Shown here: one piece after another, positions 1-64,000 of the stretch
Layout: every line of letters begins with the position of its first letter
Position numbering within the stretch: position 1 is the first letter of the stretch
From: Mobula hypostoma
Taxonomy: Eukaryota
DNA: 64,000 nt
Assembly (NCBI RefSeq): GCF_963921235.1
Contig: NC_086108.1
Span: 66,156,001-66,220,000 of the forward strand
Direction: 5' to 3'
Made by a program: the position numbers and the translations under genes
The notes under the pieces: generated by a model
What the model was told of the DNA's origin: nothing
The model's input: only the letters and a program-made list of their open reading frames with translations
The model's database searches: none

Positions 1-680
1 GTTCATTGACAATTGAGAAGCTGGGTGGTTTGATTTTTTTCAGAAAACATGAATAGTGTAATTAAAAAAATCATTACCTGCTGTGTTTTTCCAGTGTTTC
101 CTTTTGCACATAAGGTTAGTTCTTTTCCCTGGATACAGTTCTTCACTGATGTTATGGCTTTGTACAGCCCGTGCTCAGAAAAATCTAGCTATTGCCATCT
201 GTACAAATATCTAATTAACACAGCAGTTGATATACAGTACGTCAAAACAGATAGAAGTTATTGTATACTCCACATCCTTATATAAAAGCACTTGGATTTA
301 CCTCCCATCCTGAATTGAAAATATATTCCAGTCCCTGCATTATTTCTGGGCCCACATTTCCTGGAACTCCCTACCCAAATGCAACATGGCAATGCCTTCG
401 CTAGAAAGACTGTAATGGCTCAAGAAAGGAAAGCACAGATAAGCAATAAATGGTGGGTTGGATTGATGTCCACGTTCCATAAATTAATATATAAAAAAAA
501 ACACCTTTCATAAGCTAGAGCAGCCCATAGAGGATCATACCCAATGTACTTTTGAAATGCTGGTAATGTAATGTCAAAATGAAAGTAAAATTTATTATCA
601 AAGTATGTATATATATATCTATATACTACATTGAGATCCTTTCTCTTGCAGTCATTTACAGAAAGATAAAGAAATACAAT

Positions 681-2017
681 AACCATATAACCATATAACA
701 ATTACAGCACGGAAACAGGCCATCTCAACCCTTTTAGTCCATGCTGAACTCTTACTCTCATCTAGTTCCACCGACCTGCACTCAGCCCATAACTCTCCAT
801 TCCTTTCCTGTCCATATAGTTGTCCAATTTAACTTTAAATGACAACATCGAACCTGCCTCAACCACTTCTGCTGGAAGCTCGTTCCACACAGCTACCACT
901 CTCTGAGTGAAGAAGTTCCCCCTCATGTTACCCCTAAACTTTTGCCCTTTAACTCTCAACTCATGTCCTCTTGTTTGAATCTCCCCCACTCTCAATGGAA
1001 AAAGCCTATCCACATCAACTCTATCAATCCCCCTTATAATTTCAAACACCTCTATCAAGTCCCCCCTCAACCTTCTATGCTCCAGAGAATAAAGACCTAA
1101 CTTGTTCAACCTTTCTCTGTAACTTAGGAGATGAAACCCAGGCAACATTTTAGTAAACCTCCTCTGTATTCTCTCAATTTTATTGACATCTTTCCTATAA
1201 TTTGGTGACCAGAACTGTACACAATACTCCAAATTTGGCCTTACCAATGCCTTAGACAATTTCAACATTACATCCCAACTCCTATACTCAATGTTCTGAT
1301 TAATAAAGGCCAGTAGGCCGAAAGCTTTCTTCACCGCCCTATCCACATGAGATTCCACCTTCAGGGAACTATGCACCATTATTCCTAGATCCCTCTGTTC
1401 TACAGCATTCTTCAATGCCCTACCATTTACCATGTATGTCCTATTTTGATTAGTCCTGCCAAAATGTAGCACCTCACATTTTTCAGCATTAAACTCCATC
1501 TGCCATCTTTCAGCCCACTCTTCTAACTGGCTTAAATCTCTCTGCAAGCTTTGAAAACCTACTTCATTATCCACAGCGCCACCTATCTTAGTGTCATCTG
1601 CATATTTACTAATCCAATTTACCACCCCATCATCCAGATCATTAATATATATGACAAACAACATTGGACCCAGTACAGATCCCTGAGGCACACCGCTACA
1701 CACCGTCCTCCAATCTGACACACAGTTATCCACCACTACTCTCTGGCGTCTCCCATCTAGCCACTGCTGAATCCATTTTACTACTTCGGTATTAATGCCT
1801 AACGATTGAATCTTCTTAACTAAGCTTCCGTGTGGAATCTTGTCAAAGGCTTTACTGAAGTCCATATAGACAACATCCACCGGTTTACCTTCGTCAACTT
1901 TCTTAGTAACCTCATCAAAAAATTCAATAAGATTTGTCAAACATGACCTTCCACGCACAAATCCATGTTGACTGTTCTTAATCAGACCCTGTCTATCCAG
2001 ATAATTATATATACCAT
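681..2017 (-). mobile_element. Young 5'-truncated CR1-clade LINE (RT region plus 3' UTR)
   Basis: RT motifs SQHGF, YMDFSKAFD, GVPQGSVLGP, YADD and the CR1 C-terminal RGHELRV..FFTQRVV..WN.LP. The 3' end is a TTATATGG-type tandem tail at about 681-698. Confidence 0.95.
762..2017 (-). pseudogene. CR1 ORF2 reverse transcriptase, C-terminal about 418 codons with no stop or frameshift
   Basis: This is the part of ORF 762..2255 from GIYNYLDRQGLIKNSQHGF to the stop. The N-terminal part of that ORF is unrelated flanking DNA. Confidence 0.9.
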
Positions 2018-2063
2018 ATGATTTATGAAAATCTATAATTAAACAAAGATTGATAAACGACCA

Positions 2064-2498
2064 ACACACATCAAACTTGCTGGTGAACGCAGCAGGCCAA
2101 GCAGCATCTGTAGGAAGAGGTGCAGTCGACGTTTCAGGCTGAGACCCTTTGTCAGGACTAACTGAAGGAAGAGTGAGTAAGAGATTTGAAAGTTGGAGGG
2201 GGAGGGGGAGATCCAAAATGATAGGAGAAGACAGGAGGGGGAGGGATAGAGCCAAGAGCTGGACAGGTGATAGGCAAAAGGGGATACGAGAGGATCATGG
2301 GACAGGAGGTCCGGGAAGAAAGACAAGGGGGGGGGTCCCAGAGGATGGGCAAGAGGTATATTCAGAGGGACAGAGGGAGAAAAAAGAGAGTGAGAGAAAG
2401 AATGTGTGCATAAAAATAAGTAACAGATGGGGTACGAGGGGGAGGTGGGGCCTTAGTGGAAGTTAGAGAAGTCGATGTTCATGCCATCGGGTTGGAGG
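2064..2498 (-). mobile_element. Penelope-like element 3' end / pseudo-LTR
   Basis: Close reverse complement of about 6345-6785. Includes the end of the GIY-YIG region (..QPDGMNIDFSNF), a pyrimidine-rich tract and a hammerhead motif. It interrupts the host sequence GACCA|ATGTGC. Confidence 0.8.
2124..2159 (-). ncRNA. Minimal hammerhead ribozyme of Penelope pLTR, probably inactive (G8 to A)
   Basis: Minus strand reads AGUC CUGACAA A GGG UCUCAG CCU GAA ACGU C GACU. Stem I AGUC/GACU is intact, but the core reads CUGACAA instead of CUGANGA. Confidence 0.7.
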
Positions 2499-2649
2499 CA
2501 ATGTGCAAAAGCAGAAAAATAATGCAAATAAAAAATATACTGATAACATGAGTTTCAGAGTCCTTGAAAGTGAGTCCATAGGTTGTAGAATCAATTCAAA
2601 ACTATGATGAGCAGAGTTATCCACACCTGTTTCTGGTGCTAGTGGTGTT

Positions 2650-3435
2650 TGAATTGAATTGAATTGACTTTATTACTTACATCCTTCACATACATGAGGA
2701 GTAAAATTCTTTACGTCTCTGTTTAAATGTGCAATGTGCAATTTATAGTAATTTATAATAAGTAGTATGTACAACAGGACAGACAATATAACATAGAAAT
2801 ACAGTAGTATCAGAATGGGATAAGCAGTCTGATGGCCTGGTGGAAGAAGCTGTCCCGGAGCCTGTTGGTCCTGGCTTTTATGCTGCGGTACTGTTTCCCA
2901 GATGGCAGCAGCTGGAACAGTTTGTGGTTGGGATGACTCAGGTCCCCAATGTTCCTTTGGCCCCTTTTTACACACCTGTCTTTGTAAGTGTCCTGAATAG
3001 TGGAAAGTTCACATCTACAGATGTGCTGGGCTGTCCGCACCACTCTCTGCAGAGCCCTGCGGTTGAGGGAAGTACAGTCCCCATACCAGGCAGTAATACT
3101 GCCAGTCAGGATGTTCTCAATTGTGCCCGTGTAGAAAGTTCTTAGGATTTTGGGGCCCATGCCAAACTTCTTCAACTGTCTGGGGTGAAAGAGGCACTGT
3201 TGTGCTTTTCTCACCACCTAGCCGGTTTGTACAGACCATGTGAGATCCTCGGTGATGTATATGCTGAGGAACTTACAGCTGTTCACCCCCTCAACTTCAG
3301 ATCCATTGATGCCAATAGGGGTTAGCCTGTCTCCATTCCTCCTGCAGTCCACAACCAGCTCCTTTGTTTTTGCGACATTGGGGGAGAGGTTGTTTTCTTG
3401 ACACCACTGTGTCAGGGTGATGACTTCTTCCTGCA
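2650..3435 (-). mobile_element. Rex1/Babar-type LINE 3' fragment (RT C-terminus and DUF1891-like region)
   Basis: ORFs 3218..3685 (WCQENNLSPNVAKTKELVVD) and 2810..3217 (KAQQCLFHPRQLKKFG..ILTGSITAWYG). (TTCAA)n tail at about 2650-2667. Confidence 0.85.
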
Positions 3436-3747
3436 GGCTGCCTGAGGACCGAGGGCTTCTGTACCCCTTGCCTGATGGTAGTAGTAAGGAGAGAGCATGG
3501 CCTGGATGGTGGGGATCCTTGATAGTGGATGCTGCTTTGTTGTGGCAGTGCTCCATGTAGATGTGCTCAATGCTTTTCCTGTGATGGACAGGGCTGTATC
3601 CTTCATGTAAGGTAAGAAACATGGCAGCGAATTCATAGTTTAACAATAAAACATTAAACAACAAACGATAATGACTAACTGACATTGTCCGATGGTATAA
3701 GTTGAAGTTTAAGTATTAACTGTGATACAAATTTGCCACTTTTTTTT

Positions 3748-4125
3748 GAATCAGACTCAGGTTTATTATCACCGGCAGTTGATGTGAAATTTGTTAACTT
3801 GGCAGCAGCAGTTCAAAGCAATACATAATCTAGCAGAGAGAAAAACAATAAAAATAATAATAACAAATAAACAAGTAAATCAATTACAGTATATGTATAT
3901 TGAATCAATTAAAAATATGTGCAAAAACAGAAATACTGTATATTAAAAAAGTGAGGTAGTGTCCAAAAATTCCATGTCCATTTAGGAATCAGGTGGCAGA
4001 GGGGAAGAATCTGTTCTTGAATTGCTGAGTGTGAGCCTTCAGGCTTCTGTACCTCCTGATGGTAACAGTGAGAAAAAGGCATGCCCTGGGTGCTGGAGGT
4101 CCTTAATAATGGATGCTGCCTTTCT
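3748..4125 (-). mobile_element. Rex/Babar-type LINE 3' UTR remnant
   Basis: Starts GAATCAGACTCAGGTTTATTATCACCGGC, the same family end as 10876-11250. Confidence 0.7.
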
Positions 4126-5162
4126 GTGAGAATTTCTGTGGGTTATTGTCGGCAATACCCGAGCAGGCAGGTGCAGAGTCAAATTTATCACTAATTTGAC
4201 AGATGGTACCTCTGACTGTACAACACATTTTCAGAAAAGCACTAGAACATTGGACTAAATTTAATAGAAATCCTCCCACCATATTTTGCCATGTAGTGAT
4301 GTACAATGAGCCTGAACCTAACTAAATTGATGTAGAAATGAAAGTTAAAGAAAAAAATATTGATGTTAATTAACTACCGTAACTTCAATTATGAAAAAGT
4401 AAAATTACCATGGTGACCATGGAGTTATTCTTTATCCAGTAACAGGATGTGTGCGTCCTCAGAAAGACCTGCATCTTTTCTCAATCATTAAACAGCCTTT
4501 AGGCTATTTTTGAGGTCAGTTAACAGCCAACCACATTGATGAGTTTGGAGTTACTGACAGTTCAAACAGGGTAAGGATAACATATTTCTTTGCTTGATAG
4601 ACATTTGTGAACCAGATGGGTTCTTATAACAATACCACAGTTTCATTGTCACTATCACCGACACTAGCTTTCTATGCCTGATTTTGTTTAATTACTTAAA
4701 TTTAAGTTTGGTGATACCATAATGAGATTCAATCTCATGTTGAATAATGCAGGTTTCAGGAGACCAGTCAATAATATACCTGTGATGATACCGTACTGTA
4801 TAATACCAGAAATAAGAAGTAAGCTATCATTAATATCACATCCTGGAGTTTGTCAGTCCTAAAGTTGGTCCTGAGGGAGTTGTTGAAACACAGTGACAAT
4901 TGGCTTTCATTTAAAGAACATATTCAGGAACTGTAACAGTTATACATTTCTGTCTGATGTTAAAATGAAAAGAAGTGGTCAATAAAATAAATGAAGGAAA
5001 CTGTTAGACCTATAGAGGAGTTAGATGAAATGTCAAACTTAAGGACTGTGAGTGTTTCAGATTTCAACAAAAAAGAACAAGCTATTGATGAAATCTAAAA
5101 TACTGATTCTGGTAGGACTAGCCAGACAATACTTCCCTTGACTCCATTATGATAGGTCACAG

Positions 5163-5163
<1 letters not shown>

Positions 5164-5224
<61 letters not shown>
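5164..5224. repeat. Compound microsatellite (TG)n(GA)n
   Basis: Read directly from the sequence. Confidence 0.98.
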
Positions 5225-6274
5225 CTTTCAACTTTGCATTCAGAAATTTAAGATAATCAAAATTTCTCACATTTTTATTTCTACTTTCAGCATCTACTGT
5301 ACATACCTTTGGTAATTTCAGTTAATTATTTGGCATTCACAATTGTACATTCCGTAACCCGTTACCACATCCTTGTGCTTTCAGTCCTTTTGTTATTTTA
5401 TATATTCTAGCTTTCACCCTTTTACAAATGTCTCCATTTGTTCCATTCTCCCACCTTATTCTTTCTCTGTAGCTTAGAACTTGTTTTATTTCTAGTTCTT
5501 ATTAAATGATTAGAAATACTAATTCCATTTCCCTTTCCACAGGTACTACCTGGCCTGCATGACCTCATATTTCCAGTCTACAATTATTTTGCCCTGGTAT
5601 TAATAACCAATATTTGGATCACCTGAGTGTGAATAGGGCAACAATGGAAGCAGTCATTCTGAATCCACCCAATGAGCAAGAAGTGGACACAGATAGTCCT
5701 TGATTTGGTATGTTCATTGGGAACTACAGCACTGTAGTTATGCCATTAACTGGTATAGTTACCAAATCTCAGTCAAGTGCTGTGGTCCATTTATTTTGAA
5801 AATGTTGTTAAGTGGAAAGTTATTGAAAATCCCTGAAGGTTTTTGCTTGGTTGAAAACTATTGCCATAATTATTCAGCAAATGAAAAACAACTTTGAAGT
5901 GTCATCTGGATGCTGCCTGATTTACAGTTATGTTTTTCTGGGAATACGTTTAGTGTTTATTCTGACCACAGTTAGTCTGCTTGCATTTGAATTGTGTTAG
6001 AAACAACCAGGTCATGTTTCCTAAAAGAAAATTATGACAGGTTTTAGCAGACAAGTATAACAGTACGTTGCAATCACAAGAAATGAGTAAAAATTAGAGC
6101 ACTATAATGACAAACATACAACATTATCACCGAAGGGTTAGCCTGATATGGGCTCCTTTTATCTCAATCTGAGTATGTTGTGGATTATAACCTACCTCGC
6201 TCAGTTATGGGACTTTTCCAGGATTTTCCTTACTAAAAATGGAAAATTTTGGTAAAGTGATTTATTATTGTCAC

Positions 6275-6787
6275 GGCCTCCTCTACTGTAAAGATGAAGC
6301 CCCACTCAGGTTGGAGGAACAACACCTTATATTCCGTCTGGGTAGCCTCTAACCTGATGGCATGAACATTGAATTCTCTAACTTCCGCTAATGCCCCACC
6401 TCCCCCTCGTACCCCATCCGTTATTTATTTATATACACACATTCTTTCTCTCTCTCTCCTTTTTCTTCCTCTGTCCCTCTGACTATACCCCTTGCCCATC
6501 CTCTGGGTTCTCCCCCCCCCCCCGCCGTCTTTCTCCCTGGGCCTCCTGTCCCATGATTCTCTCATATCCCTTTTGCCAATCACCTGTCCAGCTCTTGGCT
6601 CTATCCCTCCCCCTCCTGTCTTCTCCTATCATTTTGGATACCCCCTCTCCCTCCCACTTTCAAATCTCTTACTAACTCTTCCTTCAGATAATCCTGACGA
6701 AGGGTCTCAGCCTGAAACGTTGACTGTACCTCTTCCTAGAGATGCTTCCTGGCCTGCTGCGTCACCAGCAACTTTGATGTGTGTTGC
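6275..6787 (+). mobile_element. Penelope-like element 3' end with 12-bp target-site duplication
   Basis: TATTATTGTCAC at 6263-6274 and 6788-6799. Encodes the GIY-YIG C-terminus (..LRLEEQHLIFRLGSL*PDGMNIEFSNFR) and carries a hammerhead motif. Confidence 0.88.
6690..6725 (+). ncRNA. Minimal type I hammerhead ribozyme of Penelope pLTR (core intact)
   Basis: AAUC CUGACGA A GGG UCUCAG CCU GAA ACGU U GACU: core CUGANGA..GAAA..UH, palindromic ACGU stem III, one mismatch in stem I. Confidence 0.75.
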
Positions 6788-7261
6788 TATTATTGTCACA
6801 TGTTCTGAGGTACAGTGAGAAAATGGTCCTGCATACCATCCATATAGATCAATTCATTACAAATGTGTGCTGAGGTAGTGCAGAATAAAGTGTTACAGTA
6901 CAAAGTGCAGCGCAGGTAGACAGTATAATGCAAGGTCACAGTGATGTTAAGTCCATCTTATCATGCTAGGGAAACATTCAAAAGTGTTATAATAGCAGGA
7001 TAGAAGGTGCCATTGAGGCTGGTGGTACAGGCTTTCAGGCTTTTGTATCTGCTGCCCATTGGGAGAGGGGGAAGAGAGAATATATGGGGAGGGTGAGATC
7101 TTTGATTATGCTTAGTGCTTTACTGAGGCAGTGAGAAGTGCACACAGAGTCCATACTGGGGAGGGTGATTCCTGTGATGTGCAGAGCTCTGTCCACACCA
7201 TTCCTGCAAGCATGGACAGAGCAATTGCCATACCAAGTCATGATGCATCTGGTTCATGATG

Positions 7262-8225
7262 CAACTGGGGCTCCACAGGGGACTGTCTTGTCTCCCTTTC
7301 TCTTCACCATTTACACATCGGACTTCAACTACTGCACAGAGTCTTGTCATATTCAGAAGTTTTCGGATGACTCTGCCATAGTTGGATGCATCAGCAAGGG
7401 AGATGAGGCTGAGTACAGGGCTACGGTAGAAAACTTTGTCACATGGTGTGAGCAGAATTATCTGCAGCTTAATGTGAAAAAGACTAAGGAGCTGGTGGTA
7501 GACCTGAGGAGAGCTAAGGTACCGGTGACCCCTGTTTCCATCCAGGGGTCAGTGTGGACATGGTGGAGGATTACAAATACCTGGGGATATGAATTGACAA
7601 TAAACTGGACTGGTCAAAGAACACTGAAGCTGTCTACAAGAAGGGACAGAGCCGTCTCTATTCCTGAGGAGACTGAGGTCCTTTATCATCTGCCGGACGA
7701 TGCTGAGGATGTTCTACGAGTCTGTGGTGGCCAGTGCTATCATGTTTGCTGTTGTGTGCTGGGGCAGCAGACTGAGGGTAGCAGAAACCAACAGAATCAA
7801 CAAACTCATTCGTAAGGCCAGTGATGTTGTGGGGATGGAACTGGACTCTCTCACAGTGATGTCTGAAAAGAGGATGCCGTCTAAGTTGCATGCCATCTTG
7901 GTCAATGTCTCCCATCCACTACATAATGTACTGGGTGGGCACAGAAGGACATTCAGCTAGAGACTCATTCCACCGAGATGCAGCACAGAGCGTCATAGGA
8001 AGTCATTCCTGCCTGTGGCCATCAAACTTTACAACTCCTCCCTCGGAGGGTCAGACACCCCGAGCCAATAGGCTGGTCCTGGACTTATTTCATAATTTAC
8101 TGGCATAATTTACATATTACTATCTAACTATTTATGGTTCTATTACTATTTATTATTTGTGGTGCAACTGTAACAAAAAACAATTTCCCCCGGTATCAAT
8201 GAAGTATGACTATGACTATGACTAT
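7262..8225 (+). mobile_element. Rex1-type LINE, 5'-truncated, with (TATGAC)n tail
   Basis: GAPQGTVLSPFLFTIYTSD, KFSDDSAIVG, LQLNVKKTKELVVD, MLRMFYESVVASAIMFAVVCWG. Tail at about 8205-8225. Confidence 0.9.
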
Positions 8226-10875
8226 AAATATGTTACCATGCTGTCTATGGTGCATCAATAAAAATTGGTGAGGATTAAAGGGTGCATGCCAAATTGTTAT
8301 ACAGTCTCCCGAGGAAGTAGAAGCACTAAAGGGCTTTCTTGGCCAGGGTGTCAATGTGATTGGACCAGAACAGGCTATTGGTGTTGTTCACTCCTATGAT
8401 CTTGAAAAGCTCAGGCCTCTTTACATCAGCACTGTTGATGTAAGTAGGAGCATGTGCATCATCCCCATTCTTGCAGTCAATGACCAGCCCTTTTGCTGAC
8501 ATTGAGGGAAATGTTGACTCGACAAAATGCCACTCAGGACTCTATCTCCTTCCTTTACTCTTGACTCACCATTATTTGTGATACGGCTCACTATGGTGGT
8601 GTCACCTGCAAATTGATTTATGGAACCTTGTGAGCGAGTGTTGAGAAAAGTCTTGGCAGAGATGTTATTGCATATCCTTACTGCTTGCAGTTTGTTGGTC
8701 ATGAAATCAAGAACCCAGTTGCAAAGGGACAGGATGTTTCTTAGGTTTAGGAGTTTGGAGATGAATTTACTTGGAATTATTTTATTGGAGGCAGAGCTGT
8801 AGTCAGTAAGCAATAGTTTAACATAGGCTGCTTTACTTCAGGGATGAGTATAGGGCTAGTGGCCTCTACTGTAGTCCTGTTTTGGCAGTAGATGAATTGT
8901 GCTGGGTCAAGATTATATTGTACGCAGGAATTAATGTGTGCCATGATCTGCCTCTTGAAGTATTTCATGATGGCAATTGTCAGAGCCAACAGGCTGTAAG
9001 TAATAAGGCACGCTACCTTGTTTATCTTAGGTACTGGGGTAATAGTAGTCTTCTTAAAGCAAGTGGGAACCTTAGATTGAAGCAGAGAGAGGTTAAAAAT
9101 GTCTGCAAGTACCCTCATCAGCTGATCTGTGGAGAATCTAAGTACAGGGCCAGGGACAACATAAATACTATAACCAGTCCTGCCCTGAGCCAGTGTTCTG
9201 ACATAGAAACAAAATCCACTCACTTCATTTTATGGACTGGTCTAGAATATTTATTAAATTGGCTGGGATTTGAGAATTTAAAAGATAGTAAGAAAGTTGT
9301 TTAGCCAAGGCTTTTTTTAAAAGTGCTGTAGTTCTTATCTTAAAGGGAGTGTCTCTGAAGCTTTTAGAGAGAACATTAGGCCAACAGTGTTATGTGGATA
9401 GTGGGGAAAAATACAGTTACATACAAGGATGTTATTTTCATCATAGTTCATGCATCATGCATCAGCCTTTCTTATGTGTTGTTTTCTTATTTTCAGATAG
9501 AGAAGCAAAAGCAACTACTGAAAAGTTCAGAAGCAAATTACAGCAGAAGCTAAAAATCTGACAGAAAGAAAATGCTGAAGAACATAAGAAAACGATAAAA
9601 TAGAAGCAGATGAAGGCCATTTGGCCTCTTGTGCTGCCTCTCGTAAGGTCATGTACCTTGGCATCATTTTCCTGCAGCTGTCCTTTGATTCCCTTAATAT
9701 CCTAAGATCTATCAACCACTATCTTGAATACACCCAGCAAGTTGGTTTCCACAGCCCCTTGGGTGGTGAATTCCAAAGATGCCTTGGGCAAACAATTTTC
9801 TGCATCTCTGAAGTTAAAGGTTGGCCACTAATATTGTGAATGTGAAGGGCACTCAATCGATTAGGCAGTGTCTGATAAAGAGAAGCAAAATCAATGTTGC
9901 TCAGGACTGTAAAATCAAAATTGCTGGCATTTCGTGATTGAAAAAATCCAACAGTTAAAGTTTAGTTGAAGTTTTATGCTGCCATTCTCTAAATTGAAAG
10001 ACATAATGACAAGTAATAAAGCAGAAAGAAGAATTTACTCTGCTCAACCTTTGGACATACTTTGAAGTTACCTCATATTTTGAACTATGAAGCAAATATT
10101 GTCTGTGGCAAGAAATTGAAATGTTCATACTGTAGTGAAGTACAAAGAAAGCATAATTTTGAACTAAAGTATGGCTTGGTTTAATTCTTATACATGGAAT
10201 GACAAGCTACTTTTATGAATGTAGTGTTTTAATTCAACATTTGCAATTCATTGATATCTGAACTAAGTGCTTGATTGAAGAAGGGAAAATTATGAAAATC
10301 AAATATACCATCTCAGTGGGATTAGCTTGAGTAAATTTGTTCTTCCTAAGTTATTGTCCATTCAGGTGATGATTTTATCTTGCTGTCATTTGAAAAAATC
10401 GAGCAAAGTGACAAAAACAATAATAAACATGCTGATGTTAAAGGAAAAGAAAGCATTTTTTAAAATTTCTGATCAATGGCATAGCCTATGATGATATCCT
10501 CCAAAAATTATTGAAACTATAGAACAGTAATCTGTCAAATTCCAAATTCACAATCACATATTTTTCATTTACTTTAAATTCTATGTTCTATTCATTCTGT
10601 TTACTCACATCATATACCAACAATGTCTTGTGCATTGTGTTAATTCATTCCATTTCTTTATTGTTCTTTGATCTAACAATGCTAACAAAGTACCCATCTG
10701 AAACTGCTCTGAGAAATTACCAGTAGGACTTCTTCTACTGCCTGTACTAATTGTGATGACATATTAGGTAAAGAAAACAAGAAATTGGACTAAAGAATAA
10801 TGAAAAAATGGCTATAAACATTTAACTAGGGATAGCTTGTGAATTGTGAGAGGTTGGGAAATCATGTGCTCCCTT

Positions 10876-12008
10876 CAGAATCAGAATCAGGTTTAATGTC
10901 ACTGGCATATTTTGTGAAATTTGTTGTTTTGCAGCAGCAATGCATTACAATATACAATAATAATAATAAAAGCTATAAGTTACAATAAGAAGTATATATT
11001 AAAAATTAAATTCAGTTAGTGCAAAAAGAGAGCAAAAATAAAATAGTGAGGTAGTGTTCATGAGTTCATAATCCATTCAGAAATCTGATGGTGGACGGGA
11101 CAAAGCTGTTCCTGAAACACTCAGTGTGTGTCTTCAGGATTCTGTACCTCCTCCTTGATGGTAGCAATGAGAAGAGGACATGTGCTACATGATGGAGGTG
11201 CTTAATGATGGGTGCCAGCTTTTTGAGGGATCGCCATTTGAAGGAGTCTTCAATACCAGGGAGGCTAGAGTCCATGTTGGAGCTGGCTGATTTTACAACT
11301 TTCTGCAGCTTTTTCTGATACTGTGTAGTGGTCCTTCCACACCAAACAGTGATGCAACTGGTTACAATGCTCCCCATGATGCATCTGTAGAAATTTGCGA
11401 GTGTCCTGGGTGACATACCAAGATGCTATCATGCCTTCTTTGTAATTGCATCAGTATGTTGTGTTCAGTATAGATCTTCAGAGATGCTGACACTGAGGAA
11501 CTTGAAACTGCTCACCATTTCCACTACTCATCCCTCAATGAGGGTTGGTGTGGTTCCTTTGACTTCCCCTTCCTGATATCCACAATCAATTCCTTCATCT
11601 TACTGACACTGAGTGCAAGGTTGTTGCTGTGACTTCACTCAACCAGCTGATCTATCTCACTCCTGTACACCTCCATGTCACCATCTGAAATTCTACCAAC
11701 AACAGTTGAGGCTTCGGTAAATTTATAGATGGCATTTGAGCTGTGCCTGTCCACACAGTCATGGGTGTTGAGAAAGTAGAACAGTAGGCTAAGCACATAT
11801 CCTTGAGGTGTGCCAGTGTTGATTGTCAGTGAGGAGGAGTGTTAATTCCGATCCACACAGACCATGGTCTCCCGGTGAGGAGGTGAAGGACCCAGTTGTA
11901 CAGAGGCCCAGGTTTTGGAGCGTGTTGACTAGAACTGAGGATAAGATTGTGTTGAACACTGAACTATAATCAATACACAGCAGCCTGATGTAGGTACTAC
12001 TATTGTCC
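10876..12008 (-). mobile_element. Rex1/Babar-type LINE 3' fragment
   Basis: ORF 11066..11416 (NFYRCIMGSIVTSCITVW..LLPSRRRYR..FRNSFVPSTIRFLN). (TCTGAT)n-type tail at 10876-10890. Upstream degenerate STGTPQG RT motif. Confidence 0.85.
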
Positions 12009-15000
12009 CTTGATGTTGCTGCTCACGTCCTCCACAGTGATAATAAAGTAAAGGTTGCATGATGCAGTCAAAGTATGAGTTACTGCATTGTATTCTAGAT
12101 AGTACAAAAGCCCAATATGTAAGCTTCTATAACAACTCTTTGTGGGGAAAAGGAGGTGTAAGTCTTAGGAGGGATGAAAAATCTTTGGGGGTAGCGTTTC
12201 AAGGCAGATAGAAAAGTTTTGAAGGGAGTTAGAGACCTTTGAGTGTAAATGATGAAATATCCACCTCAGGGATCTCATCCTTTGCTTTCATCATCACATT
12301 AGCTTCTGATCGGTGATGACTTCAAATGAATAGATGGTGCACCTGATAGGGAATGATAGTTGGTGCATGGTGTATGATGATCATTGCATGAAACTTAAGT
12401 GGAACAAACATTGCTCTCTTTAATCAGACCAAATGTAGATTTATTCATATCCCATTGAACACCAATTTAAGCAATTCATAATCTGCCCCATTTGCATTGT
12501 TTCTACCATAGTCTATCATTTACTTATATACACTATATTTTCTGTTATGAAAAAAATCTGCATGTTTTTTCTTTATTGTCTTCTGGAGATTATAAATTCA
12601 CTGAAAATTCTCTTGAACATGCAACTTATCGAAAATTGAACTGAGAAAATTTGTTTGAGAAGGGGTATGAAAATTTTGATCATCTCACATCTGATATGCA
12701 TTGGGTTTCTTTCAACACACCTACAATTATTTATGGCACATGCATAGTGTATGAACAACAGAGGACGTGTTTCCAGCAGGAAATTCCTGTCCACAATAAT
12801 TACTTTACCACACATGAAGAAGCCAATGTGGCTACACCACAGCTTTCCAAATCCCTGGTGGTCCCCATGCAGTTTCTGGTGCCAATATCATTAAGCAGCC
12901 CCACACAAATAAAGTTGCATTTTAATTAAGACTGAGCCTTTTCCCCAAGTCATTTCTGTTGCACATGTGTGTAACTTGTGATAATATGACATCAATACTC
13001 TGATGGCAAAGTATATTTCAACAAGCTGAATATATTGCTTAAATGCCTTGATATAAGCAAAGACAAAATAAAGAATATTTTTTCGCTCAAAACATGCTGA
13101 GTTAGTTTTTTTTCTGCATGTATCTGAATCAAGATTCATTTCTTAACTACTACCCATACTCTATTTTCCCTTCAAAGAATAAATATTTTAATTGCCTTAT
13201 TTATTTTGATAGAGCACTAATAAAATATTGTATACTCATGTTCCTTTAAAATTAAAAAGTCACTTCCCAAAGAAGAAAAACATTTACTCACCGGCTCCTA
13301 ACTTAAAGCTGGCCTCATGTAAGATTAGGAAGATTTCCTCATGGGGGCATTTGTTTAAGTAATGGAAATTTAGCTTTACAATTAAAACAGTGTTTGTTAA
13401 GGAACAGCTTTAAATAGAATTGTTCTAAGGAAAGAAAACATTTATATTGGAGATGTTTTTTTTCCTTCAGAAGTTAGTACCATTCTGTCACTGAGTATTG
13501 TCAGTAAAGGAGAAACATTGTGAGTAAGGAATGAACTGCTGGTTGCAAAAGAGGAAAATGAAGCTCAGAGTTCAAAATTACAAACAAATGAAAGGCTTTC
13601 TTGATAAATGAGCACAGAAAGTCCTAAAGAAGAACCTCTGTTAAAATTTTTTGAAGTTGATAGGAAAATCTCAGTCTGATCCAAAGTAGGGTGGCTTTGT
13701 AAAGGAGAGGGACTTTTTGACCCAGTCATTTTGCTTATCTCCTCACCTCTGGAACTTTCATTTGAACTTAGCCTTGTTTGGGCTACAGATTCTGTTCTCT
13801 TCTGTCACATGTGCTGCCCTTCCTGAAATTCTACCCTAAACTCCTGTGTTCAGATTTTTCAAAGCCTTATTTTTTACAAAATCTAGTTCAGATAAAGTTC
13901 ACTGCAGTTAATATTCTTCCTTTGGGTTCACCATCCATAGTTCTCATCTCAATAAAGTGCTATATTAAAGGCACTATGTACAGTAAAATTAAGCAGCTTT
14001 TGGTACCTTAAACAGCATGAAAAAAGAGAAGCAGGAATAGACCCCCTGAGCCTGCTCCACCATTCAATAAACATTTGTATTGATGCTAATTCTACCATTG
14101 CATGGTCCTGGGTTGTTGATTTGTTTAAAATTTGAAAATCTATGGAAGCAAATCTAGGTATACAGTATCGGGATAGAGCAGAGTTAGATAACACACATTC
14201 TTGTTGGGCTCAGAGGGATGCCCTACACCTCTTATTTTATACATTCTTTTATAAAAGAACTGATTCAAATTTGTCAGTCTTCAATAATTTGAATGAAAGA
14301 TGTTTTGCAGCCCTAATGTACTAAGAGCCAAGTTACAAAATTGAAGTACCAAACTGTACATAAATTTAATAACAATTGACATTAAAGTTACATCAGCAAG
14401 GATAACTAATGAGAAACCAAGTTTACAGCTAACAAGGTAGAGCAAACAACTTCCTGCAATCTTGGGCCGATTGGATGAGTAAGTAAAATTCAGATTAGGT
14501 GGATTTCAATGATGTATTACTGACAAATGCAGAATAACCTGTTTAGGTCCTGATATTTAATTAAAGCAGTAATTCTGCCTTGGTACACCATTAAATTTTC
14601 ATGTACACCTCTTGCAGTAAAATGCAATATTTAATAATATAAGAAATAAGAGTAAGATATATGATGTCACTCTTTGAGACTGCTCTGCTGTTTATTAAGA
14701 TCTTGACTGTTCGTGTCTTGGCCACAGTTCCACTTTGCTGCCCAATTGCCATGATTCCTGGCTACTTTAGTGAATAAAATTGTACTTACCTCATCTCTGA
14801 AGATATCTAATGACTCAGCCTCCACACAGGTCTCGTGGGCAGTGAAATCTAGAGACTCAAAAGTGTGTGAGGAAAGAAGTTCCTTCTCATCTCCACCTTA
14901 AATTGGTTACTGCTTATTCAGACAATGTGTTGCGTTTCCTTCTAACATCCTTCCAGTCTCTACCTTGTCAAGTCATCCAGTTTACCTTTCATTCTTCTGA

Positions 15001-15499
15001 AATCCAATGAGAATAGACTCAACTTGCTCAACCTTTTCTTATACACCAATCTTTTCATCCCTCCAGGAGACAATCTAGTGAAAGGCTTGAAGACTCCCAC
15101 TCAAGTTACATTTTGATCCCCTGTTACTTTTAATGTTTTTTCCAAGTGTTCAATATAAGAAGTGCTGATTCATTGGCTGAGAAAGGATGGTAGGTGGTAA
15201 TCATCAGGAAATTTTTTAGCCTGCGTTTGGTTTGATGCCATGAAACTTCAAGGAGTCTGAAATGAATGTTGCAGAGTCCCAGGACCATTTCTTCCTGACT
15301 TTATACCACTGAGAACCATGGTCTGGTGAGTCTGTTTTAGTGAAGGGACAGAATAATTGTAAGGATATTGCTGGAGATGTGTGGCGCTTCTGTAAGATGT
15401 AATTCTGTGAGGATGACTATATCAGGATGTAGCCACTGGGACAGCTCTCTCAGTTTAGATGCCAGTTCCAAAATCTTTATGAAGTAAAAACAGTAAAGA

Positions 15500-16190
15500 A
15501 AAACTCAGCAGGGCAGGTAGTGTACTTAAAAAGAGAAAGGGAGTTAAAGTTTTGGGTCAAAGACCCTTTGTCGGAACTGGGGAGAGAAAACACGCTAGTG
15601 TTAAGCTATGGGGGAGATGGCAGTGTGAGATATTGGGCAAAGTGAACATCTCTAAAAGGGTGAGGTCAATGTTGCCCTGGGGTTAAACTGTGAACAAGAT
15701 CATCTGGTCAATGGGTTAATGGGGTCAATTAGTGAGAAAGAACATGGTTCTTTGTTCATAAAAGGTATGAACTGAGGCCAGCTGGGGAGTGAGAGCATAG
15801 TCAAAGGAATGTTAAAGTTGCAAAATGCAGGATTACAGAACATGTCCATCAGGTCAGGCTGTGTACAGAAGAAAGAAAAACAGCCAATTTAACAGATGGG
15901 TGACCTGGACTGTTCTGTTACAGACAGTGAAAACTAATTACCTAATATTGGCTCCATATTGGTGTGCAAGACTGCAACGTGCTCACATGGAAGATGAGGT
16001 GTTGAGGTTAATTTTGGGCCTCATTATAACAGTGCAGGAAACCACAGAAAGACAACTCAGAGTGAGAGTGAAGGAAGTTCAGGATTGTACTGAAATATAA
16101 CTCTGTTGCTCCTTCCACAGATGTTGCATGACCAGCTGTGTGCTTCCAGAATTTTCAGGTTTATTTCAGATTTCTTGAAGCTGCAGATTA
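15500..16190. mobile_element. Highly decayed Penelope-like terminal fragments
   Basis: AACTCAGCAGGGCAGG..GACCCTTTGTCGGAACT (about 15503-15578) and the inverted CCACAGATGTTGCATGACCAGCTG..TTTCAGATTT (about 16115-16185) resemble the pLTR copies elsewhere in the window. Confidence 0.45.
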
Positions 16191-19100
16191 TTAATTTCAA
16201 ACATTTGTGAGTTGGACTTGGAAGTCTGACTGGACTGGGTGCAACTGTACTATGTCAGAATTTGGTGTCAAAGTTAATGCTGGATAGTCCATTTGGACTT
16301 ATCTTGTGTTTCAAGATAAATTGTGTTTTGATACAACTGAGTGGCTTGCAAAATAGTAATGGAGAAAGCAGTTAGGATTCAGCAGTATTGTTATACTTTT
16401 GGATAAGACTTAGGGATCCATATTTCTTTTCCTGAACCAAAAAGGGCTCTATTATCATTTGATTGTTTCATAGGTACCATGATTGAGATTAGGTAATTAA
16501 AAGCAAAAATCAATTCCCACATTTAGATTCCTAAATATTTATGAATTGAAGTATTGTGATATTGGCCTGTATCTTAAAACCACTATACAATATAAATAGA
16601 CGTTGCTGTTAAAAAATCCTGAGCTTCTTAATGGAAAGTAATTAAGTTATTTTGCAGTTTGAAAGATTATATGGTTTTGCTATCCAAATACTACATTTAT
16701 AATCTTTTTTCTGTGTTAGCCATTAATTATATTCTGGAATATATTTTGTTTCTGTGGCGCATTTGGACAGAGATTACCAGGGAGGAAGGTAAAGAATTCT
16801 TCAGTTTGACAAGATGAGTACAGCATTGCTACTTCCAAGTGTGGAAAAACTGCAGCAGTACTGAACCCTGTGTTAAGCAAAACAATTTCAAAATAACAGC
16901 TGGAAGCTGCTGAAAGCAGGAGAGCCAAATTCCAGTGGTTCAATCAAATGCAGGTGGACATGACACTGGAAGGAATTCTCTAACCCCAAAAGATAGAGCA
17001 GATGATGGCCTTGCAATGCACCAAGAGGTGAAAATTGAGCTCACCTTGGTGTGGCCTGTCCATCGCAATTTCCATTGTTTCATCACTAATGCTTATAATG
17101 TAAATGTGACCATTGGTACTGCCATTTTAGGACCCCTTCTGGTGACTATTTCATCTGTGTCAGAACCTGCTCGTAGCTTGTTAGTTATTTGCAGTATCTG
17201 TCACCACCAGCAATCTCCTTATTTTACAATGCAAGTAAAAGTGAATAATGTAGCCTTGTTTGATGAGCTGTTTATAAAATAATGGTTTTATTTTTGAAAT
17301 TCACTCAGTCTGAGGTTAGGCTGATGTGATAAGATTGGTTGGTTTATGCCATGCCATGATTTACTTTAGTCTCTAAAAAGCACAGCTGGGTTCACATCTT
17401 TAAGATTATATTAAGAACCTCACCATAAGGATTGCTCGGAGGCTATCCCTAATTTATTTGCTAGCATTGCAAATTCAGCGCAGTTAGATCTCTGTAAGTC
17501 TATGACAGTTTCATGTCAATGTCTACTGCAGTTACAGTATATCCCATTTCACAAAATTATGGGCAGAGTATCGGTGATAAAACTTCCACTTTGTAGTGAG
17601 TCTATAATTCTGGTGATGAAATAAAGGAGCCAGATTTAGCGATACAAACCCCAGGAGCTGATCTCCAGATACAGACTACATCAGTGTAAAAGCAGCTGGA
17701 GCTAATCATCAGTTACAGAGTATTTCTCCGTTTTATGGGAAATCTGTGACCTGGCATTCTAATAGAATTTTTCCAGATCTCTCCTTACTCCCTGTAATCA
17801 TTGAGGTTAGGTATTTGAGGTATCTGCCTTCAGATACTCTTATCATTTTATCAAATATATTAAAATATGTTGAAAATATTTCCTTCATAACATTCCAAAG
17901 AACTTCATATTTCATTTTTATACTTCATTGTATGTCCTTATAGAGTTCCCAGTCTCACAAAGAATTGACTGCAGGGAATTAAAGGGGGAACAATGACATT
18001 TCCTCCAAGTGAGTGTCAGCCAATAAGTTGAAGGCAGGGCAGAGGACAGTGTATATCTGCGTTCACTGCAAACATTTATGCAGAAAACAGAGCTAATTTA
18101 CTTAGAAAGCAGACTCTTCAAAGAACAGATATAGAACTCATTACAAAAACTACAACAACAATAAAAGTAGGTTTATTTCATAGTGCAATGAGTGGATGAT
18201 GGGCACTTACAATTTATGTGTGTAAAATCAATCTCATTAGTATCAACAATACACTCACTGTCTAGATTGATATAGTGAAACATCAGTCAGGTCTAGCTGG
18301 GAACAGAGATCTCACTGAAAGAAGGCAAGAAAAAATTAAAGGTAGAAAATTAGACTTCATACCCATTAGCTCATGTTCACTTTGTATTTAAATAGGACTG
18401 TCCTCAATATTTTGTAGTTAAGAGCATAAATAGAGGTGGCACAAGCAGATCAAAAGATCCTGAGTTCAGTTCTTGGTCTATGTTGAGTTAGCTGATTTTG
18501 ATTAAAGCTTCACAGTTGGCCTCAGCGCCCAGGGGCTAGGCAGGAAATAGTCAGGTAGGGTTCCTGGCTGTGATTGTTATGCAATGACTCCTGTACTTAT
18601 ATAGAATTACAGGGACTTTGGGTCAGAATTGGGTTCTATTCGATGTTTTCCTTTATTTAGTTGCATATTAACACTTTGAGTCTAGACACACATAAGTGAA
18701 AAAAAGAGATACCCATGCAAGCAAATTCCAGCAAAATTAAAACCTTCAGAAGACCAAATCCAAATATGGAATTATAAATAAATACATGAACCATTTTAGC
18801 TCTGAATATGACTAATTTTGAATCAGTGCTAATAGTCTTAAAACCATGTTATTCTAAACAGCTGACCAGCTATAAAGAACAAACTCACAAATATTCGTCA
18901 ACATTAGAGGTAACTAGCTTTCTGTTAGCAGATTATTTCAATTTTATACTGAGATGAAAAATATTTTGTGAAAAATAATTGTGGCTTCTCAATATTTTGA
19001 TCTATTTTTGTTTTGGTTTTTAAAATATGTGAAATGCCAAAAAAATGTCTGCTGTGGAAAGTTACTTGTAAAATCAAACACCAATTAAGCAGAGTAGAAC

Positions 19101-19630
19101 AGGCATTTCTGGGCCTGTATCTTGACAGAGTGAAATAGACTTGAAATGACAGAATACAGTCATTAGCAAAGCAGCTGGATTAGACATGATTTCACACCTT
19201 GGGGCACCTTTCATTTTGCTAAGGCCTATGTGACTAGCAAGCTGCAGATGACAGCCTGCAAGAGTCTCGCAATGTTGCCAAGCCACACTGACAGAAACAG
19301 GATGTGCACATTGGAAGAGCCTGGGGGATTTCCTTTGTTGCTGGACTGTAACCAGCTTATAAATACAGTATTGTATAACAAATTAGCAATGACTTTAATG
19401 AATAATGAGAGTTGGTCAGTGAAGTAGCAGTAATTATATGGTTATTATTTTGACATTGTCTTGGCATTTTAATTTTTTTTCTATTTCACATCCTGATTTC
19501 CTTTAATGTCTTGTAATTTTTTGACGTCTTTTAAAATTTTACTGTAGTTAACACTTACTTTTTTTTCTAAATTGCTTGCTGTGATCCTGCTCTCCTTTAG
19601 CCTGCCTAGATTACTCACACTGCAGACATC

Positions 19631-19661
<31 letters not shown>

Positions 19662-19665
19662 ACAC
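19631..19665. repeat. (CA)n microsatellite
   Basis: Read directly from the sequence. Confidence 0.95.
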
Positions 19666-21164
19666 TCACTCATAAACATACTTCGCTCTCTGGTGCTGCA
19701 GTCTTTCTGAAATTAGTTCTAATGTCCCAAAAATATGGGAGTCAGGAAGTACAGAGTAACAAAGGAATGCTATTAGTATGATATAGTGCCTTCTTTTCTG
19801 AAAGCATACAAAGATTGGCGAAGTGGCCTACTCTTGAAGGGACCAGGCACTGCCATGCAAAATGTCATTGTACATCCCAGAAAATCCCGAGCCCAGAGTA
19901 TGTCAGAGGAAGCAGGTGGAATCATTAACATATCTATTTTCTGATTAGTGAATCATATCTTTGGATAGTTTCCTTGGATGCTGCAAAATGCAACCATCTT
20001 GTTAGTGTGCAAAAAAAAGGTAAAGGGCAAAGCAATTAATATGCATCCAAATTGAAATATAGTGACTGAGACAAAAGTACGCATTGCAGCCACATGTCGT
20101 ATATTAGACTTTTGACCACATGCAGTGTGCAGAGATAATACAACTAAAATAAACTAAAAATAACATCAAAAATCAGTTGTGTCTGTAGCATTCAATGAAA
20201 TGAAAATATTGCAATAAATGTACTAAGTATATTGTTCTTTAAATCAGACATCACGTGAAATAAATAGGTGAAGATATTAAAATTGCGATACATGTAAATC
20301 TTATGGCAATAGAATAAAAATAATATAGTTGCCTGTCCAAACTGTTCAACTACCTGAAAATTTATTGTGAAATATATAAAAATATTGATGCACTGAATTC
20401 AGAATAAATTTATCGTGCACTGTAACAGAAAATTGATCAAATTCTTTCAAGTACTCCCACTCCAGTAGAGCATAGGAAGATGTTAAAAGTCAGCTTGTCA
20501 AATCCCATATCCAGCACTTGAGTTAAAACATTTGTGCAATGAACAATTTAGTCTTACATCAGACTTTTGTAAATGTGACCCTTGCTCTCCAAATATTCGA
20601 TCCCCTATGGTATGTACAATCTGCCTGGACCTGTTTCACTGGAGTACCATTTGCTTCGAAGCCACAACTGTGTCTGGTAATTCTTCTCGGTTCTTTGATG
20701 GACCCAATGCGGCAATCCAAACACATGCATTATTTTTAATATAAAAGCTGTATTACCAACACAGAGTATGCTGCAGGGCAGATTCATTTTTTCCTAATAG
20801 GCTATGAAAAGGAGTTACTTTTTAACAGAACATTTGTTGTTTCTGGACACTAAACTTGGCTGCAGTAACCGCTGTCTCAGCCTCTTCCTACCACAGGCTT
20901 TCTGCTAAAGACAGTAGAAATGTCTTCCTTCCATCAATGGGAATGGTGGATTGTACATCCACATTGTCCAGTAAGGAAAAGGTTCCCAGTTTCTGTTTCC
21001 AACCATCTTTCAGGTGCCTACTTCTACTGGTTTGTTTTTACTCTTATTTTCAAACATGTTTAGAATGTGCATCTTCTTCTTACCTTTAATTTTCTTTAAA
21101 TTGTGCTGAGAGAAACTTTACATTCAGTTCCTTAGCCAGTTACAATATTTACGTTGAATCCATA

Positions 21165-21383
21165 AACACAAGAGATTCTGCAGATGTTGGAAATACAGGG
21201 TAACACATTACAATGCTGGAGGAACTTAGTAGGTTAGGCAGCATCTATGGAAAAAAATAAAGAGTCAACATTTTGGTCCGAAACCACCCTGATGAATGGC
21301 CTTGGCCTGAAATATTTACTCCTTATTCTTTTCCATAGATGCTACCTGACTTGCTGAATTCCTCCAGCATTTTGTGTTTGCTA
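21165..21383. mobile_element. Fold-back pair of Penelope pLTR ends with a degenerate hammerhead
   Basis: The left arm CAATGCTGGAGGAACTTAGTAGGTTAGGCAGCATCTATGGAAAA mirrors the right arm TTTTCCATAGATGCTACCTGACTTGCTGAATTCCTCCAGCATTTTG. CTGATGA..GAAA sits near the centre (about 21289-21312). Confidence 0.8.
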
Positions 21384-22514
21384 CTTTGAGTCCATGTTGA
21401 GTTTCTGTTTAGAAAATAGAAGCTATTCTTATAGCCTTTTCTCAGTGACTATACTGTAGTTTTAGAAAAGGTTAACATTAATCCTAATATAACACAGCAT
21501 TTGTTCTGAAAAGTAAACTCCATTTCACCTTTTGTTCCTCTTCATTGTTATTATTTTCTCCCTCTTGCTTACTTTCAATTAATTATTTTATCAATTATTA
21601 TTGTTTTGCTATTCCTATACATTTCTTTTTTCTTAGGACTCCCAATTTATCTGTCTTATATGCTTTATCTCATTATGTTGAAAACGCGATTAATTCTGCG
21701 ATAGTTCAAATTTTCCTGGGAAATTCTCCAACTTCCTGCAGTTCATCAGCAGGATGCTGGGAAATCTGCCTAGTGAGCTGCATCAGGTCACGCTTGTTGT
21801 AGTTCAGTGACTTCCTTCACTTCAATGCAAAGGAACAGCTGTAAGAAACAAATGTATGTATATAGAATTTATTAGAAAAAGACGATGCTTTCCTAGAGTT
21901 GTATTGGATTTGGATTATAAATATTATGCTTGAGTTTAGTGGTGGAGCATAGACCAGAGTATGATACAGCTAGTAGACTAGATCTGTTCTTGCTGTTTGA
22001 GAAGACAATGATACAATTCCTGTGCAATCAACACAAATAGAAATTAAAAATTGCAGATATGTGCAAGGAGAATTTGGGAGGACAATAATCTAGGCCAGAC
22101 CACTAGATGGAGCACAATGTAGAAGCAACATGTAAGATTCAGATTCCACCTTCTGACCAGGTATGAGTGGACATGATAATATTGGCAGGTAAACTCAAAG
22201 TCTGAGGTAAGGGGAATAAATATTCTTGAAGAACGAAGAATGAAACCATTCTTAAAGGAGGAATGAGCTTGCATATATGCCCTGAATAACAATATTGAAT
22301 GCATTTTTTTGCCTGTTTTATTCAATGAACCTTTAAAATTACCCATTGGTCTATCCCCTTTGTTTCATCTCCAAGTATAGCAACCAATGACTGTACACAT
22401 CTTCAGACATATGAGATTTCACAATGAATTCAAAAGTGGTGTGGTTTTATGAGAGGACGGGCAGCGCGCTGCTCTAGATCTCATTATCTGTAGTTGAACT
22501 TCCAAAATAGTAAC

Positions 22515-25292
22515 CAAGTATGATGTAGGAATAACAGAGACATGGCTGCAAGAGGACCTGGGCTGGGAAATGAATATTCAAGGGTATACATCCTGTCGAA
22601 AGGACAGACAGGTCGGCAGAGGGGGTGGGGTGGCTCTGTTGGTGAGGAATGAAATTCAGTCCCTTGCGAGGGCGACATAGAATCAGGAGATGTAGAGTCA
22701 GTATGGATAGAACTGAGAAATTGTAAGGGCAAAAAGCCCCTAATGGGAGTTATCTACAGGCCCCCAAATGGAAGCCTGGATATAGGGTGCAAGTTGAATC
22801 AAGATTTAAAATTGGCATGTTGCAAAGGTAATGCTATGGTTGTTATGGGGGATTTCAACATGCAGGTAGACTGGGAAAATCAGGTTGGTACTGGACCCCA
22901 AGAAAGGGAGTTTGTGGAGTGCCTCCAAAATGGATTCTTAGAGCAGCTTGTATTGGAACCTACCAGGGAGAAGGCAATTCTGGATTTAGTGTTGTGTACG
23001 GAACCAACTTTGATAAGGGAACTCGAGGTAAAGGAGCCATTAGGAGGTAGTGACCATAATATGATAAGTTTTAATCTACAATTTGAGAGGGAGAAGGGAA
23101 AATCGGAAGTATCTGTGTTACAGTTGAACAAAGGGGACTATGGAGCCATGAGGGAGGAGCTGGCCAAAGTTGACTGGAAAGATACCCTAGCAGGGATGAC
23201 AGTGGAACAACAATGGCAGGAAATTCTGCGAATAATACAAAGGTGCAGGATCAGTTCATTCCAAAGAGGAAGAAAGATTCTAAGGGGAGTAAGGGGCGAC
23301 CGTTCTGACGAGGGAAGTCAAGGACAGTATAGAAATAAAAGAGAAGAAGTATAACATAGCAAAGATAAGTGGGAAGCCAGAGAATTAGGAAACTTTTAAA
23401 GAGCAACAGAGGATACTTAAAAAGGCATTACAGGGAGAAAAGATGAGATACGAAGGCAAACTACCCAAGAATATAAAGGAGGATAGTAAAAGCTTCTTTA
23501 GGTATGTGAAAAGGAAAAAATTAGTTAAGACCAACGTTGGGCCCTTGAAGACAGAAACGGGTGAATTTTTTATGGGGAGCAAGGAAATGGCAGATGAGTT
23601 GAACAGATACTTTGGATCTGTCTTCACTAGGGAAGACACAAACAATCTCCCAGATGTAATAGTGGCCGGAGGACCTAGGGTAACAGAGGAACTGAAGGAG
23701 ATTCACATTAGGCAGAAAATGGTGTTGGATAGACTGATGGGACTGGAGGCTGATAAATCCCCAGGGCCTGATGGTCTGCACCCTAGGGTACTTAAGGAGG
23801 TGGCTCTAGAAACCGTAGACGCATTGGTAATCATTTTTCAGTGTTCTATAGATTCAGGATCAGTTCCTGAGGACTGGAGGGTAGCTAATGTTATCCCATT
23901 CTTTAAGAAAGGAGGGAGAGAGAAAACAGGGAATTATAGACCAGTTAGCCTGACATCAATGGTAGGGAAGATGCTGGAGTCAATTATAAAGGATGAAATA
24001 GTGACACATCTGGATAGCAGTAACAGGATTGGTCTGAGTCAGCATGGATTTACGAAGGGGGAATCATGCTTGATTAATCTTCTGGAATTTTTTGAGGATG
24101 TAACTATGAAAATGGACAAGGGAGAGCCAGTGAATGTAGTGTACCTGGACTTTCAGAAAGCCTTTGATAAGGTCCCACATAGGAGATTAGTGGGCAAAAT
24201 TAGAGTACATGGTATTGGGGGTAGGGTACTGACATGGATAGAAAATTGGTTGGCAGACAGAAAACAAAGAGTAGGGATTAACAGGTCCCTTTCACTAATT
24301 GGATACTGCAAGGGTCGGTGCTGGGACCGCAGCTATTTACAATCTACATTAATGATTTAGATGAAGGGATTAAAAGTAACATTACCAAATTTGCAGACGA
24401 CACAAAGCTGGGTGGCAGTGTGAAATGTGCGGAGGATGTTGTGATAATGCAGGATGACTTGGACAGGTTGGGTGAGTGGACAGATGCAGTTTAATGTGGA
24501 TAAATGTGAGGTTATCCATTTTGGTGGCAAGAACAGGAAGACAGATTACTATTTGAATGGTGTCAAGTTAGGAAAAGGGGAAGTACAACAAGATCTAGGT
24601 GTCCTTGTTCATCAGTCACTGAAAGTAAGCATGCAGATACAGCAGGCATTGAAGAAAGCTAATGGTATGTTAGCCTTCATAACAAGGGGAGTTGAGTATA
24701 GGAAGAAAGAAGTCCTTCTGCAGTTGTACAGGGCCCTGGTGAGACCACACCTGGAGTATTGTGTACAGTTTTCATCTCCAAATGTGAGGAAGGACATTCT
24801 TGCTATTGAGGGAGTACAGCGTAGGTTCACGAGGTTAATTCCTGGGATGGCGGGACTGTCACATGTTGAAAGATTGGAGCGACTGGACTTGTATACACTG
24901 GAATTCAGAAGGATGAGAGGGGATCTGATTGAAACATATAAAATTATTAAGGGATTGGACACGCTAGAGGCAGGAAACATATTCCCGATGTTGGGAGAGT
25001 CCAGAAGTCCAGAACCAGAGGCCACAATTTGAGAATAAGGGGTAGGCCATTTAGAACAGAGTTGAGGAAAAACTTTTTTACCAGAGAGTTGTGGATCTGT
25101 GGAATGCTCTGCCTCAGAAGGCAGTGGAGGCCAATTCTCTGGATGCTTTCAAGAAAGAGTTAGATAGAGCTGTTAATGATAGCGGAGTCAAGGGATATGG
25201 AGAGAAGGCAGGAACGGGGTACTGATTGTGGTTGATCAGCCATGATCACAGTGAATGGTGGTGCTGGCTCGAAGGGCCGAATGGCCTACTCC
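22515..25292 (+). mobile_element. CR1-clade LINE with nearly complete but frameshifted ORF2 (APE endonuclease plus RT) and 3' UTR
   Basis: ITETW, GVIYRPPN, MGDFN, LGGSDHN (APE). KSPGPDGLHP, NYRPVSLTS, QHGF, LDFQKAFDKVPH, FADD (RT). (CTATTGT)n tail at about 25277-25292. Confidence 0.95.
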
Positions 25293-26204
25293 TGCATCTA
25301 TTGTCTATTGTCTCACCAGTTATTAATAACCATGTGTTAAGGTCGGTCTTCAAAGGGATTCTGGAATGCCAGAATATATACAGATGAATCCTTTGAGTTG
25401 TGGAAGTGATGACTGAAGTTGACATAGCCTTTGAGTTCTGATCTGCCTCCTTGAAGTTCCACATATAAAGAGATTCAACATTCTTCAATGTAAGATTGTT
25501 TTACCACTGACCCTGGTAAGATCTAAAATGAAAATAGCTAAGAATATGAACTATATGATCCATTTAGACCTCTGCAAAGGAGAATTTAAAGTAAAATCAT
25601 GGCTGATCCAACATTTCAAAACCAATTTTCCAATTAATCTTTTGGTCCAAAAAATTCTATTGTCTCACTTTAGAATCACTGAGCATCTGCAGATACCCAG
25701 TGCAAAGAATTTCAAAGACTTAATGCCCTATGCAAAAAGAAATTTCCCTGAACTTCAGTCCTCAGAATGTGACCTCTTTCGAGGATCAAATTATGCAGTG
25801 CCAGGTTCACGAGTCTGAGAAAACACTCTCTCAACTTCCATTTCCTCTTAGGTACTTGTTGGTCTCAACAAAACCACATTTCACCTATCATTTTACTTTA
25901 AAGTTTAATTTCTGCTCTCCTTCCTGTTATTATTAATGTTTTTGATTGAACACTGAAACTAGCCACTGTACATATAAAATAAAATTTATTCTTAATTTTG
26001 AGCTTCCCAAAAAATGTTAAATATAGGATATCAGAATGGGTGAATCTTTTATCTGCCACCATTCTCTCTGCAGTTCTGCTACAAATGGATTAACTATTGC
26101 ATGAAGGAACAAGGGTGGGGCAAGATGGTGGTGGGTTGAGGTCTATCCAAAGAGAAATAAATGATTTATAATAGCTGAGGGGCACAAATGTGATGTCTTA
26201 TCAA

Positions 26205-27350
26205 TAATTTTACTTGGAAGTGAGTGGGGACGGAATAGAGTTTATCAACTATGTTCAGGCAAGTTTCTTGAATCAATATATAGAGGTCCCAACTACAGAG
26301 AGTATGATACTGAATCTCCTGCTAGGGAATGAGATAGGGCAGGTGACAGGTGATCATAATTCCATTAGCTTCAAGATAGTTATGGAGATGGATAGGACTG
26401 TTCCTCAGATTGAGAGTCTAAGTTTGAGTTTAGTTAACTTTGATGGCATCAGAAAGGGTCTGACGTGGGGTGGATTGGGACAGGTTGTTTTCTGGCAAAG
26501 AGACATTTGCTAAGTGAAATATTGAGAACACAGAGTAGTATAGTCCTGTTAGAATAAAAGAAAAGCTTTTTAAACACTTTCAGGGGATTTTAGCTTTTAA
26601 GGGATATTGAGGCCCTAATTAAGAAGAAGGAGGTGCATAGCAGGTACAGAACATAGAATGGAGAGCACTACAGCACCGTACAGGCCCTTCAGCCTTTAAT
26701 GTTGTTCCAACCCTTTAACCCACTCCAAAATCAATCTATCTTTTTCCTCTCACATAGACCTCCATTTGTCTATCTAAGAGTCTCATAAATGTCCCTAACT
26801 CATCTGCCTCTACCATTATCGCTGTCAGAGTTTTCCATGCACCTACATAAAAACCTATCTTTTATACCCCCACCATACTCCCCTCCAAACATCTCAAAAT
26901 TATGTCCCCTCATGTTAGGAAAAAGCCCCTGACTGTCCATTGTACCTTTGCCTCTTGTCATGTATACCTCTATCAAGTCACTTCTCATTCTCCTCCTCTT
27001 GAAAGAGGCTGACTCAACCTCATAAAACTTGTTCTGTTGTCCAACCAGAGCTTTGCATAGCAGCAATGTAGCCATGCAGTTTTTGAACTCAGTCACCTGA
27101 TTAATGTAGGCCAACCCACCATATACCTTCTTAACCACCTGATCAGCTTGCGCAGCAACTTTGTGGGATCTATGGATGTGCTATGAGCTGCCAGTAAAAG
27201 TGGAGGATACAGCTTCAATTGTAACATTTAAGAGAAGCTTGGATAGGAGCATGGATGGGAGGGGTAAGGTGTGAGGGTCAATAGTACTCGGCAGAATAAC
27301 AATTCAGCATGGACTAGGTGGGCTGAAGGCCTGTTGCTGTGCTGTGGTTG
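26205..27350. mobile_element. Old CR1 fragments: plus-strand piece with a minus-strand CR1 3' end nested at about 26648-27180
   Basis: ORF 26214..26513 (APE C-terminus, GDHNSISF) and ORF 26800..27138 (RRRMRSDLIEVY..RGHNF). Confidence 0.7.
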
Positions 27351-27567
27351 TTAATGAATCGGTGAGTCTTTAAAACAGAATTTTAGCAAAGGGTACCTTT
27401 TCAATTAATAAGGTCAATATATGAAAATCTGTATAGAGTAATTCATCCTTTAAGGAAATTCATTGTTATACAGTATACTTCCACTAACTTTTGTTATTTC
27501 TTATATTTTGAAGTTGTACTCTTATGATGCTTTCTTGAAATTAAAAGTGCTATATGATTTTATAATT

Positions 27568-27902
27568 AGAACATAGAACAGTACAGCACAGTACAGGCCC
27601 TTTGGCCCACAATGTTGTGCCGACCCTCAACCCCTGCCTCCCATATAACCCCCCACCTTAAATTCCTCCATATACCTGTCTAGTAGTCTCTTAAACTTCA
27701 TGAGTGTATCTGCCTCCACCACTGACTCAGGCAGTGGATTCCACGCACCAACCACTCTCTGAGTAAAAAACCTTCCTCTAATATCCCCTTTGAACTTCCC
27801 ACCCCTTACCTTAAAGCCATGTCCTGTTGTATTGAGCAGTGGTGCCCTGGGGAAGAGGCGCTGGCTATCCACTCTATCTATTCCTCTTAATATCTTGTAT
27901 AC
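27568..27902 (-). mobile_element. Young CR1 3' end
   Basis: VYKILRGIDRVDSQRLFP..GHGFKVRGGKFKGDIRGRFFTQRVVGAWN, with the 3' tail read as AGAACATAGAAC on the plus strand. Confidence 0.9.
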
Positions 27903-30163
27903 AATATCTTCTATAATTCTAGATTGTGCAGTTGTAATTTTAAATAAATTGTTGGTGTTCATCATTGTGTTACGCAATTGGTAGTAATATCTGCTGCAAA
28001 CATAGCTTAACACCAAAATTCCAGCTACTGTCTGCAACTTGGCCCTCTCTCACAGGTAGCACTAATTTGCAGCTTTCTCCACTGCAATCAAGGGTAACCG
28101 ATAATTTCCTGAAAACTTCAGTTCTTCAAAATCTTTTCAGTTCCTGTATTGGTGCACTGATCAAGTGATAGAGGTGCTAAATCAGACTGGAAATACGGGC
28201 TTATATTACAAGCTCCATGAAAAACCAGCTGGCTAATGCTATCATATAAACCAAATAGCATGGGTCTAGGCATTGTCTGATTTGATTGACAGGTTGCAAG
28301 GTCTAGACAATGTACAAAAATGAATTTGTCTCTAACTTCATGTGCAAGATAGTGCTGAATCAGAAGTGCATCATTTCCACCCTGTACAAATTTTCCCAGC
28401 AATATTCTACGTAAACTTTGTAAAATGATTAACTTCTCTCTGTACACGTCCAAGGTGGCATATGGATGATGTTTCATGAATATGCATTGTAATAGGAAAT
28501 GCCTGATCTAATGTCCAGGCTAACATATTTCAGAACTATAAGCTGCACTATCATAATTCATCTAGAAAAATATAATTTTCAATTGCATAGAGTTAAAAAA
28601 GCAGTATTTGAATAATTAATTGCTAGGCACAGGAATTTAAGAATTAATCTCACTGTGAAATATCTTAAAAATATTGCTTGCCCATGATGAAAGAGAACCT
28701 AATGGTGCACAATGTTATTAATATTCCTTGGCCCTAAGACACTAGTCAAATGCACTGTAAATCACTTGGAAAAACACTTAAAATTTACAACATTATGATA
28801 TATATTTCTGTATTATTTTAGCAAAGTTTATTTAGGGTATTTTAGCTTCTAACTTAATAATATATTAATGTTTCAATATTTATCTCATACTCTTCAAATT
28901 ATTTAGAGTATTAGCTACAATCTCTTCATGTTCCCACCTGCATCTGTGAGAATTCTTCAAAATAATTGGCTGGTCAGGCAGCTCTATGACATCATGGTTT
29001 GTGTGATGGCCAAAAGCAAATGGCATTGTGAAAGGGAAAGACCTTGGCATAAAATATTACTAGACTTATGTAAGTACACTCATGTTACCACTAACTGTAA
29101 AATCCAAAACATTATTTTGTTTTTTTTTAATTGTAGGAATGAGTATTGCATTGAATTGACAGTTCTGGTATGATGAAGTTACTAGATTTTTTTAATAGGA
29201 AACAACAAAAGTTGTTTTGGTAAAGTCACAGGAGTCATTTATTTCAGAATAAGTGTCAAAGTTGTAGGAGACTGAATTGTTTCAACATAGCATCAAGAGG
29301 TTACTGAACCACAAATCAACACATGGGTGTTTCCTTGAACATAACGAGAGAAAAAAAAACTCAAAGAAGACTAATACTGTTATTCAAAGGGCACATTCTC
29401 AACAAAGCTATTTTTTGTTTGAAAGTAAATGTTGCTAGGGTGGGACTGGGAATGTCTGGGGTGCACGAGAGCAGTTGTTAGATGAAGTAGTGGCAGAAAT
29501 GGCATGGAAGTACAATGTAACAGGAAAAATGAAAAAAAAACACAAAAGATTCAATATAGTGGATCACTGCATTTCCATCTTGACGATCCCCATTCATCAA
29601 CTTCCACTGAATGCATTCTTTGTTTTTGTATGGGATGTAAAGGGGGAGGGGGAATGGGGATGCAGGAATCCTAAATTGCATAAGTCTACCTCCTAACAGC
29701 CAATCATGGTTTGGCATTGCCTGTAGTTATAGAAAAAGTTACATGCTGTTGAAAGAATATTTCAGCCTACATCTAGAAACCAAGTCTTGCAGCAGGCAAT
29801 AGGTGCCACTGAAATCACTTGCTGGAATTCATAGAACTCCAATGATTTAATTTATCCTTAAAAGAATATTGAAGCAGCCAAATTTTCAACTGTAATCAAT
29901 TATTATTGATCTATCAGTGGACAATTTTAAAATTATCTTTTTGATACGTGCAATATGAAAACAGTAATGCATCAGCATGTATTGTTGTATAAGAAGGTTT
30001 TGGGTAAAGCCAAGATTGTACTTACTGGTTAGAGAGTGATTGATGCTGTGAATTTTTCTCCCTGCATCTAAAATGAATTAAGATGTTAAATGGTTTATTC
30101 CCGAGTAAAGGAGAACAGTGTAGAGGCAGAAGGTTTTCCATTGTGGTGATAATGCATTATTAA

Positions 30164-32345
30164 GACCATAATAATATAAGACCATAAGATATAGAAGCAG
30201 AAATAGCCAATTTGGCCCATTGAGTCTGCTCTGCCATTTCATCATGGCAGCTCCAATTTTCCTCGTAGCTTTCTCCCCATACCTCTTCATGCTCTGACCA
30301 ATCAAGAATCAACCTCTGCCTTAAATATACATAAAAACTTGGCTTCTGCAGCTGCCTGTGGCAAAGAATTCCATAGATTCACTATTGTCAGGCTGAAGAA
30401 ATTCCTCCTCATCTTCCTTGTAAAAGGACACTCCTCTATTCTGAGGCTGGTCTTATGCCCTCCACCATCCACTCTATCAAGGCCTTTCACCATTGATAGG
30501 TTTCAATGAGGTCAACTCTCATTTTTCTGAAATCTAGTAAATATAGGCCCAGAGCCATGAAATGCTCTTCATATGACAAGCCATATTGTGGAATCATTTT
30601 CATGAACCTCCTTTGAACCCTTTCCAAATTTAGCACATCCTTTCTAAAATAAGGGGCCCAAGACTGCTCACAGTGAGGTCTCATCAATGCTCTATAAAGT
30701 CTCAACATTACACCCTTGCATTTATATTTCAGTTGTCTTGAAATGAATGCTAACATTGCATTTACCTTCCTCCCACTGTAATATTGATGCATCTACCTTC
30801 AGCTTCTTGTTCTCAAATTTCAGGGTGAATTTGATAATATTATGATCATATTCCCCTTAGGGCTCTTTTACCTTAAGCTCTCTCATCAAGCCTGGTTCAC
30901 TGCACAACACCCAATCCAGAATTGATGATCTCCTAGTGAGCTCAACCATGAGCTGCTCTAAAAAGCCATCTTGTATACACTCTAGAAATTCCTCCTTGTG
31001 GAATCCAGCACAAACTAGATTTTCCCAATTTACCTGCATATTGAACTTCCCCTTCCCCATGACTATTGTAATATTGCCCCTTTGGCATGCATTTTCTCTC
31101 CTGTTGTAATTTATAGACCACATCCTTACTACTATTTGGGGGTCTATATACAACTCCCACCAGGGTATTTTTACCCTTGCAGTTCCTTAGCTCTATCCAC
31201 AATGATTCAACACCTTCACCTTTTTCTAATGATGTTATTTCAATTTTACCAACAGAGCAATGCCATCCGCTCTGCCTTCCTGACTATCCTTTGATACAAT
31301 GTGTATCCTTGGACATTAAGCTCCCAGCTATAATTTTCTTTCAGCCATGATTCAGTGATGCCTACAACATCATACATGACAATCTACAACTGTGCGACAT
31401 GTTCATCTACCTTATTCCATATACAATGTGCATTAAAGTATAATACCTTCAGTCTTGTATTCACTCTTTTCAATTTTGTCTGCCTTTTTTGTTGCACTTC
31501 ATCCAGTTGCTTGCAATTTTGCCTTATCAACAGCCTCTCCTCATTACACATTGCCTATGTTTGTAAACCAGCTACCTCATCGTCAGCAATATCATCCACT
31601 TTCCTACGATACTTCTTGCATTGGAATATATGCAGCTCTGGACACTGGATGCACCCTGCTCAAACTTTTTACTTCTAACTTTGTCTGAGGTCTTACCAAC
31701 ATCTGCTTCCACAACCTCTCCACTAACTGTTTTAGTGCTCTGGTTCCCTTCCCCTTGCAACTCTAGTTTAAACCCCACCGTGCAGCGCTAACAAACCTTC
31801 CCACTAGGTTAATAGTCCTCCTCCAGTTCTGGTGCAAACTGTCCCATCTGTACAGTCACATATTCCCTGGAAGAGTGCCCAGTGACTCAAAAATCTTATG
31901 TCCTCCTCCTACACCAATTCCTTTGCCATGTATTAATTAGTGTAATCTTCCTAGTTCTGGCCTTACTAGCATGTAGCATAGGTAGCAATCCTGAGATCAC
32001 AACCCTGGAGGTCCTGCCCTTTAACTTAGCACCTATCTCCCTGAATACCCTGTGCAGAACCTTCTCACTTGTCCTACCCAAGTCATTGGTATCTCCATGG
32101 ACCACCACTTCTGGCTGTTCACCCTCCCACTTAAGAATGCTGAGGATTCGATCCGAGATATCTGGGAATCTCGTTCTCATCCACAGAACCTCCTGTCTGG
32201 TTCCCTAATTAACAAATCCCCTATCACCACAGGTACCATTTTCTCCCCCTTTTCCCTCTGAGTCACAGAGTCAGACTCAGTGCCAGAGACCCAACCACTG
32301 GGAATTTCCTCTGACAGTAACCACCCCCCCCCCCAACAGTATCCA
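30164..32345 (-). mobile_element. Decayed, internally deleted CR1 including ORF1 (SGNH esterase-like) and ORF2 remnants
   Basis: ORF1-like VVIGDLLIREPDRRFCG and EQPEVVVHGDTNDLGR..SRVVISGLLP. ORF2 start CIYSNARSI, VYRPPNS and a CR1 C-terminus. (TCTTATGG)-type tail at about 30164-30190. Confidence 0.85.
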
Positions 32346-32544
32346 AAGTGATGCTGTATGTATTGCATGTTTTGTATGTACACTATGTTCCGGAAAAATG
32401 TTGTTTTGTTTGATTGTACATATGTACAGTCAGACGGCGATAAATTTGAACTTGAACTTTATGCCTATATTGTACAGCTAAGTACTGCTCCGTTGTTGTA
32501 TTTAAGTTTGCTACTGATATTACTGTTGTTGGCCAAATCCAATG

Positions 32545-33425
32545 TGGTAATAAATTGGCATATAGGAAGGAGACTGAATATCTGGTTGAGCGGTACCATA
32601 ACAGCAATCTTTCACTCAATCTTAGCAAAACCGAAGAGCTGCTTATCGACTACAGCAAAAAGAAGCTGCAGGTCAGTGAACCAGTCCTTATTTGGGGATC
32701 AGATGTGGAGAGTGTCAGTAGCTCTATATATCTGGGCATTGACAATCAGAGGATTTGTCACAAAGAAGGCATGACAGCACCTGTACTTTCTTAGAAATCT
32801 GCACAGATTTGGCATGTCACCAAAACCTTTGACATACTTCTAAAGATGCACAATGGAAAGTATCCTAACTGATTTCATCATGGACTGTTATGGAAACACC
32901 AGTGCCCAAGAATGGAAAATTCTACATCAAATGATAGATACTGACAAGTCCCTCACAGGCAATTTCCCCTCCACCATAGAGTACACTTACAAGGAGCAGT
33001 GACATAAGAAAGCAGCATCCATCATCAAAAACTCCCACCATCTAGGCCATGCTCTCTTCTTGCTACTACTTACCAAACAGGGGTACAGAAGCCTTAGGCC
33101 CCACACCACCAGGTTCAGGAACAGTTATTACCTTACAACCATCATGCTTCTGAACCGATGTAGATAACTTCACTGACCACAACTCCAAACTTATTCCGCA
33201 ACCTAAAAGGATTCTTTTACAAATCATGTTCTCAGTATCATTATTATATTTTTATTTTGCACAATTTATATACTTTTTTACATTCGTTGTTTGCCAGTCT
33301 TTGTTTATGTATGGTTTTTCATAGATTCTATTGCATTTCTTTATTTTTCCAGCAAGGGAAAAAGAATCTCAAGGCAGCATATGGCGACATATACGTTGTA
33401 CTTTGACAATAAATTTACTTTGAAA
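32545..33425 (+). mobile_element. Rex1/Babar-type LINE 3' fragment
   Basis: AYRKETEYLVERYHNSNLSLNLSKTEELLIDY and the KKAASIIKNSHHLGHALF region. The 3' UTR ends AATAAATTTACTTTGAA. Confidence 0.75.
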
Positions 33426-34409
33426 TTATACCAAGTGCAAAGACTTCCTGCAGTCTAGTAACATGAGAATCATATAGGCATTTTCTTTGCTACTCTGAAG
33501 CAAAGGCAAAATCAATATCCTATTGTTTTACTGTAAAATCCATTTGAATTTCAAATAATGTTCATCTCACAATTTTGAGCAGAAATACTGAAAATCACAA
33601 CAAAATATCAATATATCTGTCACCAGATAATGTTATTTGGGAAAATCAAATGGCTCTACACTGCTCTCATGAGGCGGGAGAAGGCCCAGTAAAAGCAAAA
33701 ATGAACTGGAGCTCTTTGACTCCCAAGAAATTATCATTGCTGTTAGACACTTTGAGAGGGGAGTGGGGAGACCCACAGCTTAGCATATACAGCAGAGAGC
33801 TGCCCTATTGGTCCTACAAGAATAAACCAGAACTTATCTTTGATGGCTTTCCTCTCACCATTCTGTCTCAGCATAACCATCTATATATTCTCCTTCATTT
33901 AGTTACCTATAAACACATCTATTTATCTCTAACACTCTCTATTTTCTTGAGTTGCAATGTTTCATATTCACTTCTTATTTAATTTCTTGGTAAATCTATT
34001 GTATTGCTAGTCTTTAGCTTTGATCTTCCCCACCAGGTTATTTATAGTAGGCGGCATGGCATTGGTGAGGGTGCAGAGATTTAAAAGGATGTGCCATGAG
34101 TTACGAGTACAAACAGTAAACATTAGGATTGTTTCTGTTGGAGACTTGATATTTAATTAGGGTGTACAGAATAATAAGAGGCCTATACAGGTTCGCAAGC
34201 AAAACATACAGTGTTTCTGTTGGCAGACTGGTTGATAACAAGGGGACTTGGAATTATGTTAAGTGAAGATTAGAAAACATGCGACGAACAATGTTTTTAT
34301 GTAAAAAGGATGTGAGTGCTTGGATCTCACTGAATAAAGGATAATAGAGGCAGAAATCCTCAGCACATTTAAAAGGTATCACGAAAAGCACTGGGAAAAG
34401 TGTAATAGA

Positions 34410-34502
34410 AGAAGAAAATGCCTAGAATACTTAGAAGTCAGGCAGCATCGATGCAGAGAGAAAAAGTTAATTTTCAGGTTAAATCTCTTCATCAGGACTG
34501 TA
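34410..34502 (-). mobile_element. Decayed Penelope pLTR end
   Basis: GTCAGGCAGCATCGATG..TTTTCAGGTTAAATCTCTTCATCAGGACT is the reverse of a hammerhead-bearing pLTR. Confidence 0.55.
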
Positions 34503-34614
34503 AAAGTTAAAAAAAAAAGGAGTTTAAATTGCAGAGATTTGGAAGAATCAAAGGGAAGAATCTGTGATAGCGTAAAGATTATGATTGTTCATGTGATGGG
34601 GTTTAACCCAGATA

Positions 34615-35295
34615 GATGTTAGATGTTGCACCTTAGTAGGGTGAATGCAAGGAGGCAGTACACTGTTAAAGGCAAAACCAAGTTCATAACTCTACGAAAG
34701 TGACCTCACAGGTCGATAGGTGGTTTAGTAGGATTATGAAATGTTTGCTTTTATTAGTCGAGGCACTGAGTTCAAAAGTCATGAGGTTATGTTGCAACTT
34801 TATAAAACTCTGGTTAGACCACAGCTGGTGTATTCAATACAGTTCTGGTCACCCTGCTATAGGGAGGATGTTGAGGCTTTGGAGAGGATGCCTAAGAGGT
34901 TTACCAGGATGCTGCCTGGTTTAGAAGGCATGTACATTCATGAGAGGCTGGACAAACTGGAGTTGTTTTCTTTTCCCAGGGTAAAAATGTCTAATACCAG
35001 AGGGCATGCATTGAAGGTAAGAGGGGGTAGGTTCAAAGGCGATGTCAGGGGTAAATTTTTACTCAGAGAGTGGTGGATGCCTGGAATGCATTGCCTGGTA
35101 TTGCGAGGTAAATACATTAGAGGCTTTCAAGAGATGTTTAGATAGGCACATGAATGTGAGGAGGATGGAGGGATGTGGACATTGTATACGTAGAAGGGAT
35201 TAGTCTTTGTCTTTTTAAAATTTACTTTTTAGCTGGTTTGGCAAAACACTGTGGGCCAAAGGACCTGTTCCTATGCTGTACTGGTCTATGTTCTG
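34615..35295 (+). mobile_element. CR1 3' fragment
   Basis: ORF 34741..35145: MLQLYKTLVRPQLVYSIQFWSP..TRGHALKVRGGRFKGDVRG. Confidence 0.85.
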
Positions 35296-36737
35296 TGATA
35301 TATTTACATATGACACCAGCAAATGCTTGTCAGTCGTTGCTGGTCTGAATGGCGGAGTACAAGCAGAGTGAAATGAATGAGATTAATATTAATACAGAGA
35401 GAGAGAAAGAAACAACTGACATGTTGCAACGGTGGACTGTGGAGCACTGCTGGTGCAGGAGATCTAAAAGACAGTGTTGGACATACACAACAGCTCAAGG
35501 CACAGGCTGCTGTCTCAAAGACATACCTAGGATCAAGGATAACAATCAGGAGCAGGTACTTGGCTGATTCCCTAATAGAAAACCAGGGCCTCTTGCAGTG
35601 CCACATTTTATTCTCTTGTCTTTCTTGTGATACAGCAAGCCTCCCTCATGTCAGCTGTCAGATCAATCCTATTTCCTCACATATTTCATCTACCCTAGAT
35701 GTAGTCCTCTCTAAATCCCCTACACATTGTCTCGGAAAGGTACCTAAACTGATGGCGGCAATTTATCTTACCTTTGGTTTGTAGCTTCTTTTGAATATTA
35801 TGGACCAATCTCAAAAAATATTTAAATAGTCATTCCAATGATTGAGCTCATGGGCTTCTCTCTCCGGTGGTTTGCCATCAGATATATCAAGCTGATGCAC
35901 AAGCAGGGCTGGCAGACATCAAGAAGTTATTTGGGCAACCATTACATAGTGAAAAGCTGCCACATCTGCTCTGATGGAGTACTGCTGAAATCTGCTAAGT
36001 GTCACCAGTATCTATGGAACAGCTCTTAGAATAAGACTGAAAGCCACATCATCATGCTTAGCGAATGCTAAATTAGTACACCCCAGGGACTAAAGCTTGG
36101 GTCTGCCAGATACATATTTCTCAGTATCACCATCTCTATTACTGTTACCATATTAACCACTAGGAAATTGTCCTGAAGTGCTTCAAGCTCCTAATTTTTA
36201 TTTGCTGATGCCACATGCTGAATCCAGCGTCTCCTATTGTACACATTCAAATTATCTCCCATATTTGCTACGAATATTTAAAAATACAAAACAAAACATT
36301 TCAGTATTTGACATCAACATTAAATATGCATTCAAAGTAGTGGTATATGATTTACAACCAAATTGATAATTCAACATTTTTACTGAAATTATTCTCTTAA
36401 CTTATTTATTATATATTGTATATTCTTTATGACATTCAGTACTGCTGCAGCTGTAAGTCTTCTGTCACCAACAATTGCTACATTCATTCTATTTTTCATC
36501 ATGGAAGACACTGAGATTTGCTTAGAAGGAGTTAGGTAACATTTATCAGGCAATGACAAGTGCTTAAAATTGTTTCCATGGCAGAAATCCAAGCACTCCA
36601 CTGGGTTAAATCTTCACAGCTTTCATTGTATGTGCTGACTAGCACTAGGCAAGAGAATATGAATGAATGGATAAAGTGAGTGATGACAATAGAAAGAAGC
36701 AGACAGTGCACAAATCAGCTACTTGACCCTGAGCAAC

Positions 36738-36739
<2 letters not shown>

Positions 36740-36780
<41 letters not shown>

Positions 36781-36805
36781 AGAGAAAGAGAAGAGAAAAG
36801 AGAGA
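36740..36805. repeat. (GA)n / (GAAAGA)n purine microsatellite
   Basis: Read directly from the sequence. Confidence 0.95.
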
Positions 36806-39800
36806 CTGTCATGATAAATAACTTCAGCCAAGTATCCCTTTTCCTTTTTATAACACCCTTGGAAGGATCACTTTTTCCAGATCAGGGCCGGCAGCTCCAC
36901 ATATTGACATAGCAATAATTTCTAATGAGATTTTCTTGCATTTGTGTGGGAGATGTGAACATTGTGTACACAGATGCAGCATGGGCCACCATGCTGGGGG
37001 CTGAAGCACTCAGTGCCTCTTCTTAGCCTGAACTGTCAGGTCCCCAGACAGATTCCTTCCAACCTGGGGGGAAGCAGGCAAGCCTTCTCACCTCTGAACT
37101 TTATGCGAAGCTGTTTACCTTGGCAAGGAGAAGTGGCAGATTTACAGATGTTAAATACAGTCCTGAGGGGTCTGGAGGCATTCCTAAATTTTAATCACCT
37201 AATTTAAAAATTGCACAGCAAAGACCAGAGGTGACCTGTTGCATCTCGTTGAGTGTGAACTGACTAAAAAATAAAAAATGAATTGTGAAAGCAAAAGAGA
37301 AAAAAATGGAACTACTTTTTATTTTAATATTATAATGAAAGAAAGTGTGATTTAATAAATTAATCCATAGCACCTCATGCACCAGATGGTTTCTCCTCAG
37401 GCATTTCCTGCTGGCGTGTAATACCCCTGGTAACCCCAACTCCCCCAGTCTCCACATGCTTCATGAGCCATTCATCTTCTGGTTTGATTTTACCTGTCAG
37501 GGAATATTGTTCCAAACCAATTTTTTTGCACATATTGAATTGAGGACGCTTGTGACCAATGTTCGATGTCATGTCCAGGTCACAGCACAAGGAAAAAAAA
37601 TGGTTGTATCTTTATTGATTCTCCTCCTCAAAAGCATTAAACTGATAACAGAGAGTAAATGCTGAAGTCCGTAAAACCTGGATTTAGTGGTTATGCCTCC
37701 GCTGGCTTGTCATAGTTCCTTAAAAGACACAACTCATATTTTATTTTACAGATAATGTTGTTAACAATGTTTCACAGAGGATTTATTAACTTTTAATTAG
37801 ATTCTTATGGCAGACTAAGATAGAACAACCCCGCCCCCCACTGCACTTGCATTTTGATGTGAGTGTGTGCATGTACACATAAGATGACAGCATTCCCTTA
37901 CAAGCATAACCAAGGGAAAGTGGAGCTCACTGTGACCACACAGGCTTAGGAACATTTTAACCAACTGCTGAGTCCAGTTGTTGACCACCTGCAATGTTTG
38001 TTTAATATTTGTCAAATTTATGAAGACCATAGCTAATGTGGAATAATAACATGTGTGTTCCAGATTAAACGACTCTGGCTCGAGGCCATTTCTGATATGG
38101 TCACTTAGAGTCAGACCTAATCCTTTCAATTTCTCAACAAATTCTTAAATTCTGAGAAGAGTCATTAAAGAGCTAGACAGCAAAATGATTAAATGAGAGG
38201 CAGGGCTGTAAAAACATAAATGTAAGGATTTTCAGTGCAGAAATTAGTGATCCTGACAACATCTGCAAAATGCATTAGTTGTTTGATTGGCCCCTGTTAA
38301 ACAAAGATGGGATTAGATTTCATACATTTGCTGTGGGAGGCAATCTAAAGTTTCAGTTTGATGATTTAGTCAGGTGTAAGCATGAAGTTTCCAATTTAGA
38401 CAAATAAATCTGAGTGATTTTATTATCTTCATTTTTTCCCTGACACTCCACTAACCCCTTCTCCCTATCATGCTTACATGATCTATTTACTAGAATTGGA
38501 GTTTGATTGATAAGCTCACAGCCCCTGTTCTACTCCCCTTTTTTTTAAACTATTTCCATATTTTTTCATCCTTTTACACAACCTAAGTGAACTCTTTACT
38601 GTATCATCTTCTCCTATTAATTTTCTTCTGCTATTCTCTATTTTATTTTTTCTTTCTAGATAATATTTGGAGATTGTGCCCAGGTAGAAGTTACTACTGT
38701 AACATTTTTGTCTTGTTACTGCAAAACACAACTGACGAATAAACACAATGGCTTGTAAGAAATTGTATTTCCCCTGAATTCTTAGCTTGTGCTCCTTATT
38801 AATTTAATATAAACACTCTAATGAAGATTTGCTGCATTTGATACTTCAGAGGATTTATTCGTTTAAATTTATTAATATATTTATTCATTTAATACTTTTT
38901 GAAACTGTCAAAGTCAGAGGATGTATTCAGTTTCATTAAGACATCACTGATAAGCAGGCTTAATTTCTTTTTGTTTTTATATTTCCTATTGTTCTCATCT
39001 CAGAAACAAAAAACGCTTTCTTTCTCTAATGCTTCCTTCAGTATTTACTGTCTTGCTCTTACTGCATTTCACTGTTTGTGGGTCTGTACCTCTCTCCTTG
39101 ACTGTTCTCTGTCTTATTCCAGTACTATGCTCATCCATGCTATTTTTCATCCTTCCATCTCTCAATCTCTTCAATTGCCTGGCAAACTCTAGCTCAGGTA
39201 ATTTGAAATGATTGAAACCCAAGAGGGCTAACAGGCATCACATACTGTTGACGTGTTTCTGAGTAAGTGAGATTAGCAAATCTGTAGATAGACTACAATT
39301 TCTACTGCAGTCACTTAAAGCTAAACTTAAGACATTTCAACACCAGCATAAACTGTCAGTTGTGAGATCATTAAAATGAACATACAAAATTAAAATTCAG
39401 CCACATATGTCTATCTGATTAGCTCTTCTGCAAAGTAGGAAAGAAAACGTTTTAAATCATCTTTATTGTGCTTTAGTGAAACTGTCAATAGACATCAAGC
39501 TACCCTTTAAAATAAGTCAAAATGATTTACCCTATAAATTAGCTTGCTGTTTTCTTTGACCAAAAGAATTGCCCATGTGGTGAGACTTCCTATGGGAGGG
39601 GATGTGGCTAGTCTCTAAATTTATCTGCTGTGTTTGTCTTTTCGAAAGGCAACACTGAAAGATTAACAAATCTGTCAGTGAGGGAACTGAATGATGTGTC
39701 AAAGCTGTGGGACAATGTGTACTATTCATTCCTGGCATTTCTTAATGAGAGAGTCGATGTATACTGAATTCTGTGGCTTCAGGCCTCCAGTAAAATGCAC

Positions 39801-40192
39801 TGCATGCAAAAATCCACTTAAAAACTTACCCTTGCTCACAACCAAGCTCCCTAAGTGTATTTGCCCTTTCCTGAAGGTTAAGTTGTCCTAACAGGTGCTA
39901 ATTTTTGTTTTCTCATGGAGCCTTGTCCACGTTAGAAGCAACTGTGAACAAACAAAAAAGCCAATTAGAGCACAAGGGCACTGCTTGCTATACCCTTCTC
40001 CCTGCAGTGACCAGCTGAACCCCAATCAGTCACCTTAAGCTATCGTCTGATCCCCTCAGCTAGTTTGAGAAGTGTCAGACCCCTGTCCTCTTTGGGGAAA
40101 TGCTGTCATAATGGCATGGGAAAATACTGTCATGGACAAGTGGCTTTTCCCCTGCTAAAATGAATTTGTCGTCAGCTAACATGCATACTGTA

Positions 40193-40656
40193 TGAGGGGT
40201 GATTGATAAGTTTGTGGCCTAAAGTAGAAGGAGTCAATTTTAGAAAACCTAGCACATTTATTTTTCCTACATTTACACTTAGTCCAGCAGTCGTGGAGCA
40301 AATGGATCCCTTCTTTGTAGAAGTCGGCATCTTGGACCTCCAGAGTGGTCCACAGCAGGGCTGATTGATAAGTTCGTGGCCTAAGGTAGAAGGACATAAG
40401 TTATCAACTTCAAACTTTCTGCATTTTCACTCAAAGAGCTGAACTGCACATGTAACTAGAGCTGTATAACTCATCTCCTACCTTAGGCCACAAACTTATC
40501 AATCACCCCTGCTGTGGACCATTTCTACAAAGAAGGGATCCGTATGCTCCACAACCGCTGAATTAAGTGTGTACATGTAGCAAAAAAATAAATGTGCTAG
40601 GTTTTCTAAAATTGACTCCTTCTAACTTAGGTCACAAACTTATCAATCACCCCTCC
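40193..40656. mobile_element. Mariner-derived non-autonomous element (MITE) with TA target-site duplication
   Basis: TA at 40191-40192 and 40657-40658. Inverted ends of about 70 bp begin (C/T)GAGGGGTGATTGATAAGTTTGTGGCCTAA. The internal DADFYKEGIHLLHDCWTKC matches the mariner transposase C-terminal FY..GI..L..RW.KC. Confidence 0.9.
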
Positions 40657-40945
40657 TATATTGCTCCAGAGATTCAATGAGCCATAATAGTTGGGTTAGA
40701 GCAAATATTGTTAGCATGCAACCAATCAGAGCTAAAATCAAATTTAAAATATTGATGAGATGGCTTACAAGAAATTGAAAATAATTAAATATTTTTCCTT
40801 AATACATTATTTTGTGTTCTTTGATATACAAAAGCAGTGACAATACACATTTAGCAGGTGATAGCATAAATATCAAGGCAAATAGGTAGTGAAATGAAGT
40901 CTCTGGCGCAAAATTTATGTACAGTAGAGCACAGTGCAACACACA

Positions 40946-41070
40946 GGTTTCAGCCTGAAATGTCGACTGTACTCTTTTCCGAGATGCTGCCTGGCCTGCT
41001 GAATTCATCCAGCATTTTGTGTGTGTTGCTTGGATTTCCAGCATCTGCAGATTTTCTCTTGTTTGTGATT
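40946..41070 (+). mobile_element. Penelope pLTR tail with the 3' half of a hammerhead
   Basis: GGTTTCAGCCTGAAATGTCGACTGTAC..GATGCTGCCTGGCCTGCTGAATTCATCCAGCATTTTGTGTG. Confidence 0.75.
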
Positions 41071-41079
41071 GGAGCCTCC

Positions 41080-43315
41080 AAGCAGAATACATCTACAACC
41101 ACCTTATGTGGGTAAGCTAAATCAGAATCCATGCAGCCAAGTTCCCCTGGATCCCTTACCTTCTGACTTTCTGAATGAGCCTACCAAGGGGAACTTGTCA
41201 AATGCCTTACTAAATTCCTTATACATTGCATCCACTGCACTAACTTCATCAATTTGTATAGTCACTTCCTCAAGGAATTCAATCAGGCTCATGAGACATG
41301 ATCTGCCCCTCACAAAGCCATAATGACTATCCCTATTCAGATGATGCCTGTAAATCCTGTTTCTAAGAATCCTTTTGGATAATTTGCTCATCGCTGAAGT
41401 AGGATTCATTGGTCAATAATTCCTAGTGTTATCCCTACTTCCTTTCTTGAACAAAGGAATAACATTTGTCACTCTTCTGTCTTTTGGTTACTAGTCCTGT
41501 GGCCAGTGACGATGCAAAAATCATTGCCAAAGGTGCAGTAATATCTTTCCTTGTTTTCTGTTGTACCCTGGGGTGTGTTCTATCCAGTCCCAGTGACTTA
41601 TCTATCCTAATGTTATTCAAAAGTTCCAGCACATCTTCTTTCTCAACATTGACAAGTTCCAGTATATCAGCCTGTTCTGCACTGTTCTCATATTCGTCAA
41701 TGTCCTTCTAACTGGTGAATTTTGAAGCAAAGTATTCATTAAGGACGTCCCCTTCCTCCAGCTCCTGACAAATGTTTCCTCTTTTATTCTTGATCAATCC
41801 TATCCTCATTCTGGTCATCCTCCTGTTCTTCATGTACAATACATGTAGAACAGCTCGGCGTTTTCCTTAATCCTACTCGGGGCCAAGGCCCCTTCTAGCT
41901 CTCCCATGTCCATTTTTAAGCTCCTTTCTGATACCTTGAAACTCTCTAGAGCCCTGAATCTTCTTTGCTTCCTAAACTGTAAGTAGGCTTCTTTCTTCCT
42001 CTTTCCCAGATATTCCATATACCTTTTAACAAACCATGGTCCCTTTACCCTACCATGCTTCCCCCCCGCCCCCCTCAATGGGACAGAGCTACAGTATCCA
42101 GAACTCCATGCAAGAGCTTCATAAATCGCACCACATATAGAAGCATAGAAAATAGGTGCAGGAGTAGGCCATTTGGCCTTCGAGCCTGCACCGCCATTCA
42201 GTATGATTATGGCTGATCATCAAACTCAGAACGCTATAACTGCATACTCTCCTGTCTGCCAACCAATTTTCTATCCACATCAATACCATACCCCCAATAT
42301 CGTGTGCTTTAAGTTTGCACACTAATCTCCTGTGTGGGACCTTGTCAAAAGCCTTTTGAAAATCCAAATATACCACATCCACTGGTTCTCCCCGACCCAT
42401 TCTACTAGTTACATCCTCAAAAAATTCTGAGAGATTCGTCAGACATGATTTTCCTTTCACAAATCCATGCTGACTTTGTCCGATGATTTCACCGCTTTCC
42501 AAATGTGCTGTTATCACACCTTGATAACTGACTCTAGCATTTTCCCCACCACCAATGTCAGGCTAACTGGTCTATAATTCCCCGGTTTCTTTCTCCCTCC
42601 TTTTTCAAAAAGCGGGGTTATATTAGCCACCCTCCAATCCTCACGTACTAATCTAGAATCTAAAGAGTTCTGAAAAATTATCACTAATGCATCGACTAAT
42701 GTATCTGTTTTGTATTTCCGTGGGCACATCAGTTCCCAAATTAAGCTCCCATGTTTTTGCCTAATATCCATGAAGTTAGTACGGTAAACTCCCAATTAAA
42801 TATTTTCTGATGCCATCTGCTTCTATTCCCGTCCAGGGCTATGGTGAACATCAGGGAGTTGTGATCACTGTCTCTGAAACGCTTACACACCGAGAGGTCC
42901 ATCAACTGAACAGGTTCATTACCTAGTACCAGATCTAGTATGGCCTCTCCTCTAGTCAGCCTGTCTCCATATTGTGTCAGGAATCATTCCAGGACACACT
43001 TGACTAATTCTGCCCCATCTATGCCTTTTGAACTAAGGAATTGCTAATCAATATTAGGGAATTTGAAGTCCTCCATGACTCCAACACTATTAATTTTGAA
43101 CCTTTCCAAAATCTACTCTGGATCTGTTCCCCAATATCTTTGATGCTGTTGGGTGGTGTATAGAATAATTGCAGGGAGTTGATTGCTCCATTTCTGGTTT
43201 TGACTTCCATCCACATTGACTCAGTAGACAACACGTCCACAACATCCTCCCTTTCAGCAGCTGTGATACTATCCCTGATTAGCAATGTCACTCCACCTCT
43301 TTTACCTCTCTCCCT
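41080..43315 (-). mobile_element. Old CR1 ORF2 fragment containing a nested younger CR1
   Basis: RGGVTLLIRDSI..FYTPPNS (APE), DKSLGLDRTHPRV and HYGFVRGRSCLMSLIEFLEEVT. Confidence 0.8.
42139..42700 (-). mobile_element. Nested CR1 fragment whose RT core is joined almost directly to the 3' UTR (internal deletion)
   Basis: NYRPVSLT..QSQHGFVKGKSCLTNL..LDFQKAFDKVPH..WIENWLADRR, then a jump at about 42245 to the CR1 3' UTR and tail. Confidence 0.85.
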
Positions 43316-43424
43316 GTGAAATATGTTGAAAAACATTGTTCATTATCAGGCTTTTAATGATTCTACTGATACCTTCTCCCTATGGAAATGAAAAAAAAAC
43401 CTTTTGATGCTGTAGCTCCATAGA

Positions 43425-43600
43425 AAAACAATGAAATTCTGGAAAGACGCAGCAGGTCAGGCAGTATCTGTGGGAAGGAACAGAGACAATGCTTCAGATC
43501 AAAAATTTGATCTTTGTTAGAATTTTGATCTGAAGTGTTGACTGTTTATCTTTCCATGAATATTGCCTGGCCCGTTGGGTGTTCCAGCATTTCCTGGTTT
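43425..43600. mobile_element. Old fold-back pair of Penelope pLTR ends
   Basis: AAATTCTGGAAAGACGCAGCAGGTCAGGCAGTATCTGTGG..CTTCAGATCAAAA mirrors TTTTGATCTGAAG..CCATGAATATTGCCTGGCCCGTTGGGTGTTCCAGCATTT. Confidence 0.7.
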
Positions 43601-44304
43601 GCCTTTTCATTGTAACTTTTAATTATCACATTAAGAGATACAAAAATACCAGAAGAACAATGCCAGATATTTTGCCATTCCCTCATCATTGCTGTTTGTG
43701 ACCACCAGTAATGCATTGATGTCCACAACTGATTGTGAAGAATGCTGGCCACAAAGACCAAGTGATATCACTTTCATGGCTTCCCTCCTTAACTTAATTA
43801 TTTTATTCTTAAATCCATTATATTTTGAAATATTAATCAGTGTTACAACCCATAGAAGTACTGTATATGAAATACAGTAACATCCTTCTGAATCTTTCAA
43901 ACATTCTTTCCAGTTTATCTACATCCTTCCTATAACTAGGTGACCAGAATACTATAAGTGTGCTCTCACCAATATCTAGTACAGTTGTAACATTATGTCC
44001 CAACTCGAGTACTATACACATGTATGTTGTGTCTCTTATGAAATTTTTCTCTACTAAGTCCATGGAAGGAAAATTTGGACCTCCAAAACTTAATTTGCAG
44101 CTAATAGGAACTAGTTAGCAAGAGAATGTGGTCTTGACCCAAAATATTGAGCATCGCTTTACTTCCATAGATGCTGTTTGACTATCTGAGTTCCTCCAGC
44201 AGTTTATTTCTTGCTGCTAGTGGCTGTTGAATGAAAAGCAAAATTAAAATTCAACTTAATTCATTGACAACATGAAGAGATTGTTTGCTTGGAATATAGA
44301 AAAA

Positions 44305-44775
44305 AGTCAAGTTTATTGTCATATACACATGTATGCACAATGCACGTGCAGAGTAAAAAATACCCTTGCAGCAGCATCAGAGACACATCGTATTGGAGGA
44401 GCACCATTCAAAAGAAAAAAACATAAAGAATGCATAAATCATACAAGAATTGTACAAGAACGCAATCTGAAGTATAAAAAAAACCGGAAGTTCCTTGTAG
44501 TGCAAAGTGGTTATAATGTTGTTTTACTGAGGTAGTGATTAGGATTGTGCAAGTTTGTTCAGTAAATGACTGATTGAAAGGAAGCAACTTTTGCTGAATC
44601 TGGTATTGTTGGACTACAGGTATCTCTTGCCCAATAGTAACTGAAAGAAGATCCATAGCCCAGATGACGGAGGTCTTTGATGATAATGCTTTTTTGAGGT
44701 AGCACTTGATTAGACACTTTTGATGGCATGGGGGGATGTGTCTACTTAGCTGAGTCCATTACTTTCTGCAACTGG
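44305..44775 (-). mobile_element. Decayed Rex/Babar-type LINE 3' end
   Basis: AAGTCAAGTTTATTGTCAT-type end followed by a degenerate version of the LLPSG..SFF region. Confidence 0.55.
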
Positions 44776-45275
44776 TATTTTAACATGCATCATATTTAAT
44801 TCATAGTCATACTTCTTTCCAACAAAGTGGGGGGGGGGCATTCAACCATCAACACTATGCCAGTTCTCAGATTAATCCTCCCAATTTCATTGCCACACTA
44901 ACTGCCCTATTTCTTCCCAGATGCACAACACACTCCGCCCACACAACTAATTCTCCTTCCACCCTCCTACACAAGAGGTAGTTTACAACAGCCAACAAGT
45001 CTAACAACAAGATGTTGCTATGATCCTGAGTAAAATCTGAAGAACCAAAGGGTCATGTGGTCTCAAGGAGAACAAATAAGTTCAGCACACAGGTCTGGAG
45101 ATCAGGATCAAATCCAGATCTCCGGAGCAGTGAGGCAGGGGGATGAACTAATACACTATTGTGCAACACAATGGACAATTCATCTAAACCAACAAGTTAT
45201 TCCTACAGAGATATTTTATAAGATTAATAGGGTTACAAAATACACATGGACTGAGATGTTAACTGTCCTGTGCTA

Positions 45276-45394
45276 TCACCAGTGGGATCATCAGTTGATC
45301 TGCCACCTGTCTTCAGGAGTTTCGGCCCGCTTATGATCAAGACTCCCTCGAGGTGGTGGGCCAGCAGTGCTAAAGCATCACCTCCCACTGGTGA
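45276..45394 (-). ncRNA. Candidate non-circularly permuted hammerhead ribozyme in the HERO-type 3' UTR
   Basis: All core nucleotides are present (GUC^ at 45343-45341, GAA-A at 45323-45320, CUGAUGA at 45294-45288). Helices: I UUGAUC/GAUCAA, II GGCCC/GGGCC, III GGAGU/ACUCC, plus CCACCU/AGGUGG and a 12-bp closing helix. Confidence 0.75.
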
Positions 45395-45516
45395 GCTTAA
45401 AAACTTGGCATCTGCCTCTATCAGAGTTGTTGGTCACTTCCATCCAACAGATAGTCTGCTCTTCAGGTGTCTATGCAACTACTGAAGGGTTTGCAAAAGA
45501 TGTATACACTGTCTGA

Positions 45517-46320
45517 CTATCTGCCCCTCTGGACATACTTGGTCCATACCCATGCTGATCCTTTTTCTGCTGCTTCAGCTACAGCCCTGCTGGTTGACTT
45601 GATCTCTCTTCTAATGAAGCCAAGGTCACGCAGCCACTTCTGAAGAGTGAACGCAATAAACCCACGGCAGCCTGCTTCGAATGGATAGCATGAGACCATC
45701 CACCCTCTGTCTCTGCACTCTGATCTTAATTCTGCATACTTGGTTAATTTGCGCTCATGGGCTTCATCGATGTTGTCTTCCCTGGGGACTGTGAGTTCAC
45801 CAATAACCACTTCTCTACTGGTTTCAGACCATACGATTATGTCTGGAAGCAATGTTGTGAAAGCTATTTGCTCCGGGAAACTGCCTTTCCCATCCAGGTC
45901 GGCCTTGACATACCAATCACTGGCTGAAGAAAGTATGCTTGATTGTGAGCCTGTGCTGTACACCCTTGACTTGGAGCCCTCTTTCACAAATGATATGCTA
46001 TGTTCTGTGCAGCATGGGGCATGAGATAAGTTGTGCTGCAGTACTCTCTGCTCATCACCTTCTGTTACAACTTTAAGAATGTTGTTACGTCTCCAAGTAT
46101 ACATGCCGCTGGAAAGATTGACTCTGCATGCACTCAAAATATGTTGAAGTGTTCCCTTCTTGCCACAAGCAGCACACCTGTCTGTCTTATCTTCATACCA
46201 GGTGCTAGGGTTGGCAGGTGTTGGGAGCAGATCGTACGCTGCTCTGCATAGAAAAGAAATGTGGAGCGGTTCCATCTGCCACAGAACATTCCAAGATAGA
46301 TGTTGTTGTTCAACACTCAC
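45517..46320 (-). pseudogene. C-terminus of the HERO-type ORF: CCHC zinc knuckle plus restriction-like (PD-(D/E)xK) endonuclease
   Basis: LWQMEP..ISFL.RA.YDLLPTP.N; C..CG..GTL.HILS.C; YTWR(H/R)N; PDIIVWS..ELTVP(W/R)ED..AHERK..KY; P(F)EAGCRGF. Substitutions at the usual RHN and VPWE positions suggest decay. Confidence 0.88.
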
Positions 46321-47189
46321 CCACCGGGTCCAAGCCCCTTGTTTGGCCAGACCAACTGTTTTAGCTAACCTCTTCTCCTCTTCTACCTCTCGTATTTCTT
46401 GTGTTACAAGCTCACGGCGCTCCTTACCTGTAGAAGATGACCACCACTTGTGGGTTGTTCATCCAATATATTAATGTTAGTTAGATTAAAGTATGCATTG
46501 AATGTAAATGAAAGATTATAACATTTTAAGCCTTTAAATTGTGCTTATTATGACCACATTTGAAAGACCTATATGCCTTAAGATAGGCCTGAAATGATGC
46601 AGAAAAATATCAATTCTGCTTTCAGTACCAGGCTTAATATAGAATGACTAATTAGCAAAGAATTGTGATCTCATAGTGATCCGCGTAATTTAAATAGCAA
46701 TATTTAAATAGCAAAGTCAACTCTGCAGATGGTCAACTGGAATACATGAGGATCATATGAAATAACAATCATCCATTGGAGATTGATGGAAATAAGTAAA
46801 CAATATTGAGTTGCTGTGTGATCATAAATGGATCCTAGATGGAAATAGTATATGAGTAAACCATCTATCATTTTATTTGAAATGTAGGACTGCTATCAGT
46901 TTTCATTTTGTTGCACACTCAACGCTAATTAAAGCAGTCATTCCATACAAATGTATAACCTTATCATTAGGAGAGAGGATGCTGACATGTTTAATGACCA
47001 TATGGAATTTATCACCATTCAAAATCAGCAAGGCAATGTGAATCCAAGACGTGATACTAAAAAAAAGTACATCAGCAGAGAATTTGATACATGTTCCTGC
47101 CCCAATCATTGAATGAAACATGGAGAACGAAATAGCCAATTCATCCTCTGGAAACTGAGAGATCAATCTTAAAACAGTGTGTGGAGAGT

Positions 47190-48870
47190 CCAACTAAGGA
47201 GAGAACATACTGGACCTAGTTTTGGGAGATGAGCCTGGCCAGATAATGGATGAACATATTATGACAAGATAGGAGTTAAGGAGCACCGATTGGAAGCAGA
47301 TGCTGTTGGACACGTCCATATCTCACATATGCAAGTTGTTTAAAAAACAGCTGATCAGAGTTCAGGATCAGCATATTCTGGTAAGGAATAAGGACAAGGG
47401 TGGTAAAGTAAGGGTACACTGCATGACCCAAGATATCTTAAATTTAGTCAAGAAAACAAAAGCATACTTAAGGTTTAGAAAGCTAAAATCCAACTGGGCA
47501 CTTGTGAAATATAAATATAGGGGGAAACTGCTTAAGCAGAAAGCAGGAAGACCAAAAGAGACCATGAAAAATCATTTAGGAAAAGAAGATAATTAAGGAG
47601 GGGGTAGGTCTACTCAAAGACAACAGAGGGAATTTGTGCTTAGAATCAGTGGATGAGCAAGTGGCTGAGGTACTAAATGAGTAGTTTACTTTGGTGAATA
47701 GCTTGTGTTCTCCTGATCAACAAAGTCCTGGAGGACCAGATAGTAGCAACTGTTGTGCCTTTGTTCAAGAAGCAAAATAGGAATAATCCAGGTATTTATA
47801 GGTCAGTGAGCCTCATGTCAGTGGTAAGAAAGCTACTGGAGAAGATACTGAGGGTTAGGATTTGTGTATTTGGAAAGGCATGATCTGCTTAGGGGAAGTC
47901 ATCATGACTTTGTGTGGAGCAATTCATGTCTTGCAAACTTTCTTTGAAGAGGTGACAAAGGTGCTTGATAAGGGTTTGGCAGTGGACATTACTTACATGG
48001 ACTTTAGTAAGGCAATTGACAAGGTTGCTTATGCTAGCTTGATTTTGAAGATAATGATGCATTGGATCTAGTGTAAATAGCAAGTTTGGGTTTGGAAATG
48101 GCTTACCCATTGAAGACAGAGTAAGGGTGGAAGGTTTTTTTTAATATAATAAAAACTGGAGATCATGACCAGTTGTGTTCCAGAAGGATCTGAGCTGAGA
48201 CCGCTCTTGTTTGTGCCATACACTATATCAATTATTTGAATGAAAAAGTAAATGTATGGATTAGCAAATTTGCAGATGACATCATGATGTTGGAGTTATA
48301 AACAGTGTTAGGAACTATCAATAAAGAGAAATAGAGATTATTTACAGATATTGGCAAAGAAGTGGCAGATGGGAGTTTAATTCAGGCAAATGTGAGGTGT
48401 TGCCCTTTGGGAGGTCATGTGCCAGGATAGATTATACAAATAATTGTAGTCCCCTGAATAACAGTGAGATAAAGAGGGATCTTTTGGCCCAAATCTATAA
48501 TTCACTGGAAGTGGCTAAGCAAGTGGATAAGGTGGTAAAGGCAGCATACGAAATCCTAGCCTTCATTGGTAGGGGTGTTGAGTATAGGAGTAACAAAATC
48601 ATGTTGCAGCTGTATAAGGTTTTAGTCAGACCACACAGGGTCTCATGTGCACTTCTGAATACCTCATTATATGGTTGGGGGGCAGGATTTAAATGAGACA
48701 TGAGTGGTAAGTATTTTATGGGGAGAATGGCAAATGATCTGAATGAGTTACAGGGGTAGTAGTGGAATCAAGCAGTTTTGGTGGAGTTTATGAGTCTTTT
48801 AGGTAGACACATGACTATGAAGGGAATGGAGGAATAAGGATGATAAACAGAAGGAGAACATTAGGAACAA
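47190..48870 (+). mobile_element. Heavily decayed CR1 ORF2
   Basis: FFEEVTKVLDKGLAVDITYMDFSKAIDKV, KFADD and IMLQLYKVLVRPH. Confidence 0.8.
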
Positions 48871-48892
48871 ATCAGATTGATGGTCAGCACAT

Positions 48893-50272
48893 CATAGAAC
48901 AGTAGAGCACAGGAACAAGTCCTTTGACCCACAGTGTTGAGCCAAGCCAAATAAATTAATACTCAGATGTCCAACTAATCTAAACCCTTTGCCTACACAA
49001 TGCCCATATCCTTCCATAATCCTTGTGGTCCTGTACCTATCTCAGTGTCCCTAATGTATCTACCTCTACCACCATCCTAAGCAGCGCTTTCCAGGCTGCC
49101 ACCACTCTAAAAAAAATATGCTCCTCACATCTCCTTTGAATTTAACCCCTCTCATCTGAAATGCATGCCCTCTGGTATTAGGCATTTCAACCTTGGATAA
49201 AAGATACTGCCTGCCTGCTCTATCTATACCTCTCATAATCGTACAAACCTCTATCAGATCTCCTCTCAGCTTCCATGGATCTAGAGAAATCAATACAAGC
49301 TTGTCCGGCTTCTTGTTATAGCACATGCCCTCTATTCCAGGCTGCATTCTGGTAAAACTCTTCGGCTCCCTCTCCAAGGCGTCGACAGCCTTCCTGTAAT
49401 CTGTAACCAGAACTGTATGTAATACTCAATATGCGACCTAACTAGCGCTTTATAAAAGCTGCAAAATAATTTCCTGATTTTGAACTCAATGTCTTGACTA
49501 ATAAAGGCAAGCATGCTACATGCCTTCTTAACTATCCTATCAACCTATGCAGCCACTTTCAGGGAGCTATGAACTTGGACCCCAAGATCCCTCTGCTCAT
49601 CAACACTGTTAAGGATCTTGCCTTTAACAGTGCGTTGTTTCTTAGCATTTGATCTTTGAAGGCACAACACTTCACAGTTAGCCAGGTTAAACTCCATCTG
49701 CTATTTCTCCATATTTGCAACTGATCTGCATCCCGCTATATTCTTTTCCGATCATCCAGGCTATCCACAACAGCATCACCCTTTCTGTCATCCGCAGACT
49801 TACTAACCCACCTATCCACGTTTTCATCCAGGTCATTTATATACATCACAAACAGCAGAGGTGCCAGTACAGATCCCTGCAGAACACCACTAATCACACA
49901 CCTTCAGCTAGAAAAAGTCTCTTTGGTCACTACCCTCTGTCTCCTATGAGCAAGCCAGTTCTGAATTCAAATGGTCAATTCTCCATGGATTCCATGCATC
50001 TTCATCTTTTGGATGAGCCTCCTATGTGGGACCTTGTTGAATACCTTACTAAAATCCATGAATAACAGCCACAGCTCTACCTTCATCAATCTCATCACCT
50101 CAGTAAAAAAACTGGAAATTATTAGGACACTATTTACCCCACATAAAGCTATGCTGGCCCTTCCTAATTAGGCCATGGTTTTCCAAATGCTCATAAAGCC
50201 TATCCCTAAGAATTCTCTCCAGTAAGTTCACAACCACTGATGTGAGGCTAACCGGTCTATAATTTCCAGAAT
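48893..50272 (-). mobile_element. Decayed CR1 RT plus 3' UTR
   Basis: NYRPVSLTS (about 50240-50265), MDFSKVFNKVPH, LRGDLIEV..TRGHAF, and a 3' tail at about 48893-48915. Confidence 0.85.
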
Positions 50273-51314
50273 TAGATACTTCAGGATTCTGCTTCTTTTT
50301 TGTGAAGAATTATTTCCTAAAAGACAACACTTCTTTATTTCATAGAACAAGGCATTGTTGAATTAGTGATAATTGCAGTCCCATGTCAACTTAAGCTGAT
50401 AATGTAGGTGGCTGATTTTCCAACATGCTTAATTGGCAATGCTTTGTATGTGTTAGAATTATAAACACATGGCCTTGTGTTTGGAATTATGTACAAGATA
50501 GATGGTTAATCTTAAATTGTGTGAGAAGAGCAAACACAGCTTTGTGATCACAGCATGGTAGGAGCTCTTAATGGGTTCCAAATAGGAAAATGCTACTTGA
50601 ACTAGGGGCATATTTGAGACATATATGCTTTGAGTGGTGGGCGAGTTATTTGTATGTTCACCATGCTCTGCCAACAACTGATGGAGCTGTTGCTGTAAGT
50701 GGTTCCTATTGCAGATGTTGGTGAGAGAATTTGAGTGTGGTTTTGGGGTATGGGAGAGAGAGAGAGTAGGTTACAGGAACACACCGGGAGGGGTAGGGGG
50801 AATGAAGTAAAGAGCTGGGAAGTTGATTGGTGAAAGAGATACAGGGCTGGAGAAGGGAGACAGGAAAATAAGTATGGGAAGAGATTGATTGGGTTACCCT
50901 TCCTTGATACAGACCTGATGGATTCAAAGATTTCCCATGTTATAAGAGAAAATAAACCTGGGCTAAATGTAAATTGAAATTGGTTTCTGGGCCACAATGA
51001 GATTAATTACCCATTGTAAATTCTTTTGTGATTAGGCTAGTGTTAAATAGGAGGGTTGCTCACCAGAGTGGCTTTTAGGCAGAAGAGCCCGTTCCATGCT
51101 GTATCTCTAAGTAAATATGAAAAAAAAAATTCCAGAAGACTATTGGAGAGAACTCAAACTTACTTTGAAAAAGGCTAACTTCAGGATCACCTTGAAATAA
51201 ATGGTATACACTATTAGACTCCTTAGCAGTGACCCAGGTGAAAAGACAGGAGAATTGCTCCAGCAGGCAAAGTCAGATCCATTCATAAAGCACTTTTTCA
51301 AATTAGAAAACTGA

Positions 51315-51676
51315 GATGTGCAGGCCTGCCATAGGTTGGGGTCAACCGTGGATGTTGCATCCTCGCTGTCTGCATCAATATGCAAACCAGGGCAGTATGA
51401 AATACAGAGTCAATTGTTGCCCATGTAGAAGTCTCCCCCCTCCATGCAGTTGATGAATCCTAAGGAACGGCAGAGACTGATACATTTGGCACCAGCAGCA
51501 TTGCAGGAGTTGCCAGTTAGCGTTGAACTCAACGTAGGAGTGCATTAGGGACTCCAGCCTCCGAGTTTTCCTTGGGATTTACTCCTGAAGCCTTGAGATC
51601 AGAGTTTTCATTCTCCTAAATGAGCTGCCAACCATAGCTGATGAGCCCCATTTGCCCAAAGCAAATGATTTTAAGG
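51315..51676 (-). mobile_element. Probable RTE-clade LINE 5' UTR fragment
   Basis: Minus strand GGTTGGCAGCTCATTTAGGAGAATGAAAACTCTGATCTCAA resembles the GGCA..CTAGGAGAAGGAAAACTCTGA block of RTE 5' UTRs. This is pattern recognition only. Confidence 0.5.
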
Positions 51677-51802
51677 TTATTTGAGACAAACACCATTGGG
51701 AGCATTTTCTAGGTAGTGGGAGGTTATTTCTACTGTTATCCCCCACCCCTTACCCCACCTTTCCCTGGCTACGACAACCTTATGGAACCAGAAAACTGAG
51801 GT

Positions 51803-53217
51803 TGTCACAATGGGGGCATTGATGGTGGACCCAAATGCAAGACACAGACACTGAAGTACAAGGAACAGGACTTGACTAGAGTAGGGACGTGACAGGATAC
51901 AGACAAGGAGCAGGGACAAGAACACAGACTTGGGCTAGTACATGGACAAGACAGGGAACCTGGGCAAGGAACTATGCACAAGGAGCCTGGGCTTGGGCTC
52001 CGAGCCAGAGACTGGACAAGGACCCAGAACCTGGGTCTTGCCTCGGGCTCGGGCCCCAGAACGAGGGAAGGACATGACATGAATACAGGATAGGACGTGG
52101 CTGGGGTCTTGAGGCTTGGGGCTGCAGGCTGGGGTCTTGGTCTTGAGGCTTGGAGACAGGCCGTGGTCTTGAGGCTTGAGCTTGGAGACAGGCCGTGGTC
52201 TTGAGGCTTGAGCTTGGAGACAGGCCGTGGTCTTGGCTCTTCAGGCCTGCAGGCTGGGGTCTTGGCTCTTGGAATGCAGAGGCTGATAACTCGGAGTCTG
52301 GAGCTCGGAGACAGACTGGGAACTGTACATCAACGTAGAGCCGTGACTATCCTTAGGAAAGCCGGGACTCATCTTTAACACGACACCAACATGAGACTGG
52401 ACAGAACATAGACATAGAGCCGGGACTTATCCTTAGACAAGCCGGTCCTCAACTTTATCTCCACACCAGGGTGGGACAGGACCATCCATCGCGTAACGGC
52501 AGAATGACAAGACTTACCCAACAGAGGCAAAGACAAGACAACACAGGTCCCCCCACCCCGCAGGCCAACAGCAGAACGGACTGACTTACCCCACGGAGGA
52601 GAGGACAGGACAAGACAGGACAGATCCCCCCCACAGGGCAATGGCAGAACGGCCCGACTTACCCCACGGAGGCGAGGACAGGACAAGACAGATCCCCCCG
52701 CAGGGCAATGGCAGAACAGCCTGACTTATCCCATGGAGGTGAGGACAAGAGACAAACACCAAAGAACAACTGACAGTTCCATCTCTGCATCGGGGTTGCT
52801 CCGAGTCACAGTTCGGCCAGCAACCGTAGCTGGCTACAGAAACAACCGGATCCCTACCTAGCTTGGAGTGGCTGGTAGCCACTCAGATGGCCCAGGAAAC
52901 AGCCGAATCCATACCGCAAAGACAGCTCTGACTACCGACAGCAAGGCTCCATGAAGCAATGGTTCTCCAACAAGGCCTAAAGATGGCAAGTGGCCGCTCT
53001 AGCCTTCCACCGGCAGGTTACTCCCAGGAAATCTTGACAAGACAAACCAGCCACCCACACTCAACCCCAAGGCTACTTATATTCCAAGCCCCAAGATGGG
53101 AATCAGGTGCCTATGATTAACTCAATTAAAACAAGGGACAGCTGGAAGACCCGGAGTCCTGAGTCCATGGACTGGACCGTGAACAGGAATGCGGACTTCA
53201 CGGACCAGACCATGACA
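51803..53217 (-). mobile_element. Gypsy-like solo LTR (1415 bp)
   Basis: TGTCA...TGACA ends. Perfect 5-bp TSD GAGGT at 51798-51802 and 53218-53222. Minus-strand TATAAG near 53075-53081 and a TGCATTTGGGTCC U5-like end. Internal minisatellites. Confidence 0.88.
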
Positions 53218-53717
53218 GAGGTAATCATTTTGTTTATCACAGTTACCCTGTATAATGTATTACTAGTAGTGTGAAAGTATAGTGGTGATTAATAGACTTT
53301 TGTGAGGCAAGTATATGAAAGGATAAGGAAAAAATGTTGATAAGCAGAGTTGTTCTACAGATACTTTCTGATGCAATTGATCTCTTAAACAAGAGAGCTG
53401 ATTTGTCTGCTGCAATTTCATGTATTATGATGATTCAATTTGAGATAAAATTCCATTGCTTAGTGTATGAAAACCTGGGACTATGAGGTTTCATTTCTAT
53501 AACTTTGCTTCCTTGTTTTGGGTTATTTCTACATTTATCCTATATAAACCCTCTTCCGGTTAAACTACAAACAATTATACTAAATCACTCCTCCATCTCC
53601 TAAATTCAAAGAACATTAAGCCAAAGTTATGCAATTTGTCTTCAGAATTTAAGTCCCGGTGTTTTGGTGAGTTTGCACTGTATTGTCTTAAGAAGATCCA
53701 ACGAAAGGCACAGTTCA

Positions 53718-53875
53718 ACACACAAAATGCTGGAGGAACTCAGTAGGCCAGGCAGCATTTGTGGTACAGTCGACTATACTTTTTTTCCATAGATGCTGCC
53801 TGGCCTGCTGAGTTCCTCTAGCATTTCGTGTGTGTTACTCAGATTTCCAGCATCTGCAGAGTTTCTCTTATTTGT
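53718..53875. mobile_element. Fold-back Penelope pLTR mini-insertion with 15-bp TSD
   Basis: GAAAGGCACAGTTCA (53703-53717) and GAAAAGCACAGTTCA (53876-53890). The arms are inverted about 53771/53772. Confidence 0.88.
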
Positions 53876-54343
53876 GAAAAGCACAGTTCAGATGGAATCA
53901 GTCATAATTTCTGTGTCTTCTACCTTTGATATTTCAGCTCCCTAAAACTATGACCAATCATACATTTGCCTTGGGATTTCTTGCATGAGTTTTTAGCTAT
54001 TTGTTTTTATGGACATCTTATAGGCTCTCTGCAATCAAAAATGTGTCTACTTATGTTGCATGATCCAAAATAGATACATTTGCGATTCCCCACATTGGAT
54101 CTTACCCACCAGCCTTTATAACTCACAATATCCTTTGAATTCCTGCTCCGCTGTCACAATAGGGGTGTTGAGAACGGACCCAAATGCGAGACACAGGCAC
54201 TGAAGTACAAGGAACAGGTCCTGACTAGAGTAGGGGGACGTGACAGGATACAGGCAAGGAGCAGGGACAAGAAAGCAGACTTGGGCTAGGGAAAGCAGGA
54301 TCAGAACTAGGGATCATGGACTAGGAGACAAGGCTTGGACTCC

Positions 54344-54720
54344 GAGCCCAAGACTGGACAAGGACCCAGAACCTGGGTCTTGCCTCGGGCTTGGACCCCG
54401 GAACCAGGCAAGGACATGACATGGCTTCAGTACAGGACGTAGCTGGGGTCTAGAGGCCTGAGCTTGTAGACAAGACAAGGCTCAGATTCTGAGCCCGAGA
54501 CTAGACAAGGACCCAGAACCTGGGTCTTGCCTCGGGCTTGGACCCCGGAACCAGGCAAGGACATGACATGGCTTCAGTACAGGACGTAGCTGGGGTCTAG
54601 AGGCCTGAGCTTGTAGACAAGACAAGGCTCAGATTCCGAGCCCGAGACTAGACAAGGACCCAGAACCTGGGTCTTGCCTTGGGCTCGGACCCCAGAACCA
54701 GGCAAGGACATGACATGGCT
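54344..54720 (+). repeat. 147-bp tandem repeat, about 2.5 near-identical copies, inside the LTR
   Basis: Unit starts (GAGCCC.AGACT.GACAAGGACCCAGAACC) at 54344, 54491 and 54638. Confidence 0.9.
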
Positions 54721-55034
54721 TGAGGCTGGGTCTTGGGTGTTGAGCTTGGCTTGGGATCCTCGAGGCTTGGGATCTGGCATCTTGAGCATGGCTTGGGGTC
54801 TTGGGTCTTGAGCTTGGCTGCAGGCTGGGGTCAGAACCTGGGTCTTGCCTCGGACGCGGGCCCCAGAACCAGACAAAGACATGATATGGCTTGAGGCTGG
54901 GGGCTTGGGTCTGGAGCTTGGCTTGGGATCCTCAAGGCTTGGGGTCTCAGAGCTCGGCTTGAGGTCCGGGTCTTGGGTCTTGAGGCTCGGCTTGAGGCTG
55001 GGGTCTTGGGTCTTGAGGCTCGGCTTGAGGCTTA

Positions 55035-55441
55035 CAACACGCTGGAGGAACTCAGCAGGTCATGCAACATCCGTGAAAAAGATCGGTCGACGTTTCGTGC
55101 CGGAATCCTTCATCAGGACTGTAGAGGGAAGGGGCAGAGGCCCTATAAAGAAGGTGGGGGAAGGGTGGGAAGGAGAAGGCTGGTCAGTTCCAGGTGAAAA
55201 ACAAGTAAGGGGAAAGATAAAGGGGTGGAGGAGGGGAAGCAGGGAGGTGATAGGCAGGAAAGGTGAAGAAAGAATACGGGAAAACACAATGGGTAGTAGA
55301 AGGAGGTGGAACCAAGAGGGAGGTAGTAGGCAGTAGGCAGCTGGGGGAGGGTGCAGAGTGACATAGGGATAGGGGAAGGGAGGGGGAGGGAATTACCAGA
55401 AGTTGGAGAATTCTATGTTCACACCAAGGGGCTGGAGACTA
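55035..55441 (-). mobile_element. Penelope-like 3' end with hammerhead motif (55085-55120), nested in the LTR
   Basis: Minus strand AGUC CUGAUGA A GGA UUCCGG CAC GAA ACGU C GACC, a purine-rich tract, and the GIY-YIG terminus GAAGTTGGAGAATTCTATGTTCA. Confidence 0.8.
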
Positions 55442-58102
55442 GATTATTTTGTGTTTGGGTCTTGAGGCTTGGCTTGAGGCTAGGGTCTTGGGTCTTGAGT
55501 CGGGATCCTCAAGGGTTGGGTTCTTGGAGCTTGGCTGCGGGATCGTCGAGGCTTGGGTTCTTGGAGCTCAGAGACAGACTGGGAACTAAACATCAACACA
55601 GAGCTGGGGCTTATCCTTCGACAAGCCAGGACTCATCTTTAACATGACACTAACATGAGACAGGACAGAACATAGACAGAGCCGGGACTTATCCTAAGAC
55701 AAGCCGGGACTCAACTTCTCCACACCAAGGTGGGACAGGTCCATCTGTTGGGTAATGGCAGGACAGCCAGACTTACCCAACAGAGGCAAAGTCAAGACAA
55801 GACATGTCCCCCCGCAGGGCAATAGCAAGACAGCCTGACTTACCCCACAGAGGCGAGGACAGGAAGAGACAAACACCAAAGAACAACTGACAGTTCCATC
55901 TCTGCTCCAGGGTAGCTCCAAGTCTCAGTTCAGCCAGCAACCTCAACTGGCTACAGAAACAGCCAGATCCCTACCTAGCTCAGAGTGGCTGGCAGCCACT
56001 CAGCTGGCCCAGGAAACAGCCAAATCCATACCACAAAGAACACTTCAACAAGTGGCAACAAGGCTCCATGAGGCAGTGGTCCTCCAACCAGGCTGAGAGA
56101 TCATGAATGGTTTCATTAGCCTTCCATCAGTAGATTGCTCCAAGGGGGACTGACAAGACAAACCAGCAGCCCACACTTAATCCCAAGGCTACTTATATTG
56201 TAAGCTCAAAGATGGGAATCAGGTGCCAATGATTAACTCAAACAGGGGACAGCTGGAAGACCTGGAGTCCTGAGTCCATGGACCAGACCGTGAACCAGAA
56301 TGCGGACTTTACGGACTGGACCATGACATCCACATAACTTATTAAGGTTTGTAACTTAGTCTCATTTGTAGTGTTGGATATAGGACTCTCTATTCATTGA
56401 TTAATCTAGTTGATTGATATGTGTGTTGTACAATTCAATATTGTAAACAATCTATATTACATGCTAACTTCACGTTTTGTGAGCTCTTGTTTTTGTTAAT
56501 CCTATTTTCTTGTATAACCTACTGTACAGCTTTTGATAGTGGATATAAACAGTATACATCTGCATTCCTCTGCAATAGTTGATAATGCAAATCAATGCTG
56601 ACTCTTGCAAGGGTTTATAATTTCATAATTTCATAATTCCATAACAGGAGGTACAAGTTCTGAGATACCTTCATTAATGTAGATGTTGGACATGACTGCT
56701 TCGATAGCAACAGACTTGAGGGAGGTCAAGGTTACTCAGGTGACCATGCATGTTGGGAACGTCTTATACTGCCCAGAAGGTTTTGCTGGTCATTGGACAA
56801 ACTGCTAGTTTGTAGTATACATGGGTGTCAAATACATTCAAAAGTAGCTAATGATTTTATTGCACTGATATGTTGAATTGAACAGTTGATTGGCAGTTAG
56901 GAGTGCATCTTCATTCAGATTTATTGTTCTTTGCTAAGTTGAATATTGAAGCAGAATCTAAAATTTGCTTTTAATAACTTCTACCTTTGGTGTTGTGCCT
57001 TTTTCAGTAATGGAAATGGTAAGATTGGTACACATTAGTATTTAAGGAAATACAGGGAGAACCACAGAGAACCAGGGCAATAGTTTTTGAACTCATTATT
57101 CAAAGTGGACAGCAGAAAAAAATAGCTGAGGTTATTTCATTTTTTTCAAATGTCAAAAATACAATCCTGGGAAATGTAATCTGTTAGGATGACATTTATA
57201 GTAGAATAAATATTGACATTTATTATTGGGGAAGTAGTTTCAGGGAATTATCAAAAGAAAAAGCAATAATTTAAAACTATACTATGGTAATGAAGTGCAG
57301 GAGAAGCCTAGCAAACTTAATTCGAACTCCTTATGGATGGAACAAAATTGGTGATTAACAGTCACACTGTGGACTATTCCTGGCACATTTTATTGTAATC
57401 TTAGATTTGAAATATGAACAGAACATTACAATATGCTACGTTTAAAATGATTACAATTAAAGTCATTAATTATCAGACCTTCTCAGCCCAACATTTAAAT
57501 GACTAACAACACTCAGTAGATCATGTGATGACTAATAGAAAATCTATTAGTCATTTTCTTGAAGTTCTCAGTGACTGACTCTTCATAACCCTCTTGTGTA
57601 GAGAATTCTAAATGAAGAAATTACTATGTATTTCTGTCCTGAATGGCTGACAATGATTATGATTCCTGCTCATCAGACATGTCGTAAGGGAAATATTATC
57701 CATGCATCTACTCTGAGAAGCCCCATAGAATTTTGCGCATCGCAATAAAATCACCCTGTATTCTTCAAAACTGGAGAGAGCATAGACATGGGCTCCTTAA
57801 TGTTTATTCATACAAGAAAACTCATCCCAGGGATCAAATGACAAGCCTTCACTTCACTCCCTGCAGAGCCTTTCTTTCAGAGGACACCAGATATTCAAAT
57901 ATGATACATGCAGTTTTCTTTTTTTTTCCTCTTTGAAGGTGTCAGTATTACAAATGACAGCTTATGATGGCACAAAATAGACAAAAAAGTGATATGCCAA
58001 TTGCAACCTCTGGCTAATATTTGGAGATTTTAAACAACCTATGTTGAAATGTTATTTCCATTTTCAATGTACTTTTTGAAATATTGATAGTGGCCAGGAA
58101 GC

Positions 58103-58582
58103 AAAGTTCAAAGTTAAAAGTCAATTTATTATCTAAGTATGTATGTATATGTCACCATATGGACAGGACAGGAAAGGAATGGAGGGTTATGGGCTGAGTG
58201 CAGGTCGGTGGGACGAGGTGAGAGTAAGAGTTCGGCATGGACTAGAAGGGCCAAGATGGCCTGTTTCTGTGCTGTAATTGCTATATGGTTATATACTACT
58301 TCGAGATTAATTTTTAAAGCATTCACAGTAGAACAGAGAAATACACTAGAATCAATAAAAGTTTATGCACAAAATCTGACAAACAACCAATGTGCAGAAG
58401 AAGACAAATTGGACAAATAAAATAATAAAATAAGTAAATAAATAATACTGAAAACAATCCTTCAAATTGAGTCCATTGATTATGGAATCATTTCAGAGTT
58501 GACATGGATGAAATTATCCACACTGGTTCAGGGGCCTGATGGTTGAAGGGAAATAATATTGCTGAACCTGGTGGTATGGGAC
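58103..58582 (-). mobile_element. Rex/Babar-type 3' end (same family as 572-3610) with a CR1 3' tail inserted at about 58161-58295 on the plus strand
   Basis: The host reads through as CACCATAT|ACTAC. The insert GGAATGGAGGGTTATGGGCTGAGTGCAGGTCGGTGG..TATATGGTTATAT is the reverse complement of 686-812. Confidence 0.8.
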
Positions 58583-59915
58583 CTTTTAAGTGTGCTCAGT
58601 GGTGGAGAGGGATTTGCCTTTGATGAACTGGGCTGCATGAAATTATTAAGAATCTCCTAATGAAATAGCACTTATATGATACAGGTTTCTTGTGTCTTGA
58701 TTGTTTTTTGAAGAGTCAATCAAATACTTTTCACCCATAGTGTCTCTTTCCAAAATCCTTGTAATTTGTACCCTTCAAGTATTGCACCAATTTGTTATCG
58801 AAGATTATTATGGAGTCTGCTTCCAGCACCTTTTCTTCCAGTTATAACAAATAGCTCACTGAAAAAAATATCCTATGCTTTGCTTTCAGACTGCTAATTG
58901 TGTGGCCTATAGCTGCGGTTCCAGCCCGGACCTTGACTGCAAGCATCCCCAGGCTGAGACTTCCCTTGCTGCCGCAGAACCCCAGGCTCCCCTTCCCCCA
59001 GTACCACTGTCTGATCCCGGGTCTCTCAGGCTGCACAGAGGCTCTTGGGACCTCAGAGCCACCACATCAATCCCAATACTCAGACACATCCTCATACCTA
59101 CCCATTGAAGAGGACCCACTCCGGACCACAAGAAAACTGTCTCTGACACTATCACTGATCTCATCAACTCTGGAGAACTCCCATCCTCTGCTATCAAACT
59201 CACACCCCACACTGCTTGTTTCTATCTCCCACTCAAGCTCCACAAACCTGAATGTCCAGGTAGGCCCATTGTCTGCCTGCCACAGGCAGCCGTGAAGGTC
59301 AAGTATGAATGTATATTTAAAGCAGAAGTTGATAGATTCTTGATTGGTCAGGATGTGAAGGGATACAAGGAGAAAGAAGGAGATTGCAGCTGAAAGGAAA
59401 ATTGGATCAGCCATGATAAAATGGCAGAGCAGGCTAGATGGGCCGAATGGTGTAATTCTGCTCCTATGTCTTATGGTCTTATGATCTAATTTCCACCTTG
59501 TCCTGAAGTTCACTTAGTCCATTTCTGACTCCTCCCTTACCTTTCTTGATCTCTGTCTCCATCTCTGGGGAAAATGGTTGAACTCATGTCCTTATAGAAC
59601 ACTGAACTCGTGTCCTCCTACCTTGTCTCCTTTCTATTCCCCTTGGTTCAGTCCCTTCCCTCCTGCATCCTTGACAATTCTCATGCCCTCGATCACCTCA
59701 CTAACTTTTAATTCCCTGGCTCTGACTGCCAATACACTTCTATCCCTTATCAAGAAGGCCTTAAATTTCTCAATAAAAGAACCAAACAGTTCCCCTCCAC
59801 AACCACCCTCCGCTTCCATCTGGCAAAACTAGTCCTACCTCCCCCCCTCCCCGACAATTTTTACTTTGAGGTGTAGCCATGGGCATCCACATGTGTTCCA
59901 GCTATGCCTACCTCT

Positions 59916-60342
59916 CAGGGGTGCAATGCTAGCCAAGCGCACTGGAGTGCGTCTGTCACATCTTTAAGAAAAAAGCCAAAATAAACAAGCTAATTAATTA
60001 GGTGCCGCCCAGGGTGATTTGAGTATTTCAGAAACTGCTGATCTCCTGGGATTTTTACGCATAACAGACTCTGGAGTTTACAAAGAATGGTGCCAAAAAC
60101 AAAAAAAATCCATCGAGTGGCTGTTCTTGTTAAATCTACTTGCTGGATTTTTTTTTGTTCTTGGCACCTTTGTTTGTAAACTCCAGAGTCTGTTGTGCGT
60201 AAAAATCCCAGGAGATCAGCAGTTTCTGAGATATTCAAATCACCCTGGGCGGCACCTAATTAATTAGCTAGTTTATTTCGGCTTTTTTCTTAAAGATGTG
60301 CCGAACGCACTGCGGTGCGCTCCGGCTAGCGCTGCACCACTG
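59916..60342. mobile_element. hAT-like fold-back non-autonomous element with 8-bp TSD
   Basis: TSD CTACCTCT (59908-59915) and CCACCTCT (60343-60350). Ends CAGGGGTGCA..GCTAGCC and GGCTAGCGCTGCACCACTG. Inverted arms of about 200 bp. Confidence 0.85.
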
Positions 60343-60495
60343 CCACCTCTTCGTTGGGGATGTAGAACAATCTATGGTCCAAGCCTTCACCACTCGTGCT
60401 CTCCAACTCATCCTCCGCCTCGTTGATAACTGCATTGGTGCTGCTTCGTGCACCCATGCTGAGATCATCAATTTCATCAACTTTGCCTGTAATTT

Positions 60496-61437
60496 GCCTC
60501 ACTTGGATGATGAAATTGATGGCTTTGTTGCAAAGTTTGTAGACAATGCAATGACAGGTGGAGGGGCAGGTAGTTTTGAGGAAGTCGAGAAGCTACAGAA
60601 GGATTTAGGCAGATTGGGAGAAGGGACAAAGAAGTGACAAGTGGATTACAGGGTTGGGAAGTGTATGGTCATGCACTTTGGTAGAGGAAATGAAAGAATC
60701 TTCTAAATGGAGAAAAAGTACAAAAGAAAACTGAGGTGCAATCGGACTTGGGAGTCCTTGTGCAGGATTCCCTAAAGGTTAATTTGAGTCTACGGGAAGG
60801 CAAATGCAAAGTTAGCTTTCACTTCAAGAGGACTAGAATATAAAAACAAGGATGTAATGTTGAGACTTCATAAAGCCCAGGTGTGGCCTCACTTGGAGCA
60901 TTGTGAGCAGTTTTGGGCCCCTTATCTTAGAAAGGGTGTGCTGAAAATTAAAAGGATTCAATGGAAGTTCACAAAAATGATTCTGGGTTGAACAGCTTGT
61001 CATATGAAAAGTGTCTGATGGCTCTGGGCCTGTATTCACTGAAATTCAGAAGAATGAGGGGTGACCTCATTGAAACCTATCGAATGGTGAAAGGCCTTGA
61101 TAGAGTGGATGTGGAGAGGATGTTTCCTATGTGGGAGAGGCTAAAACTAGAGGACACAGAATAGAGGGGCATCCTTTTAGAATGGAGATAAGGAGGAATT
61201 TCTTTACCCAGAGAGTGGTGAATCTGTGGAATTCCTTGCCACAAGCATCTGTGGAGGTCAAATCTGAATGTATATTTCAGGGAGAGGTTGATAGATTCTT
61301 GACTGGTCAGGGCATGAAGTGATACAGGGAGAAGGAAGCGGATTGAGGCTGAGAGGAAAATTGGATCAGCCACGATAAAATGGTGGAGCAGATTCGAAGG
61401 GCCAAATGGCCTAATTCTGCTCCTATGTCTTAAGGTT
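60496..61437 (+). mobile_element. CR1 3' fragment inserted in the Penelope RT
   Basis: LDDEIDGFVAKFVD.. and GLYSLKFRRMRGDLIETYRMVKGLDRVD. Possible TSD TAATTT at 60490-60495 and 61438-61443. Confidence 0.88.
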
Positions 61438-62066
61438 TAATTTCCACCCTGTCCTGAAATTCACTTAGCCCATTTGTGACACCTCCCTCTCCTTTCTTGA
61501 TCTCTGTCTTCAGTTCTGGGGACAAAAAGTTGACCTACATCTTTTATAAACTTACCGATCCCCATGGTTACGTTGACTATGTCTCATTCCACCTTAATTC
61601 CTAAAAAAAAGCTATCCCTTTTTCTCCACTGCATCTGTTCCCAGGATGCGGCTTTCCTATCCTGGACATCAGAGAACGTGGCATCCATTTGCCCTTACCC
61701 CTATCTCCTCTACTTCCTGAATATCTGTGCTCACCCCATCTTCCCATCACCTCAATAGCGATAGAATTCCTGTTGTATCACCTGCCATCCCATGAGCCTC
61801 CGCATCTAACACATGATTCTCCACAACTTCTGCCATTTCCAAAGGGATCTTACCACCAAACATATCTTTACCTCGCCCATCTCTCTGCTTTCTGCAGGAA
61901 TAACTCCCTCTGTGATTGCCTTGTACATTTCCCCTCTCTACTAACTTCCCTCCCCGCACTTACCCTTCAAGCGGCCAAAGTGCTACATGTGCTAATTCAC
62001 CCCCTCCCTCACCTTCGTTCATGCCCCAATATAGTCCTTCCAGATGAGACAGCACTTCACCTGCGA

Positions 62067-62162
62067 GCAACACACACAAAATGCTGGTGGAAAGCAGCAG
62101 GCCAGGCAGCATCCATAGGAAGAAGCACAGTCAACGTTTCAGGCTGAGACTCTTCATCAGGA
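62067..62162 (-). mobile_element. 96-bp Penelope mini-insertion (hammerhead plus tail) with 9-bp TSD
   Basis: CACCTGCGA at 62058-62066 and 62163-62171. Minus strand (G)UC CUGAUGA A GAG UCUCAG CCU GAA ACGU U GACU. Confidence 0.88.
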
Positions 62163-64000
62163 CACCTGCGAATCTGCTGGGGTTGTCTATTGCGTCTGGT
62201 GCTCTCAATGTGCCTCCCTCTACATTGGTGAGACCCGACATAAATTGGGGGCCACTTCGTTGAGCACCTCTTCTCCATCCGCCCGAAGCAGAACTTCCTA
62301 GTGGCCAAACATTTTAATTCCAATTCCTATTCCTGTTCTGACATGTTGGTGTATGGTCTCCAATTGTGTCACAATGGGGCCACCCTTAGGGTGGAGGACC
62401 AATGCCTTATATTCCGTTTGGGTAGTCTCCAACCTGATGACATGAATATCGATTTCTTCTTTTATTAAAAAAATTCTCTCCTCCTCCCCTCTATTTTCCA
62501 CTCTGGCCTCTTATCTCTTCTCACCTGCCTAGCTACCTCCTCCTTCCCTTTCTCCTCTGGTCCACTCTCCTCTCCTATTAGATTGGTTCCTTTCCTACCC
62601 ACCTGGCTTTGCCTATCACCTTCTAGCTATCCTCCATCCTCTCCCCCAACTTTTTATTCTGGCATCTTCCCCCTTTGTTTCCAGTCCTAAAGAAATGTCT
62701 TGGCCTAATCAGCCACTGTTTATTCCCCTCCATAGATATTGCTTGACCTGTTGAGTTGCTCCAGCATTTTGCGTATGGGCTGCTTTGGATTTTCAGCATC
62801 TGCAGTATTTCTCATGTATGCCTTCTCTGCTTCTTTTGCTAATCACCTAAATTTGCATTCACCATATACTGACCTCCCTGCCATGGAAACAGCTTCCTCT
62901 TGGTTACTCCATCAAAACCCGACTCTTGATTTCAAATATCCCTGCAAGGTATTCCTTAAGCATTCTCTATGGAGAATGAAAGCTATCCACTATCTCCACA
63001 AACTGCTGTCTCATTTCCTAGGAACCTGTCTTTAAAGAAAGGTCCTGACATCATTCACAAATTCCAGGAAGAAGCACAATTCTCCACATGAGCATAACCA
63101 GTTATTTATAAAGATGCTCGGCTTCTGTAGACAATTTACTATTGCATGCATATTTTAAGTCTTCTCAAGCTGTTCAACAACTTTTAAGTATTTGTATTCA
63201 CCCACCCCAACCGTTCTCTGCTTTGGCATTTTATATCTTTTCTTCATCTGGGCTGACTCTCAGGATGATGTGTATTGGGTCATATGCTGAAAACTGACAC
63301 CAGTGGTTCTGAATGGAAACACCGGTGTTTAACGTATTCAATGGCAGTGCATCCGGAAGTCAGCTATACGCTGTCCTGTCAATCATGGACATCCCCAGAT
63401 GTGCAGCGCTAAACCTCCAGGTGCCTGGGATGCTCCAGCATCTGCCCTGAGGTTTCTGCCTCTCAGATACTGAGCCAGTTTAGACTTGGAGCAGGACCCG
63501 AGACACCATTGATTTTGGAGAGGATTATAGTCAGACTGTGGATTAGGAGGCAAAGGAAGAGTAATTTACTGTTTTCCAAGTTATTTAGCTTAATGACTTT
63601 AATTTTCCATAAATGGTTTCAGGTGTTTGTCATTTTTCTTATTATTCATATATTAAAATATTAGCCTCAATAGTAATTGATTTTAAGTGCTCCAGAATGT
63701 CAGAAACATGTAAGAGCTACCGGGAAGTGTGATCGCTGTGCTCCTATACCCATTCTGATAATAGGTTCCTGGAAGGTTTGGAAGATTGAAATGGGTTCTC
63801 TGGACTTAGCCCAGTACGCATTCACAAGTGTATCTGGGGGTAAACCCAGGGCAGCCATATCCTGCTCATTTCCTTTCACAAAATTTATTCTATTTATACA
63901 CAAATATGTTTTAGGGAATATCAAAGCTTTTGCTGCATCCTGAAATGTGCACATATATTTATTTTCTGTCTCAATTCAAGAATTAAGCACCAGGAGTTGA

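What the first reader, a model, noticed from the sequence alone, without database searches (positions are those of the whole stretch)
45276..45394. Scrambled (non-circularly permuted, pseudoknotted) hammerhead ribozyme in the 3' UTR of a HERO-type retrotransposon
Seen in sequence: the minus (sense) strand, about 120-240 nt after the ORF stop, reads UCACCAGUGGGA-GGUGAUGCUUUAGCACUGCU-GGCCC-A-CCACCU-CGA-GGGAGUC^UUGAUC-AUAAGC-GGGCC-GAA-ACUCCU-GAAGAC-AGGUGG-CA-GAUCAA-CUGAUGA-UCCCACUGGUGA. Every hammerhead core nucleotide is present and abuts the expected helix. Stem III is GGAGU/ACUCC (45346-45342 with 45320-45316). C17 is at 45341. Stem I is UUGAUC/GAUCAA (45340-45335 with 45300-45295), directly before CUGAUGA (45294-45288). 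Stem II is GGCCC/GGGCC (45362-45358 with 45328-45324), with the canonical G10.1-C11.1 pair next to GAAA. CCACCU/AGGUGG extends stem III, and a perfect 12-bp helix (45394-45383 with 45287-45276) opens the chain between A9 and G10.1. Established knowledge: types I, II and III are circular permutations of the order [UH]-[CUGANGA]-[GAAA]. Here the order is [UH]-[GAAA]-[CUGANGA], which standard descriptors would miss. Ribozymes known from RLE-type elements such as R2 are HDV-like and at the 5' end. Inference: this is a 3'-end processing or regulatory ribozyme of HERO elements. Non-circularly permuted hammerheads have been reported in general, so novelty for HERO needs a literature check.
Basis: partly seen in the sequence, partly recalled or inferred. 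Interest (0 to 1): 0.92.

Follow-up and report, generated by a model that had tools for sequence, protein, structure and literature searches.

The report
Rewired hammerhead ribozyme in jumping genes
The tail of a widespread family of R2-like jumping genes folds into a hammerhead self-cutting RNA wired in an order I found described nowhere, and it may let these elements cut, rejoin and copy their RNA as a circle, though cutting itself is not yet tested.

Summary
Confirmed and extended. All helices and core words lie at the stated coordinates, in the 3' UTR of a 5'-truncated copy of a single-ORF RT + restriction-like-endonuclease retrotransposon. The fold recurs in 43 of 64 related 3' UTRs (35-46% protein identity; 0 of 3200 shuffles), with double-sided changes in stems I, II, III and the stem-III extension. 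A helix-only search put CUGAnGA in the right gap in 38 of 40 hits. It is not the published type-SGC hammerhead: it is SGC re-opened between A9 and G10.1, where two helices form a four-way junction, outside Eckert's six-permutation scheme. New here: a kink-turn-like loop in stem III, palindromic hairpin loops (19 of 32), and head-to-tail copies that put the ribozyme at both ends. Insertions read through the cut site, and none begins at it. Best reading: a real ribozyme (~0.88) whose cut ends stay clamped by 21-36 bp and rejoin, giving a circular template and more-than-unit copies (~0.5). Cleavage is untested. Ten literature searches found no report. The scan noted a similar motif in this genome before (e1-8034208) and called it a look-alike; my tests disagree.

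The parts
45232..46461 (-). 5'-truncated copy (about 1.23 kb) of an RT + RLE non-LTR retrotransposon; family unit about 3.85 kb, family 3' end TAACTCT with no poly(A)
   Evidence: blastn to full-length copy L035, 93.5%; unit lengths 3841-3866; 3' ends
45517..46458 (-). C-terminal 313 aa of the ORF: CCHC zinc knuckle and PD..(D/E)xK-like restriction-like endonuclease; stop at 45519-45517
   Evidence: (zf-RVT below its curated cut-off); motif name from my own knowledge
45383..45394 (-). P0, 5' strand (12 bp closing helix)
   Evidence: median pair probability 0.96 over 32 motifs
45363..45382 (-). P1 hairpin; its last base is linked directly to G10.1. In 19 of 32 related motifs the loop holds a palindromic hexamer; this family's loop does not
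45358..45362 (-). Stem II 5' strand, G10.1 at 45362
   Evidence: 3 of 4 counted pairs change on both sides
45351..45356 (-). Stem-III extension, 5' strand; equivalent to the 'stem I-II interaction' helix of type SGC
45348..45350 (-). Non-bulged strand (C-GA) of a kink-turn-like internal loop
   Evidence: k-turn consensus from my own knowledge
45341..45347 (-). Stem III 5' strand and GUC triplet; predicted cut between 45341 and 45340
45335..45340 (-). Stem I strand after the cut
   Evidence: 5 of 5 pairs change on both sides
45315..45328 (-). Stem II 3' strand (C11.1 at 45324), G12-A13-A14 (45323-45321), stem III 3' strand from A15.1 (45320)
45303..45314 (-). Bulged strand (GAA-GA-C) of the kink-turn-like loop and 3' strand of the stem-III extension
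45288..45300 (-). Stem I partner strand and core C3-A9 (CUGAUGA, 45294-45288)
45276..45287 (-). P0, 3' strand, linked directly to A9
45232..45275 (-). 3' tail to the element end; in head-to-tail copies it runs straight into the 5' UTR of the next unit

Best explanation
A functional hammerhead ribozyme of a new connectivity, used by this RLE retrotransposon clade to turn more-than-unit transcripts into a unit-length, end-joined (circular) template. SHOWN: the conserved fold and core; zero-nucleotide links A9|P0, P0|P1 and P1|G10.1; head-to-tail copies with the ribozyme on both sides of the ORF; reverse transcription running through the cut site; the two repeats of one insertion share variants. 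INFERRED: P0, P1, stem II and the core form a perfect four-way junction in which P0 stacks on P1, so A9 and G10.1 sit side by side as if linked. The kink in stem III folds the extension back to the far ends of stems I and II. The RNA cuts itself after GUC (probability about 0.88). Because 21-36 bp (P0, II, extension, III) bridge the two products, the cut is a clamped nick. A transcript crossing two repeats is cut twice; the 3' half of the upstream ribozyme and the 5' half of the downstream one re-form one ribozyme on the monomer's own ends and are joined, by the ribozyme or a host ligase. Target-primed reverse transcription starts internally, 112 nt past the join, and can run more than once round, rebuilding the upstream repeat (probability about 0.55 given cleavage).
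For: Fold in 43 of 64 UTRs, 0 of 3200 shuffles, across all major branches of the protein tree. On a structure-blind MAFFT alignment of 33 descriptor-chosen motifs, 87% of cells pair against 29-49% for slid partners, and 18 of 21 pairs change on both sides. A helix-only search hit 40 of 64 UTRs; the 38 parses scoring >=89 all have CUGAnGA in the 7-nt gap, 37 have GAAA, all have U16.1, H17 is never G, and position 7 varies; 0 of 128 shuffles hit. All three junction links are zero-length in 28 of 32 (the descriptor penalised gaps). An extra base at A9/10.1 is tolerated in published hammerheads (PMC4209133; SGC descriptors and oligos). Head-to-tail form: 30 of 30 loci fetched with a junction query (selected for it), 13 of 40 metagenome loci with >=400 nt downstream, one contig in run X1. 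20 of 30 upstream repeats extend past the cut. Repeats of one insertion share non-CpG variants in 12 of 21 pairs against 4.5 by permutation, 0 of 10000. The same model was proposed for Penelope hammerheads (PMC4209133).
Against: No cleavage, ligation or circle was observed; only contigs, no raw RNA reads, were available. No 5' junction lies within 10 nt of the cut in 60 copies examined, so nothing records an in vivo cut. A 9-bp indel upstream of the cut differs between the two repeats in 4 of 15 insertions (one possibly misaligned), which one circular template cannot give. L143 lacks the cut site in both repeats (17-nt deletion) yet is more than unit length. Shared variants could also come from a recently homogenised tandem master copy or from gene conversion. 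R2-type RTs can jump templates (title of a reference seen), which also yields head-to-tail copies. No hammerhead with helices at A9/10.1 has been tested in the papers I read.
Confidence: 0.5

Rival explanations
1. Active ribozyme, linear template. It cuts read-through transcripts to make the 5' end of a unit RNA (as HDV-like ribozymes do for R2 and twister variants for Perere-3) and may aid translation of the uncapped RNA; head-to-tail copies arise by RT jumping between RNA ends, helped by RNA dimers.
For: Precedent (PMC6765202 passages; PMC8501958 abstract). 10 of 30 upstream repeats begin 34-98 nt from the unit end, on the 3' side of the cut at 112, a higher density than upstream of it (RT stalling in the fold explains this equally). 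Discordant repeat pairs show two templates at times. Palindromic P1 loops in 19 of 32 against 3.7 expected.
Against: No 5' end at the cut (0 of 60 within 10 nt); 20 of 30 upstream repeats cross it, nearly all without a lesion. The 3' ribozyme copy of the same RNA would have to stay uncut.
Confidence: 0.22
2. Active ribozyme used as a switch or brake: cut RNA has lost the 3' tail and serves only as mRNA or is destroyed, uncut RNA is the template; protein binding, dimerisation or the other stacking form of the four-way junction sets the balance.
For: Every insertion carries the uncut sequence; copies end 112 nt past the cut. L143 spread with the cut site deleted. In nested folding the window family has a competing 9-bp helix.
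Against: Does not explain the regular head-to-tail structure or shared variants between repeats; the competing helix looked family-specific by eye (not counted).
Confidence: 0.16
3. Hammerhead look-alike that does not cut: a folded 3' recognition or protection element for the RT (the reading of earlier finding e1-8034208).
For: The strand after CUGAnGA is indeed held in P0 and cannot pair with the strand before GAAA (<=2 pairs in 28 of 32), so this is no ordinary SGC ribozyme. No in vivo cut is recorded. It lies where LINE proteins bind their RNA (own knowledge).
Against: Stem II is supplied by another strand and covaries. All catalytic-core letters are kept, with the hammerhead's own free position 7 and non-G H17, when only helices are asked for; a binding site has no known need for this.
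Confidence: 0.12

Closest known systems
Type-SGC non-circularly permuted hammerhead ribozymes (HRIMA-1 and variants; Eckert et al. 2023, PMC10085705)
   Same: Order S-G-C, two pseudoknots, short linker from stem I to stem II, and a helix joining the far ends of stems I and II. If A9 were joined to G10.1 the motif would be a closed-circle SGC.
   Different: Here block C is broken: A9 leads into P0 and G10.1 follows hairpin P1. SGC's two free ends are joined through a kink-turn-like loop. Eckert assumed blocks cannot be interrupted, and their descriptors need CUGAUGA(U)G followed at once by stem II. Their SGC RNAs come from metatranscriptomes, none from a known organism's genome.
Hammerheads of Penelope-like elements and retrozymes (Cervera and De la Pena 2014, PMC4209133)
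   Same: Hammerhead in a terminal repeat on both sides of an RT ORF, head-to-tail copies, proposed circular template and more-than-unit reverse transcription; some carry an extra base before stem II.
   Different: Those are type I or minimal, often dimer-dependent, in GIY-YIG elements; this is a full monomer-competent double-pseudoknot fold in an RLE-type LINE.
5' HDV-like ribozymes of R2 and L1Tc; 5' twister variants of Perere-3
   Same: Self-cleaving RNA that frees a non-LTR retrotransposon RNA from a longer transcript.
   Different: Different ribozyme classes at the 5' end, whose cut marks the 5' junction; here no junction maps to the cut and the motif is in the 3' UTR.
HERO-clade elements; Tetraodon polyprotein Q7T1J8 (recalled as Zebulon, recalled to form head-to-tail arrays)
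   Same: 44% identity between the lancelet relative P0002 and Q7T1J8; motif-bearing loci flank Q7T1J8 in the tree.
   Different: No ribozyme reported for HERO in the papers searched. The Zebulon paper was not held; that name and its tandem arrays are from memory.

Membership tests
Hammerhead ribozyme (class) | Core C3-U4-G5-A6-N7-G8-A9 directly 3' of stem I | tested here: met
   38 of 38 high-scoring helix-only parses; by eye U3 in L042 and L066, which the descriptor missed
Hammerhead ribozyme (class) | G12-A13-A14-A15.1 between stems II and III; N-U-H cut site with H not G | tested here: met
   GAAA 37 of 38, U16.1 38 of 38, H17 never G
Hammerhead ribozyme (class) | Stems I, II, III conserved by covariation, 10.1-11.1 pair next to GAAA | tested here: met
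   10.1-11.1 is G-C in 29 and G-U in 4 of 33; double-sided changes in all four helices; R-scape not run
Hammerhead ribozyme (class) | A9 continuous with the 5' strand of stem II (0-2 nt between) | tested here: not met
   A9 enters P0; strand after A9 makes <=2 pairs with the strand before GAAA in 28 of 32
Hammerhead ribozyme (class) | Site-specific self-cleavage giving 2',3'-cyclic phosphate and 5'-OH | not testable with these tools
   no raw reads offered
Types I, II, III hammerheads | Circular order S-C-G, three-way junction without pseudoknots | tested here: not met
   order is II5'-S-G-C; no Rfam match
Type-SGC hammerhead | Block order S-G-C with a helix joining the far ends of stems I and II | tested here: met
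Type-SGC hammerhead | Intact block C (stem I-CUGAnGA-stem II) | tested here: not met
Kink-turn | 3-nt bulge followed by tandem G-A/A-G between two helices | tested here: inconclusive
   sequence pattern in exact register in 19 of 32, window included; the others have plain bulges or shifted registers; no shuffle control, no 3D test
RLE-type (R2-like) non-LTR retrotransposon | Single ORF with N-terminal zinc finger, RT, CCHC knuckle and C-terminal RLE | tested here: met
   best PDB matches of relative P0002 are R2 proteins
HERO clade | Mostly no fixed target site | tested here: met
   unrelated flanks in 30 copies; clade description in PMC4640811
HERO clade | RT phylogeny with named HERO, NeSL, R2, R4, CRE references | not tested
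   no named HERO reference was in hand; nearest named relative is Q7T1J8
Penelope-like element | GIY-YIG endonuclease, telomerase-like RT | tested here: not met
   RLE C-terminus, R2/L1-like RT; works like one, is not one

The most novel reading that the evidence does not exclude
A whole clade of autonomous R2-like LINEs replicates through ribozyme-made circular RNA, using a hammerhead connectivity outside the six-permutation scheme (core as one arm of a four-way junction, kink-turned stem III) that nicks and clamps rather than releases; in many families a palindromic loop with the 2+6+1 layout of retroviral dimer-initiation hairpins (layout recalled) pairs two RNAs and allows two-template copies.
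Probability: 0.33. Interest if true: 0.96.

Novelty: new variant of a known kind. Interest (0 to 1): 0.88.

Why it matters
It breaks the working rule that the hammerhead's three blocks cannot be interrupted, so genome-wide ribozyme searches have missed a class that here runs to about two thousand copies in one vertebrate-sized genome and spans divergent animal-type element families. It moves non-circularly permuted hammerheads from unknown RNA replicons into chromosomal DNA with a known carrier and dozens of covarying natural variants ready to test. It offers a testable cause for head-to-tail arrays in this RLE clade and would be, as far as my searches reach, the first hammerhead and first circular-template route for an autonomous RLE LINE, a group now mined for genome writing. 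A ribozyme that keeps both products clamped and accepts helices at A9/10.1 is also a natural scaffold for RNA circularisation and switches.

Tried and rejected
Rfam: nothing above chance in the window stretch or in 8 loci. Viral contigs: no relative. Ordinary SGC pairing: rejected. Reads: no RNA holder listed on record; four contig sets laid (three guessed RNA) cover the element but cannot show ends, and no pile-up of ends was listed. Target-site duplications: none obvious by eye in the window copy or 8 short copies. Deletions at the cut: 2 of about 20 independent deletion events span it against about 0.3 expected by my hand estimate; a weak hint, not used. I first read a second repeat family sharing the last 91 nt as a SINE and as evidence that the ribozyme is not needed for recognition; one search shows LTR-like direct repeats that captured the piece, so I dropped that argument. 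The L103 parse (score 67) is probably wrong but stayed in the 32. Rows left out: 15 of 79 loci had <200 nt after the match; 21 of 64 missed the strict descriptor, of which 16 look like decayed or variant copies by eye and 5 (L057, L059, L061, L063, L116) show no motif in the stretch printed; 45 parses were thinned to 32 at 80% likeness; of 25 repeat pairs tried, L132 and L145 gave no downstream match, L134 too little and L039 too short an upstream piece. Papers not held: the Zebulon paper, the RT-clade classification paper, the 2012 hammerhead review. No structure prediction or complex job was run; they do not bear on the RNA.

Full report
OBSERVATION. It begins 122 nt after the stop of a 313-aa frame (46458-45517) and lies in a 1.23-kb copy that matches a full-length copy at 93.5%. 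A descriptor for the proposed layout finds this site alone in the window and nothing in 20 shuffles on two strands. Rfam has no match.

THE CARRIER. The frame ends in a CCHC knuckle and a PD..E-type nuclease motif conserved in 17 aligned proteins (naming it RLE is my own knowledge). Of 126 longer relatives the closest are lancelet and metagenome proteins at 57-63%, then fish proteins near 42%. Near-full-length copies with frames up to about 1185 aa are in the same 3.48-Gb genome, with an N-terminal zinc finger. The best solved relatives of P0002 are R2 proteins. A 3' UTR query gave 1713 candidates, 40 scored at 97-100%. A 19-base tail pattern matches 1935 times, but 10 of 40 sampled hits belong to another repeat. 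Flanks are unrelated and there is no poly(A). This fits HERO as described in PMC4640811 (passages), but no RT tree with named references was made.

CONSERVATION. A metagenome scan gave 79 loci at 35-46% identity; 64 have at least 200 nt after the match. The strict descriptor hits 43 of 64, and 0 of 64 antisense, 0 of 64 ORF stretches and 0 of 3200 dinucleotide shuffles. Sixteen of the 21 misses look like decayed or variant copies by eye; five show no motif in the stretch printed. Hits fall on all major branches of a FastTree tree of the C-terminal region, including the branch of Ulp1-bearing proteins and the one holding Tetraodon Q7T1J8 (midpoint root, supports not shown). On a structure-blind MAFFT alignment of 33 motifs, 87% of cells pair, against 61% for column shuffles and 29-49% for slid partners; 18 of 21 pairs change on both sides. 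These 33 were chosen by the descriptor and relatives are not independent, so I ran a test without sequence words: helices and spacer lengths only. It hit 40 of 64 UTRs. The 38 parses scoring 89 or more all have CUGAnGA in the 7-nt gap, 37 have GAAA, all have U before the cut, H17 is never G and position 7 takes all four letters. The two low parses (60, 68) lack the core; 0 of 128 shuffles hit. The hammerhead's catalytic letters are thus kept exactly where the helices place them.

TOPOLOGY. Eckert et al. 2023 (PMC10085705; I read parts 1-6 of 8 of the text, supplement parts 1 and 8 of 42 and a term search) define blocks S, G and C, assume they cannot be interrupted, and validated type SGC in vitro. 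Here the order is also S-G-C, but the strand after CUGAnGA does not pair with the strand before GAAA (2 pairs or fewer in 28 of 32). It forms P0, and stem II's 5' strand follows hairpin P1 at the far 5' side. In 28 of 32 thinned motifs there is no unpaired base at A9|P0, P0|P1 or P1|G10.1 (gaps were allowed but penalised). Inference: P0, P1, stem II and the core make a perfect four-way junction; with P0 stacked on P1, A9 and G10.1 lie where a phosphodiester normally links them. That step tolerates an extra base in Penelope and viroid hammerheads (PMC4209133, passages) and in SGC descriptors. The stem-III extension has the same connections as SGC's stem I-II interaction helix, so the motif is SGC with its ends joined and re-opened inside block C. 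Eckert's descriptors could not match it. The joining loop has the kink-turn pattern (3-nt bulge, tandem GA) in 19 of 32, the window included; most others have plain bulges. A bend is what would bring the extension back to stems I and II. In nested folding P0, P1, extension and stem III have median pair probabilities 0.96, 0.94, 0.75 and 0.62, leaving I and II as pseudoknots. After a cut, 21-36 bp still bridge the products.

P1 LOOP. The central 10 nt of P1 hold a palindromic hexamer in 19 of 32 motifs, against 3.7 in shuffles and 0-1 in three other windows. Six different palindromes occur, often in a 2+6+1 loop, the layout I recall for the HIV-1 dimer-initiation hairpin. Kin share loops, so the count overstates independence, and the window's family lacks it. 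It suggests RNA dimers; untested.

PLACE IN THE LIFE CYCLE. Full-length copies are often preceded by part of their own 3' UTR, with a constant junction; units are 3841-3866 nt. In metagenome loci, 13 of 40 with at least 400 nt downstream carry the N-terminal part of the same kind of ORF on the same strand, L065 has two motifs 3722 nt apart, and one contig of run X1 holds the head-to-tail joint (RNA is a guess). The cut lies 112 nt before the unit end. In 30 insertions chosen for the junction, the upstream repeat starts 34 to over 1542 nt before the unit end; 20 extend past the cut and 10 start 34-98. Among 30 element copies from 40 of the first 52 pattern hits (4 already held and 8 members of close pairs skipped), 7 start at 79-171 and 23 run beyond about 250. 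None of the 60 starts within 10 nt of the cut. So the copied RNA is intact or rejoined there. The two repeats of one insertion share non-CpG variants in 12 of 21 pairs (4.5 by permutation, 0 of 10000), including an inversion and a 17-nt deletion, as if the upstream repeat were rebuilt from the same source as the downstream one. Against a pure circle: a 9-bp indel differs in 4 of 15 pairs (L127 may be misaligned), and L143 lacks the cut site in both repeats.

MECHANISM. Most likely (0.5): cut twice, ends clamped and joined, internal priming, more-than-unit copying, as proposed for Penelope elements. Rivals: linear template with template jumps (0.22), switch or brake (0.16), non-cutting recognition fold (0.12). 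That it cleaves at all I put near 0.88. Cleavage, ligation, circles, kink and dimers are inferred, not shown.

PRIOR WORK. Ten searches found no paper joining hammerheads to HERO or RLE elements, and only Eckert 2023 for type SGC since 2023. I saw passages of PMC6765202, PMC13580325, PMC5753468, PMC2684134 and bioRxiv 10.64898/2026.07.22.740005 (no 'HERO'), the abstract and outline of PMC8501958, and listings for the rest. The library lacks most subscription papers, Repbase Reports and Dfam notes, bioRxiv supplements are closed, and 40 of 42 parts of Eckert's supplement were only term-searched, so an unseen description is possible. The scan's note e1-8034208 found a similar motif in this genome, probably this family, saw correctly that the strand after the core is held in another helix, and concluded look-alike; the covarying stem II from a different strand and the helix-only test speak against that conclusion.

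VERDICT. Real, conserved, and a new variant of a known ribozyme class with a connectivity outside the published scheme, in a carrier not reported to have one. Interest 0.88.

Noticed in passing
L157, L158, L159, L162, L164, L169, L183, L185, L187, L188; L210-L213: A second repeat family: long (>730 bp) direct repeats about 4.1 kb apart with LTR-like ends that have captured the element's last ~91 nt in antisense; the core A6 is changed in 9 of 10 sampled copies.
   Followed up: partly
L042 and L066, 3' UTR: One family appears to carry U at core position 3 (U3 with G8) in both copies.
   Followed up: no
L069:2009-2118, L106:909-1020, L078:1655-1765: The bend in stem III is a 5-6 nt bulge on the opposite strand instead of a kink-turn; L049, L067 and L071 use a plain 3-5 nt bulge.
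   Followed up: no
window 45384-45350 (family majority): With G at 45378 the family can form a competing 9-bp helix between the P0/P1 start and the stem II/extension strand; a possible inactive fold.
   Followed up: partly
L182; L136 and L037: L182 is a 79-nt copy preceded by an inverted piece of itself; L136 (both repeats) and L037 share a short inversion in the 3' UTR.
   Followed up: no
L035:902-1200: The long frame of the full-length copy has no early in-frame ATG before the zinc finger, which hints at non-standard initiation as in R2.
   Followed up: no
window 762-2294 (-), 7135-7815 (+), 22653-24360 (+): Fragments of other non-LTR elements with RT and an apurinic-type endonuclease.
   Followed up: no
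window 52105-55032: GC-richer stretch with 26-147 nt tandem repeats and several short frames; the one frame scanned (54812-55333) has no Pfam match.
   Followed up: no
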